DNA of 64,000 bases, taken from positions 17,364 to 81,363 of the forward strand of contig JBGULC010000023.1 of assembly GCA_045114775.1 (NCBI GenBank), read 5' to 3'. The notes beneath the pieces were generated by a model. It saw nothing but the letters and a program-made list of their open reading frames with translations. It searched no databases and was not told the origin of the DNA. The position numbers and the translations under genes were made by a program. Shown here piece by piece: positions 1 through 64,000 of this stretch (positions within the stretch are counted from its first letter, which is position 1; each line of letters starts with the position of its first letter). This stretch comes from Christensenellales bacterium. GTDB lineage: Bacteria; Bacillota; Clostridia; Christensenellales; CAG-138.

Positions 1-753
1 TTTGCCGCAAAGTACGGCGGCGTGTGCCCGGAGATTTCGGAAAGCGCGCTCGCGCTGACCGATATGATCAACCCGGAGCTTTGTGATCTTTTGCGCGCAA
101 AGGGACGCGCGTTTGTGCCCGTTTCGATCGCAGCAGATCGCGGCGCGACGGTCATCACCGGCGCGAACATGGGCGGCAAGAGCGTGGCGATGAAAACGCT
201 TGCGCTGAACGTGCTGCTCATGCACGCGGGATTTTTGGTCTGTGCAAGCGCGGCGAAGATCCCGATGTTCGAAAGCGTGCAGATGCTCTTTGACGATACG
301 CAGTCGATGCAGTCCGGATTGTCCGGTTTCGGCTCGGAGATCGTGCGGTTCAACGAAGCGCTTGAGGAGATCGAACGGGGCTATTCGCTGCTGCTCATCG
401 ACGAGCTCGGCCGCGGCACGAACCCCGACGAGGGCGCGGTCATCGTGCAGGCGGTGACGCAGTATCTGAACGGCATCGACGCGATCTCGATCCTTGCGAC
501 GCACTACGACGGCGTGGCGGAGCACGCGAGCGCGCATTATCAGATCATCGGGCTTAAAGACGTCGATCCGGAGGCGATCAAAGCTGAGCTTTCTGCTGCG
601 CACGGAGACGGCGTATCGGTCATCGCGCGGCATATGAACTACGGGCTTTACCGCGTCGAAGGCAAAGCGGACTGTCCGAAGGACGCGCTGAACATCTGCC
701 GCATGCTGTCGCTCCGGTCTGAGATCCTCGAACGCATCGAACGCGCTTATTGA
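1..753 (+). CDS. MutS-family ATPase, C-terminal part (5' end cut by window edge); no Smr domain
   Basis: Frame is open from nt 1. Walker A GANMGGKS, Walker B LLLIDELGRGT and ATHY motifs match MutS domain V. The protein ends about 60 aa after the ATPase core. Confidence 0.75.
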   Translation, partial: FAAKYGGVCPEISESALALTDMINPELCDLLRAKGRAFVPVSIAADRGATVITGANMGGKSVAMKTLALNVLLMHAGFLVCASAAKIPMFESVQMLFDDTQSMQSGLSGFGSEIVRFNEALEEIERGYSLLLIDELGRGTNPDEGAVIVQAVTQYLNGIDAISILATHYDGVAEHASAHYQIIGLKDVDPEAIKAELSAAHGDGVSVIARHMNYGLYRVEGKADCPKDALNICRMLSLRSEILERIERAY

Positions 754-767
754 TATAAGGAAACTCC

Positions 768-797
768 TTGACAACGACCCCGAAAATCGGGTATAAT
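768..797 (+). promoter_or_regulatory. sigma-A type promoter of the lysine operon (TTGACA-18-TATAAT)
   Basis: TTGACA at 768-773 and TATAAT at 792-797, directly upstream of the riboswitch. Confidence 0.6.
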
Positions 798-822
798 TTC
801 CCTACAGAATTCCTTTGGGGTC

Positions 823-982
823 TTCCATAGAGGCGCGGACAGCAGGGTACCCGTCCGACCGGCAGGGCAGCCGGAATGTCGTACGGAGAAGGGGCCGTCC
901 GCCGAAGAGATCGGTCCTGCCCGGTCCGGTTTCTGGCATCGTCGTGTAAGCGGCGCTGCTGTCATGTTCATCGAGCATGGAG
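823..982 (+). promoter_or_regulatory. Lysine riboswitch (L-box / LYS element) aptamer
   Basis: Conserved L-box blocks occur in the right order: AGAGGCGC (829-836), GGAGAAGGGGCCGTCCGCCGAAG (885-907), CTGGCA..GTGTAAG..GCTGTCA (933-964). This closely parallels the B. subtilis lysC leader as I remember it. Confidence 0.8.
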
Positions 983-1021
983 CGCTATCGGTCGATCGGT
1001 CGACCGACAGCGTCTTTTTTT
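983..1021 (+). terminator. Intrinsic terminator forming the riboswitch expression platform
   Basis: 13-bp stem with one mismatch (983-995 / 1000-1012), loop TCGG, then TC plus T7 (1015-1021). Confidence 0.75.
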
Positions 1022-1097
1022 ACCCGAAACGGATCGGACGACCCCGGAAGCGCTGTGATCCCCATACATAGCAAATCAAAGTGAAGGAGAATCACCC

Positions 1098-1499
1098 ATG
1101 GAAAAAATCTCATCTATGCTCCGTCTCCGCATGAGCGCAAAGGACGCGCACTACGGCGGAAACCTGGTTGACGGCGCGCACATGGTCCATCTGTTCGGCG
1201 ACGTTGCGACCGAGCTTCTCATCAAGTGCGACGGCGACGAAGGCCTGTTCTGCGCCTACGACAACATCGAATTTCTTGCCCCGGTCTACGCGGGCGATTA
1301 CATCGAAGCCTACGGCGAGATCGACCGCATCGGCAACACCTCCCGCGGCATGACGTTCGAAGCGCGTAAGGTCATTGCGGCGCGTCCGGACATCTCCCCG
1401 TCCGCGGCCGACGTGCTCCCCGAGCCGATCGTGGTCTGCCGCGCGCACGGCACCTGCGTCACGCCGAAGAACTGCCAGCGCATTGATCACAGCAAGTAA
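1098..1499 (+). CDS. kal: 3-aminobutyryl-CoA ammonia-lyase (hot-dog fold)
   Basis: 133 aa, the size and sequence style of Kal. SD AAGGAGA upstream. Sits in the lysine fermentation operon. Confidence 0.8.
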
Positions 1500-1511
1500 C
1501 GGAGGGAACCC

Positions 1512-2339
1512 ATGGAAAAGCTCATCATCACCGCCGCCATCTGCGGCGCCGAGGTCACCAAGGCGAACAACCCCGCCGTCCCCTACACCGTCGAGGAAAT
1601 GGTCCGCGAAGCGAAGCTCGCGTACGAAGCGGGCGCGGCGATCATCCATGTGCACGTCCGCTGGGACGACGGCACGCCGACGCAGGACCGCGAACGCTTC
1701 CGCGTGGTCATGGACGCGATTCGCAAGGAGCTTCCCGACGTCATCATGATCCCGTCGACCGGCGGCGCAACCGGCATGACGCCCGAAGAGCGTCTGCAGC
1801 CGACCGAGCTCATGCCCGAGATGGCGACGCTCGACTGCGGCACCTGCAATTTCGGCGATGAGGTGTTTGAAAACACGATGCCCACGATGCGCGCATTCGG
1901 CAAGCGCATGATCGAGAACGGCATCAAGCCCGAATACGAATGCTTCGAGCTCGGACACCTCGACACCGTGCTGAACATGGCGAGAAAGGGCGAGGTCCCC
2001 GGCGCGCCGATGCAGTTCAACTTTGTGCTCGGCGTTCCCGGCTGCGCGCCCGCGACCGTCGACAACCTCGCGTTCATGGTCAGTAAGATCCCCGCGGGCT
2101 CGACCTGGACGGTCACCGGCGTCGGCAGATCCGCCTGGACGATGGCGGCCGCCGGCATCATCATGGGCGGCAACGTCCGCGTCGGCTTCGAGGACAACGT
2201 CTACCTCGGCAAGGGCCATAAAGCAGCCTCTAACGGCGAGCTTGTCGAAAAGGTCGTTCGCCTTGCGAAGGAACTCGGCCGCGAGATCGCAACGCCCGAC
2301 GAGGCGCGCGCGATCCTCGGCATGAAGCCGCTTCAATAA
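1512..2339 (+). CDS. kce: 3-keto-5-aminohexanoate cleavage enzyme (BKACE/DUF849)
   Basis: N-terminus MEKLIITAAICGAE..IIHVHVR is typical of DUF849. Operon context supports the call. Confidence 0.85.
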   Translation: MEKLIITAAICGAEVTKANNPAVPYTVEEMVREAKLAYEAGAAIIHVHVRWDDGTPTQDRERFRVVMDAIRKELPDVIMIPSTGGATGMTPEERLQPTELMPEMATLDCGTCNFGDEVFENTMPTMRAFGKRMIENGIKPEYECFELGHLDTVLNMARKGEVPGAPMQFNFVLGVPGCAPATVDNLAFMVSKIPAGSTWTVTGVGRSAWTMAAAGIIMGGNVRVGFEDNVYLGKGHKAASNGELVEKVVRLAKELGREIATPDEARAILGMKPLQ

Positions 2340-2389
2340 CCGGAATCCATACCAATCTTTTATAAAAATCAATTTCAGGAGGAATTACA

Positions 2390-3442
2390 ATGGAACAGAT
2401 CAAGGGCAATAAGTACGGCACCCACCGCGTCATCGAGCCGAAAGGCGTTCTGACCCAGGCGGCATGGAAGATCGACAACGACATGACCAAGCGTTATTCC
2501 AACGAGATCATCTGCGACGTCATCTCCCTGAACATCGACTCCGCATCCTTCACGCAGATTGAGGAAGCCTGCGGCGGCGACGAGCAGAAGATCGGCGAAA
2601 TGATCCTCGGCATCGTGGCGGAGCGCGGCAAGCAGCAGAACCCGGTCACCGGATCCGGCGGCATGTTCATCGGCAAGGTCGCCTACATCGGCGAGGACCT
2701 TCTCAAAAAGCCGGACTTCGACCTCAAGGTCGGCGACAAGATCGCATCCCTCGTCTCCCTCTCCATGACGCCCTTAAAGATCGACCGCATCAAGGCGATC
2801 CACAAGGACATCGACCGCGTGGACATCGACGGTCAGGCGGTGCTGTTTGAGTCCGCGATCTACGCGAAGCTGCCCGACGATATGTCCGAGGCGCTGGCGC
2901 TCGCGGCGCTCGACGTGGCAGGCGCGCCCGCGCAGGCAAGAAAGCTCCCGAAGGAAGGCGATTCCGTGCTGATCCTCGGCGCAAACGGCAAGAGCGGTGT
3001 GCTCTGCGGCTGGGAAGCGCTGAAAAAGGTCGGCCCGAACGGCAAGGTCGTCGGCGTTGTAAGAAACCCGAAGCAGGTCCCGGCTCTCATTGAGCTCGGC
3101 GTTTACACCGACGTCATCGTTGCGGACTGCACGAAGCCGGTCGAGGTGCTTGAAAAGGCGCTCGAAGTCAACGGCGGCAAGGAATACGACATCTCCATCT
3201 GCTGCGTCAACATCGAATCCTGCGAGATGAGCGCGATCCTCCCTGTCCGCGACGACGGTCTCGTTTACTTCTTCTCGATGGCGACCTCCTTTACAAAGGC
3301 GGCTTTGGGCGCGGAGGGCGTCGGCAAGGACGTCACCATGATCGTCGGTAACGGCTACACCAAGAACCACGCCGAGATCACGCTGAACGTGCTCCGCGAG
3401 AACGCGAAGCTCAGAAAGCTGTTCGACGAAAAATACTGCTGA
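2390..3442 (+). CDS. kdd: L-erythro-3,5-diaminohexanoate dehydrogenase
   Basis: 350 aa with a Rossmann-type ILGANGKSG motif. Lies between kce and kamA. Confidence 0.8.
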   Translation: MEQIKGNKYGTHRVIEPKGVLTQAAWKIDNDMTKRYSNEIICDVISLNIDSASFTQIEEACGGDEQKIGEMILGIVAERGKQQNPVTGSGGMFIGKVAYIGEDLLKKPDFDLKVGDKIASLVSLSMTPLKIDRIKAIHKDIDRVDIDGQAVLFESAIYAKLPDDMSEALALAALDVAGAPAQARKLPKEGDSVLILGANGKSGVLCGWEALKKVGPNGKVVGVVRNPKQVPALIELGVYTDVIVADCTKPVEVLEKALEVNGGKEYDISICCVNIESCEMSAILPVRDDGLVYFFSMATSFTKAALGAEGVGKDVTMIVGNGYTKNHAEITLNVLRENAKLRKLFDEKYC

Positions 3443-3511
3443 TTGATGCGCGGGAGCAAGGCAACAACGCCCTGCTCTCGCAGTCTTTATTCCGACGACA
3501 GGAGGATTTTT

Positions 3512-4762
3512 ATGAAAACCCGAAACGGTTTATTCGCCGACGTTCCCGAAGAGCAGTGGAACGACTGGCACTGGCAGGTACGAAACCGCGCCGAAACGCT
3601 TGACGATCTCAAGAAGGTCATGACGCTCACCCCCGAGGAGGAGGAAGGCGTCAAAAAGACGCTCGGCAAGCTCCGCATGGCGATCACGCCGTACTATCTC
3701 TCGCTGATCGACCTCGACGATCCCTACGATCCGATCCGCAAGATGGCGATCCCGCGCGCCGAGGAGCTCGACTACGCCGACTATGAGGACGCCGATCCGC
3801 TGCACGAGGATACCGATTCCCCGGTCCCCGGTCTTACCCACCGCTATCCGGACCGCGTGCTGTTCCTCATCACGGATATGTGCTCCATGTACTGCCGTCA
3901 CTGCACGCGCCGCCGCTTCGCCGGACAGAACGACTGCGGCGTTCCCGCGGCGCAGATCGATAAGGGCATTGAATATGTCGCAAACCATCCCGAGGTCCGC
4001 GACGTGCTTCTTTCCGGCGGCGACGCGCTGATGGTCGGCGACAAGGTGCTCGAAAGCATCATTTCTCGGCTTCGCGCGATCCCGCACGTCGAGATCATCC
4101 GTCTCGGCTCGCGTACGCCGGTCGTGTGCCCGCAGCGCATCACGCCGGAGCTTTGCAATATGCTCAAGAAGTACCATCCCATCTGGGTCAACACGCACTT
4201 CAACACGCCGAAGGAATTCACGCCCGAAGCCGCGAAGGCGTGCGCCATGCTCGCGGACGCGGGCATCCCGCTGGGCAACCAGAGCGTGCTTTTAGCCAGC
4301 ATCAACGACTGCAGCCACGTCATGATGGAGCTTGTGCACGGGCTCGTCAAGATGCGCGTGCGCCCGTACTACATCTACGCCTGCGACCCGTCCCTCGGTC
4401 TTTCGCACTTCCGCACGCCGGTCAGTAAAGGCATCGAGATCATGGAAGCGCTCCGCGGCCATACCTCCGGCTACTGCGTACCGACGTTCGTGGTCGACGC
4501 GCCGGGCGGCGGCGGCAAGACGCCCGTCATGCCGAACTACCTGATCTCGCAGACGCCGAGAAAGGTCATCCTCAGAAACTTCGAGGGCGTCATCACGTCC
4601 TACACCGAGCCGGAGCATTATGTGCAGAACTGCCACTGCGACGTCTGCACGGGCAAGCGCAAGGTCGAAAAGACCGGCGTCGCGTACGTTGCCGAGGGCA
4701 CCAAGCAGCACTATCTCGAGCCGACGAAGCTTCTCCGCAACGAGCGGCACGTCAAGCACTGA
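3512..4762 (+). CDS. kamA: Lysine 2,3-aminomutase (radical SAM, PLP)
   Basis: CSMYCRHCTRRR is a CxxxCxxC radical-SAM cluster. SD GGAGGA lies 5-6 nt before ATG 3512. The 23 upstream codons in the ORF track have no support. Confidence 0.9.
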   Translation: MKTRNGLFADVPEEQWNDWHWQVRNRAETLDDLKKVMTLTPEEEEGVKKTLGKLRMAITPYYLSLIDLDDPYDPIRKMAIPRAEELDYADYEDADPLHEDTDSPVPGLTHRYPDRVLFLITDMCSMYCRHCTRRRFAGQNDCGVPAAQIDKGIEYVANHPEVRDVLLSGGDALMVGDKVLESIISRLRAIPHVEIIRLGSRTPVVCPQRITPELCNMLKKYHPIWVNTHFNTPKEFTPEAAKACAMLADAGIPLGNQSVLLASINDCSHVMMELVHGLVKMRVRPYYIYACDPSLGLSHFRTPVSKGIEIMEALRGHTSGYCVPTFVVDAPGGGGKTPVMPNYLISQTPRKVILRNFEGVITSYTEPEHYVQNCHCDVCTGKRKVEKTGVAYVAEGTKQHYLEPTKLLRNERHVKH

Positions 4763-4771
4763 GGGCGCCTT

Positions 4772-6334
4772 ATGGAAAGCAAACTCGGCTTGAATTTTGA
4801 TCTGGTCAATGAGGCGCGGGCAAGCGCGGCGCACGTCGCGGCGGACACGCAGCGCTTCATTGACGTACACACGACCGTCACCGTCGAGCGTACCGTCTGC
4901 CGTCTTTTGGGCATCGACGGCGTGAACGACATGGACGTTCCCATGCCGAACGTGGTCGTGGACTATCTCACCGAAAACGCGCTGCTGCCGATGGGCGCGG
5001 CGTGGATGCTCGGCACGGCGATTCTGGAGACCGGCCTCACGCCGCAGGGCGTCGCGGAGGCGATCGACAAAGGCGAACTCGACCTTACGAAGCTTCCCGC
5101 GCACGGCGAAGCGGAGATCCGCAAAGCGCTTCAGCCCTATGTCGACGCCACGATGGCGCGGATCAACCAAAACGTCGCGAAGCGCAACGAATACCTCGGC
5201 CGTTTCGGCGACAAACAAGGTCCGTACCTCTATATCATCGTCGCGACCGGCAACATCTACGAGGACATCATCCAGGCGAAGGCCGGCGCAAAGCAGGGCG
5301 CGGACATCATCGCGGTCATCCGCACGACGGGTCAGTCGCTATTGGACTACGTGCCCTACGGCGCGACGACCGAGGGCTTCGGCGGCACCTACGCCACGCA
5401 GGAGAACTTCCGCCTGATGCGCGCGGCGCTCGACGAGGTCGGCGAGGAGCAGCACCGGTACATCCGGCTGTGCAACTACTGCTCCGGGCTGTGCATGCCC
5501 GAGATCGCGGCGATGGGCGCCTTGGAACGGCTCGACGTCATGCTGAACGACGCGCTGTACGGCATCCTGTTCCGCGACATCAATATGCAGCGCACGATCG
5601 TCGACCAGTATTTTTCCCGCATCATCAACGGTTACGCGGGCGTCATCATCAACACCGGCGAGGACAATTACCTCACGACCGACGACGCGATCACGTCCGC
5701 GCACACGGTCCTTGCGTCGCAGTTCCTCAACGAAGCGTTCGCAAAGTGCGCCGGCATGCGCGAGGAGCAGATGGGTCTCGGCCACGCGTTCGAGATGGAC
5801 CCGGCGGTCGAAAACACGTTCCTGTATGAACTGGCGCAGGCGGAAATGGCGCGCGAGATCTTCCCGAACGCGCCGTTAAAGTACATGCCGCCGACCAAAT
5901 ACATGACCGGCAACATCTTCCGCGGACACATCCAGGACGCGCTCTTTAACATGGTCACGATCCTGACGAACCAGAAGCTGCACCTTTTGGGCATGATGAC
6001 CGAGGCGATCCACACGCCGTTCATGTCGGACCGCGCGCTGTCGATCGAAAACGCGCAGTACATCTTCCGCACGATGAAGGATCTGGGCTCCGAGCTCACC
6101 TTCAAGGAAGGCGGCATCATCCGCTCCCGCGCAAACGAGGTGCTCGTAAAGGCGACCGAGCTTTTGAAAGAAATCGAAACGCTCGGGCTGTTCACCACGC
6201 TTGAACGCGGCATCTTCGCGGACGTCAAGCGTCCGAAGGACGGCGGCAAGGGACTTCAAGGCGTCGTTTTGAAGGACGAACACTACTTCAACCCGTTTAT
6301 CGAGGTCATGAAAGGCAAGGTGGCAAACGAATGA
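4772..6334 (+). CDS. kamD: Beta-lysine 5,6-aminomutase alpha subunit
   Basis: 520 aa, directly precedes the B12-binding subunit. Operon context supports the call. Confidence 0.85.
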   Translation: MESKLGLNFDLVNEARASAAHVAADTQRFIDVHTTVTVERTVCRLLGIDGVNDMDVPMPNVVVDYLTENALLPMGAAWMLGTAILETGLTPQGVAEAIDKGELDLTKLPAHGEAEIRKALQPYVDATMARINQNVAKRNEYLGRFGDKQGPYLYIIVATGNIYEDIIQAKAGAKQGADIIAVIRTTGQSLLDYVPYGATTEGFGGTYATQENFRLMRAALDEVGEEQHRYIRLCNYCSGLCMPEIAAMGALERLDVMLNDALYGILFRDINMQRTIVDQYFSRIINGYAGVIINTGEDNYLTTDDAITSAHTVLASQFLNEAFAKCAGMREEQMGLGHAFEMDPAVENTFLYELAQAEMAREIFPNAPLKYMPPTKYMTGNIFRGHIQDALFNMVTILTNQKLHLLGMMTEAIHTPFMSDRALSIENAQYIFRTMKDLGSELTFKEGGIIRSRANEVLVKATELLKEIETLGLFTTLERGIFADVKRPKDGGKGLQGVVLKDEHYFNPFIEVMKGKVANE

Positions 6335-7119
6335 GCAGCGGACTTTACAACACGCATAAAATCGAATTCGATACCACGCTCGACCTTACGCGGCTGAAGC
6401 CGTACGGCGACACGATGAACGACGGCAAGGTGCAGCTGAGCTTCACCCTGCCGGTCAAGGACGACGAGCGCGGCGTGGAAGCGGCGCGGCAGATCGCAAA
6501 GAAGATGGGTCTCGACGAGCCGAACGTGACGTATCACGCGCCGCTCGACAAGGAGTTCACGTTCTACGTGGTCTACGGCAGCTGCGTGCACACCGTCAAC
6601 TACGAGGACATCCACGTCATCACCGTCGAATCTGAGGTGATGAGCATGGAGGAAACGAACGACTACATCCGCGAGCACATCGGCAGAAAGGTCGTGATGG
6701 TAGGCGCCTCTACCGGCACTGACGCGCACACGGTCGGCATCGACGCGATCATGAACCGCAAGGGCTTCGCGGGACATTACGGTGTGGAGCGCTACGAGAT
6801 GATCGAGGCCTATAACCTCGGCTCGCAGGTCGCAAACGAGGACTTCATCAAGAAAGCGCTTGAGGTCCACGCGGACGCGCTTCTGGTCTCGCAGACGGTC
6901 ACGCAGAAGGACATCCACATCCAGAACCTCACGAACCTCATCGAGCTTCTGGAAGCCGAGGGATTGCGCGATCGCTTCGTGGTGGTCTGCGGCGGTCCGC
7001 GCATCACGCATGAGCTTGCGAAGGAGCTGGGCTTCGACGCGGGCTTCGGCGCGGGCACGTACGGCGACGACGTGGCAAGCTTCGTCGTCACGGAAATGGT
7101 CAAACGCGGCATGAAATAA
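6331..7119 (+). CDS. kamE: Beta-lysine 5,6-aminomutase beta subunit (cobalamin-binding)
   Basis: DAHTVGID is the DxHxxG B12-binding motif. ATGA start/stop overlap with kamD. Confidence 0.85.
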   Translation: MSSGLYNTHKIEFDTTLDLTRLKPYGDTMNDGKVQLSFTLPVKDDERGVEAARQIAKKMGLDEPNVTYHAPLDKEFTFYVVYGSCVHTVNYEDIHVITVESEVMSMEETNDYIREHIGRKVVMVGASTGTDAHTVGIDAIMNRKGFAGHYGVERYEMIEAYNLGSQVANEDFIKKALEVHADALLVSQTVTQKDIHIQNLTNLIELLEAEGLRDRFVVVCGGPRITHELAKELGFDAGFGAGTYGDDVASFVVTEMVKRGMK

Positions 7120-7159
7120 GCCGCCAAGATAGATACGAAATCAACAAGGAGGAACAATC

Positions 7160-7852
7160 ATGGCAAAGAAACCGGTCATCACTGCCGCTGAGGCAGCGAA
7201 AATGATTCCCGACGGCGCTACGATCATGTGCGGCGGCTTTCTCGCCTGCGGACAGGCGCGCGCCATCGTCAAGGAGCTTGTAAAGCTCGGCACGAAGGAC
7301 CTCACGCTGATCGCAAACGATATGGGTCGTGCGGTCGGTCCGATGGGTGAAGAGTTCTTCGGCATTGCGGAGCTCATCCACAACCATCAGGTCAAGCGCG
7401 TGATCGCAACGCACGTCGGCATGACGCCCGAGGTCGGCGAACAGATGAACGCCGGCACGCTGGAAGTCAACCTGATCCCGCAGGGCTCCATGGCGGAGTG
7501 CATCCGCGCGGGCGGCGCGGGACTGGGCGGCGTTCTCACCCCCGTCGGCGTCGACACGCTGATCGAGGAAAGCCCGCTCTGCCTCGGCAAACAGGAGATC
7601 GACGGCAAGCCGTATCTTCTGATGAAGCCGATCCATGCGGACTTTGCGCTCCTCGGCACCTATAAGTGCGACGAAGCGGGCAACTGCTGGTACAAGGGCA
7701 CGATGCGTAACTTCAACACCGTCATGGCGACCGCGGCGGACGTCGTCATCGCCGAGACCGAATACCTCGTTCCCGTCGGCGAGATCGAGCCCGAGAACAT
7801 CCACACCTACGGCATGTGCGTGGACTATATCGTGGAAGGAGAGAGAAAGTAA
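7160..7852 (+). CDS. atoD: Acetoacetate:butyrate/acetate CoA-transferase subunit A
   Basis: 3-oxoacid CoA-transferase A-type sequence (CGGF..CG, ECIRAGGAGLGG). SD AAGGAGG upstream. Confidence 0.8.
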   Translation: MAKKPVITAAEAAKMIPDGATIMCGGFLACGQARAIVKELVKLGTKDLTLIANDMGRAVGPMGEEFFGIAELIHNHQVKRVIATHVGMTPEVGEQMNAGTLEVNLIPQGSMAECIRAGGAGLGGVLTPVGVDTLIEESPLCLGKQEIDGKPYLLMKPIHADFALLGTYKCDEAGNCWYKGTMRNFNTVMATAADVVIAETEYLVPVGEIEPENIHTYGMCVDYIVEGERK

Positions 7853-8520
7853 TGGATAAGAACGAAATCAAAGCGTTCATCGCAAAGCGCTGCGCGAAAG
7901 AACTGAAGGACGGCGACGTCGTCAACCTCGGCATCGGCCTCCCCACCATGATCCCCGGCTTCCTTCCCGAGGGTGTTGACCTCGTCATCCATGCCGAGCT
8001 CGGCATCGTCGGCGCGGGCGCAACTCCGAAGCCCGAAGACCCGAACTACGATCCGTACCATGTCGTCGACGCAGGCGGCAACGTCGCTTCCGTGGCGTTC
8101 GGCGGCGGCTTCATCGACTCCGCAACGAACTTCGGTCTGATTCGCGGGGGCCACGTGGACGCGTGCTTCCTCGGCGCGCTCGAAGTCGACCAGGAAGGCA
8201 ACCTCGCAAACTGGATCATCCCCGGAAAAAGAATGCCCGGCATGGGCGGCGCAATGGACCTCTGCGTCGGCGCACGCAACTGCATCGTCTGCATGGAGCA
8301 CACCGCGAAGGGCAACCCGAAGATCCTCGAAAAGTGCCGTCTCCCCTTGACCGCTTCGCATTGCGTCAAGAAGATCATCACCGAAATGTGCGTCCTCGAA
8401 GTCACCGAAAACGGACTTCTGATGACCGAGATCAACCCGGAATTCACCGTCGACCAGGTCAAGGCAGCCACCGCCGCCCCGATCACCGTCGCGGAGAACC
8501 TCAAAAGCATGATCGACTGA
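7852..8520 (+). CDS. atoA: Acetoacetate:butyrate/acetate CoA-transferase subunit B
   Basis: ATG 7852 overlaps the atoD stop codon by 1 nt (TAATG). Subunit-B-like sequence. The track ORF start at 7816 lies inside atoD. Confidence 0.8.
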   Translation: MDKNEIKAFIAKRCAKELKDGDVVNLGIGLPTMIPGFLPEGVDLVIHAELGIVGAGATPKPEDPNYDPYHVVDAGGNVASVAFGGGFIDSATNFGLIRGGHVDACFLGALEVDQEGNLANWIIPGKRMPGMGGAMDLCVGARNCIVCMEHTAKGNPKILEKCRLPLTASHCVKKIITEMCVLEVTENGLLMTEINPEFTVDQVKAATAAPITVAENLKSMID

Positions 8521-8533
8521 TCAACCGCATTAC

Positions 8534-8562
8534 AAAAGCCCGACCGAAAGGCCGGGCTTTTT
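8534..8562 (+). terminator. Intrinsic terminator ending the lysine operon
   Basis: GCCCGACC-GAAA-GGCCGGGC stem followed by T5. Confidence 0.7.
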
Positions 8563-8573
8563 CATGTAGTAGC

Positions 8574-8690
8574 AAGGGCTTCCCCCTTGGGTGGGGAAGC
8601 TGTCACCGAAGGTGACTGATGAGGGGGATTACAAGGGAACCTTATCCACCGCAAGCGGTCCCCCTTCCCCATGCTGATGCAGGGAAGGCA
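8574..8690. repeat. GC-rich multi-hairpin interspersed repeat, copy A
   Basis: Three hairpins: GCTTCCCC/GGGGAAGC, GTCACC/GGTGAC, CCTTCCC/GGGAAGG. Positions 8592-8624 are a perfect reverse-complement match to 48213-48245. Confidence 0.6.
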
Positions 8691-8699
8691 AAACACCTC

Positions 8700-9707
8700 T
8701 CATTCGAAGATTTCCTTTGAAACAGGAATATACACCATCTGCAAAGGAATAATCCTTTTATACTTTTCGCTTAAATCTCCGTAATACTTGGTTATCAAAT
8801 CAACTAATTCCGTTCCGTTTATTCCTCGAATACTCGGTGTTTTCTGCAAAAAATCTTTTGCTTTCTTCGTATAATCCGAAAGGGTGACAAACAGGCCATA
8901 ATCACCCGTTTGCATTGCACCTTTCAAAGATTGTATCGTGGCTTCTTTGATTTCGCTGTCCTGACTCTTGACCTGTACTATAATTCGCGGCGGAAGCTCA
9001 TCTTTATAAGCCGTAATGTCGATCCCGCTGTCTCCTCCATGCGGCGATACTTTTGTACGATAACCCATTGCTCTCAACAGATCGGCTACAAATTCTTCAA
9101 GATCGTACCCTTTCAGCTGTCGGCTGAGTTCTTTCAAAATAAAGTCTCTTGTGCTTTCAATAATCTCTTCTGCAGTAGCAGCTACTGTTTCATCCTCGTT
9201 TTCAGGATCATTTACTTTTTTGAACCCTTTGTCAAGCGCTCCGAGGAACTCGTCTACATAGTTCTTTACCATGAAAAAAGATAAGGCAGAACCGATCTCG
9301 TATAGCGCGCCCTGCGTAAAATAGGTCCTCGGGAATTGTTTTAACCATTTGACTTTCCGTGTTTGTACATACTCCGGTTGTGCAGCATCATAACGATATG
9401 CTCCCTCAATCATACCTATATGCACCTGTCGATCGCTCTTTGACGGGTAAACCACATAATCGCCGATTTGTGCCTCGCAGCAAAAGCGGTGCAGCATTCC
9501 TGCGCCGTTTGCTATGTTCCCTTTTTTCGCGTCAACATATACTTCCGTATACCGTTTTTTGAACGCTTCACGATCAGAGCCGAGGATACTCAGGTCTCCC
9601 ATCTCTTTCCATCCGATTGCAATGATGCTTTCTTTGCAAAATAGACTGTCATCCTTACAATGAATGCCCCAAACTCGTTTTTCCTTTTTCTTGTTTTTAT
9701 CTTCCAT
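8700..9707 (-). CDS. Mrr-cat (PD-(D/E)xK) restriction endonuclease with an uncharacterised N-terminal domain (putative type IV enzyme)
   Basis: The C-terminus DLLRAMGY..GGDSGIDI..IIVQVKS..GLFVT fits the Mrr_cat pattern. SD GGAG precedes ATG 9707. The gene is strikingly AT-rich compared with its flanks. Confidence 0.75.
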   Translation of the reverse strand: MEDKNKKKEKRVWGIHCKDDSLFCKESIIAIGWKEMGDLSILGSDREAFKKRYTEVYVDAKKGNIANGAGMLHRFCCEAQIGDYVVYPSKSDRQVHIGMIEGAYRYDAAQPEYVQTRKVKWLKQFPRTYFTQGALYEIGSALSFFMVKNYVDEFLGALDKGFKKVNDPENEDETVAATAEEIIESTRDFILKELSRQLKGYDLEEFVADLLRAMGYRTKVSPHGGDSGIDITAYKDELPPRIIVQVKSQDSEIKEATIQSLKGAMQTGDYGLFVTLSDYTKKAKDFLQKTPSIRGINGTELVDLITKYYGDLSEKYKRIIPLQMVYIPVSKEIFE

Positions 9708-9733
9708 GATACACTCCGCTATTATTCCCATTC

Positions 9734-9768
9734 AAAAAACGCGTCCCGAGGAGCAAGTCCCCGGGACG
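9734..9768 (-). terminator. Intrinsic terminator after etfA
   Basis: Minus strand reads CGTCCCGGGG-loop-CCTCGGGACG followed by CGTTTTTT. Confidence 0.6.
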
Positions 9769-9779
9769 TATCGCTTTTC

Positions 9780-10898
9780 TTATTTCTCCGCTTTCGCCGC
9801 GCGGATGGATTCGATCAGCTCCGGAACGACTTTGAAGAGGTCGCCCACGATGCCGTAGTCCGCACATTCGAAGATCGGGGCGGTCTCGTTCTTGTTGACC
9901 GCGATGATGCATTCGGATTCCTGCATGCCCGCCTTGTGCTGGATCGCGCCGGAAATGCCGAGCGCGACGTACACCTTCGGGTGGACCGTCTTGCCGGTCT
10001 GGCCGACCTGATGATCCGCGCCGATCCAGCCCGCGTCGACGCAGGCACGGGACGCGCCGACCACGCCGCCGAGCTCGTTTGCAAGCTCTTCCGCAAGGGC
10101 AAGACCCTTTTCGACGTCCTTGCTGATGCCGCGGCCGACGGAGACGATATAGTCTGCGCCGATCAGATCGACGAGCTTCTTCGCCGCCTTGACGACCTCG
10201 ACGACCTCGGTCTTGATATCCTCGGCGCTGAGTTCAAACGCGGGATGCAGAAGCTCAACCTCGCGCGGGTTCTCGCGGCGCTTCATCACGCCGGGACGCA
10301 CCGTCGCCATTGCGGGACGGAAGCGCGGGCAGATGATGGACGCCATCAGGTGACCGCCGAAAGCCGGGCGGGTCATCTTGAGGTCGCGCGCGACGGAGTG
10401 ATCCGCGCCCGCGAGCTTGACGCTCTTGGTGCGCTCGATGCGGTCCTCGGGAAGCGTGGACGCTTCGCGGAGGAACTGCTGATAGTTATTGAGGTCGATA
10501 TCCAGATGCGTGCAGTCCGCGCAGAGACCGGTGTGCAGTCTTGCCGCGCAGCGCGGCGCGAGATCGCGTCCGATCGTGGATGCGCCGAAGAGAAGGATCT
10601 CGGGTTTGAATTCCTCGACCGCGTCGACGATGACCTTGGCGTATGCGTCGGTCGTGAATGTGCCGAGAAGCGGGCTATTGTAGACGTAGACCTTGTCCGC
10701 GCCGTAGAGGCCGAGCTCCTTAGCAATGCCGTCGACGTTGTCGCCGAGCAGGACGCCGCAAAGCTCCACGCCGAGCTCGTCGGCAAGCTTGCGTCCCTCG
10801 CTGATCAGTTCAAAGGTGGTCGGCATCATTTCGCCGTTGCGCTGTTCGCAGAAGACCCAAACGTTCTTGAAAGCTTCGATTTCGCTGCTGTTAAACAT
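9780..10898 (-). CDS. etfA: Electron transfer flavoprotein alpha subunit
   Basis: EtfA-type sequence (TRPAFGG, VYVALGISGAIQH). Follows etfB and bcd. Confidence 0.85.
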   Translation of the reverse strand: MFNSSEIEAFKNVWVFCEQRNGEMMPTTFELISEGRKLADELGVELCGVLLGDNVDGIAKELGLYGADKVYVYNSPLLGTFTTDAYAKVIVDAVEEFKPEILLFGASTIGRDLAPRCAARLHTGLCADCTHLDIDLNNYQQFLREASTLPEDRIERTKSVKLAGADHSVARDLKMTRPAFGGHLMASIICPRFRPAMATVRPGVMKRRENPREVELLHPAFELSAEDIKTEVVEVVKAAKKLVDLIGADYIVSVGRGISKDVEKGLALAEELANELGGVVGASRACVDAGWIGADHQVGQTGKTVHPKVYVALGISGAIQHKAGMQESECIIAVNKNETAPIFECADYGIVGDLFKVVPELIESIRAAKAEK

Positions 10899-10916
10899 GA
10901 TTCCGTTCCCCCTTCC

Positions 10917-11717
10917 TCAGATGATGTGCTTCGCGGCAAGGATGCCCGCGAGCTTGTCGGTCGTTTCCTTTCCGTCGCCCGGAAGCATCATGCCCGCGCC
11001 CTTTTGCGGCGGCGTGAACGACGTCAGGATGTTCGTGGGAGAACCTAAGAGTCCGATCGTGCTCTTGTCGATCAGCGGGTGATCCTTGAGCGTATCGTAG
11101 GTCATGGTGACGACGGGCTTTTCGTAGCACTCAAAGATGCCGCCGATGTTCATGTAGCGCGGCTTGTTGAGCTCCTTGATGCAGGTGATCATGCAAGGCG
11201 TGTGCACTTTGACCGTCATGTAGCCGTCCTCAAGAATACGCTTGACGGTCAGCACGTCGCCGTCCTTTTGGATCTCGCCCGCATAGGTGACCTGCGGCAG
11301 ATGCAGCTTCTCCGCGATCTGCGGACCGACCTGCGCGGTGTCGCCGTCGATCGCCTGACGTCCGGCAAGGATGATGTCCTCGGGTTCGACGCCGTAGGTG
11401 TCGATCGCCGCCGCGATGATCTGGCTCGTCGCGTAGGTGTCGGAGCCGCCGAACTCGCGCGCGGTGATGAGCACGCCCTCGTCCACGCCCATTGCCATGA
11501 GCTCGCGGAGCATGCCCTCGGCGGGCGGCGGTCCCATCGTAAACGCCACGACCCTGCAGCCTAATTCATCTTTGAGAGAAAGTGCTGCTTCGATTGCGTT
11601 CATGTCGTCGGGGTTGATGATGGTCTGCATGGACGCGCGGTCCAGCGTGCCGTCCGGATTGACGGCGACCGTTCCGGAGGTATCGGGAACCTGCTTTACG
11701 GTAACAAAAATCTTCAT
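10917..11717 (-). CDS. etfB: Electron transfer flavoprotein beta subunit
   Basis: MKIFVTVKQVPD N-terminus is typical of EtfB. Confidence 0.85.
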   Translation of the reverse strand: MKIFVTVKQVPDTSGTVAVNPDGTLDRASMQTIINPDDMNAIEAALSLKDELGCRVVAFTMGPPPAEGMLRELMAMGVDEGVLITAREFGGSDTYATSQIIAAAIDTYGVEPEDIILAGRQAIDGDTAQVGPQIAEKLHLPQVTYAGEIQKDGDVLTVKRILEDGYMTVKVHTPCMITCIKELNKPRYMNIGGIFECYEKPVVTMTYDTLKDHPLIDKSTIGLLGSPTNILTSFTPPQKGAGMMLPGDGKETTDKLAGILAAKHII

Positions 11718-11734
11718 GTTCTCTGCCCTCCTTC

Positions 11735-12877
11735 TTACTTCACACCGAGGTTTGCGGCGATGACCATGCGCTGGACCTCGCTCGTGCCCTCGTAGATCTC
11801 GGTGATCTTCGCGTCGCGCATCATGCGCTCCACGGGATATTCACGCGTGTAGCCGTAACCGCCGAACAGCTGCACTGCGCGGCGCGTCACGTCGGACGCG
11901 GCTTCCGCGGCAAACAGCTTCGCCATCGCGGCTTCCATGCTGCAGCGCTCGTGCGCCTGCTTCTTCATGGCCGCGTTGTATACCAGGAACTGCGCGGCCT
12001 GCATGCGGGTATGCATGTCGGCAAGCTGGAACTGCGTGTTCTGGAACGAGCTGATGCGCTTCTTGAACTGCACGCGCTCCTTCGTGTACTTGATCGCCTC
12101 GTCGATCGCGCCTTCGCCGATGCCCAGCGCCTGCGCCGCAATGCCGATGCGGCCGCCGTCGAGCGTTGCCATTGCGATCTTGAAGCCCGCGCCTTCCTTG
12201 CCCAGAAGGTTCTCCTTCGGGACGATGCAGTCCTCGAAAATGAGGTCGCAGGTGGAGCTTCCGCGGATGCCCATTTTCTTTTCATGCTTGCCCTGCGAAA
12301 AGCCCTTGAAGCCCTTTTCCACGATGAACGCGGAGATGCCGCGGTTGCCCATCTTCGGATCGGTCATGGCGAACACCACGAACACGTCCGCAACGCTGCC
12401 GTTGGTGATGAAGCACTTCGAACCGTTCAGCACGTAATGATCGCCGTCCAATACCGCCGTGGTCTGCTGACCGGAGGCGTCGGTGCCGGCGTTCGGCTCG
12501 GTGAGACCGAAAGCGCCGAGCTTTTTGCCGCTAAGGAGGTCCGGCAGGTACTTCATCTTCTGCTCCTCGGTGCCGTTCTCAAAGATCGGCGCGCAGCACA
12601 GCGAGGTGTGCGCGGAGACGATGACCGCGGTGGTGCCGCAGACCTTCGCGAGCTCCTCGACCGTAATCGCGTAGCTCAAGACGTCGCCGCCCGCGCCGCC
12701 GTACTGCTTCGGGAAGTAGATGCCCATCATGCCGAGCTTCGCCATCTTTTCGACGGTCTCCATGGGGAAGCGCTCTTCCTCGTCGATCTCGGACGCGATC
12801 GGCTTCACTTCGTTTTCTGCGAATTCGCGAACCATCTTGCGAACCAGCAGCTGTTCCTTCGTCAGACGAAAATCCAT
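11735..12877 (-). CDS. bcd: Butyryl-CoA dehydrogenase (acyl-CoA dehydrogenase family)
   Basis: 380 aa ACAD-type protein ending YEGTSEVQRMVIA. Lies between hbd and etfBA. Confidence 0.85.
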   Translation of the reverse strand: MDFRLTKEQLLVRKMVREFAENEVKPIASEIDEEERFPMETVEKMAKLGMMGIYFPKQYGGAGGDVLSYAITVEELAKVCGTTAVIVSAHTSLCCAPIFENGTEEQKMKYLPDLLSGKKLGAFGLTEPNAGTDASGQQTTAVLDGDHYVLNGSKCFITNGSVADVFVVFAMTDPKMGNRGISAFIVEKGFKGFSQGKHEKKMGIRGSSTCDLIFEDCIVPKENLLGKEGAGFKIAMATLDGGRIGIAAQALGIGEGAIDEAIKYTKERVQFKKRISSFQNTQFQLADMHTRMQAAQFLVYNAAMKKQAHERCSMEAAMAKLFAAEAASDVTRRAVQLFGGYGYTREYPVERMMRDAKITEIYEGTSEVQRMVIAANLGVK

Positions 12878-12896
12878 TCTGATTTCTCCTTTATGT

Positions 12897-13733
12897 TTAC
12901 TTCGTGTACTTGAAGAAGCCTTCGCCGGTCTTGATGCCGAGCTTGCCCGCGCGGACCATCTTGCGGATCAGCACGTTTGCGCGATACTTCGAATCATGCG
13001 TCTCGTTATAGAGCACGTCCATGATGTTCAGCACGACGTCCCAGCCAATGAGGTCGCCGAGATGCAGCGGTCCCATCGGGTGGTTGCAGCCGAGCTGCAT
13101 TGCGACGTCGATGTCCTCCGCGGAAGCAACGCCCTCCTGCAGGACGCAGACGCCCTCGTTGCAGTACGGGATCAGGATCTTGTTGACCACAAAGCCCGGC
13201 GCCTCGTTGACGACGACCGGCGTCTTGCCGATCCCGACACAGAGGTTCTTTGCCCATTCGACGAGCTCGGTCGGCGTGTTCGCGCCTGCAATGACCTCAA
13301 CGAGCTTCATGACCGGGACCGGATTGAAGAAGTGCAGACCCACCATCGGGTGCATCAGGCCCTTGCCCATCTCGGTGATCGACAGCGAAGACGTGTTCGT
13401 CGCAAAGACGGTCTCCTCCTTGCAGAGCGTGTCAAGCCGCTGAAGGAGTTCCTTCTTGACCGCCATGTTCTCCGCGACGCACTCGATCACGAGGTCCGCG
13501 TCCGCCGCCGCGGCGACTTCGTCCACGACAATGCGGCTCATGAGATCGTCCGCCGCTTCCTGCGTCATCTTGCCCTTCGCAACACGCTTATTGAGAGACG
13601 CCGCCAGCTTGTCCTTATGCCGCTGCGCGCTCTCCACGCTCGTCGCGTACAGAAGCGCGGTGTGTCCGTTCGCGGAAAAGACCTGCGCGATGCCGCTGCC
13701 CATCGTTCCTGCGCCGAAAATTGCAACCTTCAT
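12897..13733 (-). CDS. hbd: 3-hydroxybutyryl-CoA dehydrogenase
   Basis: MKVAIFGAGTMGSGIAQ NAD-binding fold. 278 aa. Confidence 0.85.
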   Translation of the reverse strand: MKVAIFGAGTMGSGIAQVFSANGHTALLYATSVESAQRHKDKLAASLNKRVAKGKMTQEAADDLMSRIVVDEVAAAADADLVIECVAENMAVKKELLQRLDTLCKEETVFATNTSSLSITEMGKGLMHPMVGLHFFNPVPVMKLVEVIAGANTPTELVEWAKNLCVGIGKTPVVVNEAPGFVVNKILIPYCNEGVCVLQEGVASAEDIDVAMQLGCNHPMGPLHLGDLIGWDVVLNIMDVLYNETHDSKYRANVLIRKMVRAGKLGIKTGEGFFKYTK

Positions 13734-13779
13734 ATGTTCATTCCTCCTGATTTGATTTTTATAGATGGTCCGGACGTCC

Positions 13780-13856
13780 TGTCCGTGATTTCCCTGTTTG
13801 TGCGCCCCGCAGGGGCATATCGCTCCGCAGGCTGACGGAAGGGTTGTCCCTCCCGG
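13780..13856. repeat. GC-rich hairpin element in the crt-hbd intergenic spacer, possibly a degenerate member of the same repeat family
   Basis: Hairpin GCCCC-GCA-GGGGC (about 13804-13816), palindrome GGACGTCC, and a CCGCAGGCTGACGGAAGG block resembling CCGCCTGACGG in copy B. Confidence 0.35.
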
Positions 13857-14636
13857 TTACCGGTTCTGATAGGGCTCGTGCTTGCGCTTTTCGAGAAACG
13901 CCTGCATGCCCTCTTTCTGGTCCTCGGTCTCAAAGCAGCTTCCGAAAAGCTCTTCTTCGATCTGGATCGCTTCGTCCATCGGGACCTCGAGTCCCTCGTT
14001 GATCGCCTGTTTCGAGGCGCGCACCGTGATCGGCGCGTTCCTTGCGATCGTTTCCGCAAGCTTTTCCGCCGCAGGTCTGAGCTCCTCCAGTGGATAGACC
14101 GCGTTGACGAGTCCGATGCGCAGCGCTTCGTCCGCCTTGATGTTCCGCGCGGAATAGATCATCTGCTTTGCCATGCCGGGGCCGATGAGCCGTGCAAGCC
14201 TCTGCGTACCGCCGAAGCCCGGTGTGATACCGAGACCCGTTTCGGGCTGCCCGAATACCGCCGTGTCCGCGCAAATACGGATATCGCAGGCCATTGCAAG
14301 CTCGCAGCCGCCGCCCAAAGCATAGCCGTTGACCGCCGCGATCACCGGGATCGGCAGCGTTTCAATGCGGCGGAACACATCGTTGCCCTTCTTGCCGAAC
14401 GCCTCGCCCTCCGCCTTCGTAAGGTTCGACATCTCGCCGATGTCCGCGCCCGCGACGAACGACTTCTCACCGCTGCCGGTGAGGATCAGCACGCGGATCT
14501 CTTCGTCGACGGTTACCGTGTCGACCAGTGTATTCAGATCTTCCAACACCTCGGAATTCAGCGCGTTCAACGCCTTCGGACGGTCGATCGAAGCGATCGC
14601 GATATTGCCTTTCTTTTCAAACAGGATGTGCGTCAT
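13857..14636 (-). CDS. crt: Crotonase (short-chain enoyl-CoA hydratase)
   Basis: Enoyl-CoA hydratase fold (FVAGADI, GGGCELAMACD). SD GGAAGGAG precedes ATG 14636. The first 12 codons in the track are dropped. Confidence 0.85.
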   Translation of the reverse strand: MTHILFEKKGNIAIASIDRPKALNALNSEVLEDLNTLVDTVTVDEEIRVLILTGSGEKSFVAGADIGEMSNLTKAEGEAFGKKGNDVFRRIETLPIPVIAAVNGYALGGGCELAMACDIRICADTAVFGQPETGLGITPGFGGTQRLARLIGPGMAKQMIYSARNIKADEALRIGLVNAVYPLEELRPAAEKLAETIARNAPITVRASKQAINEGLEVPMDEAIQIEEELFGSCFETEDQKEGMQAFLEKRKHEPYQNR

Positions 14637-14692
14637 GGGAACTCTCCTTCCGTTTGACCGGTCTGCCCGCAATCGGGCAATTTATCATTATG

Positions 14693-14721
14693 ATTATACT
14701 ACGTTTCCGCATACTTATCAA
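14693..14721 (-). promoter_or_regulatory. sigma-A promoter of the crt-hbd-bcd-etfBA operon (TTGATA-17-TATAAT)
   Basis: Minus strand reads cTTGATAagtatgcggaaacgtagTATAATcat. Confidence 0.65.
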
Positions 14722-14765
14722 GCCCGATTCGGGCATTCGGAGGATCGTATATTATCCGGTTCCTG

Positions 14766-14794
14766 TTTACGAACCGCCCGCGGTATGCTATAAT
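14766..14794 (+). promoter_or_regulatory. Candidate promoter of the DMT transporter gene (TTTACG-17-TATAAT with TGc extended -10)
   Basis: Hexamers at about 14766-14771 and 14789-14794. Confidence 0.5.
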
Positions 14795-14823
14795 CCCGTT
14801 CGGAATCAGAATCAGAGGCGGGT

Positions 14824-15729
14824 ATGGAACTCAAAGAACGCGAATCAAAGAAAATACTCGGACACATCTTTGCGCTGTTCTCCATCATCGTATGGGGAAG
14901 CTGCTATGTGCTGACGAAAAACCTGCTCAACGCGGGCTTTACTGCGCTGCAGATCACGCCGATTCGCATGGCGCTCGCGTATGTCGTGCTTTTGATCATG
15001 CGTCCGAAGTTTCAGAGGCTTTCGTGGAAGGACGAAGGCATCTTTCTGCTGATCGGACTGTTCGGCGGCAGCGTCTATTTCTTTTTGCAGAACACCGCGC
15101 TTACCTACACCTACGCCGCGAACGTCAGCATCATCGTGTGCCTGTCCCCCATCTTCACCGCGATCCTCGCCGCGATCTTCAGCCGCGGCAACGAGCGGCT
15201 CGGCAAGTTCCTGCTCATCGGATCGCTTCTTGCGATCGCGGGCGTGGTCATGGTCGTTCTGAACGGCAGTCTCGTCTTCCATCTGAGCCCGATAGGCGAT
15301 CTTCTGGCGCTGCTCGCGGGCATTTCGTGGGCGATCTACTCGGTGCTCATCAAGCGCTATACCGAGACCATGGACGGGTTCCTTGTCACGCGCCGCGTGA
15401 TGTTCTGGGCGTTTATCACCTCGATCCCGCTGATGCTCGCCTTTGACGGCATGCCGAACCTTGCGCCGCTGTTCACGGTGCCGAAGGTACTTCTAAGCTG
15501 GCTCTTTCTCGGAATCTTAGGCAATGCGGTCTGCTTCGCGCTCTGGAATATCGCGTTTCGCGAGCTCGGCGTGGTCGTAACAAACAACTATCTGTACGGC
15601 TCGCCGTTCGTGACGCTGATCGTTGGTTGGCTTCTTTTGGGCGAACCCATCTCGTGGATGGGCGTCGTCGGCGCGGTGCTCATCACTGCCGGCGTCATAT
15701 TGGCGCAGCGGGACAAGCGAAAAGCATAA
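14824..15729 (+). CDS. EamA/DMT-superfamily transporter
   Basis: 301 aa with about 10 hydrophobic segments and a duplicated EamA-like architecture. Confidence 0.8.
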   Translation: MELKERESKKILGHIFALFSIIVWGSCYVLTKNLLNAGFTALQITPIRMALAYVVLLIMRPKFQRLSWKDEGIFLLIGLFGGSVYFFLQNTALTYTYAANVSIIVCLSPIFTAILAAIFSRGNERLGKFLLIGSLLAIAGVVMVVLNGSLVFHLSPIGDLLALLAGISWAIYSVLIKRYTETMDGFLVTRRVMFWAFITSIPLMLAFDGMPNLAPLFTVPKVLLSWLFLGILGNAVCFALWNIAFRELGVVVTNNYLYGSPFVTLIVGWLLLGEPISWMGVVGAVLITAGVILAQRDKRKA

Positions 15730-15730
15730 A

Positions 15731-15768
15731 ACAAAGGCTGTGATCGCTCACAGCCTTATTTTGTTTTC
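15731..15768. terminator. Bidirectional intrinsic terminator between convergent genes
   Basis: AGGCTGTG-loop-CACAGCCT stem flanked by an A-run and a T-run. Confidence 0.65.
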
Positions 15769-15772
15769 TCTT

Positions 15773-16771
15773 TTATTTATCGAGAACCTCCACCTGAATG
15801 GGCTTTGCGGCTTCCTCCATCGCGGTAAGCTCGGAGGGGCTTAGAACGAGGTCGAGGCTCGCGGCGTTGTCCGCAACGTTTGCGGGCTTTCGCATGCCGA
15901 CTAAAAGGCTCATGTTCTCATATTGTGCGAGCGCCCACGCTTCAAAGAGCTGCGAAAAGCTGCAGCCGTGCGCGGCGTGGATCGGCTCCCAAAGCTCAAA
16001 TGCGCGGCGAAGTCCCGCCTTGACCTCCGGCTGCACCCACGGGATGCGGGAGCGGATGTCCGTTTTTACGAACGTGCGTTCCATGAACGCGGGCGAGGTC
16101 AGAAAGCCCTCCTCGAGCACGCCGTAGGTCTGGAACGTCGTGCCGTGCGGCTTGCATGCGGTGAAATAGTCACGCCCGTGGAACGGACTTAAAATGCTGA
16201 AAAACTCCTGCACAAGATCAACGTTCCCGCCGTTCGCCTGATATTCTTCGAGGTCCGCGGGCTGACTGTTAGAAAGCCCGTACGCGCGGATCTTGCCCTG
16301 CTCCTTCAAGCGTTCGAGCGCTTCGACCGTGTCGGAGACCGGAAAGCTTTTGCACACGTAATGCACGATCACCGAATCGAGGTAGTCGGTCTGCATGCGT
16401 CTCAAAGAATCCTCGACGTCGTGGACGATCGCGGTCGGGCGCGTGTCGTTGTTGACCGTGTACCCGTCGCGCGAATAGTGAAAGTTGCCGCCCTCGTTCC
16501 GCCAGTTCAAAGAACACTTCGTCTGCAGAATGAAATCGTGCCGACGGCCTTTCAGCGCGCAGCCCAAAAGCCGCTCGCTTTCGCCCGTGCCGTAGACCGG
16601 CGCGGTGTCGATGTAGTTGATCCCGTGATCCTTACAGGCGTCGAGCAGGCTTCTTGCCTCCGCTTCGGTCGAATCGTGATCCGACCACACGCTGCCGCCG
16701 CCGAGCCCCCACGTGCCGAGCGCGATCGCGGAGACCTTGAGATCGCTGTTGCCGAGCTTCCGATACTGCAT
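15773..16771 (-). CDS. Aldo/keto reductase
   Basis: MQYRKLGNSDLKVSAIALGTW..IDTAPVYG is a typical AKR N-terminus. Confidence 0.85.
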   Translation of the reverse strand: MQYRKLGNSDLKVSAIALGTWGLGGGSVWSDHDSTEAEARSLLDACKDHGINYIDTAPVYGTGESERLLGCALKGRRHDFILQTKCSLNWRNEGGNFHYSRDGYTVNNDTRPTAIVHDVEDSLRRMQTDYLDSVIVHYVCKSFPVSDTVEALERLKEQGKIRAYGLSNSQPADLEEYQANGGNVDLVQEFFSILSPFHGRDYFTACKPHGTTFQTYGVLEEGFLTSPAFMERTFVKTDIRSRIPWVQPEVKAGLRRAFELWEPIHAAHGCSFSQLFEAWALAQYENMSLLVGMRKPANVADNAASLDLVLSPSELTAMEEAAKPIQVEVLDK

Positions 16772-16783
16772 GCAAGCCTCCGA

Positions 16784-17719
16784 TCAGTCGAGGTTGAAGT
16801 CGTTGACGTCGTCAATGGATTCGCCGCCGATGCCGGGACCGACACGACCTGCGATCAGGTAGCAGCGCTCGATCGGGTCATAGACGATGCGGTGCAGGAG
16901 ACGGAACTCATCGACCTTTCCGGTTGAGGAAACGTGCGTGCGCGGACCGGTGCAGGGATGCACGATCTCGCCGATCTTCACATGCCCGTCGTCGACATAG
17001 GTGATCGGCAGGTCGGATGCGATCGCGGTGCTGACCTTCAATTCGAGTTCGTCAAGGTCGACGTCCGGCTCACGGTCGTCGAACGCGAGCAAAAATCCGT
17101 GCTTGATGTCACGATGCCGCGCGCGCTTATACTCCTCCTCCGGCAGGAAGATCTCACAAAGGTCCTCGGCGGTGTGCGCCATGCGGCGGAACACGATCGA
17201 CTTTGCGACCTTGTCGTGAAGCTCGCTCGGAAGCGGTCCGAAGATGGTGGGACGGGATACGATGATCTCATCGCCGACGCCGATCATCAGGTCGGCGTTG
17301 CGCTCGTTCAGAAACGGATAGATCATGTCGAAATGCTCGACGATGACGCGCTTGCCCTTTCGGATCGCCTCTAAGATCGCCTCAGCCAGCACGCCGAGCT
17401 GCGTGAACGCCGCCTCGAAGCGGATGTCGACGTGATACGTGTGCGCCGTGAAGAAGCCGGAGCCCTCGAGGTCGAGGATCGGCAGCGGACGCACATTCAC
17501 GCCGTCGTCGTCGTTCGTCAGTTCGAGTCCGGGGAACATGCCCTTGATCAGCATGCTCTTGCCGGAGCCCGCCTCGCCGATGATGCCGATCAGCTTGTCG
17601 AACGGCGACAGATAAAGCTGCGCGATCTGCATACCGAGATCGTACATGCGGTCGCGGCCTCTCGGCGCGAAAAAGACGCTGTAGGAATGGTTTTGCTGCA
17701 TTCTTCCGGAATACGACAT
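16784..17719 (-). CDS. P-loop (Walker A GEAGSGKS) protein with a C-terminal region resembling the AlaRS second additional domain (tRNA_SAD); function unknown
   Basis: Walker A motif present. The C-terminus PCTGPRTHVSSTGKVDEFRLLHRI resembles the C-G-G-T-H-V..TG.IG.F.I block of AlaX/AlaRS editing domains. SD AGGAGG lies 8 nt before ATG 17719. Confidence 0.5.
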   Translation of the reverse strand: MSYSGRMQQNHSYSVFFAPRGRDRMYDLGMQIAQLYLSPFDKLIGIIGEAGSGKSMLIKGMFPGLELTNDDDGVNVRPLPILDLEGSGFFTAHTYHVDIRFEAAFTQLGVLAEAILEAIRKGKRVIVEHFDMIYPFLNERNADLMIGVGDEIIVSRPTIFGPLPSELHDKVAKSIVFRRMAHTAEDLCEIFLPEEEYKRARHRDIKHGFLLAFDDREPDVDLDELELKVSTAIASDLPITYVDDGHVKIGEIVHPCTGPRTHVSSTGKVDEFRLLHRIVYDPIERCYLIAGRVGPGIGGESIDDVNDFNLD

Positions 17720-17922
17720 GGGGCGTTCCTCCTGGGGTGTTTTGTGCATTTATTATAATACAACTTCCGCCGTTTCTCAACGGGGAAATACTTTATATTA
17801 TCCGAAACAACCTGCCTTTCCTCGGTTTTCGCGGCATTCCGGTATTGAATGTTTCCCTGTCCGGCGTTATAATACAAATATCTGTGGATGTATTTCCGAA
17901 AGAACACTTACGGAGGGGAATT

Positions 17923-18804
17923 ATGCGAAGAAGCATGCTCTTTTTGCCGGGCAACACGCCGAACATGATCATCAACGGCGACGCGCTCGGCGCAGACAGC
18001 ATCATCCTGGACCTTGAAGACGCCGTCTCGCCGGACGAGAAGGACGCGGCGCGGCTTCTGGTCCGCAGCGCGATCGAGGAAATGGGCTTTGCGGGCGTGG
18101 AGATCACGGTCCGCATCAACGCGATCGACACCGCCTACTGGCAGGACGACCTCGAGGCGATCGTACCCTTGAAGCCCGATCTCATCATGCCGCCGAAGGC
18201 TTCGAGCGCGGCGGATATGCAGACGATCGACGCATACATTGCGGGCATTGAGCAGAAATGCGGCATGGCGGTCGGCACCGTCAGGCTGATCCCGCTGATC
18301 GAAACGGCGCTCGGCGTGGAGCGCGCGTTTGAGATCGCTTCCGCCTGCCCGCGCGTGACCGCGCTGTTTTTGGGCGGCGAGGACCTGACGGCGGACCTTC
18401 GCTGCAAGCGCACCAAGGGCGGCAACGAGATCGACTACGCCAGAAAGCGCCTCGTCTGCGCGGCACGGGCCGCCGGGATCGACGTCTACGACACGCCGTT
18501 CACCGACGTCAACGACGACGAAGGGATCGTCGTCGACGCGGAGTACGCAAAGAGCCTCGGCTTTACCGGAAAGTCCGCGATCGCGCCGCGGCACGTGCGC
18601 ACGATCAATGAGGTGTTCAGCCCGACGCTTGCGGACATTGAGAACGCAAAGCTCGTGTTCGAAGCGATCCGCATCGGAAAGCTGCAGGGCAAAGGCGCGG
18701 TCTCCTTACGTGGGAAGATGATCGACAAGCCGATCGTGGAGCGCGCGCGGCAGACTTTAGAAGCTGCAAAACAGCTCGGACTCGGAGGGCTCGAAGATGA
18801 ATAA
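17923..18804 (+). CDS. citE: Citrate-lyase beta subunit-like (citryl-/citramalyl-/malyl-CoA lyase, HpcH/CitE family)
   Basis: MRRSMLFLPGN..DSIILDLEDAV is the CitE signature. SD GGAGGGG upstream. The track N-terminal extension lies in AT-rich promoter DNA. Confidence 0.8.
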   Translation: MRRSMLFLPGNTPNMIINGDALGADSIILDLEDAVSPDEKDAARLLVRSAIEEMGFAGVEITVRINAIDTAYWQDDLEAIVPLKPDLIMPPKASSAADMQTIDAYIAGIEQKCGMAVGTVRLIPLIETALGVERAFEIASACPRVTALFLGGEDLTADLRCKRTKGGNEIDYARKRLVCAARAAGIDVYDTPFTDVNDDEGIVVDAEYAKSLGFTGKSAIAPRHVRTINEVFSPTLADIENAKLVFEAIRIGKLQGKGAVSLRGKMIDKPIVERARQTLEAAKQLGLGGLEDE

Positions 18805-20203
18805 GATCCGTCAATCCATTCGCGAGGCAATTCTCGACAGCGGTCTTCAAAGCGGCATGACCGTTTCGTTCCACCACCATCTCCGCAACGGCGATTTCGT
18901 GCTGAACATGGTGATGGACGAGATCGCGAATCTCGGCATCCGCGACCTCACCCTGAACGCAAGCTCGCTCTTCGACACGCACGCGCCGTTGAAGGAACAC
19001 ATCAAAAACGGCGTCGTGACGAAGATCCTGACGGACTACATGTCCGCGGGCTTAGGAAGCTTTATCTCCGCCGGCGGCATGGAAAATCCAGTCGAATTCC
19101 GCACGCACGGCGGCAGGCCCGCCGACATCGAAAACGGCAGAACGCCGATCGATGTGGCGTTCATCGCGGCGCCCGCCTGTGATCCGATGGGCAACTGCAC
19201 CGGCAAGTACGGACGGTCCGCCTGCGGTTCTCTGGGCTACGCGATCCCCGACGCGAAGCACGCGAAGTTCGTCGTGGCGATCACGGACGAGCTGCACCCC
19301 TATCCGCTTTGCGATTGGTCGATCCCGGAGACCGACGTGGACGCGGTGGTCGTCGTGGATTCGATCGGCGATCCGAAGGGCATTGTGTCCGGCACGACCA
19401 AGATCACACGCGATCCCGTGGGCCTTCTGATGGCGCAATCCGCGGTCGACGTCATCAAAGCGTCCGGGCTATTGAGGGAGGGCTTCAGCTTCCAGACCGG
19501 CGCTGGCGGCGCTTCGCTGGCGGCGGCGAAGTACCTCAAAGATCTGATGCTCAAGGAAAAGATCCGCGGAAGCTTCGGCCTCGGCGGGATTACGGGATAC
19601 CTCGTCGACATGCTGAACGAGGGCTGTTTCGACGCGCTGATGGACGTGCAGTGCTTCGACCTCAAGGCCGTTGAATCCATCCGCACGAATCCGAAGCACT
19701 GTGAGATCTCCGCGACGCAGTACGCCTCGCCGTTTAGTAAAAGCGCGGTCGTCGACTCGCTCGACGTCGTGATCCTCGGCGCAACGCAGCTCGATACGGA
19801 CTTCAACGTCAACGTGCACACCGACTCGAACGGCAGCATCATGGGCGGCTCCGGCGGTCACAGCGATACGGCGGCAGGCGCAAAGCTTTCGATGATCATC
19901 GCGCCGCTGTCCCGTGCGCGGCTTCCGATCGTGACCGACCGTGTGACCTGCATCTCTACCCCCGGCAGCACGATCGACGTGCTGGTGACGCAGAAGGGCG
20001 TTGCGGTCAATCCGAAGGATCGGGAGCTTGCGTTGCGTCTCATCGATGCGGGCATTCACGTGGTCGACATCCACGAGCTGAAGGAGCTTGCGGAGCGCGT
20101 CAGCGGCGTTCCCGCAAAGCCGCGGCTCGGCGAAAAGATCGTCGCCGACATTATCTATCGCGACGGCACGGTGATCGACCGCATCCGGGAGATCAAGGCA
20201 TAA
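18797..20203 (+). CDS. citF: Citrate-lyase alpha subunit-like CoA-transferase
   Basis: Collinear similarity to enterobacterial CitF as I remember it (GMTVSFHHH, HGGR, CGSLGYA, QTGAGGASLA, GGSGGH). About 40 aa shorter at the N-terminus. 8-nt overlap with citE. Confidence 0.85.
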   Translation: MNKIRQSIREAILDSGLQSGMTVSFHHHLRNGDFVLNMVMDEIANLGIRDLTLNASSLFDTHAPLKEHIKNGVVTKILTDYMSAGLGSFISAGGMENPVEFRTHGGRPADIENGRTPIDVAFIAAPACDPMGNCTGKYGRSACGSLGYAIPDAKHAKFVVAITDELHPYPLCDWSIPETDVDAVVVVDSIGDPKGIVSGTTKITRDPVGLLMAQSAVDVIKASGLLREGFSFQTGAGGASLAAAKYLKDLMLKEKIRGSFGLGGITGYLVDMLNEGCFDALMDVQCFDLKAVESIRTNPKHCEISATQYASPFSKSAVVDSLDVVILGATQLDTDFNVNVHTDSNGSIMGGSGGHSDTAAGAKLSMIIAPLSRARLPIVTDRVTCISTPGSTIDVLVTQKGVAVNPKDRELALRLIDAGIHVVDIHELKELAERVSGVPAKPRLGEKIVADIIYRDGTVIDRIREIKA

Positions 20204-20213
20204 GGAGCAGAAC

Positions 20214-21053
20214 ATGAGAGAAATTCAGGCAAAACAAATCACCGAGGCGGTGGCGCGGCTTGCGATCGAAGCAAACTGCGTGCTCCCGTGCGACATCAAA
20301 AGCCGCATCGAGGACGCGCGGGCAAACGAACCCTGGCCGACCGCGCAGGGCATCCTCGATAAGATCATCGAAAACTACGGCATTGCCGAGCGGAACACCG
20401 TCCCGATCTGCCAGGACACCGGCGTGTGCTGCGTATTTTTGAAGATCGGTCAGGACGTGCACATCGAAGGCGATCTCAAAGCCGCCGTCGACGAGGGCGT
20501 GCGGAAGGGCTACGGCGAAGGGTATCTCCGTAAATCCGTGGTCGCCGATCCGCTGCGCCGGGTCAACACCGGCGACAACACGCCCGCCATGCTCTATACG
20601 GAGCTCGTGCCGGGCGACAGGCTTGAGATCACGGTCGCGCCGAAGGGCTTTGGCAGCGAGAACATGAGCAGATTGGCGATGCTCAAGCCCAGCGACGGCG
20701 TGGAAGGCGTCAAGGCGTTCATCCTGAAGACCGTTGAGGAAGCGGGACCGAACCCCTGTCCGCCCGTGATCGTGGGCGTCGGCATCGGCGGCACGTTCGA
20801 CAAGGCGGCGTATCTCGCCAAGAAAGCGCTGATGCGAAGCACGGACGAGCGCAACGCGGATCCGTTCTATGCCGATCTCGAAGCGGAACTGCTCGAAAAG
20901 ATCAACGCGCTCGGCGTCGGACCGCAGGGCTTCGGCGGACGCACCACTGCGCTTGCGGTGAACATCGAATGGATGCCGACGCACATTGCGGGGCTGCCCG
21001 TTGCGGTCAACATCAACTGCCACGTGACGCGGCATAAGACGGTCGTGCTGTGA
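20214..21053 (+). CDS. Fe-S type hydro-lyase alpha subunit (class I fumarase / tartrate dehydratase / mesaconase family)
   Basis: Contains the ICQDTG motif. 279 aa, followed by the beta subunit. Confidence 0.8.
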   Translation: MREIQAKQITEAVARLAIEANCVLPCDIKSRIEDARANEPWPTAQGILDKIIENYGIAERNTVPICQDTGVCCVFLKIGQDVHIEGDLKAAVDEGVRKGYGEGYLRKSVVADPLRRVNTGDNTPAMLYTELVPGDRLEITVAPKGFGSENMSRLAMLKPSDGVEGVKAFILKTVEEAGPNPCPPVIVGVGIGGTFDKAAYLAKKALMRSTDERNADPFYADLEAELLEKINALGVGPQGFGGRTTALAVNIEWMPTHIAGLPVAVNINCHVTRHKTVVL

Positions 21054-21063
21054 GGTGAACGAT

Positions 21064-21618
21064 ATGGAACGAAAGATTCAGCTCCCCATCACGCGGGAAA
21101 CGGCAAGAACGATCAAGAGCGGCGAAAGCTGCCTGCTTTCCGGCGTCATCTACACCGCGCGCGACGCGGCGCATAAACGGCTTTGCGAGCTTTTGAAGGA
21201 CGGCAAGCCCCTGCCCTTCAACGTGAAGGACGCCACGATCTATTACGTCGGCCCGACCCCCGCAAAGCCGGGACAGGTGATCGGCTCGGCCGGACCGACG
21301 ACAAGCTACCGCATGGATGCGTATTCCCCCGCCATGATCGCGGCGGGCGAGACCGGCATGATCGGCAAGGGCAAACGCAGCGCCGAGGTCGTCGCCGCCA
21401 TGAAGGAACACGGCGCGGTGTACTTCGCCGCAATCGGCGGCGCAGGCGCGCTTCTAAGTAGCTGCATCAAAAAGGCGGAGATCGTCTGTTACGAGGATCT
21501 CGGCGCGGAAGCGGTCAGAAGGCTCGAGGTCGAAAATCTCCCGGTCGTCTGCGTGATCGACAGCGAGGGAAACAATCTCTACGAAACCGGTCGCAAGGCG
21601 TATCTTGCGACGCTGTAA
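21064..21618 (+). CDS. Fe-S type hydro-lyase beta subunit
   Basis: GVIYTARDAAHKRL and MIGKGKR motifs match TtdB/FumB C-terminal domains. ATG 21064 follows SD GAGGTG. Confidence 0.8.
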   Translation: MERKIQLPITRETARTIKSGESCLLSGVIYTARDAAHKRLCELLKDGKPLPFNVKDATIYYVGPTPAKPGQVIGSAGPTTSYRMDAYSPAMIAAGETGMIGKGKRSAEVVAAMKEHGAVYFAAIGGAGALLSSCIKKAEIVCYEDLGAEAVRRLEVENLPVVCVIDSEGNNLYETGRKAYLATL

Positions 21619-21629
21619 GCTTTTATACG

Positions 21630-21660
21630 AAAAAGGACTGCCCGCGCGGGCAGTCTTTTT
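21630..21660. terminator. Bidirectional intrinsic terminator
   Basis: GACTGCCCG-C-CGGGCAGTC stem flanked by A5 and T5. Confidence 0.7.
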
Positions 21661-21675
21661 CATGTCGTTTCTTCT

Positions 21676-22884
21676 TTACACCGCCGGGGCAAGTGCCTCC
21701 TGCGTGCCGATCGAATTTGCGACAAGCGCGTCGCAGTCCGCTTCGGACAGCTCGCAATGGTAGAACAGCCTGAAATACGCCGCGACCTCGGTATAGAGAT
21801 CGTAGTCCGCGGCGTCTGGATACAGAAGTTTTGCCATCCAGAGCATACCGAGGATCCGCTGTACGGACGGCGGGAAGCCCATCCAGTTGTACGGTCCCAT
21901 CGGGACTTCGTAATATGCCCCGTTCCTGATCGCGGTGATCCCGCTCCATAGCGGATCCTCGCCGACCGTCGCGTAGATACTGCCCGGCGCAAACAGGATC
22001 ACGTCCGGGTTCCAGAGCATGATCTGCTCCATATCGACCTCGTTGCCGGTGCCCTTACTGGACGGACTGTCCACAACGGCGAGATTGTTGCTCAACAGGT
22101 CGATGACCTCCGCGTGATAGCTGCCCTGCGCGATCACGTTCAGCCCCTGATCGCCGGTGATGTACAGAAGGTTTTCCTTTTCGACGGTGTCCGCAAGCTT
22201 CGCGATCCTTTCGTACGTTGTATCACAGTATACCGCAAGCGCTTCCGCTTCGTCCGACATATGTAAAAGCTCGCCGAGCTTGCGGTATGCGTCGCCCATC
22301 GTGGCGGTCGTCATGGTGACGTGCACGAACGGAATGCCCGTCTGTTCGGTCAGCGCGTCGAGATCCTCCTTGATAGATCCTTTCGGCTCCCCGACGTCGA
22401 TCACGACCTGCGCGCCGGAAGCAAGCAGCGTTTCAAGGTTCAGCTCGCCCTTGCCGCCGTACAGCTGTCCGAGCTCCGGCAACTGATAGTATTCTGTCGC
22501 AAGGAACTGTTCCGCGGACTTGTCCCACTTCGACGCGATGCCGACAAGCCGATCCGGGCACAGCGCAAACACAACGATCTGCGCCAGCGGTCCGGAAATC
22601 GCGACGCGCTCAATGTTTATCGGAAGCTCCACCTCCCGTCCGACGGAATCCGTGAAAAAGAAGGTCTCGGGACCTGCCGGCTCGGGTTCGACCGATTCAG
22701 CCGGCTCTTCGGTCGGTTCCGGTTCCGCGACCGGTTCGGGTTCCGCGACCGGTTCGGGTTCCGGCGCGGCGGTCGGCGCCGCATCATCCGGCACGGGCGC
22801 CGGTTCCGGTTCGTTCGTCTTTGCGCATCCGACGAGCGCAAACAGCATGCAAAGCGCAAGGAGCGCTGCGATCTTTTTTTTCAT
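21676..22884 (-). CDS. ABC transporter substrate-binding lipoprotein (FecB/BtuF-type, iron-complex or corrinoid class)
   Basis: Signal peptide plus lipobox LVGC, a PEPV/PEPE linker, and a Peripla_BP_2-like body. Confidence 0.8.
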   Translation of the reverse strand: MKKKIAALLALCMLFALVGCAKTNEPEPAPVPDDAAPTAAPEPEPVAEPEPVAEPEPTEEPAESVEPEPAGPETFFFTDSVGREVELPINIERVAISGPLAQIVVFALCPDRLVGIASKWDKSAEQFLATEYYQLPELGQLYGGKGELNLETLLASGAQVVIDVGEPKGSIKEDLDALTEQTGIPFVHVTMTTATMGDAYRKLGELLHMSDEAEALAVYCDTTYERIAKLADTVEKENLLYITGDQGLNVIAQGSYHAEVIDLLSNNLAVVDSPSSKGTGNEVDMEQIMLWNPDVILFAPGSIYATVGEDPLWSGITAIRNGAYYEVPMGPYNWMGFPPSVQRILGMLWMAKLLYPDAADYDLYTEVAAYFRLFYHCELSEADCDALVANSIGTQEALAPAV

Positions 22885-23672
22885 TTTGCTTTTCCTCCTG
22901 TTGTATTGCTTGAAACAGGCAGGATCACCGATCCTCCCGGCGTTTCAAAGAGATTGACGCTGGTACCGTACAGCGTTTTGAGAAGTTCGGTTGTCAGGGT
23001 TTCTTCGACGCCGCCGAATGCCGCAACGCACCCCTCGTGCAAAGCAAGTACCCGGTCCGCGTACCACAGCGCGTGCTGCGGGTTGTGGGTCGAAAGCAAC
23101 ACCGTATAGCCGTCCCCTGCGAGGTCCTTGACCACGTCCAGCACGCGGAGCTGATTCCCGTAGTCGAGCGAGGAAGTCGGCTCGTCCATCAAAAGGACCT
23201 TTGCCTGCTGCGCAAGCGCGCGTGCAATGTACGCAAGCTGCTGTTCGCCGCCGGAAAGCGTGTCGAACATGCGGTCCGAAAGCTTTCCGATCCCGAGCCG
23301 GTCGAGGGCTTCGCCCGCCGCCCGTTCCTGCGCCCTGCCCGGCGAACCGAACGGGGACAGCGTGTGCGACGTGCCCATCAGCACCGTGTCGCGCACGGAG
23401 AAGCGGAACGTCATCCCGTGCGTCTGCGGAATATAGGCGACGCGATGCGCGCGCTCGCGCGGGGAGAGCGTTCCTGCGTCGGTCCCGTCGATTTCGATCG
23501 TGCCGGAATATCGCTTTTGTTCGCCCAGGATGCAGCGGAACAGGGTCGTTTTGCCGACGCCGTTCGGTCCGAGGATCGCAAGCAGCTCGCCGGGCGCGGT
23601 GTCGAACGTGACGCCCGAAAGCACCGGCGTTTTTTGATATGCAAAGCGGAGATCGCGAACGGAAAGGCTCAT
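22881..23672 (-). CDS. ABC transporter ATP-binding protein (FecE/BtuD-type)
   Basis: GPNGVGKTT Walker A, LSGGEQQ signature, LLMDEP Walker B. Confidence 0.85.
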   Translation of the reverse strand: MSLSVRDLRFAYQKTPVLSGVTFDTAPGELLAILGPNGVGKTTLFRCILGEQKRYSGTIEIDGTDAGTLSPRERAHRVAYIPQTHGMTFRFSVRDTVLMGTSHTLSPFGSPGRAQERAAGEALDRLGIGKLSDRMFDTLSGGEQQLAYIARALAQQAKVLLMDEPTSSLDYGNQLRVLDVVKDLAGDGYTVLLSTHNPQHALWYADRVLALHEGCVAAFGGVEETLTTELLKTLYGTSVNLFETPGGSVILPVSSNTTGGKAK

Positions 23673-24712
23673 AGCGTTTTCTCCTTTCGCAGCAAAAGCC
23701 AGATGAAGAACGGCGCGCCGATCACCGCGGTGAGGATGCCGATCGGGATCTCGGTCGCAAGGAGGTTCCTCGACACGTCGTCAACAAGCAGCAGAAACGA
23801 TGCGCCCGTGAGCATGGAGCACGGCAGAAGCCCGCGATGATCGCTGCCGACGAGCTTTCTCGAAAGGTGCGGGATCACAAGCCCCACCCAGCCGATCACG
23901 CCGGACACGGCGATCGCCGCCGCGGTGACGAGCGTTGCGCAGAGGATCAGCACCGCGCGCAAAAGGTCGGTGTTCACGCCGAGCGCCTTTGCCTCGCTGT
24001 CGCCGAGGGACAGCAGGTTCAGCCGCCAGCGAAGCAGCAGCAGCGGCACAAGTCCGATCGCCATCGGCACCGCTGCGGTCTGGATCGCGGAAAGCCTTGT
24101 GCCGGACAAAGAGCCTAATAGCCAGTAGGTGATCGCAGGAAGCTGATTACTTGGATCCGCGACGAGCTTCAGATAGGACGTGCCCGCCGAAAACAGCGAG
24201 CCGATCATGATGCCCGCAAGGATCAGGTTGACCGTCCGAAGCCCCGGCGCGCGCTGCGCGATCAGAAACACAAGCGCAACGGTGAGCAGCGCGCCGAGAA
24301 ACGCAAAGACGGTGATGTATTTTTGAGAACAGCCCAAAAGGATCGCAAGCGCCGCCCCGAACGCCGCACCGTTCGACGCGCCGAGGATGTCCGGCGACGC
24401 CATCGGGTTACGGAACACGCCCTGAAACGTCGTGCCCGCCGCCGCAAGCGAACAGCCGACGAGGCAAGCCATGACGATGCGCGGCAGGCGCACGCTGACG
24501 ACCGCGTTCTCCATTTGCGGCGTCCATGTGACCGGACCGGAAAGCCCGAACAATGCCCAGAACCGGCGCCAGAGGATGCGGACGACGGTAAAAAGCGGTA
24601 CCGGATAGCGACCGAGTGTGAGCGACACGAGAAAGAGCAGCACAAGCACGCCGCCCGCAATGAGCAGCACCGCCGCGCGCCGTCCCTTCCCCTGCCGTTT
24701 TGTCGTTTCCAT
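23669..24712 (-). CDS. FecCD-family ABC permease
   Basis: 347 aa polytopic protein with typical FecCD sequence. 4-nt overlaps within the operon. Confidence 0.85.
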   Translation of the reverse strand: METTKRQGKGRRAAVLLIAGGVLVLLFLVSLTLGRYPVPLFTVVRILWRRFWALFGLSGPVTWTPQMENAVVSVRLPRIVMACLVGCSLAAAGTTFQGVFRNPMASPDILGASNGAAFGAALAILLGCSQKYITVFAFLGALLTVALVFLIAQRAPGLRTVNLILAGIMIGSLFSAGTSYLKLVADPSNQLPAITYWLLGSLSGTRLSAIQTAAVPMAIGLVPLLLLRWRLNLLSLGDSEAKALGVNTDLLRAVLILCATLVTAAAIAVSGVIGWVGLVIPHLSRKLVGSDHRGLLPCSMLTGASFLLLVDDVSRNLLATEIPIGILTAVIGAPFFIWLLLRKEKTL

Positions 24713-24984
24713 GCTGTCCTCCCGCCGTTATTCTTTGGAAAGTATAACACGTCGGTCGGCTTTGCTGCAAGTAAAACAGTTAATTTCCGTCAATGTCGCA
24801 CATCATTCCGCATTTGCGCAAAAATAGCCTTTTAGACATTGCCGCATGAAGCCGGTGCAAATGCCGCGAACACGGCGCGGGACGATCGGAAAAAAGCGGC
24901 ATCAAGGAGATCTCGCCGGAGGAAGCCGTTTCTCCGCCGAAGCGCGCAGCACCCCTTGGCCGACCCATGCTTACGGATATGCGT

Positions 24985-25013
24985 AAAAAACGAGACGCCG
25001 ATCACGGCGTCCC
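24985..25013 (-). terminator. Intrinsic terminator after the DUF3794/LysM gene
   Basis: Minus strand reads GACGCCG-TGAT-CGGCGTC then TCGTTTTTT. Confidence 0.6.
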
Positions 25014-25021
25014 GCATTTTG

Positions 25022-26494
25022 TTACTCGGCGGAGCGGATTAAAAGCACCGGCGTACCCTCTTGGATCGGCTCACTCAGCGTCGGGTTGCACGCTTTGACC
25101 CGCGCGGTCGGAACGCCGAAGCGCTTGCCGATCGAAAACAACGTTTCGTCCGGATCGCAGAACCATACGAGCATGCCGCAATCCGTTTCCGGCGGCGTTC
25201 CGGGCAGCAGCTCGGGCACGCAGTCGAACGTGATCTCGCGGTACCACTCCGCTTCGATCGAGGCCGAAACGTTCAGTGCAACAGTCCGTCCGCCGCCGGA
25301 AAGCGATGCGTCGAATGTGCGGATACGAACGATCGGCAGCGTACCCCTTGCCTCCGTCTCGAACGACAGCGGCAGTTCGTGCGTAAAGCTCTGTTTCATA
25401 CCGTCGTCATCACGATAGACGACGGTGACCGCCAGCACGCCCTCGAATACTCCCCTGCCGTCCGAAACGGTCGCACGGGTCACGGCAGGCCGCAGCGCTG
25501 CGTACAGCGGCAGATACGCGTCCTTCATGTGCGCGGGCACGGGCACCGTCTCGTTGAGCTGTACGGTCTGGTTCCACGCGCCTTCATAATTCAGTGCCTT
25601 CGCATGCCCGATCGCACAGGAAAAATCGTTTGCCGCGTCGTAAGCATCGGTCATGATGCGCTGCGTGTCCGCAGTACAGCCATAGACCCCGATCGACAGT
25701 GCAGCGTCGACCGTCGCCGTTCCCTCGTCCTCGGGCGAGACCGAAAGCGAGGTCAGCGTCGCTGTTGCGAACGCGTTCTCCCCCGGCTCGCAGGCGATCA
25801 CGTCGGAAAACGGGACCGAATACTGTTCTCTTTTGATTCCGCCATCCGCACTGCCGTACAGCACGCAAAGCTTCAGCTCGCCCTGCGGAAGCATCCCTTC
25901 CGTGCTCTTCACAAGCCCGTTGACGACGGGCGTCGCGGAAGCCCTGATCACGGTCATGCCGCGCGGCGCGTCGATCGGCTCGCTCATGCGAAGGCTGTGC
26001 GCGCCGAGCAGCGTGCGTTTTTTCAGCGTCACCGACGTCGTGCGGATCTCCGCGTCCTTTGCGTCGTCAAGCCCCGTGACACACGGAATCTGCACCGGCT
26101 GAAAGATCGCGGTACGAAGCTGTACCGTCGCCTGCATTCTGAGGCCCCCGTCCTCGCGCTTCAGGCTGCACGCCGGGATCTCTGCGGATACCCGCGCGGT
26201 CATATCCGGCGTCACGCCCTCCATGCGGATCGTGTGCGAAAACTCCGCCGCCGCTTCGAAAGCATACGGCAGCCGTTCCGCCGATTCGACCGTGGGTTTC
26301 AAGGTCATTGTCCCCGTGACGACGACCGCGCCGTCGCGACAGCTGATCTCCCCCACCGTCGCTTCGCTTTCGGCGGAAAGCACCCGCTCAAGCGCCTTCC
26401 CCTGCGGAAGCGGGATCGCGCTCTCCATCTGCGCCTCCGCCACCGTCTCCCCGAACAGCGTTTCCGTCAAAAGCGTCGTTTTTCGTATCTCCAT
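25022..26494 (-). CDS. DUF3794-repeat protein with C-terminal LysM domain (SipL-like spore morphogenesis protein)
   Basis: The C-terminus ETLFSIGKRFGVPTARVKACNP is a LysM domain. The architecture matches clostridial SipL as I recall it. ATG 26494 lies 9 nt after SD AAGGAG. Confidence 0.6.
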   Translation of the reverse strand: MEIRKTTLLTETLFGETVAEAQMESAIPLPQGKALERVLSAESEATVGEISCRDGAVVVTGTMTLKPTVESAERLPYAFEAAAEFSHTIRMEGVTPDMTARVSAEIPACSLKREDGGLRMQATVQLRTAIFQPVQIPCVTGLDDAKDAEIRTTSVTLKKRTLLGAHSLRMSEPIDAPRGMTVIRASATPVVNGLVKSTEGMLPQGELKLCVLYGSADGGIKREQYSVPFSDVIACEPGENAFATATLTSLSVSPEDEGTATVDAALSIGVYGCTADTQRIMTDAYDAANDFSCAIGHAKALNYEGAWNQTVQLNETVPVPAHMKDAYLPLYAALRPAVTRATVSDGRGVFEGVLAVTVVYRDDDGMKQSFTHELPLSFETEARGTLPIVRIRTFDASLSGGGRTVALNVSASIEAEWYREITFDCVPELLPGTPPETDCGMLVWFCDPDETLFSIGKRFGVPTARVKACNPTLSEPIQEGTPVLLIRSAE

Positions 26495-26622
26495 GTCGAA
26501 CACTCCTTTTTGATCTTCTCTCGAAAAGATATGCGCCGAATACTGAAAACTTGCTTTTTGCTTGCGTTTTTTCGGAAGATCCTATATAATGATATTCGGA
26601 AAAGATTGCGGGAGGCAACGAA

Positions 26623-26973
26623 ATGGCAACAAAGCTGCGCTATACGCTGATGCTGCGTGTGTACGGTGAGGAGAAGATTTTCGGGCCCGGCATTGCAGAG
26701 CTCCTTGAGCGCGTCGATGAAACACACTCGCTCCGGAAGGCAACGATGGATATGGGCATGGCGTATTCGAAGGCGTGGCGTATCGTCAGGACCGCGGAGA
26801 ACGCCCTGGGCTTTCCGCTGCTCGATTCCACCGTCGGCGGCAAGGGCGGCGGCAGCGCGTTTCTCACCGACCGCGGACGGCAGTTTCTCTCCGCGTACCG
26901 GCGGTTTGAATCGGTCGTGCACGACTATGCCGACGAAATATTCGAGGAGTTATTCGGGGAGGATTCGGAATGA
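26623..26973 (+). CDS. Small winged-HTH regulator, ModE N-terminal/LysR-HTH type, without Mop domains
   Basis: SLRKATMDMGMAYSKAWRIV..GGKGGGSAFLT fits the ModE_N pattern. 116 aa. Confidence 0.6.
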   Translation: MATKLRYTLMLRVYGEEKIFGPGIAELLERVDETHSLRKATMDMGMAYSKAWRIVRTAENALGFPLLDSTVGGKGGGSAFLTDRGRQFLSAYRRFESVVHDYADEIFEELFGEDSE

Positions 26974-27800
26974 AGTTTTATAAGGTACACGGACTCGGGA
27001 ACGATTTCGTGCTGTTCGACGGCAGAGACGTCGAAAACGTCGACTGGAACAAGCTGACCGTAAAGGTCTGCGACCGCCACACCGGGATCGGCGCGGACGG
27101 TACGCTGATCCTTCTGAACTCCGCGATCGCGGACATTCGGATGCGCATCATCAATGCGGACGGCAGCGAAGCCGAAATGTGCGGCAACGGCATCCGCGCG
27201 TTCTCGCGCTACTGCTTTGAGAACGGCGTCGTGCATGGTACGGAATTCTCGGTCGAAACCGGCGCGGGGATCATGCGTCCGCGCATTATCCTGAAGAACG
27301 GTCGCGTCGACGGCGTACGCGTCGACATGGGCGAGCCGCTGCTTGACGCGAAGGACGTCCCCGTCAAGGTCGATGGCCGCGCGATCGGTCTTTTGCTGAT
27401 CGAGAACGATCGTACGTTCTCCTATACCGCAGTGCGCGTCGGCGTACCGCACACGATCGTATTCGTCGATCCTCTGGACGAATCGGATGTGCCGAAGTAC
27501 GGACCGCTCATCGAGCATGATCCGCTGTTTCCCGAACGCACGAACGTCGATTTCGTCGAGGTGCTCTCCCGCGAGCGCGTGAAGATGCGTACCTGGGAAC
27601 GCGGCTGCGGCTGCACGCTCGCCTGCGGGACAGGCGCGTGCTCCGCGGCGGTCGCCTGCGCGTTGAACGATAAGACCGGCCGCACCGTGGCGGTCGAAAT
27701 CGAGCTCGGTACGCTGCTGATCGAATGGTCGGAGACCGACAACCACGTCTACATGACCGGTCCCGCGGAGATCGTCTTCTCCGGGATCTGGAACAATTGA
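26970..27800 (+). CDS. dapF: Diaminopimelate epimerase
   Basis: KVHGLGNDFV and CGNGIR active-site motifs. 276 aa. Confidence 0.9.
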   Translation: MKFYKVHGLGNDFVLFDGRDVENVDWNKLTVKVCDRHTGIGADGTLILLNSAIADIRMRIINADGSEAEMCGNGIRAFSRYCFENGVVHGTEFSVETGAGIMRPRIILKNGRVDGVRVDMGEPLLDAKDVPVKVDGRAIGLLLIENDRTFSYTAVRVGVPHTIVFVDPLDESDVPKYGPLIEHDPLFPERTNVDFVEVLSRERVKMRTWERGCGCTLACGTGACSAAVACALNDKTGRTVAVEIELGTLLIEWSETDNHVYMTGPAEIVFSGIWNN

Positions 27801-27934
27801 TCCGCTTTGCCCGTGCGCTGCGCGGGCTTTTTTGCAACCAAAGAGCACGACGCGCGGTATACTATACAGAAAATGTAACATTTTCCGACTCTGAACTGTC
27901 TGTATGATGAAAACATGAAAAGGAGAGAACCGTT

Positions 27935-28930
27935 ATGAAAAAAATCGTCCCGATCGTGATCGCCGTTCTGCTGCTGCTCTGCACGGCGATCGGCTGCTCA
28001 AGCAAAGTGGCCGCGCGCGAAGAAAACGCCTCGTACGCCGCGGATTCCAACTACGAGTATGCAACTGCGCCGGAGGCCCAACCGGAGCCCGCAGAGTACG
28101 CCTACGGAGTAAACGGCGAAGCAAAGCCGGTATCGAACCCGTCCCCGGCGCTTTCCAACCGCAAGATCATCCGCAACGCGGATATGAGCGTGGAGACCCT
28201 TACCTTTGACGCGTTTATCGAAAAACTGACCGACGCCGTCGGCACGATCGGCGGATATGTGGAATCCAGCAGCACCGGCAACCGCGTTTACCGCGGCGAT
28301 CATCCGCTCCGCTATGCGCGCTATACAATCCGTATCCCCGCGGAGCAGCTCGACGCGTTTCTGAACACCGTCTCCGAGCTTGGCAACGTCACCTCGATGA
28401 ACACCGGCCTCAGGGACGTCACCACAAACTATGTCGACTCCGAGAAGCACCTTGAATCGCTTCGCATCGAGCAGGAAGCGCTGATGGAGATCCTTGCACA
28501 GGCAACGACCGTCGAGGACATCATCACGGTGCAGGATCGGCTGACCTATGTGCGCTACGAGATCGAATCCTATGAGGCGATCCTGCGCACCTATGACGAC
28601 CAGATCGCGCTCTCCTCCGTGACCCTTTCCGTCAACGAGGTCGAGCGCGAAACGCCGGTCGAGGAGGAAACCTTCGGGCAGGAGGTCTCCCGCCGGTTCA
28701 AGGAGAGCCTTGAGGATCTCGTCGACGGCTTCATCGACTTCGCCTCGTGGCTGCTCGGCAACGCGCCGGTCATCCTTGCCGTCCTGATCTTCTTCGTCGG
28801 GCTCCCGCTGCTCATCGTCCTGCTGTGCGTCCGCAGCGGCAAAAAGCGCCGTGCAAAGAGACGGGAAGCTGCGCTCCGCGCAAAGCAGGAGGCCGAAGCG
28901 AAAGCCGCGCCGAAGAATCCCGAAGCATAA
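27935..28930 (+). CDS. DUF4349-like lipoprotein with C-terminal TM anchor
   Basis: Lipobox AIGC, a coiled-coil central part, and a C-terminal hydrophobic helix plus basic tail. Confidence 0.6.
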   Translation: MKKIVPIVIAVLLLLCTAIGCSSKVAAREENASYAADSNYEYATAPEAQPEPAEYAYGVNGEAKPVSNPSPALSNRKIIRNADMSVETLTFDAFIEKLTDAVGTIGGYVESSSTGNRVYRGDHPLRYARYTIRIPAEQLDAFLNTVSELGNVTSMNTGLRDVTTNYVDSEKHLESLRIEQEALMEILAQATTVEDIITVQDRLTYVRYEIESYEAILRTYDDQIALSSVTLSVNEVERETPVEEETFGQEVSRRFKESLEDLVDGFIDFASWLLGNAPVILAVLIFFVGLPLLIVLLCVRSGKKRRAKRREAALRAKQEAEAKAAPKNPEA

Positions 28931-28944
28931 CCCAAAACGCAAAA

Positions 28945-28973
28945 GAAGCGACCCGACGGGCCGCTTCTTTTTT
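28945..28973 (+). terminator. Intrinsic terminator
   Basis: GAAGCGACCC-GAC-GGGCCGCTTC stem followed by T6. Confidence 0.65.
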
Positions 28974-28981
28974 ATCTGTCT

Positions 28982-29608
28982 TTACGAGTTCTGTTCGGCT
29001 TCCTTGCGCGCCTTGTTGCGCTTGCGGATCAGCATCAGCACGTACCAGAGGATGACCAACACCTGGAACACGGCGGCGCACATAAACAGCATGGCGACGT
29101 GCTTCATGCCCGCGATCGCCACGAAAGAGATGTAGATCGCGCCGCAAAGAGTCCAGACGAGGCCGGTCACCGAAAGCGCCTGCCATAAAAGGCTGCTCCA
29201 CATATGACTGAACACCACAAGCAGAATCATGCTCACCGGCACGGCGTACACGAACGCCAGCCAGCCCACCTTTACCTGTGCAAGATAGCAGACGAAGAAG
29301 CCGATCGCGGCGACAAAGAACGCAAGCCCGATCGAGATCAGCGTGATGATGATATGGCGGCTCTTCTGCTCCGCCTGCGAACGGACCAAAGGCCCCTCGC
29401 GCAAGAACGCGTCGAGCGGAACGTCATAAAGATCGGCAAGTCTGCACAGGACCAAAAGGTCCGGCATGCCGTCCCCGCGCTCCCACTTCGAGATGGATTT
29501 ATCCGAGTAGTTCAGCTTCTCGGCAAGCTCCGCCTGCGTCATCCCCGCACGTTTCCGATATGCGACGAGCTTCTCCGCAAGGACGGTACGGATCCTTGTT
29601 TCTTCCAT
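28982..29608 (-). CDS. Membrane-anchored XRE-family HTH regulator
   Basis: HTH_3 motif (MTQAELAEKLNYSDKSISKWERG) followed by about 4 TM helices. Start taken at ATG 29608. Confidence 0.7.
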   Translation of the reverse strand: MEETRIRTVLAEKLVAYRKRAGMTQAELAEKLNYSDKSISKWERGDGMPDLLVLCRLADLYDVPLDAFLREGPLVRSQAEQKSRHIIITLISIGLAFFVAAIGFFVCYLAQVKVGWLAFVYAVPVSMILLVVFSHMWSSLLWQALSVTGLVWTLCGAIYISFVAIAGMKHVAMLFMCAAVFQVLVILWYVLMLIRKRNKARKEAEQNS

Positions 29609-29800
29609 AAAAACCTCAAAACGCCCGTAATTCGGGGATTCTACTCTCAGTAGAGGCACTTTTTTTCTTCTCTACCGACCGCCTCCCGGGCAATAGACGC
29701 CCTTGGATCCCGGATAGGGTGCAATTCTCAAAAGATGCGTTTATTATAATGGCAGAAAGGATATATTGCAAGTGCGAATTGCGTCTAACGGAGGTCACAA

Positions 29801-30502
29801 ATGAAAAAAAACCGTGTCATTTCGATTTTCGGCGACTCGATCCTGAAGGGCGTGCGGATGCTTGCGGGCACGACGCGCTACGCCGCGACGGACGATATCG
29901 GGCTCGAATCCATTGCAAAAAGCCACGACTGGATCCTCGATAACCGCTCTCGCTTCGGCTGCACGGTGCAGAAGGGCGAGCTGCTTCTGAACCGCAAGCT
30001 TGAAAAGGGCGAAACGCCCGCCGCCGTTCTTTTGGAGTACGGCGGCAACGACGCGGACTTTCGCTGGGCCGAGGTCGCAGCGCGTCCCGACGACGAGCAC
30101 GAGCCGAACACGCCGCTGCCGGTCTTTACCGAAACGCTGCGCCGGATGATCGGCACACTTCGCGCGCACGGCGTCCGCCCCGTCCTTTCCACGCTGCCGC
30201 CGATCTCCGCGGAGCGCTACCTTGATTGGATCACGCGCAACGGACTTTCGAAGAAGAACATCCTGCGCTGGCTCGGCGACACAAACGCGATCTACCGGTA
30301 CCAGGAGAAATACTCGCATGCGATTGAGCGGCTCGCCGTCGAAACCGGCTGTATGCTCGTCGATCTCAGAAGCGCGTTTCTCGAACAGCGCACCCTGCTC
30401 CCCTATCTCTGCGCCGACGGCATCCACCCGAGCGACGCAGGGCAGCGGCTGATCCGCGAAGTGCTCAGCAAGGCCGCGGAACGGCTTCCCACGCTTATTT
30501 GA
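29801..30502 (+). CDS. SGNH/GDSL-family hydrolase
   Basis: The FGDSI block I motif is near the N-terminus. DGIHP is block V. Confidence 0.7.
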   Translation: MKKNRVISIFGDSILKGVRMLAGTTRYAATDDIGLESIAKSHDWILDNRSRFGCTVQKGELLLNRKLEKGETPAAVLLEYGGNDADFRWAEVAARPDDEHEPNTPLPVFTETLRRMIGTLRAHGVRPVLSTLPPISAERYLDWITRNGLSKKNILRWLGDTNAIYRYQEKYSHAIERLAVETGCMLVDLRSAFLEQRTLLPYLCADGIHPSDAGQRLIREVLSKAAERLPTLI

Positions 30503-30517
30503 TCCTCCATAATGCAA

Positions 30518-30548
30518 AGCGACACGGAACGCTCCGTGTCGCTGTTTT
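30518..30548 (+). terminator. Intrinsic terminator
   Basis: AGCGACACGGA-ACGC-TCCGTGTCGCT stem followed by GTTTT. Confidence 0.6.
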
Positions 30549-30559
30549 ATCGGACCGTA

Positions 30560-31738
30560 TCAATCCGCATAGTTATTGAAATAGTTCTGCACGAGGACGA
30601 TCGGCGTGCCCTTGTCGCCGCTGCCGCTCGTGAGGTCGCACAAAGAGCCGATGAGGTCGGTGAGCCGACGCGGCGTTGTGCCCTGCGAATCCATCTGTCC
30701 CTTGAGGTCCTTTTCCTTCTCGCGGATGCGGGCGCGGATCGCCGCAGTAAGCGCCTCGCCGGACAGCGCCTTGAACTCGTTGTCCGCCAGGTACTTGAGT
30801 TTCAGTTCGTTCGGAAGACCGATGAGCCCGTCGGTAAAGCCCGGAGAAACGACCGGGTCCGCGAGCTCCCAGATCTTGCCGACCGGATCCTTGAACGCGC
30901 CGTCGCCGTAGACCATCGCCTCGACACGCACGCCGGTGCGGTCCATGATCTCCTTCTGGATCGCAAACGCGACCTCGCGCGCGTTCTTCGGGAAAAGCTT
31001 CACAACGTTTTCCGTCGCCTTATTCGAGCCCAGAAGGCCATAATCGGGCTGGAAGCCGCTGCCGTTCCTGGATGTGTTCATGATGCCGCTCAGCGTCAGA
31101 ACGCGCTTTGCGCCTGCTCTCTGAATTCGCTTCGCGGTACGTTCACGCTCATGGATGTTGCTGACGAGCACGCTGTCGGTAAACTTCAGGATCGCCGTGG
31201 GATCGTTCGCCAAGATGATCTCCGCCTCCGCGCCTTCCTCCTCGATCAGCGAGCGATAATACGTAAGGTAGTTGACGCCCGTGAACGGATGGATCGGATC
31301 GCCGAACTTCTCGACGAACGCGGCTTCCGTGAACACGTCTGCGTACGGATTGACGCCTGCGTCCAGAAGCGCGTCCTCGTCGATCAGGTGATTGCCCTCC
31401 TCGTCCGCCGGATAGGAAAGCTGCACGACGATCTTCTTCGCCCCGCGCGCAATGCCGCGGAGACAGATCGCAAACCGGTTGCGGCTCATGATCGGAAAGA
31501 CCACGCCCACCGTGTCGCCGAGCTTTTCCCGCACGTCCGCGGAGATATCGTCCACCGTGCAGTAGTTGCCGTCCGCACGCGCGACGACCGCCTCGGTCAC
31601 CGCGACCACGTCGCGCTCATGCAGCGAAAAGCCGTCCGCCGCCGCCGCGTTCAGAACCGAATCCGCAACGATCTTCACAATGTCGTCGCCCTGACGGATG
31701 ATCGGCGCCTTGACGCCTCTCGAAATCGTTCCTGCCAT
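30560..31738 (-). CDS. CofE-like (F420-0:gamma-glutamyl ligase family, COG1478) protein
   Basis: The N-terminus GVKAPIIRQGDD..VVAVTEAVVA resembles the CofE family. SD GGGAGG precedes ATG 31738. Confidence 0.6.
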   Translation of the reverse strand: MAGTISRGVKAPIIRQGDDIVKIVADSVLNAAAADGFSLHERDVVAVTEAVVARADGNYCTVDDISADVREKLGDTVGVVFPIMSRNRFAICLRGIARGAKKIVVQLSYPADEEGNHLIDEDALLDAGVNPYADVFTEAAFVEKFGDPIHPFTGVNYLTYYRSLIEEEGAEAEIILANDPTAILKFTDSVLVSNIHERERTAKRIQRAGAKRVLTLSGIMNTSRNGSGFQPDYGLLGSNKATENVVKLFPKNAREVAFAIQKEIMDRTGVRVEAMVYGDGAFKDPVGKIWELADPVVSPGFTDGLIGLPNELKLKYLADNEFKALSGEALTAAIRARIREKEKDLKGQMDSQGTTPRRLTDLIGSLCDLTSGSGDKGTPIVLVQNYFNNYAD

Positions 31739-31830
31739 TCTTTTTATCCTCCCATTCGAGATATAAAAAACAAAATATACAATACAAAAAACCAGCGCAT
31801 TTGTCAAGAAAAAATTGCGTCGGCGCACAG

Positions 31831-31851
31831 AAAAAGAGCGCGAAAGCGCTC
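31831..31851 (-). terminator. Intrinsic terminator after carD
   Basis: Minus strand reads GAGCGC-TTTC-GCGCTC followed by T5. Confidence 0.6.
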
Positions 31852-31864
31852 CTTGTTCGATGGA

Positions 31865-32338
31865 TTACTCCGCGCCGACCAGCGGCAGGAAGTTGGATTC
31901 GTCCGTTTCGGTCGCCGCCGCAAGCTCCGAGACGAGCACCTGCCGCGCGGTCAGATACATCTTACGTTCACCCGCCGAAAGCCCGCGCTCGCGGTCCCGG
32001 CGCATCAGACACTTGACCACGTCCGCCACGACCATGATGTCGCCGCCGCGCAGCTTGTCGAGATTGTCGCGGTAACGCTGGTTCCAGTTGTCGCTCTCCT
32101 CTGAGCAGCCGTCCGCCTTTAGGAATCCGACGACTTTTTCGCACGTTTCTCCGTCCGCAAGCGCCCGGAGCCCGACCTCCGCGGCACGTTCCACGGGCAC
32201 CATCGCCGTCATGCGGCCGATGGTAAACCGCATGCGATAATACTGCGCGGTCTCTCCGAGTATGGTCTGTTCTTCGATCGCCTCCACCACGCCGACGCCG
32301 TGCATCGGATAGCAGACGAGATCCCCGATATGAAACAC
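31865..32338 (-). CDS. carD: CarD/CdnL-family RNA polymerase-binding regulator
   Basis: FHIGDLVCYPMHGVGVVEAIEE is typical of CarD_TRCF. The GTG start at 32338 lies 4-8 nt after SD AAGGAGGGGG. The track start (TTG 32365) would sit inside the promoter. Confidence 0.8.
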   Translation of the reverse strand: MFHIGDLVCYPMHGVGVVEAIEEQTILGETAQYYRMRFTIGRMTAMVPVERAAEVGLRALADGETCEKVVGFLKADGCSEESDNWNQRYRDNLDKLRGGDIMVVADVVKCLMRRDRERGLSAGERKMYLTARQVLVSELAAATETDESNFLPLVGAE

Positions 32339-32369
32339 GGGACCCCCTCCTTCGTATTCTCTCAAATAT

Positions 32370-32399
32370 ATTATAACGGAAAAAACAGGGCCCTGTCAA
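32370..32399 (-). promoter_or_regulatory. sigma-A promoter for carD (TTGACA-18-TATAAT); a second TTGACA box lies about 45 nt upstream
   Basis: Minus strand reads tTTGACAgggccctgttttttccgtTATAATat. Confidence 0.5.
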
Positions 32400-32453
32400 A
32401 TAAAAATTTACATTATCACAAGAATCTTTTTCTGTCAAGCAGTTTTTGAACAT

Positions 32454-32479
32454 AAAAAAAGCGCCGGAAAACCCGGTGC
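32454..32479 (-). terminator. Intrinsic terminator closing the radical-SAM operon
   Basis: Minus strand reads GCACCGG-GTTTT-CCGGCGC followed by T7, 15 nt after the rSAM stop codon. Confidence 0.6.
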
Positions 32480-32494
32480 AAACGGATCCTGCAT

Positions 32495-33574
32495 TCATTC
32501 CAGCGGATCGTCGCGGTAGTTCAGCAGGAACCGCGCGCTTTTCTTTTCGTAGAGCCGCTCCGCGAGCCCGTCCGCGATCGGAATCAGGATGCGTTCGTGC
32601 TCGCACTGCACCGGCGCGACCTCGTGCATCTTTCCGGTCAGCGAGAAGTTCAGGCAGGCGCAGTGATGGCGGCAGCGATCCGCGATCGCGCAGCCCTCGC
32701 AGTCCGGCTCCGGGTCCAGCGACGCGCGGTAGATCGCCCGCTGCTTTTCGCGGTCGATCCCGTGAAAGACGTCGCCCATGCAGTATTCCGGAACATCCAG
32801 AAACTGATTGCAGGGATAGATCCTTCCGTCCGGCGCGACCGACGGCTGCCGCATGCCGAGCTTGCATTCGAGGCACGGACGGTCATTGAGGTACGCCGAG
32901 ATCTTGGACAGAAAGTTCAGGTAATGCAGCGGCCGTTCGTCGTCGAAATGCCGCTCGCAAAGGTCTGCGATACGCGCGTACTGCCGTTCGAGCTCCGCCA
33001 TCGAATCGTCGTCCCATCCCGCGTCCGGTCGGTAGTCGATCGCCGTGTTGATCTTCGAAAACCCGCGTTCGTAAAGCCATTCGACCGACTCCGCCATGCG
33101 TCCGACCGTCGACGGCATCACGGTCTGCATCGCGACCGCCTTCGGCTGATAGGAAAGCAGCAGATCGATGATCGGCTCGAGCCGCGCCATCGTGGGGCTG
33201 CCGTCCCGTGTGACGCGCTGAGCGTCTTGCAGAAGCCCGTCGTGCGACAGGGCAATATCGAGTCTGTGTTCGTTCGCAAAGCGCAGAAACGGCTCGTCAA
33301 GAAGCGTACCGTTGGTCGTCATCTTGAAGCGCATCTCGGTGCCCGTCGCCTTCGCTTTCCCGACGGCATAGCGGCAGACGGTTTCGATCACGCCGCGTTC
33401 GAGCATCGGCTCTCCGCCGAACAGCGAAAACCCGTTTTTATCATGTCCGAACGTAAACGCAAGGTCGACGGCCTTCTTTGCCGTCTCCTCGGTCATGTGC
33501 GCTTTTCCGTGCGTTTCGTAACAGTAACGGCAGGCCAAATTACAGTCTGCCGTCAAATGCAATGTAAAATTCAT
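32495..33574 (-). CDS. Radical SAM/SPASM-domain enzyme (anSME-like architecture, no N-terminal RRE)
   Basis: CNLACRYC (CxxxCxxC) at residues 11-18. The C-terminus CEGCAIADRCRHHC is the CX2CX5CX3C SPASM signature, with further Cys residues. Its SD overlaps the stop codon of the upstream gene. Confidence 0.85.
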   Translation of the reverse strand: MNFTLHLTADCNLACRYCYETHGKAHMTEETAKKAVDLAFTFGHDKNGFSLFGGEPMLERGVIETVCRYAVGKAKATGTEMRFKMTTNGTLLDEPFLRFANEHRLDIALSHDGLLQDAQRVTRDGSPTMARLEPIIDLLLSYQPKAVAMQTVMPSTVGRMAESVEWLYERGFSKINTAIDYRPDAGWDDDSMAELERQYARIADLCERHFDDERPLHYLNFLSKISAYLNDRPCLECKLGMRQPSVAPDGRIYPCNQFLDVPEYCMGDVFHGIDREKQRAIYRASLDPEPDCEGCAIADRCRHHCACLNFSLTGKMHEVAPVQCEHERILIPIADGLAERLYEKKSARFLLNYRDDPLE

Positions 33575-33584
33575 ATCCGTCCCC

Positions 33585-34067
33585 TCACGGCATGTCGTCC
33601 GGAACCGCGATCTTGCCCATCAGCGCGGGCTCGCCCCCGCGTCCCTCCGGCTCGTCGGGCGTCGGCTCCTCCGCCGGATCGTTTTCTTCCTCCCAGGAAG
33701 GATCCGGCAGCGGCTCGCCGCCCAAAAGCGGATCGCCGTATTCGTCGCCGTACTCGTCGACCGCGATCTCCCCATCAAGAACGAGATCGTCTCCCGCCTG
33801 ACCGGCAGGCAGCTTGTCTCCGTCGCCCTCGTCGACCATCGGTTCGCCCGGTTCGACAAGATTCTCCGGCGGGATGTCCTCAATGCCGATCTCGCCGTCG
33901 AGCACCAGTTCCTCCCCGGGCGTGGGCTCCGGTATCGGAGCGCCTGCCGTCCGTGCTGCGCAGCCCGTGCCGCCGACAGCCATCAGAGCGGCGGCCGCGA
34001 GCGCCGTTCCCCGGATGAACTTCTTCGGATATTTCGGGTTGTATTGTTTGATTTTATACTGTTTCAT
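33585..34067 (-). CDS. Lipoprotein-like acidic Pro/Glu/Asp-rich protein, paralog B (160 aa), putative rSAM substrate
   Basis: MKQYKIKQYNPKYPKK, a hydrophobic LAAAALMAV core and GTGC. Three motifs: LVLDGEIGIED, LVLDGEIAVDE, ALMGKIAVPDD. SD AGGAG upstream. Confidence 0.6.
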   Translation of the reverse strand: MKQYKIKQYNPKYPKKFIRGTALAAAALMAVGGTGCAARTAGAPIPEPTPGEELVLDGEIGIEDIPPENLVEPGEPMVDEGDGDKLPAGQAGDDLVLDGEIAVDEYGDEYGDPLLGGEPLPDPSWEEENDPAEEPTPDEPEGRGGEPALMGKIAVPDDMP

Positions 34068-34082
34068 ATCGCGCTCCTGTCT

Positions 34083-34460
34083 TTACGGTTCGTCGATGAT
34101 CGCGACGTCGCCCATCAGCTCGATCTCCTCCGGCTCCGGGGTCTCCTCCGGCATGGCTACGCCGCCTGTGCGAAGATCCTCCGGCTCCGGGGTAATGTCC
34201 GGCAGCGGCGCGCCGGGCGTAACCGGCGGTTCGGGCTCCGGCGCGATATAGCCCTCAAGCCGGACCTCCTCCGGGGGAAGCGTCTGTTCGACGCCCGGCG
34301 TCGGCTCCTCCATCGGCACAATGCCGGTGGTTTGCGGCTGCCATGCCTTGCAGCCCGCAGACGTGCCGATCGTCATCAGTGCGGCAGCCGCCAGCGTCAG
34401 GCCTTTTAGGGCTTTTTTCGGATAATTCGGCTTGTAACCGGAAAGTTTTTGCTGTTTCAT
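34083..34460 (-). CDS. Lipoprotein-like acidic Pro/Glu-rich protein, paralog A (125 aa), putative rSAM substrate
   Basis: MKQQKLSGYKPNYPKK, LAAAALMTI and SAGC. Three motifs: VRLEGYIAPEP, LRTGGVAMPEE, ELMGDVAIIDEP. ATG 34460 lies 7 nt after SD AAGGAGA. Confidence 0.6.
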   Translation of the reverse strand: MKQQKLSGYKPNYPKKALKGLTLAAAALMTIGTSAGCKAWQPQTTGIVPMEEPTPGVEQTLPPEEVRLEGYIAPEPEPPVTPGAPLPDITPEPEDLRTGGVAMPEETPEPEEIELMGDVAIIDEP

Positions 34461-34574
34461 AGCGGTTTCTCCTTTGTGTGCCTCTGTCATAAAGACATTT
34501 CAAAGCATGAAAGTGTTACATACAAATCAAACTTTTTCTATCAAAAATACCGCACACGGCAGGAAAAGGTTGCA

Positions 34575-34600
34575 AAAAGGGGAAACGGTTTGTTTCCCCC
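34575..34600 (-). terminator. Intrinsic terminator after prs
   Basis: Minus strand reads GGGGAAAC-AAACCG-TTTCCCC followed by T5. Confidence 0.7.
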
Positions 34601-34608
34601 GCGAGCGT

Positions 34609-35628
34609 TTATTCGTTTGTCGTTTCGAGGCTCATGTCCATCAGGCGCTTCAGGAAGCGATGATCGAACATCGTGCTCATCGGCGCGCGGTCGTGGATCG
34701 TCTTGACCGCCTGCGCGAACATCGGCGCGGCCGAGATCGTGCGGAGCTTGGTGCTCTCGTTCATGAACGGGCATTCGAGCGTATCGGTGGAAACGAGCCA
34801 TTCGTATTCGCTGTCCTCGATGCGGCGGACCGCCTTTTGCGTCATGACGTTGTGAGAAAGCGCGCCGTAAACGTGCTTTGCGCCGTTCTCCTTCAGCGCC
34901 CGTGCGACGTCGACGAGCGTGCCGCCCGTGATGGAGAAGTCGTCGACGACGAGGCAGTTCTTGTCCCTGACGTCGCCGATGATGTTCAGGACCTTGGCGT
35001 CGGTCTTGTGCGAATACCGCGTCTTGTCGCCGATCGCAACGCTGGCACCGAGCGCCGTCGCAAATCCGTGCGCGCGCTTTGCGCTGCCCGCGTCGGGCGA
35101 AACCACGACCAGATCCTCGTTCACGATGCCCTGCCGCTTGACGTATTCAATGAGCAGCGGACGCGCAGAGAGATGGTCGACCGGCTTCTTGAAGAAGCCC
35201 ACGACCTGATCCGCGTGCAGGTCCATGAACAGGACGCGGTCGACGCCGATCGCCTCGATGCAGTCGGCGCATACGCGGGCGCGGATCGAAACGCGCGGCT
35301 CGTCCTTTTTATCGCCCTTGGCGTAGGAGAAATACGGAATGATCGCGGTGACCGAGTTCGCGCTCGAGCGCTTGAACGCGTCGATCCAGAACAGCAGCTC
35401 GGTGAACTCGTCGTTCGGCTCGCGGCCGATCGGCTGCACGATATAAACGTCCTTGTCGCGGATGGATTCGTTGATGCGGACGAAGATGTTGCCCTCGTCG
35501 AACATGATTGTCGTCGCGTCGCCCATCTGCGCGCCGAGATAATCGCACATACGCTGTGCAAACGGCCGTCCCGTTCTGCCTGCAAAGATCTTGATGATTC
35601 CGGATCCGGTATACATTTTGTTCCCCAT
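34609..35628 (-). CDS. prs: Ribose-phosphate diphosphokinase
   Basis: Prs-type sequence (IIPYFSYAKGDKK, VVDDFSITGGT). The start is ambiguous between ATG 35628 and ATG 35616. Confidence 0.8.
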   Translation of the reverse strand: MGNKMYTGSGIIKIFAGRTGRPFAQRMCDYLGAQMGDATTIMFDEGNIFVRINESIRDKDVYIVQPIGREPNDEFTELLFWIDAFKRSSANSVTAIIPYFSYAKGDKKDEPRVSIRARVCADCIEAIGVDRVLFMDLHADQVVGFFKKPVDHLSARPLLIEYVKRQGIVNEDLVVVSPDAGSAKRAHGFATALGASVAIGDKTRYSHKTDAKVLNIIGDVRDKNCLVVDDFSITGGTLVDVARALKENGAKHVYGALSHNVMTQKAVRRIEDSEYEWLVSTDTLECPFMNESTKLRTISAAPMFAQAVKTIHDRAPMSTMFDHRFLKRLMDMSLETTNE

Positions 35629-35740
35629 GCCCCTTTTCAATGATATTTGCTCATAGCAAAATAAGTATATCACAGCCGTTCAAAAAGGGCAACCGTTTCC
35701 GCATCATTTTCCGACATTTTCCGCAATCCCGTCCGATGGT

Positions 35741-36439
35741 TCATTCTCTCCCGCCATCGTCCCCGCCGAGCGCGGCGCGCATCTTCTCGACGGCCTTTTT
35801 CTCGATGCGGGAGACGTAGCTTCTCGAAATGTCCAGAAGGTCTGCGACCTCACGCTGCGCCATCGGCGCGTCGCCCGAGAGACCGAAGCGCAGCGTCAGC
35901 ACGACGCGCTCGCGCTTTGTCAATACCTTTCGCATCGTTTCGGTGAGGATCGCCGCGTCGAGCCGTCCCTGCACCTGCTCGAAGATCGTGTCCGCTTCGG
36001 TGCAGACGAGATCCGCAAGCTTTAGCTCGTTCCCCTCCTTATCCGCCCCGACCGGCTCCTCGATTGAGACGGTCTCCACAAGCTTGCGCTCGCGCCGAAG
36101 GCTCATCAGGATCTCGTTTTCGATGCACCGCGCGGCGTACGCGGGGAGCGTGCCCTTCGACTCCGAAAACGTCGAGACCGCCTTGATAAGACCGATCGTG
36201 CCGATGCTGATCAGATCCTCGCGGTCGCGCTCCGCCTTCTGATACTTTTTCGCGATATGCGCGCAGAGCCGGAGGTTGTGCACGATCAGCGTTTCCCGCG
36301 CCTCCTCGGAGCCTTCGATCAGCCGCTGCACCCAAAGCTTTTCCTCCTCCGGGCTCAAGGGCTTCGGAAACGAACCGTTCGATCCGATCGCGCCGATAAA
36401 CGCGATCGACTGAAACAACAGCCATAAAAAAGAAAACAT
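35741..36439 (-). CDS. sigK: Sporulation sigma factor, SigK-like (pro-sigma), uninterrupted
   Basis: SFPKPLSPEEE pro-sequence junction and HNLRLCAHIAKKY region 2 favour SigK over SigE. ATG 36439 lies 7 nt after SD GGAGG. Confidence 0.75.
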   Translation of the reverse strand: MFSFLWLLFQSIAFIGAIGSNGSFPKPLSPEEEKLWVQRLIEGSEEARETLIVHNLRLCAHIAKKYQKAERDREDLISIGTIGLIKAVSTFSESKGTLPAYAARCIENEILMSLRRERKLVETVSIEEPVGADKEGNELKLADLVCTEADTIFEQVQGRLDAAILTETMRKVLTKRERVVLTLRFGLSGDAPMAQREVADLLDISRSYVSRIEKKAVEKMRAALGGDDGGRE

Positions 36440-36554
36440 ACCCTTTCCTCCCACGGATAGGGTATGTCGAATGACGGGGAATCAGAACAGATGCTTCGGC
36501 GGAACATCCGAGAATGCAGACCCGGTCTGCCAAAACGCGGTTTCGACGGACGGC

Positions 36555-37706
36555 TCAGTTCCAGTATTGCTTATACTTGTCCACGTTCGCCTGATGCTCC
36601 TCGTAGGTCTTTGCAAAGACCAGCGCACGCGTTTCGTTCGGATTCATGTTGCAGAAGAAGAGATACCCCTCTTCGAGGTACTGCTCGTCCGGATAGAGCG
36701 CCGCGTAGATCGCCGCCGCGCCGGGGTTCGAGATCGGTCCGATCGGCAGGCCCGGATTGAGATAGGTGTTGTAAGCGGACGTGATGGCCATCTCGTCCTT
36801 GCTGAAGGTATAGCGGTTCAGCCCCGTGATATAGTTCAGCGTGGCGCACGACTCCAACTTCATGCCCTCCCGGAGGCGGTTGTGGAACACCGCGGATACT
36901 CTCGGCATGTCCTCCGGCACGCTCGCCTCCCGCTCGATGATCGACGCGAGCGTCATGACCTCGTCGCGCGTCATACCGAGCTCCTGCGCGCGGCTGACCC
37001 ACTCGCCCTTGTAGACCTCGTAATAATGCGTCAGCATCCTGTCGAGGATCTCGGCCGGCGTGGAATCCGCATAGATCTCATAGGTGTCCGGGAACAGATA
37101 TCCTTCAAGCACATAGCGGCGCTCGGCAGCGTTCGGAAGCTCCGCAATGAACGAATACTTTTCAAACGCCGAAGCGTCGCGGCACATCGCAAGGAACGCG
37201 TCCGCATCGGTGTCGATGGCGTCGTTGCCGCGGATCTGCTTTGCGATCTCCTCGATCGTTTTTCCCTCGATCACGACGAACCGCGTCGTTCTGCGCGCCG
37301 GATTGCCCTCCGTCAGCACGTCGACGATCTCCGGGATCGTCATGTTCTTACTGAGGCGGTACGTGCCCGCCTTCAGATTGTTCGCCTTGCCGATAAAATC
37401 GACGTAGACCTTGAACGAGGCGCTGGACACGATCAGTCCCTTCTGCCCCTCGCCGCAGGCATGATAAAGAAGATCCGCGATCTGCCCCGCGGACGTATTC
37501 TGCGGGACGACGACCTCATAAGGGGTCGCATCCTCGGGATCGACGGCGGAGATGAAATGCGACAGCACGAACCGTACCGCAAAGACTACGGCAACCGCAA
37601 CCAGACCGATGCTCAGGATCCATGTTGCGATCGGTCTTGTATAACGCCAGAACCGCTGCCATCTCTGGCGCACGGCGCTCTGTTCGGTTTTGTCCGTCCG
37701 TTTCAT
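36555..37706 (-). CDS. mltG: Endolytic murein transglycosylase MltG (YceG family)
   Basis: N-terminal TM segment and the LEGYLFPDTYE motif. Confidence 0.85.
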   Translation of the reverse strand: MKRTDKTEQSAVRQRWQRFWRYTRPIATWILSIGLVAVAVVFAVRFVLSHFISAVDPEDATPYEVVVPQNTSAGQIADLLYHACGEGQKGLIVSSASFKVYVDFIGKANNLKAGTYRLSKNMTIPEIVDVLTEGNPARRTTRFVVIEGKTIEEIAKQIRGNDAIDTDADAFLAMCRDASAFEKYSFIAELPNAAERRYVLEGYLFPDTYEIYADSTPAEILDRMLTHYYEVYKGEWVSRAQELGMTRDEVMTLASIIEREASVPEDMPRVSAVFHNRLREGMKLESCATLNYITGLNRYTFSKDEMAITSAYNTYLNPGLPIGPISNPGAAAIYAALYPDEQYLEEGYLFFCNMNPNETRALVFAKTYEEHQANVDKYKQYWN

Positions 37707-37745
37707 ACCGTCAGTATACCATGTTCCGTTCCGGATTTCAAGCGC

Positions 37746-38087
37746 TCACGCTTCGAGCGCGCCGAGGTCCAGATCCACCGCCTTTGCAAGGATCTTATAG
37801 ATCTCGCCCAAAAGCCCGTTCAGCCGGAACTCGGCAAGCAGATACTCTGCCGCCGCCGCGTCGAACTGGAGAAGCTCGCCGAGCTTCTGAAGCTTTTCCG
37901 TCGTCTCATTGTCCGCCGTTCCCGCAACGTTCGCCGCCTGCGCCTTCATGCGCAGCGCATAGAACTCGTCCAAAAGCGCGGCGGTCGAAGGCTGCGCATA
38001 CGCGCGCGCCTTCGCCTCGCAATAGGTTTGGTATTCTTCGGACGCGCGAAGCTTGTCCGCCAGCGCCCTTGCATCGTCTAAAATCAT
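37746..38087 (-). CDS. YlbF/YmcA-family protein
   Basis: 113 aa helical protein; LADKLRASEEYQTY.EAK resembles the YlbF/YmcA family. Confidence 0.65.
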   Translation of the reverse strand: MILDDARALADKLRASEEYQTYCEAKARAYAQPSTAALLDEFYALRMKAQAANVAGTADNETTEKLQKLGELLQFDAAAAEYLLAEFRLNGLLGEIYKILAKAVDLDLGALEA

Positions 38088-39134
38088 TTATTCCTCCATC
38101 GATCCAAAAACGATCCCGTTTTCGACGCACCATGCGTCGTTGTCCGCCGCCCATTGGAAGAACAGCGTCTCGAAGTCCTCGCCGAAGATCTTTTCGAAAT
38201 CGCCTTGCCCGCTCGTCATATTCGCAAATACAAGGTCCCTGCCGTAATGCTCCACGAGCCAGTCGAAGAAGCAGCCCGCCTCATAATAACTCAGCGTCGT
38301 GAGCATCGGATGTTCGAACTGCTGCTCCGTCATGGTCATCGGCGCCTGGCTGACCGTAGAATACACGGCTCCGATCAGCGCACCTGCGCGGATCATCGCC
38401 GCACAACCGCGATACGCCTTTTCCATACTCGGGCTGCCGTCCGGATCTGTCATTCCCTGCGCCGCAACCTGCTTCAGCTCCTCTTCGGAAACGACAGAGC
38501 ACGCCATGCGGTTTTTGCAGACGATCCGCGATACGTATTCGGCGATCGCCTCCGACCAGAAAGTGCTGTCGATTTCATACGCGAAGCACCGGTGCGTCAG
38601 ATAATGCGTGTACTCGTGCAGCAGCGCCATTTTTGCCATCGTGAAGTCGTTGTAGACCTCGATGCAGGGAACGTTCCAACGGCAGTACGCGCCGTATGCA
38701 CCGAGCTGCGCCTTCTCCGTCCGACCGGAAAAGTCGGTGTAGACGTCGATGACCGGAACCTCCGTGAGATTGCCGTCCAACGCGGCGATCGCGTCGGCAA
38801 AATCGGCTTCCTGGTTTGCAAGGATTTCCCGCAGCCCTGCAAAGAACGCTTCTTCGCCCATAAGCTCAATGTCCGCCGCGGCAAGATGCCATGTTGCGTG
38901 CGGCGTGCGCACAACATACGCATAGGTATTCGAATCGCTCTTTTCGAGCCGGTATTCGCCGAGATCGACCTCAGGGAGATCGGCGTCCGGTTCGGCGGTC
39001 GGTTCCGGCTCCGCCGTCGCCTCGGGCGCGGCTGTCGGTTCTGCCGTCGGTTCCTGCGTTTGCGCCTTGCAGCCAAAAGCGCCGATGCAAAGGATCAGGC
39101 TCAGAAGAATCGCGATGATGCGAATGGTTTTCAT
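38088..39134 (-). CDS. Lipoprotein with HExxH motif (putative metallopeptidase), function unknown
   Basis: Lipobox AFGC, a PTAEP linker, and LLHEYTHYLTH. Its stop codon abuts the start of the next gene. Confidence 0.55.
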   Translation of the reverse strand: MKTIRIIAILLSLILCIGAFGCKAQTQEPTAEPTAAPEATAEPEPTAEPDADLPEVDLGEYRLEKSDSNTYAYVVRTPHATWHLAAADIELMGEEAFFAGLREILANQEADFADAIAALDGNLTEVPVIDVYTDFSGRTEKAQLGAYGAYCRWNVPCIEVYNDFTMAKMALLHEYTHYLTHRCFAYEIDSTFWSEAIAEYVSRIVCKNRMACSVVSEEELKQVAAQGMTDPDGSPSMEKAYRGCAAMIRAGALIGAVYSTVSQAPMTMTEQQFEHPMLTTLSYYEAGCFFDWLVEHYGRDLVFANMTSGQGDFEKIFGEDFETLFFQWAADNDAWCVENGIVFGSMEE

Positions 39135-39254
39135 AGAAAATGCCCCCTGTGACTTTTTTACGAGTATATTCTACCGCGGTTTTATCGGTCTCTCAACCGC
39201 GCGTTCAGCGGAATCTGACCGGTTATTTCCGCAAAAGCGGCAGGAAAGCGGCCG

Positions 39255-40901
39255 TTATATCTCGATCACGATCGGCAGGATCATCGGCGTGCGGCCGGTC
39301 TTGTCATACAGGAACGACTTGAGCCTGCTCTTTACCGCGCTCTTGACGTTCGGATACTCGCCCTTGTTCGCCTCCTCAAAGCGCTTTGCCGTCTCATAGA
39401 CGAGCGCGCTCGCCTCCTGGATCAACGGCTCGTTCTCCCGCATATAGATGAATCCGCGTGAGTAGAGCTCGACCGGATTGAGAAGCCTTCCGGTCTCCGC
39501 GTCGAGCACGATGACCGCCGATACGAGCCCGTCCACAGACAGGAGCTTGCGGTCGTGCAGCACGACGTCCTCGATGTTTCTGAGTCCGTCCACCATCAGG
39601 CTGCCCGCCTGCACGGTTTCCTTCATTTCGCCCTTGCGTGCCGAAAGCGTGATCACCGAGCCGTTGTGCGCGATGAAAACGCGCTCCGGGCTGACGCCCA
39701 TTTCCTTCGCGAGATCCGCGTGCATCTTGAGGTGCCGCGCCTCGCCGTGGACCGGAATGAAATACTTCGGCTTCACGATGCCGAGCATAAGCCGGAGCTC
39801 GCCTGCGCAGGCATGTCCGGACACGTGCACGTCCGCCATGCGGTCGTAGACCACGTCCGCGCCCTTCTCATACAGCGCGTTGATGACGCGCGCGACGCCG
39901 CGTTCGTTGCCGGGGATCGCGCTGGCGGAAATGATGACCGTATCGCCCGCGCCGACGTTCAGCTTGTGCGTGGCGTTCGCCATGCGGAAGAGTCCGCTCA
40001 TCGGCTCGCCCTGGCTGCCGGTGGTCATCACGCAGACCATGCTGTCCGGCAGATTTTTCAGGTGCTCGACGGTGACGATCTTGTCGGTCGGGATGTGCAG
40101 ATAGCCGAGCGTCTGCGCGTACTTTACGATCTGCTCCATGCTTCTGCCCTGGAAGCAGACCACGCGCCCGTGCTCGATCGCGACGTCTGCGACCTGCTGG
40201 ATGCGGTAAACGTTCGACGCGAACGTCGCCACGATCACACGGCCCTGCGCCTTCGAAAAGACGCGTTCAAAGGTCTTGCCGATCTCCCGTTCGCTCTGTG
40301 TGAATCCCGCGTGCTCAACGTTCGTGGAATCCGACAGCAGCGCCAGAACGCCCTTCGAGCCGTAATACGCAAGCCGGTTGATGTCGATCGGCTCGCCGTC
40401 GATCGGCGTCATGTCGATCTTGAAGTCGCCCGTATGGATCAGCGTGCCGACCGGCGTGCGGATCGCGAACGCGACCGCTCCGGCGATCGAATGTCCCGTC
40501 TTGATGAACTCGACGGAAAAACAGCCGAGCTTGACGACTTCATTGGGATCGACGTCGATCACCTCGACGTCTGTGAGATGATGCTCATCGAGCTTGTGCC
40601 GGATGAGCGCGTTGGTAAACCGCGTGCCGTAGATCGGGCAGCGGAACCGTTCCATTGCATAAGGGATCGCGCCGATGTGATCCTCGTGACCGTGCGTTAC
40701 GCAGATGCCGCGGATGCGGTCCCTGTTTTGTTCGAGGTATGTCATGTCGGGGATGACCACGTCGATCCCCGGCATCTCCTCGTCCGGAAAGATCAGCCCG
40801 CAGTCGATCACGAGGATGTCGTTCCCGTACTCGATCACAGTCATGTTTTTGCCGATCTCTCCCACCCCGCCCAGCGGGATGATTCTGAGTTTATGATTCA
40901 T
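39255..40901 (-). CDS. rnj: Ribonuclease J
   Basis: Metallo-beta-lactamase motif HGHEDHIG. 548 aa, with collinear RNase J domains. Confidence 0.9.
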   Translation of the reverse strand: MNHKLRIIPLGGVGEIGKNMTVIEYGNDILVIDCGLIFPDEEMPGIDVVIPDMTYLEQNRDRIRGICVTHGHEDHIGAIPYAMERFRCPIYGTRFTNALIRHKLDEHHLTDVEVIDVDPNEVVKLGCFSVEFIKTGHSIAGAVAFAIRTPVGTLIHTGDFKIDMTPIDGEPIDINRLAYYGSKGVLALLSDSTNVEHAGFTQSEREIGKTFERVFSKAQGRVIVATFASNVYRIQQVADVAIEHGRVVCFQGRSMEQIVKYAQTLGYLHIPTDKIVTVEHLKNLPDSMVCVMTTGSQGEPMSGLFRMANATHKLNVGAGDTVIISASAIPGNERGVARVINALYEKGADVVYDRMADVHVSGHACAGELRLMLGIVKPKYFIPVHGEARHLKMHADLAKEMGVSPERVFIAHNGSVITLSARKGEMKETVQAGSLMVDGLRNIEDVVLHDRKLLSVDGLVSAVIVLDAETGRLLNPVELYSRGFIYMRENEPLIQEASALVYETAKRFEEANKGEYPNVKSAVKSRLKSFLYDKTGRTPMILPIVIEI

Positions 40902-40928
40902 ATAATAAGTTCTTGTTTATTCCTTTCC

Positions 40929-41540
40929 TTAACCGGCGTTCCCGTAAAAGAACAGGTTGCCGCCGATGTCCTGATAAAATCTGCGTCCGCCCCAGCTCCT
41001 GCCGAGCCGCGACGCGCAGAAAAAGAGTATGTTTTCTGGCAGATCAAGGTTGCCGTACACAAAGATGTCCCGCGCGGCATCAACGATCGCCTCCGGCGGC
41101 TCAATGCTATTGAACCGCTTATGATGGATGACCGAGAACTGTCCCTTGCGGTATGCCTCCGTCGGGATATCGGTCACCTTCCCTCCGAACGATTTCGCCA
41201 CGCAGCGATTGTAGATCACGCAAAGCACCGCGCGATAGGCGCGTTCGTTGCGTTCGCCCGCCTCCAGAAGCGCCACGCGCGCGGCAAGAATAAGGTCCTC
41301 CTCCGTCACCGGGATCGCCTGCGCATAGCGCGACAGTGGCCGCATCCCGCGAAAGAACGCGGGGCCCTCGGCGTTGTGCGCAAACGCTTCTACCGTTTCG
41401 TCCGGTTCCTCCCAAAGGACCCAATTCGGATCCGGCTCGTTCGGAACGCTCGTCCCGTCTTCCGTCGCGCCGGTCTCTGCCGCCGCAGTCGAAAGCGGGA
41501 GCATGAAAATACAAAGCCAAACGATGAGAATACGCTTCAC
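40929..41540 (-). CDS. SleB-like cell-wall hydrolase (Hydrolase_2 domain), secreted
   Basis: AVLCVIYNR..GQFSV motifs. Signal peptide KRILIVWLCIFMLPLSTAAA begins at GTG 41540. Confidence 0.65.
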   Translation of the reverse strand: MKRILIVWLCIFMLPLSTAAAETGATEDGTSVPNEPDPNWVLWEEPDETVEAFAHNAEGPAFFRGMRPLSRYAQAIPVTEEDLILAARVALLEAGERNERAYRAVLCVIYNRCVAKSFGGKVTDIPTEAYRKGQFSVIHHKRFNSIEPPEAIVDAARDIFVYGNLDLPENILFFCASRLGRSWGGRRFYQDIGGNLFFYGNAG

Positions 41541-41574
41541 TGTCCGCCCTTTCCCGGGCGGACCGCGCCGCCCG

Positions 41575-42950
<1,376 letters not shown>

Positions 42951-42954
<4 letters not shown>

Positions 42955-43493
42955 GGACGGATCACCTCCACGTTGATATTGCCGTTGGTAAAGATGCAGA
43001 TGGATTCCGCGATCGCCATCGCCTCGCAGACGATCTCCTCCGCCGGCATCTCAGTATGCCGTTTCAGCGCCTTTGCCGCAGCGAGCGCATAGAGCCCGCC
43101 GGAGCCGATCGCCGCAATGCCGTCGTCCGGCTCGATGACTTCGCCGGTGCCGGACAGGATCAGAAGATCGTCCTTGTCCGCGACGATCATCATCGCCTCC
43201 AGCTGCCGCATGACCTTATCGCTGCGCCAATCCTGCGCCATCGCGATCGCCGCGCGTTTCAGCGCGCCGCCGTGCATCTCAAGCTTCGCCTCAAAGCGGT
43301 CGCACAGCGTGAACGCGTCCGCGACCGAGCCCGCGAAGCCCACGACCACGCGGTCGTGATAGAGCCGGCGGACCTTTTTCGCGTGCGCCTTCATGATCGC
43401 CTGCTGTCCCATCGTGACCTGTCCGTCGCCTGCGATCGCGGTCACGCCGTCGCGCTTGACCGCGACGATGGTGGTGCCTTTCAACTGTTCCAT
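42951..43493 (-). CDS. hslV: ATP-dependent protease subunit HslV
   Basis: [11 protein letters not shown]-terminal Thr protease motif. 4-nt overlap with hslU. Confidence 0.9.
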
Positions 43494-43506
43494 CGGATGT
43501 ACCTCC

Positions 43507-44808
43507 TCATAAACCGGAATTGTCCATGATCGCCCGAAGCTTGTCCTTCGCGCGGTTTGCGATCCGTTCGCAGCGCTCCTGTTTTCCGCGGACGCGTTCT
43601 TTGAGCGGATCCATGATGCCGAACGTCACGTTCATCGGCTGAAAATCGCCGCCGTTGTATTCGGCAACGTAGTGTCCGAGCGCGCCGATCGCGGTCTCGG
43701 ACGTAAAGTCGATCGCTTCTCTGCCCTCGAGCTTTTCGATCAGCTCGATCGCGGCGAGAAGCCCGCTTGCCGCGGATTCCACGTAGCCCTCCACGCCGGT
43801 CATCTGTCCTGCGAAGAACAGCAGCGGATCGGAGCGCAGCGAATAATCAAAGTTCAGAAGCTTCGGCGATTCGAGGAACGTGTTGCGGTGCATCACGCCG
43901 TAACGCGCAAACTCCGCATGTTCGAGTCCGGGGATCATGCCGAAGACCCGCTTCTGTTCGGGAAATTTCAGGTTCGTCTGGAACCCGACGATGTTATAGA
44001 GCGTGCCGTCGCTGTTATCGCGCCTTAACTGCACCACCGCGAACGGGCGTTTGCCGTCCGCCTCGAGCCCGACGGGCTTTAACGGTCCGTACGCCAGCGT
44101 CAGCTCGCCGCGCTTCGCCATGACCTCGACCGGCATGCAGCCCTCGAATACGCGCGGCGTTTCGAATTCGTGCAGCGGCGCGGTCTCGGCCTCGACGAGC
44201 GCGCGATAAAACGCAAAGTACTCCTCGCGCGTCATCGGGCAGTTCAGATAGTCCGCCCCGCGGTCGTAGCGCGAAGCCGCGAAGATCTTCTCATGATCGA
44301 GCGAATCAAAGGTCACGATCGGCGCCGCCGCGTCGTAAAAATGCAGGCTCTTGCCGAAGCGCGCCTCGATCGCCGCGCTCAGAGCGTCGCTCGTCAGCGG
44401 TCCCGTCGCCACGATCGCGGGCGAAGCGGGAAGCTCCGATACTTCTTCGGTCACGAGCGTCAGGTTCGGAAAGCGCTTGAGCGTTTCGGTGATATAGGTC
44501 GAAAACCCCTCGCGGTCGACGGCGAGCGCGCCGCCCGCAGGCACGCGCGTTTTGTCCGCCGCCTCCATGACGAGCGAGCCCAGCGCGCGCATCTCTTCCT
44601 TGAGGAGCCCGACCGCGTTTTGAATGCGATCGGAACGCAGCGAGTTTGAGCAGACGAGCTCCGCAAAGCCGTCGCCCTTGTGCGCGGGCGTGCGTTTTTG
44701 GGGTTTCATCTCGTACAGTGTGACGGGGAATCCTCGCGAGAGCAGGCGATACGCCGCCTCCGCGCCCGCAAGCCCCGCGCCGACGACGGTGACGTTCGGT
44801 TTATTCAT
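43507..44808 (-). CDS. trmFO: Methylenetetrahydrofolate--tRNA-(U54-C5)-methyltransferase TrmFO
   Basis: [15 protein letters not shown] fold. 433 aa. Classical topA-trmFO-hslVU synteny. Confidence 0.9.
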
Positions 44809-46900
44809 CGCTCTTTTTGCTTCTTCTGAGGATCTCCTTGCAGTTCGGGTCCGCGCACTGGATGAACGTGCCGTTCTGTCCGTGCTTCTGCACCATCATG
44901 CCGCCGCATTTCGGGCACTTTGTTTTGACCGGCAGATCCCAGCTCGTGAAATCGCAGTCCGGATACCGCTCGCAGCCGTAGAAGACCTTCTTTTTGCCGT
45001 GCTTTTTCACGATCGCCGCGCCGCACTTCGGGCACAGAACGCCTTCGACCTTCTCGACGATCGACTTCGTGTTGCGGCAGGTCGGGAAATTCGGGCACGC
45101 CAGGAACTTGCCGAAGCGGCCCATCTTATAGACCATCATCGCGCCGCATTTCTCGCACGGGATATCGGAAACCTCGTCGGGGATCTTGATCTTTTCCGCG
45201 TTCTTCTCGGCGGTCTCGACCGTCTGCATGAACGGGCCGTAGAACTCGCCGACGACGCCCTGCCACTTTTCGGAGCCGTCCTCGACGGAGTCGAGCTCCT
45301 CCTCCATGTTCGCGGTGAACGCGATGTCCACGATGTCCGGAAAGCTCGATTTCATCAGTCCCGTGACCGCAAAGCCGAGCTCGGTCGGCGCCAGGGATTT
45401 CTTCTCGCGCATGATGTAGCCGCGGTCGACGATCGTCGAGATCGTCGGCGAATAGGTGGACGGACGTCCGATGCCCTTTTCCTCGAGCGTTTTGACGAGC
45501 GTCGCCTCAGTGTAGCGGGACGGCGGCTGCGTGAACTTCTGCTGGCCTTCGAGCTTTTCCTTCTTGAATTTATCGCCCTCGGCGATCGGCGGGAGCTGTA
45601 CGACGTCCTCGTCGTCCAGGTCCTTGCTCTCGGTGTAGACCGCGGAGAAGCCCGCAAAGCGCACGTGCGAACCGGTCGCCTTGAACTGCGCGCCGTTCGC
45701 GTCGAACGTGACGGCGGTCTGATCCAGCACCGCGTCGCTCATCTGACTTGCCAGGAAGCGCTCGTAGACGAGCTTGTAAAGCTTATACTGATCGCTCGAA
45801 AGGAAGGGCTTCAGCGTCTTCGGATCGTTCTTTACGTCGGTCGGACGGATCGCCTCGTGCGCGTCCTGCGCGTTGCGGCGTCCGCGGTAAACGTTCGGCG
45901 TTTTGGGCATATACGCCTCGCCGAAAGTCTCCAGAATGTAGCTGCGCGCCGCCTTCTGCGCCTCGTCCGCGATGCGGACCGAGTCGGTACGGATGTAGGT
46001 AATGAGACCCGTCGCGCCCTTCTTGCCGATCTCCACGCCTTCATAGAGCTGCTGCGCGACCATCATGGTGCGCTTGGTCGTAAAGCCGAGCTTTCTGGAA
46101 GCGTCCTGCTGCATGCTCGACGTCGTGAACGGCGGCGCGGCGTGCTTATGCTTTTCGCCCGTCTTCACCTCGGTCGCGGTGAAGTCCGCATCGCCGACGC
46201 GTTCGATGACCGCGTTCGTCTGCGCTTCGGTTTTGAGATCGACCTTATTCCCGTCCGTTCCGAAGAAGCGCACGTCGAACGTCTTTTTGCCGCCCGCCTT
46301 GAGCTTTGCCGTGAGCGTCCAGTATTCCTCCGGCACGAACGCGTTGATCTCGTCCTCGCGATCGCATACGATGCGCGTCGCGACCGACTGCACGCGGCCC
46401 GCGGACAGACCCTTGCGGATCTTGACCCACAGGATCGGGCTGATCTTGTAGCCCACGATGCGGTCCAGGACGCGTCTTGCCTGCTGCGCGTCGACGAGGT
46501 CCATGTTGATCGTGCGCGGCTTTTTGATCGCGTTTTTGACCGCGTTCGCCGTGATCTCGTGGAACTCGATGCGGCACTTGCTCTTCGTGTCGAGCTTCAG
46601 TATCTGCGCCAGATGCCAGGAGATCGCTTCGCCCTCGCGGTCAGGGTCCGTCGCCAGAAGGACGCGATCGGCTTCTTTCGCTTCCTTCTTGATGCGTTCC
46701 AGCACGTCCCCGCGGCCGCGGAGCGTGATATATTTCGGTTCAAATTCATGCGCGACGTCGACGCCGAGCTGTGATTTCGGCAGGTCGCGGACGTGACCGT
46801 TGCTTGCCACGACCTTGAATTTGCCGCCCAAAAACTTTCCGATCGTCTTTGCCTTTGCCGGCGACTCGACGATCACCAGCGTGTTTTTCGTTTCTGCCAT
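44801..46900 (-). CDS. topA: DNA topoisomerase I
   Basis: Toprim domain ([13 protein letters not shown]) and C-terminal CxxC zinc ribbons. Confidence 0.9.
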
Positions 46901-46918
46901 AATAGAACTCCTCTTGCG

Positions 46919-48064
46919 TTATTGGTCGAACGTTACGACCGTGTGGATGGTATCGAGCGCGTAAATACGGCCCGGAAGCTGTTTGATGACCTCGGAAAAG
47001 AGCAGCCGCGTCAGCGCTGCGTTGAGGTCCTGCGCGGAGCAGTCGATCCATTCGAGCAGCTCGTCTGCGTTCTTCTCCCCCTGCAGAAGCGCCATGTAGA
47101 TCTCCTGTCCGATCGCGCCGAGCGAGGTGAACGTGACCTTCTTTGCCGCCCCGTTCAGCACGTCGTCGCCGGCGTCGTCCGTAAACTCGATCAAAATATC
47201 CGCCGCGCAGGTCACGGGCTTCGCCTCGCCGCGCGTGATCATGCGGTTCGTGCCCACGCTCATCGGATCCGTGATGCGTCCCGGCACCGCAAAGACCTCG
47301 CGGCCCTGCTCACGGGCGCAGTCCGCCGTGATTGACGTGCCGCTGCGCTCGCCCGCCTCGATCACCACGACCCCGCGGGAAAGCCCTGACAGAATGCGGT
47401 TGCGGATCGGGAAATTGTGCGTAAGCGGCGGCGTCTTCGGCAGGAACTCGGTGACGAGCGCGCCGCCTTTTTCCAGGACGCTCTGATACAGCGCGCCGTT
47501 GTTCTGCGGATAGGTGACGTCGATCCCGCAGCCTAAGACCCCGATCACGGGGCAGCTCGACGAGCCCGCCGAAAGCGCGCCCTTCGCCGCGGCCGAGTCG
47601 ATCCCCGCGGCAAGCCCGGTCACGACCGTCGCCCCGCGCTCCGCAAGCTGCTCGCCCAGTAGCTTCGCGACTTCGCGGCCGTAATCGGTGCAGTTTCGCG
47701 CGCCGACCACGGCGATCGGAAAGCTCAGCTCCTTCGGCAGCGTGCCTTTCACGAAGAGTACAGAAGGTGGATCGTAGATCTCGGAGAGCAGCGCCGGGTA
47801 TTCCTCCGACTCCGCCGTGACGACCACGACCCCGTTCCGCTCGAGCCACGCGCAGTAGCGATCCAGAAACCGGTCGTCCGCCGCGGCGATCAGCCGATCC
47901 TTTACGGTCCCGGACACGTCCGAAAACTGCGCAAAGTCCTTACGGAGGACCGCCTCGCGCGCTTCCGAAAGATCGTCGAAGCGGGAAAGCAGTTCAAAGA
48001 ACAGCTTCGGATTCGTGCTCGTCGCGTAGTTGAGCCACAGCCAGAGCCGCGTCGTTTCGTCCAT
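46919..48064 (-). CDS. dprA: DNA processing protein DprA
   Basis: DprA Rossmann-like core (VVSGLA.GID family pattern). ATG 48064. The track start at 48067 is a TTG. Confidence 0.85.
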   Translation of the reverse strand: MDETTRLWLWLNYATSTNPKLFFELLSRFDDLSEAREAVLRKDFAQFSDVSGTVKDRLIAAADDRFLDRYCAWLERNGVVVVTAESEEYPALLSEIYDPPSVLFVKGTLPKELSFPIAVVGARNCTDYGREVAKLLGEQLAERGATVVTGLAAGIDSAAAKGALSAGSSSCPVIGVLGCGIDVTYPQNNGALYQSVLEKGGALVTEFLPKTPPLTHNFPIRNRILSGLSRGVVVIEAGERSGTSITADCAREQGREVFAVPGRITDPMSVGTNRMITRGEAKPVTCAADILIEFTDDAGDDVLNGAAKKVTFTSLGAIGQEIYMALLQGEKNADELLEWIDCSAQDLNAALTRLLFSEVIKQLPGRIYALDTIHTVVTFDQ

Positions 48065-48117
48065 CAAACCGCCTCTCCCTTCTTCGAAAACCGTGCAAAT
48101 AAGCGAATGCTTATACT

Positions 48118-48259
48118 TGCCTTCCCCTTGAGGGGAAGGTGCCGTCAGGCGGATGAGGTGTAAAGCGCCGCGTTGGTTTCATCCGCAAAAGCTGACGCTT
48201 TTTGCGTGTCCACCTCATCAGTCACCTTCGGTGACAGCTTCCCCACAAAGGGGAAGCCA
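48118..48259. repeat. GC-rich multi-hairpin interspersed repeat, copy B (inverted relative to copy A)
   Basis: Hairpins CCTTCCCC/GGGGAAGG, GCAAAAGC/GCTTTTTGC, GTCACC/GGTGAC, GCTTCCCC/GGGGAAGC. Positions 48213-48245 are the reverse complement of 8592-8624. Confidence 0.6.
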
Positions 48260-48420
48260 AGAATAGACTGCCAATCTCTGTACTGAATCTATTTGCATCA
48301 TTATGATGTACTCCGCAGACAAGACCCGAAGGTTCCTTCTGAGAATACTTCGGAACATATCATAGCATGAACGTTTTCGGATTTCAATCCTATTTATATA
48401 TGCAAATGTGACAAAATCGA

Positions 48421-48449
48421 AACAAAAACCGCACGGGAACCCCGTGCGG
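48421..48449 (-). terminator. Intrinsic terminator after comM
   Basis: CCGCACGGG-AAC-CCCGTGCGG stem, with TTTTTGTT on the minus strand. Confidence 0.7.
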
Positions 48450-48466
48450 CTTAAAATTTTGTCGAT

Positions 48467-49990
48467 TTATAAGTCCGAAAGCATCGTCATGCTGCGGTAC
48501 TGGATCGCCTCGGCGTAGTGTTCGGGGCGGATCTCCGGGCTCATTTCAAGGTCTGCGATCGTACGGGCGACCTTCAAAACGCGCTGATACGCGCGCGCCG
48601 AAAGCTGCAGGCGCTTGAACGCGTCGCGGAGAAGCTTTTCGGATTCTCCGGTGGGATTGCAGTATCTTCGGATCAGCGGTCCGTTCATCTCCGCGTTGGT
48701 GCGGATGCCGTCCGCCTTGAACCGCTCGCGCTGGATCGCCCTTGCCGCGGTCACGCGGGCGCGCACGGTCTCCGAGCTTTCCGCAGGCTTGCGATCCGTG
48801 ATCTCGCGATAGCCGACCTCGGTCATTTCGATGTGCAGGTCGATGCGGTCGAGCAAAGGTCCGCTGATGCGTCCGGCGTAGCGCTTGATCTGCACCGCCG
48901 AGCAGGTGCACGGCTTTGTGCGCGAGCCGCGGTTGCCGCACGGACACGGGTTCATTGCCGCAACGAGCAGGAACCGTGCGGGGTACGTCGCCGTCGCCGC
49001 TGCGCGGCTGACGGTCACAAATCCGTCCTCCAGGGGCTGCCTGAGCGATTCGAGCACGCTCCGCTGAAACTCCGGCAACTCGTCCAAAAACAGTACGCCG
49101 TTGTGCGCAAGGCTGATCTCGCCGGGCATGGCGCGCGTGCCGCCGCCGATCAGCGAAGCCGCGCTCGCGCCATGGTGCGGGGCGCGGAACGGACGCTCGG
49201 TGATAAGGCCCTCCGTCCCCTTCATCGCGCCGGTGATCGAATGGATCTTCGTGGTCTCCAGCGCCTCCTCGAACGTCATCTCCGGCAGGATCGACGGGAT
49301 CGCGCGGGCAAGCATCGTCTTGCCGCTGCCGGGCGTGCCGCAAAGCAGGATGTTGTGATTGCCGGCGACCGCGACCTCCGCCGCGCGCTTGGCCGCCTCC
49401 TGCCCCTTGATCTCGGAAAAATCGACCGCATTCCGGTATGTGCCGCCGCAAAACGGCTTCGGCTCAGCCGGTGTGATCGGCGTTTCGCCGCGCAGATGCT
49501 GCACGAGCGAAGCAAGGCTTTCGACCGGAAAGACCGTGGCGCCGCGGATGTACGCCGCCTCCGCCGCGTTGTCCTTCGGCACATAGAAGACGGAATACCC
49601 CTTATCGTACGCGTCGATCAGCATCGGCAGAATGCCGGAGATCGGACGCACTGCGCCGTCCAAAGCAAGCTCGCCGAGCACGATCATGCCCTTCGGCGTC
49701 GGCTTCAGCGCGCCGTCCGCTTCGAGGATCGACAGCGCGATCGGCAGATCGTAAACCGAGCCTTCCTTTTTGAGATCGGCAGGCGCAAGGTTGACCGTGA
49801 TACGCGCCTGCGGAAACATGAAGCCGGAGTGCCGGATCGCCGCATGCACGCGTTCGCGCGATTCGCGGACTGCCGCGTCGGGCAGGCCCACCATCTCATA
49901 GTTCGGCAGTCCCGATGCGATATCCGTTTCCACCGTGACCGGATAGCCGTTCAGCGCAACGAGTCCGTAGCTCTCCACCTTCGCCAGCAT
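48467..49990 (-). CDS. comM: YifB/ComM family Mg-chelatase-like AAA+ ATPase
   Basis: 507 aa with [11 protein letters not shown] Walker A and a Lon-like N-terminal domain. Confidence 0.85.
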
Positions 49991-49993
49991 CGT

Positions 49994-50515
49994 TCAGTCC
50001 TCCGTCTTCTCAGTCGGTTCTTCCTTCGGCTCGTCTTCGCGTCTTCTGAACACAAGCAGCTTGTTGCCGATGAAGTTCACGATCAGTGCGACGCCGGTCG
50101 ACAGGACCGTGCAGAAGAAGTCGCCGCTGACGATCTTCGTGAACCAGTTCTCGCCAAGTGTGCGCATCCACCACGCGTCAAGTCCGCAAACGTTCTTGAA
50201 CAGGTACATCAGCCCGAGCGATAAGCCGAGCGTCACGAGATTGACCGCAACGAACAGAACGATCTCCCGCGCGTCGCGGCGGCGCTCCTCGCGGAACGTC
50301 CAGCGCGAATTCCAGAAATAGCTGTTCGCGATGCCGCAGGCGTAGCCGATGACCTTCGGCAGATAGTACGTCAGGATCGGCGCTGCGGAAAACGTGCCGA
50401 ACAGCGCCTGCAGCGCACGGCAGACGATCAGATCGACCACCGTGTTCGAAACGCCGATGAGCCCGAATTTCAAAAGCTGCAGAAAGCTTTTTTTGCCGTT
50501 ATCCGATGTCGACAT
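49994..50515 (-). CDS. GtrA-family membrane protein
   Basis: About 170 aa with 4 TM segments and FGLIGVSNTVVD near the N-terminus. ATG 50515 overlaps the upstream gene by 17 nt. Confidence 0.75.
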   Translation of the reverse strand: MSTSDNGKKSFLQLLKFGLIGVSNTVVDLIVCRALQALFGTFSAAPILTYYLPKVIGYACGIANSYFWNSRWTFREERRRDAREIVLFVAVNLVTLGLSLGLMYLFKNVCGLDAWWMRTLGENWFTKIVSGDFFCTVLSTGVALIVNFIGNKLLVFRRREDEPKEEPTEKTED

Positions 50516-52658
50516 AATAGACCTTTCCGAACGGCGCAAGCACGTTCTCGATAAATCTTGCGTACGTCTTCGAGCACGGGATACCCGAGATCGCGGGAAG
50601 CATCAGCAGGAACACGAGCACCGTGACGCACAGCCACGCCCATTTGAGCCACGAAAGCCGCGGATATTTCTTCTCTGCGCCGTACAGCAGCAGCAGCGTC
50701 AGCAGCATCATGAACGGAATCGTGGAGAAATAGTGGTACAGGAACACGCACCGCGTGACCAGTGCCCACGGCAGCAGCCCCGCAAGAATGCCCGTGAACA
50801 CGACGAGGAACGCGCGATTCCTTCGCCATTCCGGGTTCCTGAACCATCCCACGACCGCAAAGACCGCGCCGAACGCCGTTGCGTACCACAGAGCGGGATT
50901 GCCCGTGCTGGAGATGTTGGAAATGAAGTATTCCTTGCCGACCGTCGCGCCGCCGGAATAGAACCAGACGGATTTCTGCATCAGCGGCCACTGATACCAC
51001 ATCGACTGACACGGATGCGTGGCAACGAGATACGCGTGATAGTCGTACATATAGCACTGCCGCTTCCACAGCGTTTCGAGCTGGTCCTTCAGGGTCGCGC
51101 AATTGCCGTTGATGTAGTAGCAGTAGTTCGTAGCCGCATACAGCGTGATCGGGATCACGATGAAGAACAGGCAGCACCACACCGGCGTCATCAGAACGTT
51201 GTTGAGCGAAAGGTCGACGTCCTTCCGTTTTCTGAGCACAAGCCGGAACACGACCGCCGACACGATCGCGATCCCGACGAGGACCAGAAGCGTCACCCAG
51301 AACCACTTGGCAAAAAGGACCTTGCGGATCGTATCGACGCCCGCGCGCTCCGCATCAAGCACCCAGACCGCCTTGCCGTCGATGTATTTCATCTTCCGAT
51401 ATTCCGCCCAGTCGCACCACTTGCCGCCGATATGCATGCCCGTCACGACGAGCGTAAACAGCACGGGCAGGTATGCGATCACGTTGACGGGAAGCTTTTT
51501 ACGATCCTCCCCCGGTGTTTTGAAATGCTGCTTCAGGATGTGAACGACGTTGTAGATCAGATCGCCGAAGTACAGCACCGCGAGCCCGCCGCCGGAATAG
51601 AGGCAGGTCCATTTCGAGGACACGCCGAACCCGAACATCAAGCCCGAAAGTCCTAAAAGCGCAATCTTTTTCCAATAGGGGCGCTTCTCGAAATCCTCCG
51701 CGATGTAATCGCCCATGAACAGGAACATCAGCAACGTGAAGAACAGCGCGTAGGTGTCGATCGTTGCGATGCGCGTCTGCGCGAAGTGCATCCCGTCGGC
51801 CGCAAACAGCGCCGCGGTGATGAACGCAAAGTCCGTGCGGCGGAAGATCCGCTTGCCGAACACATACAGCACCGCAAGGATCAGCACGCCGAAGAACGTG
51901 CCCGCAAACCGCCAGCCAAACGGCGTCATGCCGAACACGCGAACGCCGAGCGCAATGAACAGCTTGCCGAGCGTCGGATGCGTCGTCTCATAGATCGTAT
52001 ATCCGTCCCGCGCGGCGGTTTCAAGCCCCTCGGCGCGCAGAAGATCGTCGTTCTTCACGATCTCGTATGCCGTGCGCGCATGGTAGATCTCGTCGAAATA
52101 CATCCCGTCAAGGTATGACGGCTCCGTCGTTACGGCGCTCTGCTCGTCCAGAAGGCGTTCCGCGCCGCCCTGCGGGTTATAGATCGTTGCGGGAAGCAGC
52201 TCGCTGCCGTTCAGCACCGCGATCTCGTTGATCTCCACGTGACCGCTTTCCACGTACAGGACCAGATACTGCGCCTGCGTGTAGACCGACGCCTTTTCCC
52301 AGCGGAACATATCGCCCTCCTCCTGCGAAAACACCTCGAGCGGTTCCGTGCGCTCCGGCTCGAAATATTCCTCTCCGAACGAGCTCTCGTCGTAGATCGC
52401 GATATCGCCGTTTCCGATGCCGCCGAAGAAAGAAATCGCGGTAACGTCCCTGGTCTCACCGAGATCGACGATCACGGCGGTTCCGGAATCCGCCTTCCAA
52501 AGCGTCTGCGGCGCGCGGAGCGAACCGAGGTTCAGAAACGCAAAGAGCGAATACACAGCCAAAAGGATTGCAAGCAGAATATAATCAAGCTTGTTGAGCC
52601 GCCGTCCGTCTTCTTTCCGGATCTCGCTGCGAAGCTTTTTAAAGTCCATTCTGCTCAC
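50499..52658 (-). CDS. PMT/GT39-like (GT-C) membrane glycosyltransferase with an extracytoplasmic discoidin-like insert
   Basis: The YFDEIYHARTAYE loop motif is typical of the PMT_2 family. Many TM helices. The N-proximal soluble segment has F5/8-type-C-like character. Confidence 0.75.
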   Translation of the reverse strand: MSRMDFKKLRSEIRKEDGRRLNKLDYILLAILLAVYSLFAFLNLGSLRAPQTLWKADSGTAVIVDLGETRDVTAISFFGGIGNGDIAIYDESSFGEEYFEPERTEPLEVFSQEEGDMFRWEKASVYTQAQYLVLYVESGHVEINEIAVLNGSELLPATIYNPQGGAERLLDEQSAVTTEPSYLDGMYFDEIYHARTAYEIVKNDDLLRAEGLETAARDGYTIYETTHPTLGKLFIALGVRVFGMTPFGWRFAGTFFGVLILAVLYVFGKRIFRRTDFAFITAALFAADGMHFAQTRIATIDTYALFFTLLMFLFMGDYIAEDFEKRPYWKKIALLGLSGLMFGFGVSSKWTCLYSGGGLAVLYFGDLIYNVVHILKQHFKTPGEDRKKLPVNVIAYLPVLFTLVVTGMHIGGKWCDWAEYRKMKYIDGKAVWVLDAERAGVDTIRKVLFAKWFWVTLLVLVGIAIVSAVVFRLVLRKRKDVDLSLNNVLMTPVWCCLFFIVIPITLYAATNYCYYINGNCATLKDQLETLWKRQCYMYDYHAYLVATHPCQSMWYQWPLMQKSVWFYSGGATVGKEYFISNISSTGNPALWYATAFGAVFAVVGWFRNPEWRRNRAFLVVFTGILAGLLPWALVTRCVFLYHYFSTIPFMMLLTLLLLYGAEKKYPRLSWLKWAWLCVTVLVFLLMLPAISGIPCSKTYARFIENVLAPFGKVYYVDIG

Positions 52659-55218
52659 CTCCGATCGGCGTATCTGTATCTGCCTGCATCGGCGATCCGT
52701 CGTCCGCAGGATCCCTCGGATCGAAGATCAGCGCCTTGCGGAAGCTGATCGCTGTGAAGAACAGCGCCGCCCCGATCTCAAAAAGCGAGATCAGGTCGAG
52801 CATACGGTTGTGCAGCTCGCCGCCGCGGATCATGTCGATCGCGCCGGGCGAAACGACGTACATCGCGACCATCTCGTTCATGAACGCGGTGACCGTCAGC
52901 ATACAGAATGCGGCAAGTTTATAGGGATCGCGATCGTATGCATACGCAAACGCCAGCAAAAACAGCGCAGGGAAGATATAGCGCTCGTGCATATAATGCC
53001 CGAATGTGAATACCAACACCATGAACAGCGCGGCGAGCAGGAAGATCAGACCGTGATTCTCATAGAGTGCGATGCGCGCTTTGATATGCCGTACAAGATA
53101 GATCGTAAAGAGCCCCAGCACGACGACGCCCGCGCCTGCAATGCCGATCACGCCGAAGACGTGCCACGTAAGCTCGCTGCCGAACAGTTTGAAGAGCGCC
53201 GCAAGGAGCCATGTTCCGAAGAACGCGATCACTGAAAGCACAAGCGTCATTGTGCCGGCGACGGACGCGCCGCCGTCCCGGATCCAATCGATCAGTCGCT
53301 TGCGCCTGCACTCCGTGCCGACGATGTAAGCAAACATCCCCACCATCAGAAGCCCGTACAGCGGGAAATCGGAAATGGTTCTGAAAAGCGTCTGTGCACC
53401 GGTATTGTCGGATACAAAGTTCTTAGCAAGGAATCGCAGCAGCGCAAGCAGCGCCGTGAACAAGCCTGCAAAAATCAACTCAAAGAACGCAAGGTTCCGT
53501 TCGCCTTCCTTCCGTGTACGCATCCGGTCCCATGCCCGGAAGATCAGCGTCGGGAACCCGATGAGCAGCGCGACCCGTGAGAACAGCTCGTTGCATTTCA
53601 GAAGGATCTCGCCGACGTTCATTTTCGCGAACATCGGCAACGCTTCCTCCGTGCCGTCCGCAAGCGTTCTGTGCATCGGCGCCCAGTTGCCGCCGAAGAA
53701 CGTCAGGAAGTTATAGCCCTCCACGGAGGCATAATCATAACCGCTTGAAGCCTTCAGGAACATGTCCTTCATCCAGAAGAACTCCATACCCTCGCCGCGG
53801 AACAGCAGCAAGGCCAGAGCAAGCACGCCGAGCGCCGCGAACAGCGCTGCAAACGAAAAGCCCAGATGCTTCAAAAACGATCTTCGGTTCCAGGTCCAAA
53901 GACCGGTCGCTATGAACATCAGTGCGAGCACCGGTCCGAAAATCAGCGCCTGCCACTTGATAAGGATCGCAAGCGCGTAAAGAATCGCGGCAATGACGCG
54001 CAGGAACGCATACTCGCGGCTCCGGTCGAACAGCAGGAACGCGCCGATCAGCATAACGGTCAGGATCGAATCGATCTGTCCCCACGCGCCGGACAGGAAC
54101 ACTGCCGCAGGATTCAGCACGATCAGTCCCGCGAGCAGCAGCGCAAGCCCGCTGCCGAGGCGGAAGCGCTTAGCCGTCATCAGCACCAGAAGCCCGGAAA
54201 GCACGTCACAGAGGAAGGCGGGCGTCATATAAACGAACAGACGGACCGATTCCGGCGCGCCTTCGAACGCAGACGCGATCCGATACAGTAATCCGCACAC
54301 GAGCATGTAACCCGGTGGGTAGTCGCACCAGTTGTTGACATAGAAGCCGTGTGTGCCGTCCGAAACGATCCGGCTTCCCCATGCCTGCCAGCATACCATG
54401 TCCGTGGCGTGCCCCTTGAACTTTGCACAAAGCACAAACCGGATCACAAAGCCTGCGAGTACGATGATCGGGAAGATCCAATACTGTCCGATCCTCGCAT
54501 CCTTTGCCGCCGCAAGCAGCTTTGCGCGGTACAGGAAGCCGAACGCCAGCACGATCGCCGCGATCGTGCCGAGCCAGAAGATCACGGTAAAGATGTTCTC
54601 ATACTCCTCGACGGTATGCTCCTGCTCCTCTTCCTCGGCGCCTGCCGGTACGAGATTGTGGATGGAACCCGGCGCGGTCGGCGTCTTTTGCAGGCTCACA
54701 TTGCGGAACCAGGCCGTGCCCTCCGTTTCGCTCGAATACCCGCCGATGCGCAGCGCGAGCGTGACCGCTTCCTGCGACTTTGCGGTACGAAACGCAAGCT
54801 GCACCTTTGTCCAGTCGTTCGTGCCGAACAGCGGATCGGAATAGAGATAGCAGCCGTCGATGGAATAATTGTCGATCGAGAGCGTCGCGCCCTGGCCGTC
54901 CTGCACCTCCTCGGTGCGGACCTCGGCGGCGAATACATAGACCGTATCCGGCTCGATCTCGACCGTACGGCAAAGCCGGATATCGTCTGCGCCGAGCGTC
55001 TTCATGCCGAACGCGCCGTTCTCCGCAAAGGTCTTGTAACCGCCCTCGTAGGAATTGATCCACCAGCCGTTCGGGATCCCATCCTCGCCCAGATCCGTGA
55101 AATCAAAGCGGTCCGCTTCGGCATTCCCGCCCGCGGATCCCGCGTCTTTGCACGCAAACAGCCCTGCGAGCAGCAGCGCCGCAAGGAGAAGAAGCCAAAT
55201 CCGATGAAGCTTGTGCAC
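52639..55218 (-). CDS. Large GT-C-like polytopic membrane protein with N-terminal lipoprotein signal and CBM-like domain
   Basis: Lipobox LFAC, then a roughly 170-aa beta-sandwich-like CBM_4_9-type segment, then more than 12 TM helices with a WCDYPPGYM loop. Confidence 0.6.
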   Translation of the reverse strand: MHKLHRIWLLLLAALLLAGLFACKDAGSAGGNAEADRFDFTDLGEDGIPNGWWINSYEGGYKTFAENGAFGMKTLGADDIRLCRTVEIEPDTVYVFAAEVRTEEVQDGQGATLSIDNYSIDGCYLYSDPLFGTNDWTKVQLAFRTAKSQEAVTLALRIGGYSSETEGTAWFRNVSLQKTPTAPGSIHNLVPAGAEEEEQEHTVEEYENIFTVIFWLGTIAAIVLAFGFLYRAKLLAAAKDARIGQYWIFPIIVLAGFVIRFVLCAKFKGHATDMVCWQAWGSRIVSDGTHGFYVNNWCDYPPGYMLVCGLLYRIASAFEGAPESVRLFVYMTPAFLCDVLSGLLVLMTAKRFRLGSGLALLLAGLIVLNPAAVFLSGAWGQIDSILTVMLIGAFLLFDRSREYAFLRVIAAILYALAILIKWQALIFGPVLALMFIATGLWTWNRRSFLKHLGFSFAALFAALGVLALALLLFRGEGMEFFWMKDMFLKASSGYDYASVEGYNFLTFFGGNWAPMHRTLADGTEEALPMFAKMNVGEILLKCNELFSRVALLIGFPTLIFRAWDRMRTRKEGERNLAFFELIFAGLFTALLALLRFLAKNFVSDNTGAQTLFRTISDFPLYGLLMVGMFAYIVGTECRRKRLIDWIRDGGASVAGTMTLVLSVIAFFGTWLLAALFKLFGSELTWHVFGVIGIAGAGVVVLGLFTIYLVRHIKARIALYENHGLIFLLAALFMVLVFTFGHYMHERYIFPALFLLAFAYAYDRDPYKLAAFCMLTVTAFMNEMVAMYVVSPGAIDMIRGGELHNRMLDLISLFEIGAALFFTAISFRKALIFDPRDPADDGSPMQADTDTPIGGEQNGL

Positions 55219-55281
55219 GCGTCTTCCTCCGATTCAAATAGTATGATTCAGTATATCACAGCGCCGCCCGTTCGGCAACCG

Positions 55282-55632
55282 CTAAAAGGCGTTGACAATG
55301 TGGTTTACGGTCTTTTCCGGCAGAAATACCTCGATCACGTCGAAGCGCGCGGGCTGTTCGACGCCGCCGTTCGAAAGAAGCCAGCTCTCGGCCGCAAGCC
55401 TTAAAAAGCGCTGCTTGTTCCGATCCACGGCGTCCGCGGGACGGCCGTAGCTTCCCGGCGTACGTGTTTTGACCTCGACGAACACGACCGCGCCGGTGCG
55501 TTTCTCCCGTGCGATGACGTCGATCTCATGCCGGTGCGCACGCCAGTTCCGTTCGAGGATGCGGAAGCCGTGCCGCCTGAGGTAGCGTGCCGCGAGGTCC
55601 TCGCCGATTTTTCCCGTCTCCGCCGTATTCAT
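55282..55632 (-). CDS. yraN: YraN-family (UPF0102) endonuclease-like protein
   Basis: GEDLAARYL..GF.ILERNWR..HEIDVIA pattern. ATGA overlap with the rnhB stop codon. Confidence 0.75.
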   Translation of the reverse strand: MNTAETGKIGEDLAARYLRRHGFRILERNWRAHRHEIDVIAREKRTGAVVFVEVKTRTPGSYGRPADAVDRNKQRFLRLAAESWLLSNGGVEQPARFDVIEVFLPEKTVNHIVNAF

Positions 55633-56255
55633 AGAAAGTTTTTGATGAACGAGCGCCGATGCAGCGGACACGGACCGTATTCCTTCAGCGCGTCGATGTG
55701 TTGCTTCGTGCCGTAGCCCTTGTTCTGCGCAAAGCCGTACATCGGGTAAACTGCGTCCTGCTCGCGCATGTAGCGGTCACGCTCGACCTTGGCGACGATC
55801 GACGCCGCCGCGATCGAATAGCTTAAGGCGTCGCCGTGGATCAGCGAATGCTGCCGCGCGGGGATCTTAAGCCCCGTCAGCGCGTCGATCAGCACGTCGG
55901 TGACCGGCGTTTTCATCTTTGCAAACGCCTCGCAGAACGCGCGCTTCGTCGCCTCCAGGATGTTGATCTCGTCGATCACGGTCCGGTCCATCCACGCGGT
56001 CTGCGCCTCGATACAGGTTGAGAGAATACGGTCATACAGCGCTTCGCGCCGCTTTTCGCTGACCTTCTTGGAATCGTTGACATACTCTAAAAGCGGCTCC
56101 GGCGGCATCACGACGCAGGCCACGACCACCGGCCCCGCCAGCGGACCTCTCCCGACCTCGTCCATGCCCGCCAGGATCACGCCGTCCTGCGTCCAGAACG
56201 CGCGATCGCGCTCGGACAGCGCCAGCAGCCGTTCCTGTTCATTCCGCTTCGCCAT
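55629..56255 (-). CDS. rnhB: Ribonuclease HII
   Basis: GMDEVGRGPLAGPVV active site. SD GAAGGAGG precedes ATG 56255. Confidence 0.9.
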   Translation of the reverse strand: MAKRNEQERLLALSERDRAFWTQDGVILAGMDEVGRGPLAGPVVVACVVMPPEPLLEYVNDSKKVSEKRREALYDRILSTCIEAQTAWMDRTVIDEINILEATKRAFCEAFAKMKTPVTDVLIDALTGLKIPARQHSLIHGDALSYSIAAASIVAKVERDRYMREQDAVYPMYGFAQNKGYGTKQHIDALKEYGPCPLHRRSFIKNFL

Positions 56256-57117
56256 CGTCTTCCTCCTTCGGCGGCTGCTCCAAAGAGACGCGCGCGATCT
56301 TGCCCGCGCGGAATTCGTCGAGGACGATCCTTGCCGCACGTTCGGTATCGTAGACCCCGCCCTTCAGAATGAACCCGCGGCTCTTCGCAACGCCGATGAG
56401 AAGCGCGTCCTCCGGCGTTTCGGCGGAAAGCTTTTTATAGCGTTCGTAAAGCGCATCCGGAGCAAGCCGACGCAGCTCAATAAGGAGTTTTCCGGCAAGC
56501 TCCTCGATGTTCAGGATCTCGTCGTTGATCGAGCCGATATACGCAAGATGCTCGCCGACCGCGCTGTCGCCCAGCCTCGGCCAAAGAAGCCCCGGCGAAT
56601 CCAGAAGCTCGAGGTGCGGGGTGATCTTCACCCACTGCTTGCCCTTTGTGACGCCCGGCTTGTCCCCGGTCTGCGCGCGCTTTTCGCCCGCGATGCGGTT
56701 GATGAGCGTGGATTTGCCGACGTTCGGGATCCCCGCGATCAGCACACGGACCGTCTTTTGTACGCCCTTTTCCGCATAGCGCTTCACCAGGGGTTCCGTC
56801 GCCTTTTCGATGAGCCGGATCGTCGTGGACCTTGCGTTCTGCGCGCTCGCCGAGATTTCCGCCGCTTCGACGCCTCTCCCCTTATAATACCCGATCCAGC
56901 GCTTGTTGGTTGCAGGATCAGCAAGATCGCTCTTATTCAGCAAAAGCACCCGCGCCTTGCCTTGAAAGAGCCGGTCGAAATCCGGATTCCGGGTGCTTAT
57001 CGGCGCGCGCGCGTCGACAAGCTCCACGACCGCGTCGATGAGCTTCAGATTCTCCTCAAGCATCCTTTTGGCCTTCGCCATATGCCCGGGATACCAGTTG
57101 ATCGGATTGACTTCCAT
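56239..57117 (-). CDS. rbgA: Ribosome biogenesis GTPase A (YlqF/RbgA)
   Basis: INWYPGHMAKA, and circularly permuted GTPase motifs NKSDL then GIPNVGKST. Confidence 0.9.
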   Translation of the reverse strand: MEVNPINWYPGHMAKAKRMLEENLKLIDAVVELVDARAPISTRNPDFDRLFQGKARVLLLNKSDLADPATNKRWIGYYKGRGVEAAEISASAQNARSTTIRLIEKATEPLVKRYAEKGVQKTVRVLIAGIPNVGKSTLINRIAGEKRAQTGDKPGVTKGKQWVKITPHLELLDSPGLLWPRLGDSAVGEHLAYIGSINDEILNIEELAGKLLIELRRLAPDALYERYKKLSAETPEDALLIGVAKSRGFILKGGVYDTERAARIVLDEFRAGKIARVSLEQPPKEEDDGEAE

Positions 57118-57167
57118 GCGTTCCTCCGTTTCTCTTATGGAAAAAGCCCCGAAGCCGGGGCGTTCCG

Positions 57168-57566
57168 TCAATGCGTCTTAAAGAGTTTACGTTTCTTCTT
57201 CTGCTCCGCTGCTTCTTCCGGTTCCTCCGGCTTGCCGCTGAGAATCTGCCGCTCGCTGCGGATCTCAAAGTGGATGATGAACGCCATGATCGTGCGCAGC
57301 AGAACGATCGCGCCGAGAATCAGAAGCTCCTGCCATTCGCGCACGATGACCGTACGCAGGACCTCGCCGCCCATCTTGAAGGTCAGCGCGATCGCAATGC
57401 CCTCCGCAGCGATCAGCCGCGCCTTCGAATTCTTCCGGACCCACGCGATCACGCCGCGGATCGCCGTCAGGATGATCATGATGACGCCGATGACCTCGCA
57501 CAGCATGATCGCCCACTGGATGCCGTATTCAAAATACTGTTTTGCGGTCTCCAGAATCTGTTCCAT
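57168..57566 (-). CDS. DUF1622-like small membrane protein
   Basis: 132 aa with 3-4 TM segments. SD GAGAGGAG precedes ATG 57566. The 80-codon track extension is Arg/Gly-rich and not credible. Confidence 0.6.
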   Translation of the reverse strand: MEQILETAKQYFEYGIQWAIMLCEVIGVIMIILTAIRGVIAWVRKNSKARLIAAEGIAIALTFKMGGEVLRTVIVREWQELLILGAIVLLRTIMAFIIHFEIRSERQILSGKPEEPEEAAEQKKKRKLFKTH

Positions 57567-57583
57567 AGCGCTCTCCTCTCTGA

Positions 57584-58174
57584 TTATTCGGGTTTCTCCG
57601 GCGTCCGAAGCTCCGGGCCCGGATCGCCGAGGTTGAAATGCTTGCGGCAGAGTCCGATATACTTGTCGTTTGCGCCGAGCACGACCTGCTCGCCGACCTT
57701 CGTGATGCCGCCCTTTCCGTCGAGACGCGCGTTGTTCGTCGCCTTCCGACCGCACCAGCAGATGGTCTTGACCTCCTCGATCGCGTCCGCGCGGGCCAAA
57801 AGCCAATGACTGCCTTCGAAGAAATTGCCCTGGAAATCGGTCCTTAGCCCGTAGCAGATCACCGGAACATTGTAATCGTCGACGATCTTGACCAGCAGCT
57901 CCACCTGATCCTTGTTGAGGAACTGCGCTTCGTCGATGATCAGGCAGTCGTATTCGCCCGCCTTGACCTTGTTCATGTCAAGCTCCTCCATCGAAATGCA
58001 GGTGTCCTCAAGCCCGCAGCGCGACCAGATGCGGCGGCTGCCGTTTCGCGTGTCGATCGAAGGCTTGATGAGGATCGCATTTTTACCGCGTTCCCAGTAG
58101 TTGTACTTGACCATGATCGCGTTCGCGGTCTTACTGGAGCCCATCGCCCCGTAGCGAAAATAGAGCTTTGCCAT
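57584..58174 (-). CDS. tdk: Thymidine kinase
   Basis: GAMGSSKT P-loop and C-terminal CxxC..C zinc motif. Start at ATG 58174 after SD GGGAGA. Confidence 0.9.
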   Translation of the reverse strand: MAKLYFRYGAMGSSKTANAIMVKYNYWERGKNAILIKPSIDTRNGSRRIWSRCGLEDTCISMEELDMNKVKAGEYDCLIIDEAQFLNKDQVELLVKIVDDYNVPVICYGLRTDFQGNFFEGSHWLLARADAIEEVKTICWCGRKATNNARLDGKGGITKVGEQVVLGANDKYIGLCRKHFNLGDPGPELRTPEKPE

Positions 58175-58264
58175 GTCGATTCTCCCAGCCATAAATCTTC
58201 GAATATCATTATAGCGGAATACACCGCGCTTGTCAAAAAAATCCGTAAATTTTACAATTCGGGA

Positions 58265-58293
58265 TTGACGAAAACAAAATTCGCGAGTATAAT
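58265..58293 (+). promoter_or_regulatory. sigma-A promoter of rpsU (TTGACG-17-TATAAT); a second weaker TTGTCA-17-TACAAT lies about 40 nt upstream
   Basis: Hexamers at 58265-58270 and 58288-58293. Confidence 0.6.
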
Positions 58294-58343
58294 AGCAAAA
58301 GCGTCGTAAAGACAAGTTGTTGCTCAAGAGGGGAGGGAAAAAA

Positions 58344-58514
58344 ATGGAAATCAGAGTCGGTGAAAACGAATCCCTGGAAAGCGCTCTCAAGAGATGGAAG
58401 AGAAAGTGCGCTCGCAGCGGCGTCCTCGCAGAGGTCCGCAGACGTGAGCATTACGAAAAGCCCAGCGTAAAGCGCAAGAAGAAGGCAGAAGCCGCCAGAA
58501 AGCGCAAGTATTGA
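58344..58514 (+). CDS. rpsU: 30S ribosomal protein S21
   Basis: [32 protein letters not shown], 56 aa. SD GGGGAGGG upstream. Confidence 0.9.
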
Positions 58515-58532
58515 TTTTGAAGCAACATCGAA

Positions 58533-58561
58533 GAGGACCGGAATCCCGGTCCTCTTTTTTT
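58533..58561 (+). terminator. Intrinsic terminator after rpsU
   Basis: GAGGACCGG-AATC-CCGGTCCTC stem followed by T7. Confidence 0.75.
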
Positions 58562-58777
58562 GCCGTTAGATATTTCCCGACAAAGCCAATTCATGGCCAC
58601 AGATCAATTCATGCAGATCAGCCGCAAATCATAAACAATCCTCCTGCCTCGCTTTGCGAGTCACCCTCCTTTACACAAGGAGGGCAAATCGTTCCTAACA
58701 TTTGGAATGAGTTGCCACCGATTTATGTTACACAGCTTATCACATTACGCTAACGATTCTTGCTTGACTTTTTCTCC

Positions 58778-59542
58778 TTATGATTCCTTTGTTTCTTCTG
58801 TATGATTCGCCGTCATTGCATCCTCTTGTTTAGCCTGCGAATCATTAAGTCGTTCCAAAAATCCGGCTGTGATAATACCTGATGGTAATGCAATAATCGC
58901 GATTCCGAAAATTGAAGAAAGCATAGTCACAATGCGTCCGATCGTCGTAACAGGATAAATATCTCCATAACCCATCGTCGTCAGAGAAACCGTAGCCCAA
59001 TAGATCGCGTCGAAGAACGTATCAAAGGAATCCGGTTCGACATTGAAAATTACAAGCGCTGAGATTAAAATGTATGCGACCGCGAGCATACCGACTGTTA
59101 TCAGTGGCTTTCTTTGTGTCCTGAATACATACTTGATCATCTGTATGCTCTTTGAATACCGCACCGCTTTGAAAACTCGAAAAACGCGGAGCGTTCGGAA
59201 CAAGCGAAACACTTTCAGAATTCGGAACCCATTGTTAATCAAATTGAGCGACGGAAGGATGCAAAGCAGATCCAGAAGAGCCATAGGCGTGATTGGATAC
59301 AGCAAAAACGATGCAACTCCCTTTTTTAGCTTGTAATCGGCTGTGAAAATGCGCAAACAATAATCAATGATAAAGACTACGACCGCAATCCTGTCAATCA
59401 CAAGAAAAAAGGTGTTCTCCGTTTTGAACGCAAGCGGAACCAAGCTTAATATGATAACAACCATCATGAATATATCATAGATATAGCTCAGTTTGTCGTT
59501 ATCCTTCGCAGTTTCGACGATTTCAAATATTCTTTTTCTCAT
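58778..59542 (-). CDS. Voltage-gated-type K+ channel (ion_trans family)
   Basis: TTMGYGD selectivity filter. S4-like segment RILKVFRLFRTLRVFRVFK. The gene is low-GC. Confidence 0.8.
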   Translation of the reverse strand: MRKRIFEIVETAKDNDKLSYIYDIFMMVVIILSLVPLAFKTENTFFLVIDRIAVVVFIIDYCLRIFTADYKLKKGVASFLLYPITPMALLDLLCILPSLNLINNGFRILKVFRLFRTLRVFRVFKAVRYSKSIQMIKYVFRTQRKPLITVGMLAVAYILISALVIFNVEPDSFDTFFDAIYWATVSLTTMGYGDIYPVTTIGRIVTMLSSIFGIAIIALPSGIITAGFLERLNDSQAKQEDAMTANHTEETKES

Positions 59543-59565
59543 AACCGTTTTACATCAACAAAACC

Positions 59566-60123
59566 TTATGGATTACATTTCTTGCAAGGCACATACCCTT
59601 TCTCAATCAGTTCTTCACGTGTGCCTGTAAAGTCCCATCGGTTGCTTTCTTTTATGTCCGATACAGAAGAACAACTCGGTTTATGGAATTTCTTTGTGTT
59701 CGTATTCACAATATAAGTGACCTTTGCTTCCGTTTCAGCTGTCGGTTGCAATGTCGTTTCAGAAGTCGGCTCTTCCGTCGGCTGCGGCGTTGGTCCGGGC
59801 GTCGGCTCTTCTGTCGGCTGCAGCGTCGGTCCGGGCGTCGGCTCTTCTGTCGACTGCAGCGTCGGTCCGGGCGTCGGCTCTTCTGTCGACTGCAGCGTTG
59901 GTTCAGACGTCGGCTCTTCAGTCGGCCGCATCGTAAATTCAGGTGTTGCTGGCAAGTCCGGCTGTTCATCCGATCCGATGCGTGTCATGGTTTCGGCCTT
60001 GGACGATTCTGTATCTCTCCCCTGCGTCATCTTGCAACCGTCGAACAATATCCCTGACAATGCGCAAATGCATAAAAGCAAGCAAATCGCTTTCCCAGTT
60101 CTGGTTTTCTCAAATTGTTTCAT
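59566..60123 (-). CDS. Lipoprotein with TEEPTPGPTLQ tandem repeats and a C-terminal Cys-rich metal-binding-like module
   Basis: Lipobox FDGC. About five 12-aa repeats. The C-terminus FHKPSCSSV...GYVPCKKCNP resembles Ada-type Zn-binding-like modules found on Firmicute lipoproteins. Confidence 0.65.
   Translation of the reverse strand: MKQFEKTRTGKAICLLLCICALSGILFDGCKMTQGRDTESSKAETMTRIGSDEQPDLPATPEFTMRPTEEPTSEPTLQSTEEPTPGPTLQSTEEPTPGPTLQPTEEPTPGPTPQPTEEPTSETTLQPTAETEAKVTYIVNTNTKKFHKPSCSSVSDIKESNRWDFTGTREELIEKGYVPCKKCNP
59766..59933. repeat. 36-nt tandem repeat, about 4.6 copies, coding
   Basis: Unit TCGGCTCTTCTGTCGRCTGCAGCGTYGGTCCGGGCG repeated head-to-tail. In frame within the lipoprotein gene. 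Confidence 0.8.
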
Positions 60124-60151
60124 AATCGTTTCTATGCACTCCAGAGCGCCT

Positions 60152-60649
60152 CTACTTCTCTTCTTCCCGGTTTTCCATGAGACGCTTGCGGGGAAGCTGC
60201 AGCTTTTTCGGCAACAAAAGCTTCTTTTTACGATTCACCACAACGTGCTTTTTACAGTTCAGCCAATCCACGGTGCGGATCACGTTTTCGAGATCAACCT
60301 CGTCTAGCCCCTTCGCATACGTCAGTTCTTCGCGCAGCGCATCATTTTCCGCAATAAACCATCCGGAGACCCGGTCGATCCCGATGAACGTACCGTCCCG
60401 ATACCGGAATGCAACCGGATCCGGCTCCGCGCCGTGCAGCTTTTTCGTAAAGAATGTATTCTTCAGAACGTCGGCGCGGATCGCTGCGAGGAATGCCCCA
60501 TCTTCGTACGGTAAGGCGTGCAGCTCATTCTGCACATACTCCGCAAGCTCCTCCCCCGTGATCGCGTTCGGCACAAGGTTCGGACGCTCCTTCTCATAGA
60601 TCGCCTTCCACTGCTCGGTCAGCGGCGGGATTAGTTTTTTGATCTGCAT
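60152..60649 (-). CDS. Hypothetical protein (165 aa) with basic C-terminal tail
   Basis: Long ORF with plausible codon usage. No motif recognised. Confidence 0.5.
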   Translation of the reverse strand: MQIKKLIPPLTEQWKAIYEKERPNLVPNAITGEELAEYVQNELHALPYEDGAFLAAIRADVLKNTFFTKKLHGAEPDPVAFRYRDGTFIGIDRVSGWFIAENDALREELTYAKGLDEVDLENVIRTVDWLNCKKHVVVNRKKKLLLPKKLQLPRKRLMENREEEK

Positions 60650-60712
60650 AGACGCTCCTTTCTCTGTTCGGAAAAGGGCGAGGCATTTCGCCCCGCCCCC
60701 ATGATTCTGTTG

Positions 60713-63700
60713 TCAGTCTGCGTTTTCAACCTCAAACGCTATGATCAGGCCGACGACGTAGCGCAGGATCGCCGCAGCGTCCGCCGCGTTGACTTCACCG
60801 TCTCCGTTGACCTCGGCGTTGCGCAGACCTTCCGGCGTCAGCACGGAGAGACCTACCATTGCGCGCAGTACGAGCGCCGCGTCCGCCGACGTGATCTTGC
60901 TGTCGCAGTTGGCGTCGCCATACTCCGGAACCGGCTCCTCAAGAGGAATGATGTCCGCGCGGTTGCGGATACGGATACGCGGACCGATCTGGTCGGAGTT
61001 CTCGTAGCTGTTCTGACCGATGGACGCGATGCCGCATGCGCCGAGGAAGACGCCCTCCTCGACCCAGCTCAGGTCATGATAGCCCTGTTCATCCATCTCA
61101 CAGTCGTCATTGCAGTTGATGTAGCCGTCGAGGAAGACCACGACTTCGCCCGTTCCGTCGTCCACATGGATCGCGCCGAGCACGCCGTTCGCGTCATACT
61201 CGACCTTGGTGACCGTGCCTTCGAATCTGACAAGGTTGCCGACCTTGTTCGCAGCTGCCGCTTGCGCCGTAGTCACATACTCAGGTTCGATGAACTCTGT
61301 ATTCAGCGCTGAGATCTCGTCGATCACCAGATTCAGATTGCCGTCGTCGATCACATAGGTTTCGATCGTCTGCATGTTCGCCATCGTGATCGCGACCTCA
61401 AGGAGACGCGCGCGCGTCGCATAGCCGATCGTTGTGACGCCGTCCGCCGTATAAGGAACGTCGCGCAGCGTGATATCCTGGATGTCTCCGCCGTAGTCGT
61501 TGCCGCAGTTCAGCTCGATCTCGCCCATGTACTCGCTCGTCATACCGGTGATGCGAAGCTTCTGACCGATCTCATAGCGACCCGCGACCGGGAACACGTT
61601 GATGCCGCGGCCACTGTCGTCCTGGATGTAGATACAGTCGAAGAACGCGGTATCCTTGTCATAGCCGGACGCGTTGGAGGTGACGTAGCCCTCGATCGTG
61701 TAGGACGTGTTGAGCTTGCCCGCCTCGTGGATGTCCGCGATCGGCGTGACCTCGCTCGGATGGATCATCTTGAACAGGTTCACGACGATCTGGTAGTTCG
61801 TGTTCTGCAGCGTCGCCGCGCTCTCCATTTCGACCTTGACCTCGAACGTGGAGAAGAAGGTGACGCCGGAGGTGATGCAGAAGCCGCCCGCCGGCAGTTC
61901 TTCGTACGCAAGTACGCTTACAATCTCCTGATCGCCTGCCGCATCGTAGTACGGCTGATAGATCTTGTCCGCCGTGACGTTCTTGCCGCCGTTGTAGTAG
62001 AGCGGGTACGAGCTGACGAAGGTGGTATCGAACGCGTTGACGACGCTTTCCGCACCGTTCAGAATGATCGGCGCCGCATTGTAGCAGGAGAACATCAGGT
62101 TCGTGTTCTCGATGAGGTACTCGGTGAGCGGAGTATCCCAGTTATAGAAGTCCTTGCCGGTGAAATGCAGACGGTAGGACTCGTTGGTCATGTTGACCGC
62201 GTCGGAAACGATGCCCTTGCCTACGCGCGCCTTTGCGCCGATGGTTTCGAGCAGTTCGTTCGAGATGACGCTTGCCCATTCCTCCTCGTTTTCCGGCTCG
62301 AGACGGTCGGACTTCGAGCAGACGATGAAGCTGCCGCCGCGCTCTGCGTATCTTCCGATCGCCGCGATCTCATCTTCGGTATAGAGCGAATCGCTCACCG
62401 AGATGCTTGCGCCCTTGAACGGAACGGTCAGAACGAGCAGGTCGCAGTTTTCGAGCACTTCGTCCGTGATCGGCTCGGTGATGTGCTGCGACTTGACGCC
62501 GTACTGCGCCGCGAGCTCGATGAACGCCGTATCGGAATCCGCATAGTTGCCGGAGACGTAGAAGTTGCTGTGTCCCGCGTCGATCAGCATCAGCGACATA
62601 TCCGCGCCGTCGCGGACCGTGAAGCCGAGGTTGCCGTTGAACACGAATTCCGCGCCGCGGAACGTACCGGTGACCTTGACTTCCATCGTGAAGCGTCCGG
62701 TCTCGGTCGGCGTGTAGGTCCAGGTCAGTTTGTCGTCCTGTTTGGTCGTGGTCAGCGTGGAGGTGCCGTCGGCAAACTTCGGGTTCTCGATCGTTTCGAG
62801 CAGCTCGCCCGCCACGGAGTATTCAACCTTGGTGACCGTGAAGTCGACAGCGGACGCGTCTTCACCGAGTTTCGGCTCTTCGTAGTTGTACAGCGGGACG
62901 CTGAACGTGATCGGTTCGTCCTTCAGTTCGATCGTGGTGTCCTTTTCAACCGGCGACATGCCGACCTTGACGGTCTCGCTCGTCCAGACAGGCGCGGTGA
63001 CCGCGATATCGGCGTCGACCTCGTCCACGCGGATGTAGTAGTAGGAGTAGTTGTTGTCGATCTCGATCTCCCAGGAGCCGGACTGCGCGTTGAACGTCTT
63101 GCTCGCCACGGTGACGTCACCGTTCGCGATGATGGAAACCTTCTGGACCTTGTCCGTCGGATCCTTGAAGTCGACGCGGATACTGAGCTTCTCGCCCTGT
63201 TCGAGGTTCATGATCGAACCCATGACCTGCTCGTTCAGGGTGTAGTAGATCTCGAGGTCGTTGTCCTCGGTGGCATACATCGTCATGGCGCGCATTGCGT
63301 CATAGATGCCTTCTTCGGAGAAGTTGTCGGTGTAGACGACGTCGCGGCAGGTGTTGCTGTCGCCCCAGCCGCCCTTGTGGTTGTCCTGGTTGTTGGTCGG
63401 CGCCACATGCCAGCCCTTGTCGAGCGCCATGGTATAGTACTGATAGGAGGGCCAGTACATCGAACCGCCGACTTTGCCTTCGCCGTTGCCGACCTCGATC
63501 ATGGTGATCAGCTCGTCGTACGCGGGCGTGTAGTGCGCAAAGTCTTCAAACGTACCGAACGTCGTGCCCGGATGGTTGAACTGGTTGATCGTGGTCTTGC
63601 GGCCGTTTTCCTTATCGATGCGCGCCACCTCGACCAGACGGTCGTAGTACGCGACGAGGCCCGGGCCGCCCTTGACGACGTACTTCGGCACGTTGCGGGA

Positions 63701-64000
63701 CTCGAAGCCGATCGAGTTGAACGTGTTCATATGGCCGTACTGACCGGACCACGTCATCTCGTAGCCGATGATCGGAACAAAGTTGCCGTCCGCGTACTGT
63801 TCCGCCGTCGCCTTTGCTTCCTGCCAGAGCGTCATGGAGCCGTCCGCGGTCATCTTGCCCTTGCTCGCGTCGGTCATGTCGCCGTTCGGGTTGTCCTTGG
63901 TGTCGTAGTAGTTCGAGTGGTCGGTGACCGCAAGGAAGTCGATCTGCTCTGCCGCCTTCGCGTGCGCAAGTGCCTGCTCCAGCGTGCCGGTACCGTCGGA
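60713..64000 (-). CDS. Large secreted PHP-domain (CehA/McbA-like metallophosphoesterase) protein with OB-like modules and C-terminal type-I dockerin; 5' end beyond the window
   Basis: The frame stays open upstream of the track Met to nt 64000 (..IDFLAVTDHSNYYD.., PHP-like). The C-terminus has two dockerin Ca-binding repeats (DANCDSKITSADAALVLR and VNGDGEVNAADAAAILR). Confidence 0.7.
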   Translation of the reverse strand, partial: SDGTGTLEQALAHAKAAEQIDFLAVTDHSNYYDTKDNPNGDMTDASKGKMTADGSMTLWQEAKATAEQYADGNFVPIIGYEMTWSGQYGHMNTFNSIGFESRNVPKYVVKGGPGLVAYYDRLVEVARIDKENGRKTTINQFNHPGTTFGTFEDFAHYTPAYDELITMIEVGNGEGKVGGSMYWPSYQYYTMALDKGWHVAPTNNQDNHKGGWGDSNTCRDVVYTDNFSEEGIYDAMRAMTMYATEDNDLEIYYTLNEQVMGSIMNLEQGEKLSIRVDFKDPTDKVQKVSIIANGDVTVASKTFNAQSGSWEIEIDNNYSYYYIRVDEVDADIAVTAPVWTSETVKVGMSPVEKDTTIELKDEPITFSVPLYNYEEPKLGEDASAVDFTVTKVEYSVAGELLETIENPKFADGTSTLTTTKQDDKLTWTYTPTETGRFTMEVKVTGTFRGAEFVFNGNLGFTVRDGADMSLMLIDAGHSNFYVSGNYADSDTAFIELAAQYGVKSQHITEPITDEVLENCDLLVLTVPFKGASISVSDSLYTEDEIAAIGRYAERGGSFIVCSKSDRLEPENEEEWASVISNELLETIGAKARVGKGIVSDAVNMTNESYRLHFTGKDFYNWDTPLTEYLIENTNLMFSCYNAAPIILNGAESVVNAFDTTFVSSYPLYYNGGKNVTADKIYQPYYDAAGDQEIVSVLAYEELPAGGFCITSGVTFFSTFEVKVEMESAATLQNTNYQIVVNLFKMIHPSEVTPIADIHEAGKLNTSYTIEGYVTSNASGYDKDTAFFDCIYIQDDSGRGINVFPVAGRYEIGQKLRITGMTSEYMGEIELNCGNDYGGDIQDITLRDVPYTADGVTTIGYATRARLLEVAITMANMQTIETYVIDDGNLNLVIDEISALNTEFIEPEYVTTAQAAAANKVGNLVRFEGTVTKVEYDANGVLGAIHVDDGTGEVVVFLDGYINCNDDCEMDEQGYHDLSWVEEGVFLGACGIASIGQNSYENSDQIGPRIRIRNRADIIPLEEPVPEYGDANCDSKITSADAALVLRAMVGLSVLTPEGLRNAEVNGDGEVNAADAAAILRYVVGLIIAFEVENAD

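Follow-up and report, generated by a model that had tools for sequence, protein, structure and literature searches.

The leader of a lysine-fermentation operon in the window (the whole 64-kb stretch of DNA analysed, whose numbering is used throughout) carries a lysine riboswitch aptamer and an intrinsic terminator that share one strand: the 3' strand of aptamer helix P1, at 985-990, lies wholly within the terminator 5' arm at 983-995, with no separate anti-terminator between them. P1 and the terminator are therefore mutually exclusive, and this exclusion implies a direct ON wiring, in which P1 stabilised by lysine would remove the lower part of the terminator stem. We consider it very probable, from the overlap, from covariation among relatives and from a contrast set of switches that are not linked to kal, that the element is a transcriptional ON riboswitch activated by lysine and most likely controlled kinetically. 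An ON switch had been expected in the original prediction, which nevertheless held that the sign was not settled from the sequence, because P1 had been misplaced and was seen only to abut the terminator; with P1 placed according to the Rfam model, the logic is fixed. Such a sign also fits the physiology, since the regulated genes consume lysine.

The leader, its aptamer and the regulated operon

The elements of the leader and of the surrounding gene cluster are the following.

1-753, + strand: 3' part of kamC, lysine 5,6-aminomutase reactivase ATPase (NF052383, 320.8 bits for the part in the window, 485.8 bits for the full gene)
768-797, + strand: sigma-70-type promoter, with -35 TTGACA at 768-773, an 18-nt spacer and -10 TATAAT at 792-797
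820-995, + strand: lysine riboswitch aptamer (L-box or LYS element, RF00168; covariance model, 86.6 bits)
825-830/985-990 (P1), 835-902 (P2), 906-934 (P3), 935-960 (P4) and 962-980 (P5), + strand: aptamer helices (model alignment)
825-830, + strand: P1 5' strand, CCAUAG (model alignment)
962-968/974-980, + strand: the two strands of P5, AUGG at 977-980 belonging to the 3' strand (model alignment)
981-984, + strand: P5-P1 joining segment, AGCG (model alignment)
985-990, + strand: P1 3' strand, CUAUCG, part of the terminator 5' arm and hence the shared switching segment (model alignment, folding and three-way covariation)
983-1021, + strand: intrinsic terminator, with 5' arm 983-995, loop UCGG 996-999, 3' arm 1000-1012 and UCUUUUUUU at 1013-1021
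1083-1100, + strand: Shine-Dalgarno sequence GAAGGAG at 1083-1089 and kal start codon ATG at 1098-1100 (sequence)
1098-8520, + strand: regulated operon of eight genes, from kal to CoA-transferase B (NCBIfam)
1098-1499, + strand: kal, 3-aminobutyryl-CoA ammonia lyase (192.7 bits, cut-off 160)
1512-2339, + strand: kce (423.1 bits, cut-off 382)
2390-3442, + strand: kdd (262.7 bits, cut-off 200)
3443-4762, + strand: kamA, lysine 2,3-aminomutase (AblA model, 603.3 bits, cut-off 525.4)
4772-6334, + strand: kamD, lysine 5,6-aminomutase alpha (906.5 bits, cut-off 600)
6331-7119, + strand: kamE, lysine 5,6-aminomutase beta (408.5 bits, cut-off 280)
7160-7852, + strand: 3-oxoacid CoA-transferase A (subfamily model, above cut-off)
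7816-8520, + strand: 3-oxoacid CoA-transferase B (subfamily model, above cut-off)

The RF00168 covariance model matched 820-995 over its entire length (model positions 1-182 of 182, not truncated) with 86.6 bits (E = 2.7e-21), compared with a gathering score of 30 bits. This was the single match of the whole window to Rfam, and the sole RF00168 match in the source genome (2.54 Mb, 96% complete). The L-box aptamer originally placed at 823-982 is confirmed as an aptamer, while its boundaries are replaced by those of the covariance model. All the junction and core motifs are present in the model alignment, namely AGAGG after P1, GCCGAAG, CUGG, CUGUCA and UGGAGCGCUA (UGGAG-GCUA); they are invariant or nearly so across the 37 sequences compared below, where the invariant columns are those of the family consensus. 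Judged by its sequence, the RNA at 820-995 is a genuine lysine riboswitch aptamer, predicted to bind L-lysine.

The same alignment displaces P1 from where it was first drawn. ATGGAG at 977-982, which had been taken for the P1 3' strand, is assigned to the P5 3' strand and the joining bases, and the extended P1 built upon it (GGTCTTCCAT/ATGGAGCGCT) is not the family P1, its bases belonging to P5 and to the P5-P1 joining segment. A P1 of 11 pairs (alignment columns 1-11/187-197) was likewise discarded: it displayed no covariation, and its next two positions are mostly U-G and G-U wobbles. We take P1 to be six pairs long, possibly seven or eight.

The terminator stem is made of 12 Watson-Crick pairs interrupted by one mismatch (A987/C1008), and is followed by a U7 run at 1015-1021 that ends 77 nt before the kal ATG. 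It was established through direct folding, which upheld the stem and U-run of the original prediction at -19.1 kcal/mol as drawn, or -20.7 kcal/mol with G982-U1013 added; a simple terminator scan passed over it on account of the mismatch within the stem. Between the U-run and the gene (1022-1097), inspection of the sequence and the terminator scan revealed no second terminator, that is, neither a hairpin with a U-run nor a run of four T's. Among same-genus relatives this segment is poorly conserved and variable in length, unlike the promoter and the ribosome-binding site: AAGGAG and the kal ATG are kept, and the spacer from U-run to ribosome-binding site (34-101 nt) is not conserved.

Upstream, the promoter matches 12 of 12 consensus positions, as had been proposed, where the shuffled region gives a mean of 0.3 such sites. 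In 14 same-genus relatives TTGACA is invariant, the -10 hexamer near-invariant and the spacing identical. The transcript would then start near 804-805, a few bases past the -10 hexamer. The minimum-free-energy fold of the leader also contains a 5' hairpin, 812-817/828-833, which would sequester the P1 5' strand; its role as a functional element is unproven, the upstream leader being too little conserved among relatives.

Gene identities were assigned with NCBIfam models, mostly above curated equivalog cut-offs, and confirm the lysine-fermentation operon that had been read just 3' of the switch, kal-kce-kdd-kamA-kamD-kamE followed by CoA-transferase A and B. The switch is internal to a lysine-fermentation gene cluster and is preceded by kamBC: 14 nt separate the end of kamC, at 753, from the -35 hexamer, and kamB lies further upstream on the same strand (NF052386, 313.6 bits). 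On the opposite strand, upstream of kamB, are an uncharacterised 637-aa ORF and then a gene for a YfcC-like basic amino acid antiporter (151.6 bits, below the cut-off of 500).

Relatives of the switch and lysine riboswitches in other contexts

A search for Kal in species-representative genomes yielded 80 loci (80-97% protein identity). Most come from metagenome-assembled Clostridia of the rumen or gut that carry the label Oscillospiraceae, Clostridiales or Clostridia. At 36 loci RF00168 immediately precedes kal. At the other 44 it was not found in the 2.5 kb ahead of the gene; these include every locus labelled Anaerovoracaceae, Bacteroidales/Bacteroidaceae, Flavonifractor or Peptostreptococcaceae. 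Of the two Intestinimonas loci, one carries the element (L060).

Covariation was counted in an alignment (A1) of 37 sequences, made of the window and the 36 relatives, and compared with 500 shuffles. Pairing holds in 91.0% of the aptamer cells, and both sides have changed at 38 of 53 pairs, which none of the 500 shuffles equalled; the covariation score reaches 0.467, compared with 0.213 for the shuffles. The terminator gave a similar picture, with 97.1% of cells paired and seven of 14 pairs changed on both sides (0/500 shuffles equal). When the partner columns were slid by 1-3 positions, only 38-52% of aptamer cells and 25-52% of terminator cells still paired. Within the aptamer, the P1 helix is 98.6% paired across the 37 sequences, with compensatory changes at two pairs. 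In every one of these sequences the terminator 5' arm begins 1-3 nt past P5 and contains the whole P1 3' strand, the hairpins ranging from -19 to -35 kcal/mol and the U-runs from 4 to 8.

The two variable P1 pairs can be followed through all three strands. At the outermost one, the P1 5' strand, the shared strand and the terminator 3' strand read C/G/C in 35 sequences and G/C/G in L060; at the next, most sequences have A/U/G or A/U/A, L008 has U/A/U and L038 has G/C/G. This pattern suggests that one shared strand is kept complementary to two partners, and we treat it as supporting evidence, the independent events being few and the sequences related: covariation at the P1 pairs comes from three or four divergent sequences.

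A contrast set was provided by an RF00168 search of 40 related genomes, which gave a match in 20 of 24 same-genus genomes, usually one each. At all 16 same-genus kal loci, the P1 3' strand and the terminator 5' arm overlap by 6 nt. In contrast, the overlap is 0 nt in all 12 lysine riboswitches not linked to kal, where the terminator does not begin until 16-77 nt past the P1 3' end. Other families of the same order supply 11 of the 12: an asd-like ORF follows nine of these (three confirmed with NCBIfam), dapA follows one (confirmed), and in the last (L090) the first ORF is not intact in the sequence examined. The twelfth (L100) belongs to a same-genus genome, and its downstream gene was not identified. 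In several of the non-kal switches (e.g. L082, L087), the tail after P1 reads CUGUUUU and is complementary to AAAACAG in the terminator 5' arm, an arrangement that corresponds, by its sequence, to the classic anti-terminator of OFF switches. The overlap thus appears to be a criterion that cleanly separates catabolic from biosynthetic contexts in this order.

Folding, proposed mechanism and rival readings

Folding of the leader (805-1022) gave -52.1 kcal/mol for the P2-P5 core alone, -53.4 kcal/mol for the core plus P1 in the model register, -55.4 kcal/mol when C989 was bulged so that C826 and C825 pair with G990 and G991, and -71.2 kcal/mol for the core plus terminator. The unconstrained minimum (-95.5 kcal/mol) forms P2-P5 and the terminator, and not P1; with P1 forced, the minimum rises to -78.8 or -81.3 kcal/mol. 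In the nearest-neighbour model the terminator fold therefore beats the P1 fold by 14-17 kcal/mol, and comparison of folds with and without a P1 constraint, as suggested in the original prediction, returns the terminator as the default, as an ON switch requires.

A different balance emerged when growing prefixes of the transcript were folded. The probability of the P1 core is 0.25-0.75 for transcripts ending at 992-1000, in which a four-pair extension (819-822/994-997) helps P1, and at most 0.06 once position 1006 is present. At full length, displacing the terminator would require approximately 12 kcal/mol of added P1 stability, which exceeds what lysine binding at physiological concentration should supply. 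Given this requirement and the lead of the terminator fold, we infer kinetic control, in which lysine would have to capture P1 during the brief time before the terminator 3' arm has been transcribed. When P1 is held, only the upper pairs of the hairpin still form, at least 8 nt from the U-run.

We propose the following course of events. The nascent leader would fold the P2-P5 arms, and the P1 3' strand at 985-990, which forms the lower-middle portion of the terminator 5' arm, would be the last aptamer element to emerge. Without lysine, P1 would be weak (four contiguous pairs and one past the C-C mismatch, bulging of C989 raising the count to six) and would be displaced by the 12-pair terminator, and RNA polymerase would halt near 1021. 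With lysine in the five-way junction, P1 would be locked and would hold 985-990, leaving only the top of the hairpin (about 991-995/1000-1004) to form, too far from the U-run to terminate, and polymerase would continue into kal-kce-kdd-kamA-kamDE-ctfAB. The kinetic decision would most likely fall while roughly 990-1021 is transcribed, as in the pbuE adenine switch.

The opposite sign would result if either of two aptamer segments acted as an anti-terminator, as had been considered in the original prediction: lysine would then fold the aptamer, free the terminator and repress the operon. Both 6-nt complementarities exist in the window, GCUGUC at 958-963 with 1006-1011 and CGACCG at 856-861 with 989-994, and the former is pairable in 89.6% of cells across the relatives. 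However, this pairability arises because the conserved CUGUCA resembles the P1 3' strand, itself the partner of the terminator 3' arm, and neither pairing carries a compensatory signal: no pair of 958-963/1006-1011 has changed on both sides and 325 of 500 shuffles do as well, and for 856-861/989-994 (67.7% of cells paired) one pair has changed on both sides and 84 of 500 shuffles are equal. Each pairing is worth -6 to -7 kcal/mol, against -19 kcal/mol for the terminator, and forcing it costs 12-13 kcal/mol. Moreover, 985-990 would be tied up in P1 of an aptamer folded by lysine, which could therefore not release the terminator. The genuine OFF switches of sister families are laid out otherwise, with a terminator that starts 16-77 nt downstream and a tail after the P1 3' strand that is complementary to its 5' arm, and repression of lysine fermentation by lysine would make no physiological sense. 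We therefore regard an OFF switch as highly improbable. About equally remote is the idea that the architecture is unchanged but the aptamer has shifted to another ligand, e.g. a lysine-pathway intermediate such as beta-lysine. This aptamer clade is indeed found solely before catabolic genes, but the high score, the retention of every conserved junction motif of the family and the agreement of the invariant columns in the 37 sequences with the family consensus all speak for lysine.

A somewhat less improbable, though still unlikely, reading keeps the ON architecture but makes the window copy an impaired or retuned one. In this copy alone, among the sequences examined, C826 faces C989 within P1, which gives the weakest P1 of the set, and C989 converts the usual U-G wobble of the terminator into a C-G pair with G1006. 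The terminator could then be mostly constitutive, and expression would depend on other inputs, e.g. read-through from kamBC, or on a much higher lysine threshold. None of the other compared sequences has this C/C/G combination, and P1 adds only -1.3 kcal/mol in the model register. Nevertheless, bulging C989 gives six pairs (-3.3 kcal/mol), beyond which the 819-822/994-997 extension is possible; three relatives (L009/L105 and L110) have C facing U at the same pair, so the position tolerates mismatches; and the operon, the promoter and the core motifs of the aptamer are all intact. Within the preferred reading of a lysine-activated ON switch, the mismatch and the added C-G pair imply that this copy may need more lysine or may switch poorly; its lysine threshold may be set higher, or the bulged register may be used.

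A broader interpretation, which we offer as speculation and hold to be rather doubtful, is that the clade would be the first tractable natural lysine ON riboswitch, with the C989 copy as a natural tuning variant, and that the same element would also gate read-through transcripts. Because C989 weakens P1 and strengthens the terminator, the lysine level needed for the fermentation operon would rise. Gating of read-through is conceivable because kamB-kamC lie directly upstream and no convincing terminator precedes the switch, which would then serve as more than a 5' leader, namely as a checkpoint within the gene cluster.

Comparison with known systems

The sequence by itself settles which way this operon is regulated: in a group of uncultured Clostridia of the rumen and gut, lysine is predicted to induce its own fermentation to butyrate and acetate. 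The 37 sequences, the three-strand covariation and the contrast set of OFF type together make an unusually clean case for competition between a riboswitch helix and a terminator over one strand. Since the lysine ON class has so far only been predicted, and no bench test of any lysine ON switch was found in the literature searched, the sequences are good candidates for its first experimental demonstration, and the kal-linked ones could serve as lysine-inducible parts. Known riboswitch mechanisms are unchanged by the finding.

The wiring resembles that of the pbuE (ydhL) adenine riboswitch of Bacillus subtilis, a transcriptional ON switch in which the P1 3' strand also lies in the terminator 5' arm. 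There is no separate anti-terminator in pbuE either; the terminator is the default, and capture of P1 by the ligand during transcription prevents termination. The two aptamers are unrelated, however, a three-way-junction purine sensor in one case and a five-way-junction lysine sensor in the other, and both the ligand and the regulated function differ. Conversely, the classic OFF lysine riboswitches of B. subtilis lysC and Thermotoga maritima asd have the RF00168 family and the conserved core in common with the kal switch, and our control search with RF00168 gave matches in both genomes. In these, lysine promotes termination by way of an extra anti-terminator; this OFF layout is also that of the asd and dapA switches of the sister families, and is not that of kal.

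With respect to function, the glycine riboswitch on gcvT is an ON switch for amino-acid catabolism (PMC11477304), and is alike in that an amino-acid sensor switches on the degradation of its own ligand; its aptamer class is different, the glycine type usually having tandem aptamers.

The closest counterparts are LYS elements for which activation has already been predicted. According to a passage of Barrick and Breaker (2007; PMC2258182), certain lysine riboswitches have ON logic, which is credited to Rodionov (2003), and ligand binding in them buries part of the terminator stem. In the relevant part of Mukherjee (2017; PMC5584792, citing Serganov and Patel, 2009), lysine riboswitches linked to kal and kce are listed as positively regulated in C. 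sticklandii, F. nucleatum and Thermoanaerobacter. These passages bear out the original prediction where it states that activation had been predicted for LYS elements upstream of lysine-catabolic operons; the cases are kal-kce in Clostridium (Acetoanaerobium) sticklandii, kal in Fusobacterium nucleatum and pspF-kal-kce in Thermoanaerobacter tengcongensis (PMC2258182, PMC5584792). The switch described here shares with them the aptamer family, the pathway (kal, kce and kam genes), the predicted sign and the principle of a buried terminator, compared here as it is stated in print. It differs in its lineage, that of uncultured, Oscillospiraceae-like Clostridia of the rumen and gut, and in its genomic setting, with a longer operon of eight genes from kal and with kamB-kamC upstream of the switch. 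The switch of the kal operon is thus a clean further example of a wiring predicted in print from 2003 on.

Genes flanking the switch and the lysine operon

The genes upstream of the switch were located on L111, a stretch of the window's own genome that reaches upstream of kamB (G000:C23:9364-18463), where they span 2854-8753. Together with the gene set converging on the lysine operon, they are as follows.

Genes around the switch and the lysine operon
L111 2854-4290, strand opposite to kamB: YfcC-like putative basic amino acid antiporter, beyond the 637-aa ORF
L111 4256-6169, strand opposite to kamB: uncharacterised 637-aa ORF, upstream of kamB
Window 1-753, same strand as the switch: 3' part of kamC, which with kamB (aminomutase reactivase) lies directly 5' of the riboswitch promoter
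Window 9780-12877, minus strand: EtfA-like, EtfB-like and acyl-CoA dehydrogenase genes, convergent with the lysine operon

kamB and kamC share the strand of the riboswitch and precede its promoter, which leaves them ahead of the switch and not behind it. The YfcC-like antiporter scored 151.6 bits, under the cut-off of 500. For the convergent set, the best models were those of acryloyl-CoA reductase (AcrA, AcrB and AcrC); the AcrA and AcrB matches exceeded the cut-offs of their models, and the AcrC match fell short of its own. These genes probably encode the butyryl-CoA dehydrogenase/Etf complex that serves the butyrate branch, and they are not under riboswitch control.

A small hairpin in the promoter spacer

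A simple terminator scan returned a sole terminator-like site, 26 nt beyond the kamC stop.

Terminator-like site
Window 779-797, in the promoter spacer: small hairpin CCCGA-AAA-UCGGG, followed by UAUAAUUU

This hairpin could weakly terminate kamBC transcripts, but a single match is close to the 0.9 expected by chance. Its segment ATCGGGTATAAT is kept in most same-genus relatives.

The spacer between terminator and kal

Four loci from relatives' genomes, L016 (2340-2500), L021, L022 and L024, form a subgroup with a far longer leader between the U-run and kal (163-268 nt), which carries a long-range complementarity, GAGCTTGCGGTCAAAG ... CTTTGCCCACAAGCTC, as well as a CTCTTT...AAGAGAG hairpin. 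The long spacer may have arisen by insertion of a structured element, or it may act as a second stage of regulation; the window has no counterpart of it.

In the window, GGAAGCGCTGTGATC (1047-1061) loosely resembles the aptamer 3' end GGAGCGCTATCGGTC (979-993), and GCUGUG/CAUAGC within 1047-1075 could form a 6-pair hairpin, which no U-run follows. At the position equivalent to 1047-1075, the motif GGAAACGCTG was found again in several same-genus relatives, and the segment may, on its sequence, be what is left of a switch end that was duplicated.

Lysine riboswitches away from kal

Two same-genus genomes (G007 and G023) each have a lysine riboswitch at a site other than the kal leader; a genome-wide aptamer search of the window's genome found no such copy.

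Non-kal-linked lysine riboswitches
G007:C8:49945-50119: second copy, beside a kal-linked one
G023:C148:821-3994 (L100): the only match in G023

After the L100 switch, the small contig shows just one short hydrophobic ORF. The L100 terminator is separate and downstream, with zero overlap with P1.

Follow-up and report, generated by a model that had tools for sequence, protein, structure and literature searches.

What does a radical SAM/SPASM enzyme act on when its gene lies directly behind the genes for two small, acidic, lipoprotein-like proteins? The question is raised by a locus in the 64,000-nucleotide stretch of DNA from a Christensenellales bacterium that was analyzed here and that is referred to, at its full length, as the window. 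We suggest, with a probability of roughly 0.55, that the locus encodes a two-component maturation module, in which the enzyme modifies lipoprotein-type precursors before their export.

Organization and recurrence of the module

The module consists of three tightly packed minus-strand genes between two terminators and encodes two paralogous small proteins, A and B, and a radical SAM/SPASM enzyme (rSAM) (Table 1). The gaps of 15 and 10 nt between these genes, the bracketing terminators after prs and at the downstream end, and the overlap of the GAGGGG Shine-Dalgarno sequence of the rSAM with the TGA stop codon of protein B had all been described in an initial annotation and were found again; translation start of the rSAM is probably coupled to protein B. 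For protein A, the start chosen is the ATG with an AAGGAG Shine-Dalgarno sequence 8 nt before it; the mechanical open reading frame reaches 34490. The promoter proposed earlier (TTGATA-16-TATGTA) is unsupported: a sigma-70 scan returned no site within the region between the module and the prs terminator, and the candidate -10 hexamer matches at 3/6 positions only. The sole strong promoter in the region (32399-32370; 12/12 in the sigma-70 scan) belongs to the downstream CarD-like gene, and an Rfam search near the module matched no regulatory RNA family. An origin as a horizontal island is unsupported, the module having a GC content of about 0.6 like its flanks. This composition and the recurrence of the same module in other flanking contexts agree with its description as a self-contained unit.

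Table 1. Positions in the window of the module, its boundaries and its sequence motifs
Feature	Position	Strand	Remark
Intrinsic-terminator-like hairpin after prs	34579..34600	-	Upstream module boundary; 7-bp stem, 4 GC pairs, then T-run
AT-richer leader/promoter region	34461..34578	-	GC about 0.50
Small protein A, 125 aa	34083..34460	-	Lipoprotein-type precursor, "type A" paralog; ends in ELMGDVAIIDEP
N-terminal Y-x-P-x-Y-P-K-K codons of A	34413..34436	-	Motif pattern: 2 matches in window, 0 expected
Lipobox Cys37 of A (S-A-G-C)	34350..34352	-	Sole Cys of A
G motif A1, PQTTGIVPM	34311..34337	-	
G motif A2, VRLEGYIAP	34239..34265	-	
G motif A3, IELMGDVAI	34098..34124	-	4 residues from C-terminus
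Small protein B, 160 aa	33585..34067	-	Lipoprotein-type precursor, "type B" paralog adjoining rSAM; ends in EPALMGKIAVPDDMP
N-terminal Y-x-P-x-Y-P-K-K codons of B	34020..34043	-	Motif pattern: 2 matches in window, 0 expected
Lipobox Cys36 of B (G-T-G-C)	33960..33962	-	Sole Cys of B, invariant in family
G motif B1, LVLDGEIGI	33882..33908	-	
G motif B2, LVLDGEIAV	33759..33785	-	
G motif B3, PALMGKIAV	33603..33629	-	5 residues from C-terminus
Radical SAM/SPASM enzyme, 359 aa	32495..33574	-	Without RRE domain
CX3CX2C radical SAM cluster motif	33521..33544	-	C11, C15, C18 (CNLACRYC, residues 11-18)
SPASM CX2CX5CX3C	32660..32701	-	C292, C295, C301, C305 (residues 292-305); then invariant C307, C324
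Terminator-like hairpin and T-run	32464..32476	-	Module end

A degenerate DNA pattern for the N-terminal motif of the small proteins served to find related loci among the GTDB species genomes (596 Gb). It yielded 31 stretches, and 30 of these, largely from ruminants, belong to Clostridia, Christensenellales or unclassified Bacillota MAGs; a match in Bermanella was taken as chance because it has no match to the small-family HMM. The rSAM (63-89% identity) is encoded directly downstream in 26/26 evaluable loci from these species genomes. Likewise, in metagenome loci anchored on an rSAM of at least 61% identity, one to three family genes end within about 100 nt upstream of the rSAM in 39/39 evaluable cases. 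The neighborhood check proposed with the initial annotation was hereby run: the small proteins were never found without the rSAM, and the rSAM clade at or above 61% identity was never found without the small proteins. The module lies in at least three unrelated contexts: behind prs, behind recA, and flanked by an MFS transporter and an esterase. In a protein search for a cultured host, the named matches were all "MAG: Clostridia bacterium". This is a compact uncurated module in uncultured rumen and gut Clostridia.

Among relatives at 51, 42, 38 and 34% rSAM identity, an upstream protein with a lipoprotein signal and Gly-centered motifs (G motifs) is kept. In a clade at 47% identity, the partner is a 290-aa lipoprotein with the N-terminal motif; it probably contains a globular domain, its G motifs number one degenerate copy at most, and this counts against the maturation model. 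Two sampled relatives at 33 and 36% identity have no lipoprotein partner beside the rSAM. The orphan rSAM clade as a whole comprises 292 representatives at 50% clustering (E <= 1e-30), and ten sampled representatives scored below every curated cut-off (10/10).

Small acidic proteins with a predicted lipoprotein signal and repeated Gly-centered motifs

Proteins A and B are paralogs (BLASTP E = 3e-11; 46% identical across the first 91 columns of the alignment) with lipoprotein-type signal peptides, as had been claimed initially, and neither has an NCBIfam or Pfam match at E <= 1. The signal assignment is rule-based and uses a basic n-region, an h-region and [AGS]-C at positions 36-37. In 113/117 family proteins, a Cys is present at position 36-37 behind a PROSITE-type lipobox; it is preceded by a basic n-region, with a net charge of +5 to +7 over the first 20 residues, and then by a hydrophobic stretch of about 15 residues, and almost all of the roughly 120 unique sequences have [AGS] at -1. 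This Cys is the only one in 105/121 unique partners, and the single Cys in a lipobox-like site noted earlier for each small protein was found as C37 in A and C36 in B. The region that follows is 24-30% Asp+Glu and nearly devoid of aromatic residues (Y 0.9%, F 0.3%, W 0.3%; about 1.5% in total), and AF2 predicts the mature region to be disordered (pLDDT 56, pTM 0.13). The most conserved stretch is the basic N-terminus, K-x3-Y-x-P-x-YP-KK, or in its wider form K-x3-Y-x-P-x-Y-P-[KR]-K, with Y, P, Y and P fully conserved (100%) among 117/119 sequences. Overall, mean identity is 78% for the enzyme versus 37% for the partners.

A and B together contain six instances of [LIVMTP]x[LIVMT]xGx[IVLM]x[IVLMYAP], compared with 0.26 +/- 0.51 in 1000 composition-preserving shuffles. 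Of the three motif copies per protein proposed in the initial annotation, the number is borne out by these six strict instances, while one of the copies named there, LRTGGVAM, lies outside the strict set and is a weaker seventh copy. Family-wide, 309 G motifs were observed versus 12.9 +/- 3.7 in shuffles (24-fold enriched); they take the form [L/P]x[L/T]xGx[V/I]x[V/I], lie in the acidic mature region and are present in 1-7 copies per protein. In 100/117 proteins, the last copy ends 1-7 residues before the C-terminus (3-7 residues in 99 of these), and in a looser scan with fixed Gly, V/I averages 88% at +2 and 71% at +4. A structural beta-sheet domain was considered as an explanation for the G motifs; the AF2 prediction of disorder in the mature region does not support it. 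Some loci also encode "type C" paralogs, which keep the N-terminal and G motifs and lack the hydrophobic segment and the Cys.

A SPASM enzyme outside the curated families

The rSAM contains both the CX3CX2C motif and the 7-8-Cys SPASM signature for two auxiliary clusters, and the SPASM domain model TIGR04085 matches with 40 bits (cut-off 27). Cys 11, 15, 18, 234, 237, 255, 292, 295, 301, 305, 307 and 324 are conserved in at least 115/116 homologs, nine of them strictly. AF2 gives a confident rSAM/SPASM fold (pLDDT 90), and because beta-1 of the barrel is the first element of the model, with no wHTH ahead of it, the enzyme is without an N-terminal domain. Sequence and model are, therefore, in agreement with the initial annotation, which had placed CNLACRYC at residues 11-18, recognized the CX2CX5CX3C signature and noted the lack of an N-terminal RRE/PqqD domain. 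The rSAM has no signal peptide.

None of the three proteins falls within a curated family, and no curated rSAM system model reaches its cut-off with the enzyme, in line with the earlier statement that it matches no known maturase system. The best curated match is the PapB family NF047865 (192.8 bits versus a cut-off of 340), which is also the best HMM for the ten sampled relatives (155-218 bits, including relatives at 30-51% identity); Nif11, SCIFF and QhpD come next. The SCIFF maturase model TIGR03974 scores 139.6 bits versus 425, and the partners are Cys-poor, whereas an adjacent six-Cys peptide is required. Nor is the enzyme an anaerobic sulfatase maturase, a possibility that had been raised as speaking against the small proteins as substrates: TIGR03942 scores 70.4 bits versus a cut-off of 349.45. 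The cyclophane-synthase HMMs AmcB, YhhB and FxsB reach 45-52 bits versus cut-offs of 370-445. By Foldseek, the nearest structures are peptide or protein maturases, namely CteB (TM 0.82), anSME (TM 0.81) and RRE-less ChlB. Membership in the anSME, SCIFF, QhpD, PapB, cyclophane-synthase and cyclopropyl-synthase groups was examined in each case and rejected. The rSAM epimerases YydG/EpeE and PoyD are not among the best 25 of 77 NCBIfam matches, the 9 sequence matches in the PDB or the 50 matches listed by Foldseek, and their absence from these matches counts against the maturation model.

A proposed model for maturation before lipoprotein export

In the model that we favor, the small proteins would be ribosomal precursors carrying a type II (lipoprotein) signal peptide, and the cytoplasmic rSAM, with neither a signal peptide nor an RRE, would bind them prior to export, in most clades probably by docking on the conserved basic n-region motif. 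This motif cannot be the universal docking site, since the partner in the 34% clade lacks it. The 5'-deoxyadenosyl radical would abstract a hydrogen within the repeated Gly-centered strands, after which the precursor would be exported by Sec, receive a diacylglyceryl group on the invariant Cys by Lgt and be cleaved by LspA. This would leave, on the outside of the membrane, a lipopeptide or lipoprotein that is acidic, rich in Pro/Glu, disordered and modified. The chemistry is probably Cys-independent; our guess is that the Gly itself or the aliphatic residue at +2 from it is altered, with C-alpha epimerization or a short intramotif C-C or C-O link as the leading options, close to what the initial annotation had proposed. 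What the analysis documents is the enzyme class, the gene order, the obligate co-occurrence, the sequence features and the predicted disorder; the substrate relationship, docking via the N-terminal motif, lipidation and the chemistry are inferred from these. The close curated relatives (PapB, Nif11, SCIFF and QhpD) make thioethers, and the mature regions have no spare Cys, which counts against this model.

It is unlikely that the small proteins are instead non-substrates, i.e. co-transcribed surface lipoproteins, or membrane tethers or regulators that bind the enzyme through a cytoplasmic N-terminal peptide, with the rSAM acting on another protein, a lipid or a metabolite. Co-occurrence as such documents that the two are functionally linked, not that one is the substrate of the other; the conservation of the rSAM (73-89% across species) is unusual among RiPP enzymes, the gene often lies among housekeeping genes (e.g. 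prs, recA and a sigma factor), and the N-terminal motif would remain cytoplasmic if the signal were uncleaved. However, variable copy number, several paralogs, short repeated motifs close to the C-terminus, disorder and rapid divergence are what one expects of precursors, and no other candidate substrate co-travels because the different contexts share only the small genes and the rSAM. Moreover, as disordered proteins, A and B could not be RRE/PqqD-like chaperones.

A PapB-like thioether would give the invariant Cys a different role, namely that of thiol donor rather than lipidation site, linked to the carbon adjoining the carboxylate of a downstream Asp or Glu; the macrocycle so formed would be either anchored in the membrane or released. 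PapB requires that the Cys precede an acidic acceptor, and the distance between the two may vary (PMC12373016); precursors with one Cys followed by a highly acidic region fit this need; in addition, not only the best but also the next-best HMMs represent thioether formers, and the closest solved structure is that of the thioether synthase CteB. Still, we regard this alternative as improbable: every score is far below the PapB cut-off, the Cys is exactly at the expected lipobox site with [AGS] at -1, no acidic residue lies at a fixed distance from it, the conserved Gly motifs and their repetition would be left unexplained, and type C paralogs keep the motifs without hydrophobic segment or Cys. 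Finally, it is highly improbable that Y-x-P-x-Y-P-K-K is itself the modified core (e.g. a Tyr-centered three-residue cyclophane, the product being the cleaved signal peptide or a fragment of it) or a purely export-targeting motif: despite its exceptional conservation, the resemblance of Y-P-K to the aromatic-X-X motifs of triceptides and the detectable relationship to RRE-less SPASM cyclophane synthases (ChlB, AmcB and YhhB), the third position after Tyr is variable once wider relatives are included (K, R, T, P, N, D, A, Q), some relatives have lost the first Tyr, the 34% clade partner lacks the whole motif and yet has G motifs, and cyclophane-synthase HMMs give about 49-52 bits versus cut-offs of 425-445.

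Returning to maturation before export, anSME/AtsB modify Sec-exported sulfatases in the cytoplasm prior to export. They resemble the rSAM in being RRE-less rSAM/SPASM enzymes of about 360-370 aa and in structure (second-best match). By contrast, the HMM score is far below the cut-off, A and B have no C/S-x-P/A-x-R sulfatase motif, and the partner here is encoded adjacently and obligate. PapB, CteB, SCIFF, QhpD and Nif11 are the best relatives in sequence and fold, share the three-cluster rSAM/SPASM architecture and, putatively, the action on repeated short motifs in acidic peptides. However, PapB recognizes its leader via an RRE (PMC12373016), which the enzyme here lacks, and the substrates are without CX3D/E repeats, their sole Cys being that of the lipobox. 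The cyclopropylglycine synthases TvgB/TigE act on repeated TVGG/TIGSVS motifs (PMC9062424, PMC10878394) and, as SPASM enzymes acting on aliphatic Val/Ile beside Gly in a repeated short motif with no Cys or aromatic partner, come close to the putative activity here. Yet, the strictly conserved GYW motif, the Tyr of which ligates Aux I and which defines cyclopropyl synthases (PMC10878394), is absent from the rSAM, an RRE is present in TigE, structural similarity is weak (TM 0.67, 13% identity), and the motif register is G-x-V here versus V/I-G there. RRE-less ChlB (9gm3), which is similar in size, binds its leader directly (PMC12912966, ref. 52), so that docking through a short motif at the N-terminus has a precedent; different from substrates of ChlB and triceptide maturases, the mature regions here are nearly free of aromatics, and the HMM scores are far under the cut-offs.

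The most likely reading of the module is that of a radical SAM analogue of "DAG-RiPPs", which are RiPP-lipoprotein hybrids made by MNIO enzymes (DybA/DybH, NedABC; PNAS 2026, PMC13056109) from lipobox-bearing precursors, which undergo modification in the cytoplasm before being lipidated (PMC13056109). The initial annotation regarded the pairing of rSAM chemistry with Sec/lipoprotein substrates as unusual; this view needs revision, because MNIO DAG-RiPPs (2025-26; PMC13056109) already pair cytoplasmic peptide modification with lipoprotein substrates. In both systems, the precursor has an SPII-type signal peptide with an invariant lipobox Cys (here by rule-based prediction), an adjacent gene encodes a cytoplasmic modifying enzyme without a signal peptide, and the modified motif (here putative) is near the C-terminus; the housekeeping lipoprotein pathway would take care of export and lipidation and, thus, a minimal gene cluster would suffice. 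They differ in that the enzyme here is a radical SAM/SPASM protein and not a multinuclear non-heme iron oxidase, radical SAM being unmentioned in that work (PMC13056109), and in that the target motif here has no Cys, the host belongs to a Gram-positive-type Clostridia lineage, the signal-peptide n-region bears a conserved motif, and lipidation is predicted from sequence. Literature searches for an rSAM-lipoprotein system, whether curated or published, turned up nothing other than the MNIO DAG-RiPPs. Paired "rSAM/lipoprotein" families have reportedly been curated by Haft; neither A nor B matches such a lipoprotein partner family in NCBIfam or Pfam at E <= 1, and a literature search on these families yielded nothing of use.

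Because the rSAM gene always follows directly on the genes of one to three such acidic, lipoprotein-like small proteins bearing Gly-centered motifs, the module is probably the radical SAM counterpart of peptides modified within the lipoprotein pathway. If so, the newly recognized logic of modification in the cytoplasm followed by the lipoprotein pathway would reach beyond the MNIO enzymes of Gram-negatives and take in radical SAM enzymes of anaerobic Firmicutes. Since the putative substrates have no Cys for such chemistry and almost no aromatics while the closest curated relatives form thioethers, a new SPASM reaction, or RRE-free recognition via the n-region motif of a signal peptide, is plausible. 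More tentatively, we speculate that this may be the first radical SAM-dependent lipoprotein-pathway RiPP system, in which the signal peptide serves as the docking leader by means of its n-region motif, and in which a large uncurated RRE-less SPASM clade of uncultured rumen and gut Clostridia installs a new Cys-independent modification (D-residues or an aliphatic cross-link) on the repeated Gly-centered strands of an acidic, disordered lipopeptide at the cell surface. Either way, a large orphan SPASM clade gains a testable partner, and having two components only, the module is simple to examine by co-expression. The conserved start of the enzyme is that of the 359-aa form; a public gene call of this rSAM (P0086, 333 aa) has M27 as its first residue and thereby loses the CX3CX2C motif.

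Organisation of the module and its small proteins

The genes for the two small lipoprotein-like proteins A and B and for a radical SAM/SPASM enzyme (rSAM) are arranged head to tail on the minus strand, with gaps of 15 and 10 nt, the GAGGGG Shine-Dalgarno sequence of rSAM overlapping the stop codon of B, and a hairpin with a T-run on both sides. Thus, the initial annotation of a compact operon bracketed by terminators is borne out, while its promoter candidate TTGATA-16-TATGTA failed a sigma-70 scan, in which the sole strong promoter near the module serves the downstream CarD-like gene. The GC content of the module is that of its flanks. No Rfam element was found near the module in a search of the 64-kb window, where the sole match at gathering threshold was a lysine riboswitch aptamer.

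Features of the module and its surroundings (window positions)
Feature	Position	Strand	Remarks
Protein A	34083-34460	-	125 aa, counted from the ATG preceded by an AAGGAG Shine-Dalgarno sequence
Protein B	33585-34067	-	160 aa
Radical SAM/SPASM protein (rSAM)	32495-33574	-	359 aa
Terminator-like hairpin and T-run, after prs	34600-34579	-	Flanks module
Terminator-like hairpin and T-run, other flank	32476-32464	-	Flanks module
CarD-like gene	31865-32365		
Promoter of CarD-like gene	32399-32370	-	Perfect 12/12 sigma-70 consensus TTGACA-18-TATAAT, directly past module terminator
Main-clade synteny genes	35741-36454 and 36555-37706	-	Also in loci L001-L004
Lysine riboswitch aptamer RF00168	820-995	+	86.6 bits

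A and B are paralogous, as first annotated (BLASTP E = 3e-11, 46% identity across the N-terminal halves); each indeed contains a single Cys, the lipobox-like one, and together they hold six instances of the previously noticed repeated Gly-centred motif (G motif) versus 0.26 expected from shuffles. Neither has an NCBIfam r20 or Pfam match at E <= 1. A homolog search with B returned 84 unnamed proteins, the few with a source name deriving from "Clostridia bacterium" metagenome-assembled genomes (MAGs), and their alignment has a conserved N-terminus (M-K-Q-x-K-x3-Y-x-P-x-Y-P-K-K), a hydrophobic stretch closing in an invariant Cys, and the conserved blocks ELVLDGEVAI and EPALMGKIAVP. Y-x-P-x-Y-P (YP motif) is present in 117/119 unique homologs of A and B (partners), and in those 117 the conservation of its two Tyr and two Pro is 100%, with [KR] and K next. 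The first 20 residues carry a net charge of +5 to +7, the Cys follows a PROSITE-type lipobox at position 36-37 in 113/117 partners, and it is the only Cys in 105/121. Glu makes up 17%, Pro 14% and Asp 10% of the mature region, and aromatics ~1.5%.

In the partner family, the strict G motif occurs 309 times versus 12.9 +/- 3.7 in shuffles, with 1-7 copies per partner, the last of which ends 1-7 residues from the C-terminus in 100/117 partners (3-7 in 99 of these). A looser scan with Gly fixed gave 376 instances with the logo [L47/P31]-x-[L63/T20]-x-G-x-[V46/I42]-x-[V38/I33]-[P/D/E]-[E/D]-P, a pattern that reads as an alternating hydrophobic strand centred on Gly. However, an AF2 model of a partner from a 32-sequence alignment contains only the signal-peptide helix (15-31), with the remainder disordered (pLDDT 56, pTM 0.13), so that the G motifs do not resemble strands within a folded domain. 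Some loci encode a further paralog of ~82-86 aa, type C, between two lipoprotein genes (L001 5740-5997; L017, reverse strand, 2570-2818; also L033, L060 and L061). It has a degenerate N-terminal motif and keeps a G-type motif (HAVGIVP, within LHAVGIVP), with a conserved soluble stretch (EEALAILRSPA-EF) in place of the hydrophobic segment and the Cys; this paralog could serve as a decoy in the cytoplasm, as a regulator or as a soluble substrate.

The rSAM enzyme and its obligate partners

As annotated, rSAM has its CX3CX2C motif (CNLACRYC) at residues 11-18 and a complete SPASM signature, and its confident AF2 model (pLDDT 90.3) opens directly with the barrel, indicating that an RRE domain is absent. 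The best NCBIfam model is the PapB family NF047865 (192.8 bits vs cut-off 340), followed by Nif11, SCIFF and QhpD maturases, all far under their cut-offs; anSME was rejected (70 bits vs cut-off 349). With rSAM under the cut-off of every curated rSAM system model and A and B unmatched, the description of the operon as matching no known maturase system stands. The nearest solved structure by sequence is the thioether synthase CteB (E = 4e-33), and Foldseek matched the model to CteB (TM-score 0.82), anSME (0.81), the RRE-less cyclophane synthase ChlB (0.77) and TigE (0.67). Twelve Cys (11/15/18, 234/237/255, 292/295/301/305, 307 and 324) are kept in at least 115/116 homologs, nine of them strictly invariant, and in a putative Cys-to-cluster assignment they would suffice for three fully ligated clusters and a spare C307. 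The public gene call of rSAM (P0086, 333 aa, NCBI and Logan) begins at Met27 and drops the CX3CX2C motif; several relatives carry the same 333-aa call, and the conserved start is the 359-aa one.

A degenerate DNA pattern encoding the partner N-terminus, for which we estimate ~0.5 chance matches, matched 31 stretches in the 596 Gb of GTDB genomes, taken as one per species. Thirty are from Clostridia, Christensenellales or unclassified Bacillota MAGs, mostly ruminant; the remaining one, from Bermanella, has no small-family HMM match and was taken as chance. Four stretches are truncated where a block or contig ends. rSAM (63-89% identity) lies directly downstream in all 26 evaluable loci. Conversely, among 54 rSAM-anchored metagenome loci, all 39 evaluable ones (complete rSAM start, >=61% identity, >=350 nt upstream) contain 1-3 family genes, the nearest ending within ~100 nt of the rSAM start. 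Thus, the pairing suspected from the single operon is obligate in both directions at the evaluable loci. The module occurs in at least three unrelated contexts (sigma factor, YunB, prs, then module; glutaminase, MFS transporter, module, then esterase; CinA, recA, then module), which have only the small genes and rSAM in common. Conservation is much higher in the enzyme (mean identity 78%) than in whole partners (37%) or their signal-peptide region (55%). No cultured host was found; only uncultured Clostridia/Christensenellales-type MAGs, largely ruminant, represent the lineage.

A model for maturation ahead of lipoprotein export

We suggest that the module is most likely a precursor-maturase pair that relies on the housekeeping lipoprotein machinery to export and lipidate the precursor. 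Here, rSAM would act on an unfolded, cytoplasmic precursor, with Sec, Lgt and LspA handling its export and lipidation. The signal-peptide n-region would be read by rSAM before export, because it is exceptionally conserved and its pattern was found only beside rSAM at the evaluable loci in 596 Gb of GTDB species genomes; ChlB, which binds its leader without an RRE, is a precedent for such docking (PMC12912966, ref. 52). Alternatively, the small proteins may not be substrates of rSAM; however, rSAM has no other co-travelling gene.

Within the precursor-maturase model, the best candidates for modification sites are the G motifs, which are repeated and biased towards the C-terminus. A PapB-like thioether joining the invariant Cys to an Asp or Glu further downstream would agree with the homology of rSAM to the PapB family, and the partners fit the PapB rule of a Cys N-terminal to the carboxylate (PMC12373016). 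Nevertheless, thioether chemistry is disfavoured because the G motifs, which it would leave unexplained, lack Cys and aromatic residues and are variable at positions -1 and +1, because the Cys stands in a canonical lipobox setting with no fixed acceptor, and because type C paralogs lack any Cys. This evidence favours a Cys-independent reaction, and our guess is that either the invariant Gly or the V/I at +2 is epimerised or joined in a short aliphatic cross-link. That the N-terminal Tyr motif is itself the modified core is disfavoured, since its third position is variable and the motif is missing from the partner of one relative (L102).

anSME and AtsB act on Sec-exported sulfatases ahead of export. 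Moreover, RiPP precursors with SPII signal peptides (DAG-RiPPs) were published for MNIO enzymes in 2025-26 by authors who suggest that the same route is possible for other enzyme families, with radical SAM unmentioned in their paper (PMC13056109). In light of these precedents, the pairing of an enzyme with an exported substrate is not categorically new. The initial annotation regarded the combination of radical SAM with a Sec/lipoprotein substrate as unusual, and this applies to the enzyme class, radical SAM here but MNIO in DAG-RiPPs, and not to the concept. What would be new is, thus, radical SAM as an enzyme class for the lipoprotein-signal route, a Cys-free, Gly-centred repeat as candidate substrate of an enzyme near the thioether clade, a dedicated motif in the signal-peptide n-region, and the lineage. 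Cyclopropylglycine synthases, which act on TVGG and TIGSVS repeats (PMC9062424, PMC10878394), are an attractive analogy; however, their defining GYW motif is missing from rSAM.

Distant relatives and neighbouring genes

Among 1.84 billion representatives, a full HMMER scan identified 292 rSAM relatives at E <= 1e-30 that form a continuum from 51% down to ~30% identity, most of them ~350-390 aa and starting at residue 1. PapB was the best model for 10/10 sampled relatives, at 155-218 bits and under cut-off, and these enzymes therefore represent a large uncurated RRE-less clade. Upstream of the 51%, 42% and 38% identical enzymes (L097, L095 and L098) lie small lipoprotein-signal proteins with G motifs in Ser/Thr-rich linkers, and the 34% one (L102) follows a protein that lacks the YP motif but has a lipobox and three G motifs, the final one at the C-terminus. 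The 47% enzymes (L086-L089) follow a 290-aa lipoprotein that combines an N-terminal Y..YP motif with a single degenerate LKLDGY motif and, probably, a folded domain, and the 36% and 33% ones (L101, L100) large unrelated proteins. Thus, the lipoprotein signal and the G motif are the most persistent partner features, while the YP motif is widespread, not universal. The L086-L089 partners (288-293 aa; no Pfam or NCBIfam match) have 20 additional cytoplasmic residues and a Ser-rich linker, and their uncharacterised C-terminal domain, which contains three Cys, is probably globular.

In the main clade, the module follows YceG/MltG, a sigma-70-family factor (r2/r4 domains), YunB in some loci, and prs; the neighbourhood may be linked to sporulation. 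This synteny is absent from the other two contexts. In one sheep-rumen MAG, a second, distant rSAM (L016 1980-2921, 23% identical to the query) lies ~1.4 kb downstream of the module. Two MAGs, Tb.RUG.388 (L024 and L038) and RUG11425 (L032 and L037), carry the module or a small gene on two separate contigs, which may reflect true duplication or strain mixing in the bin.
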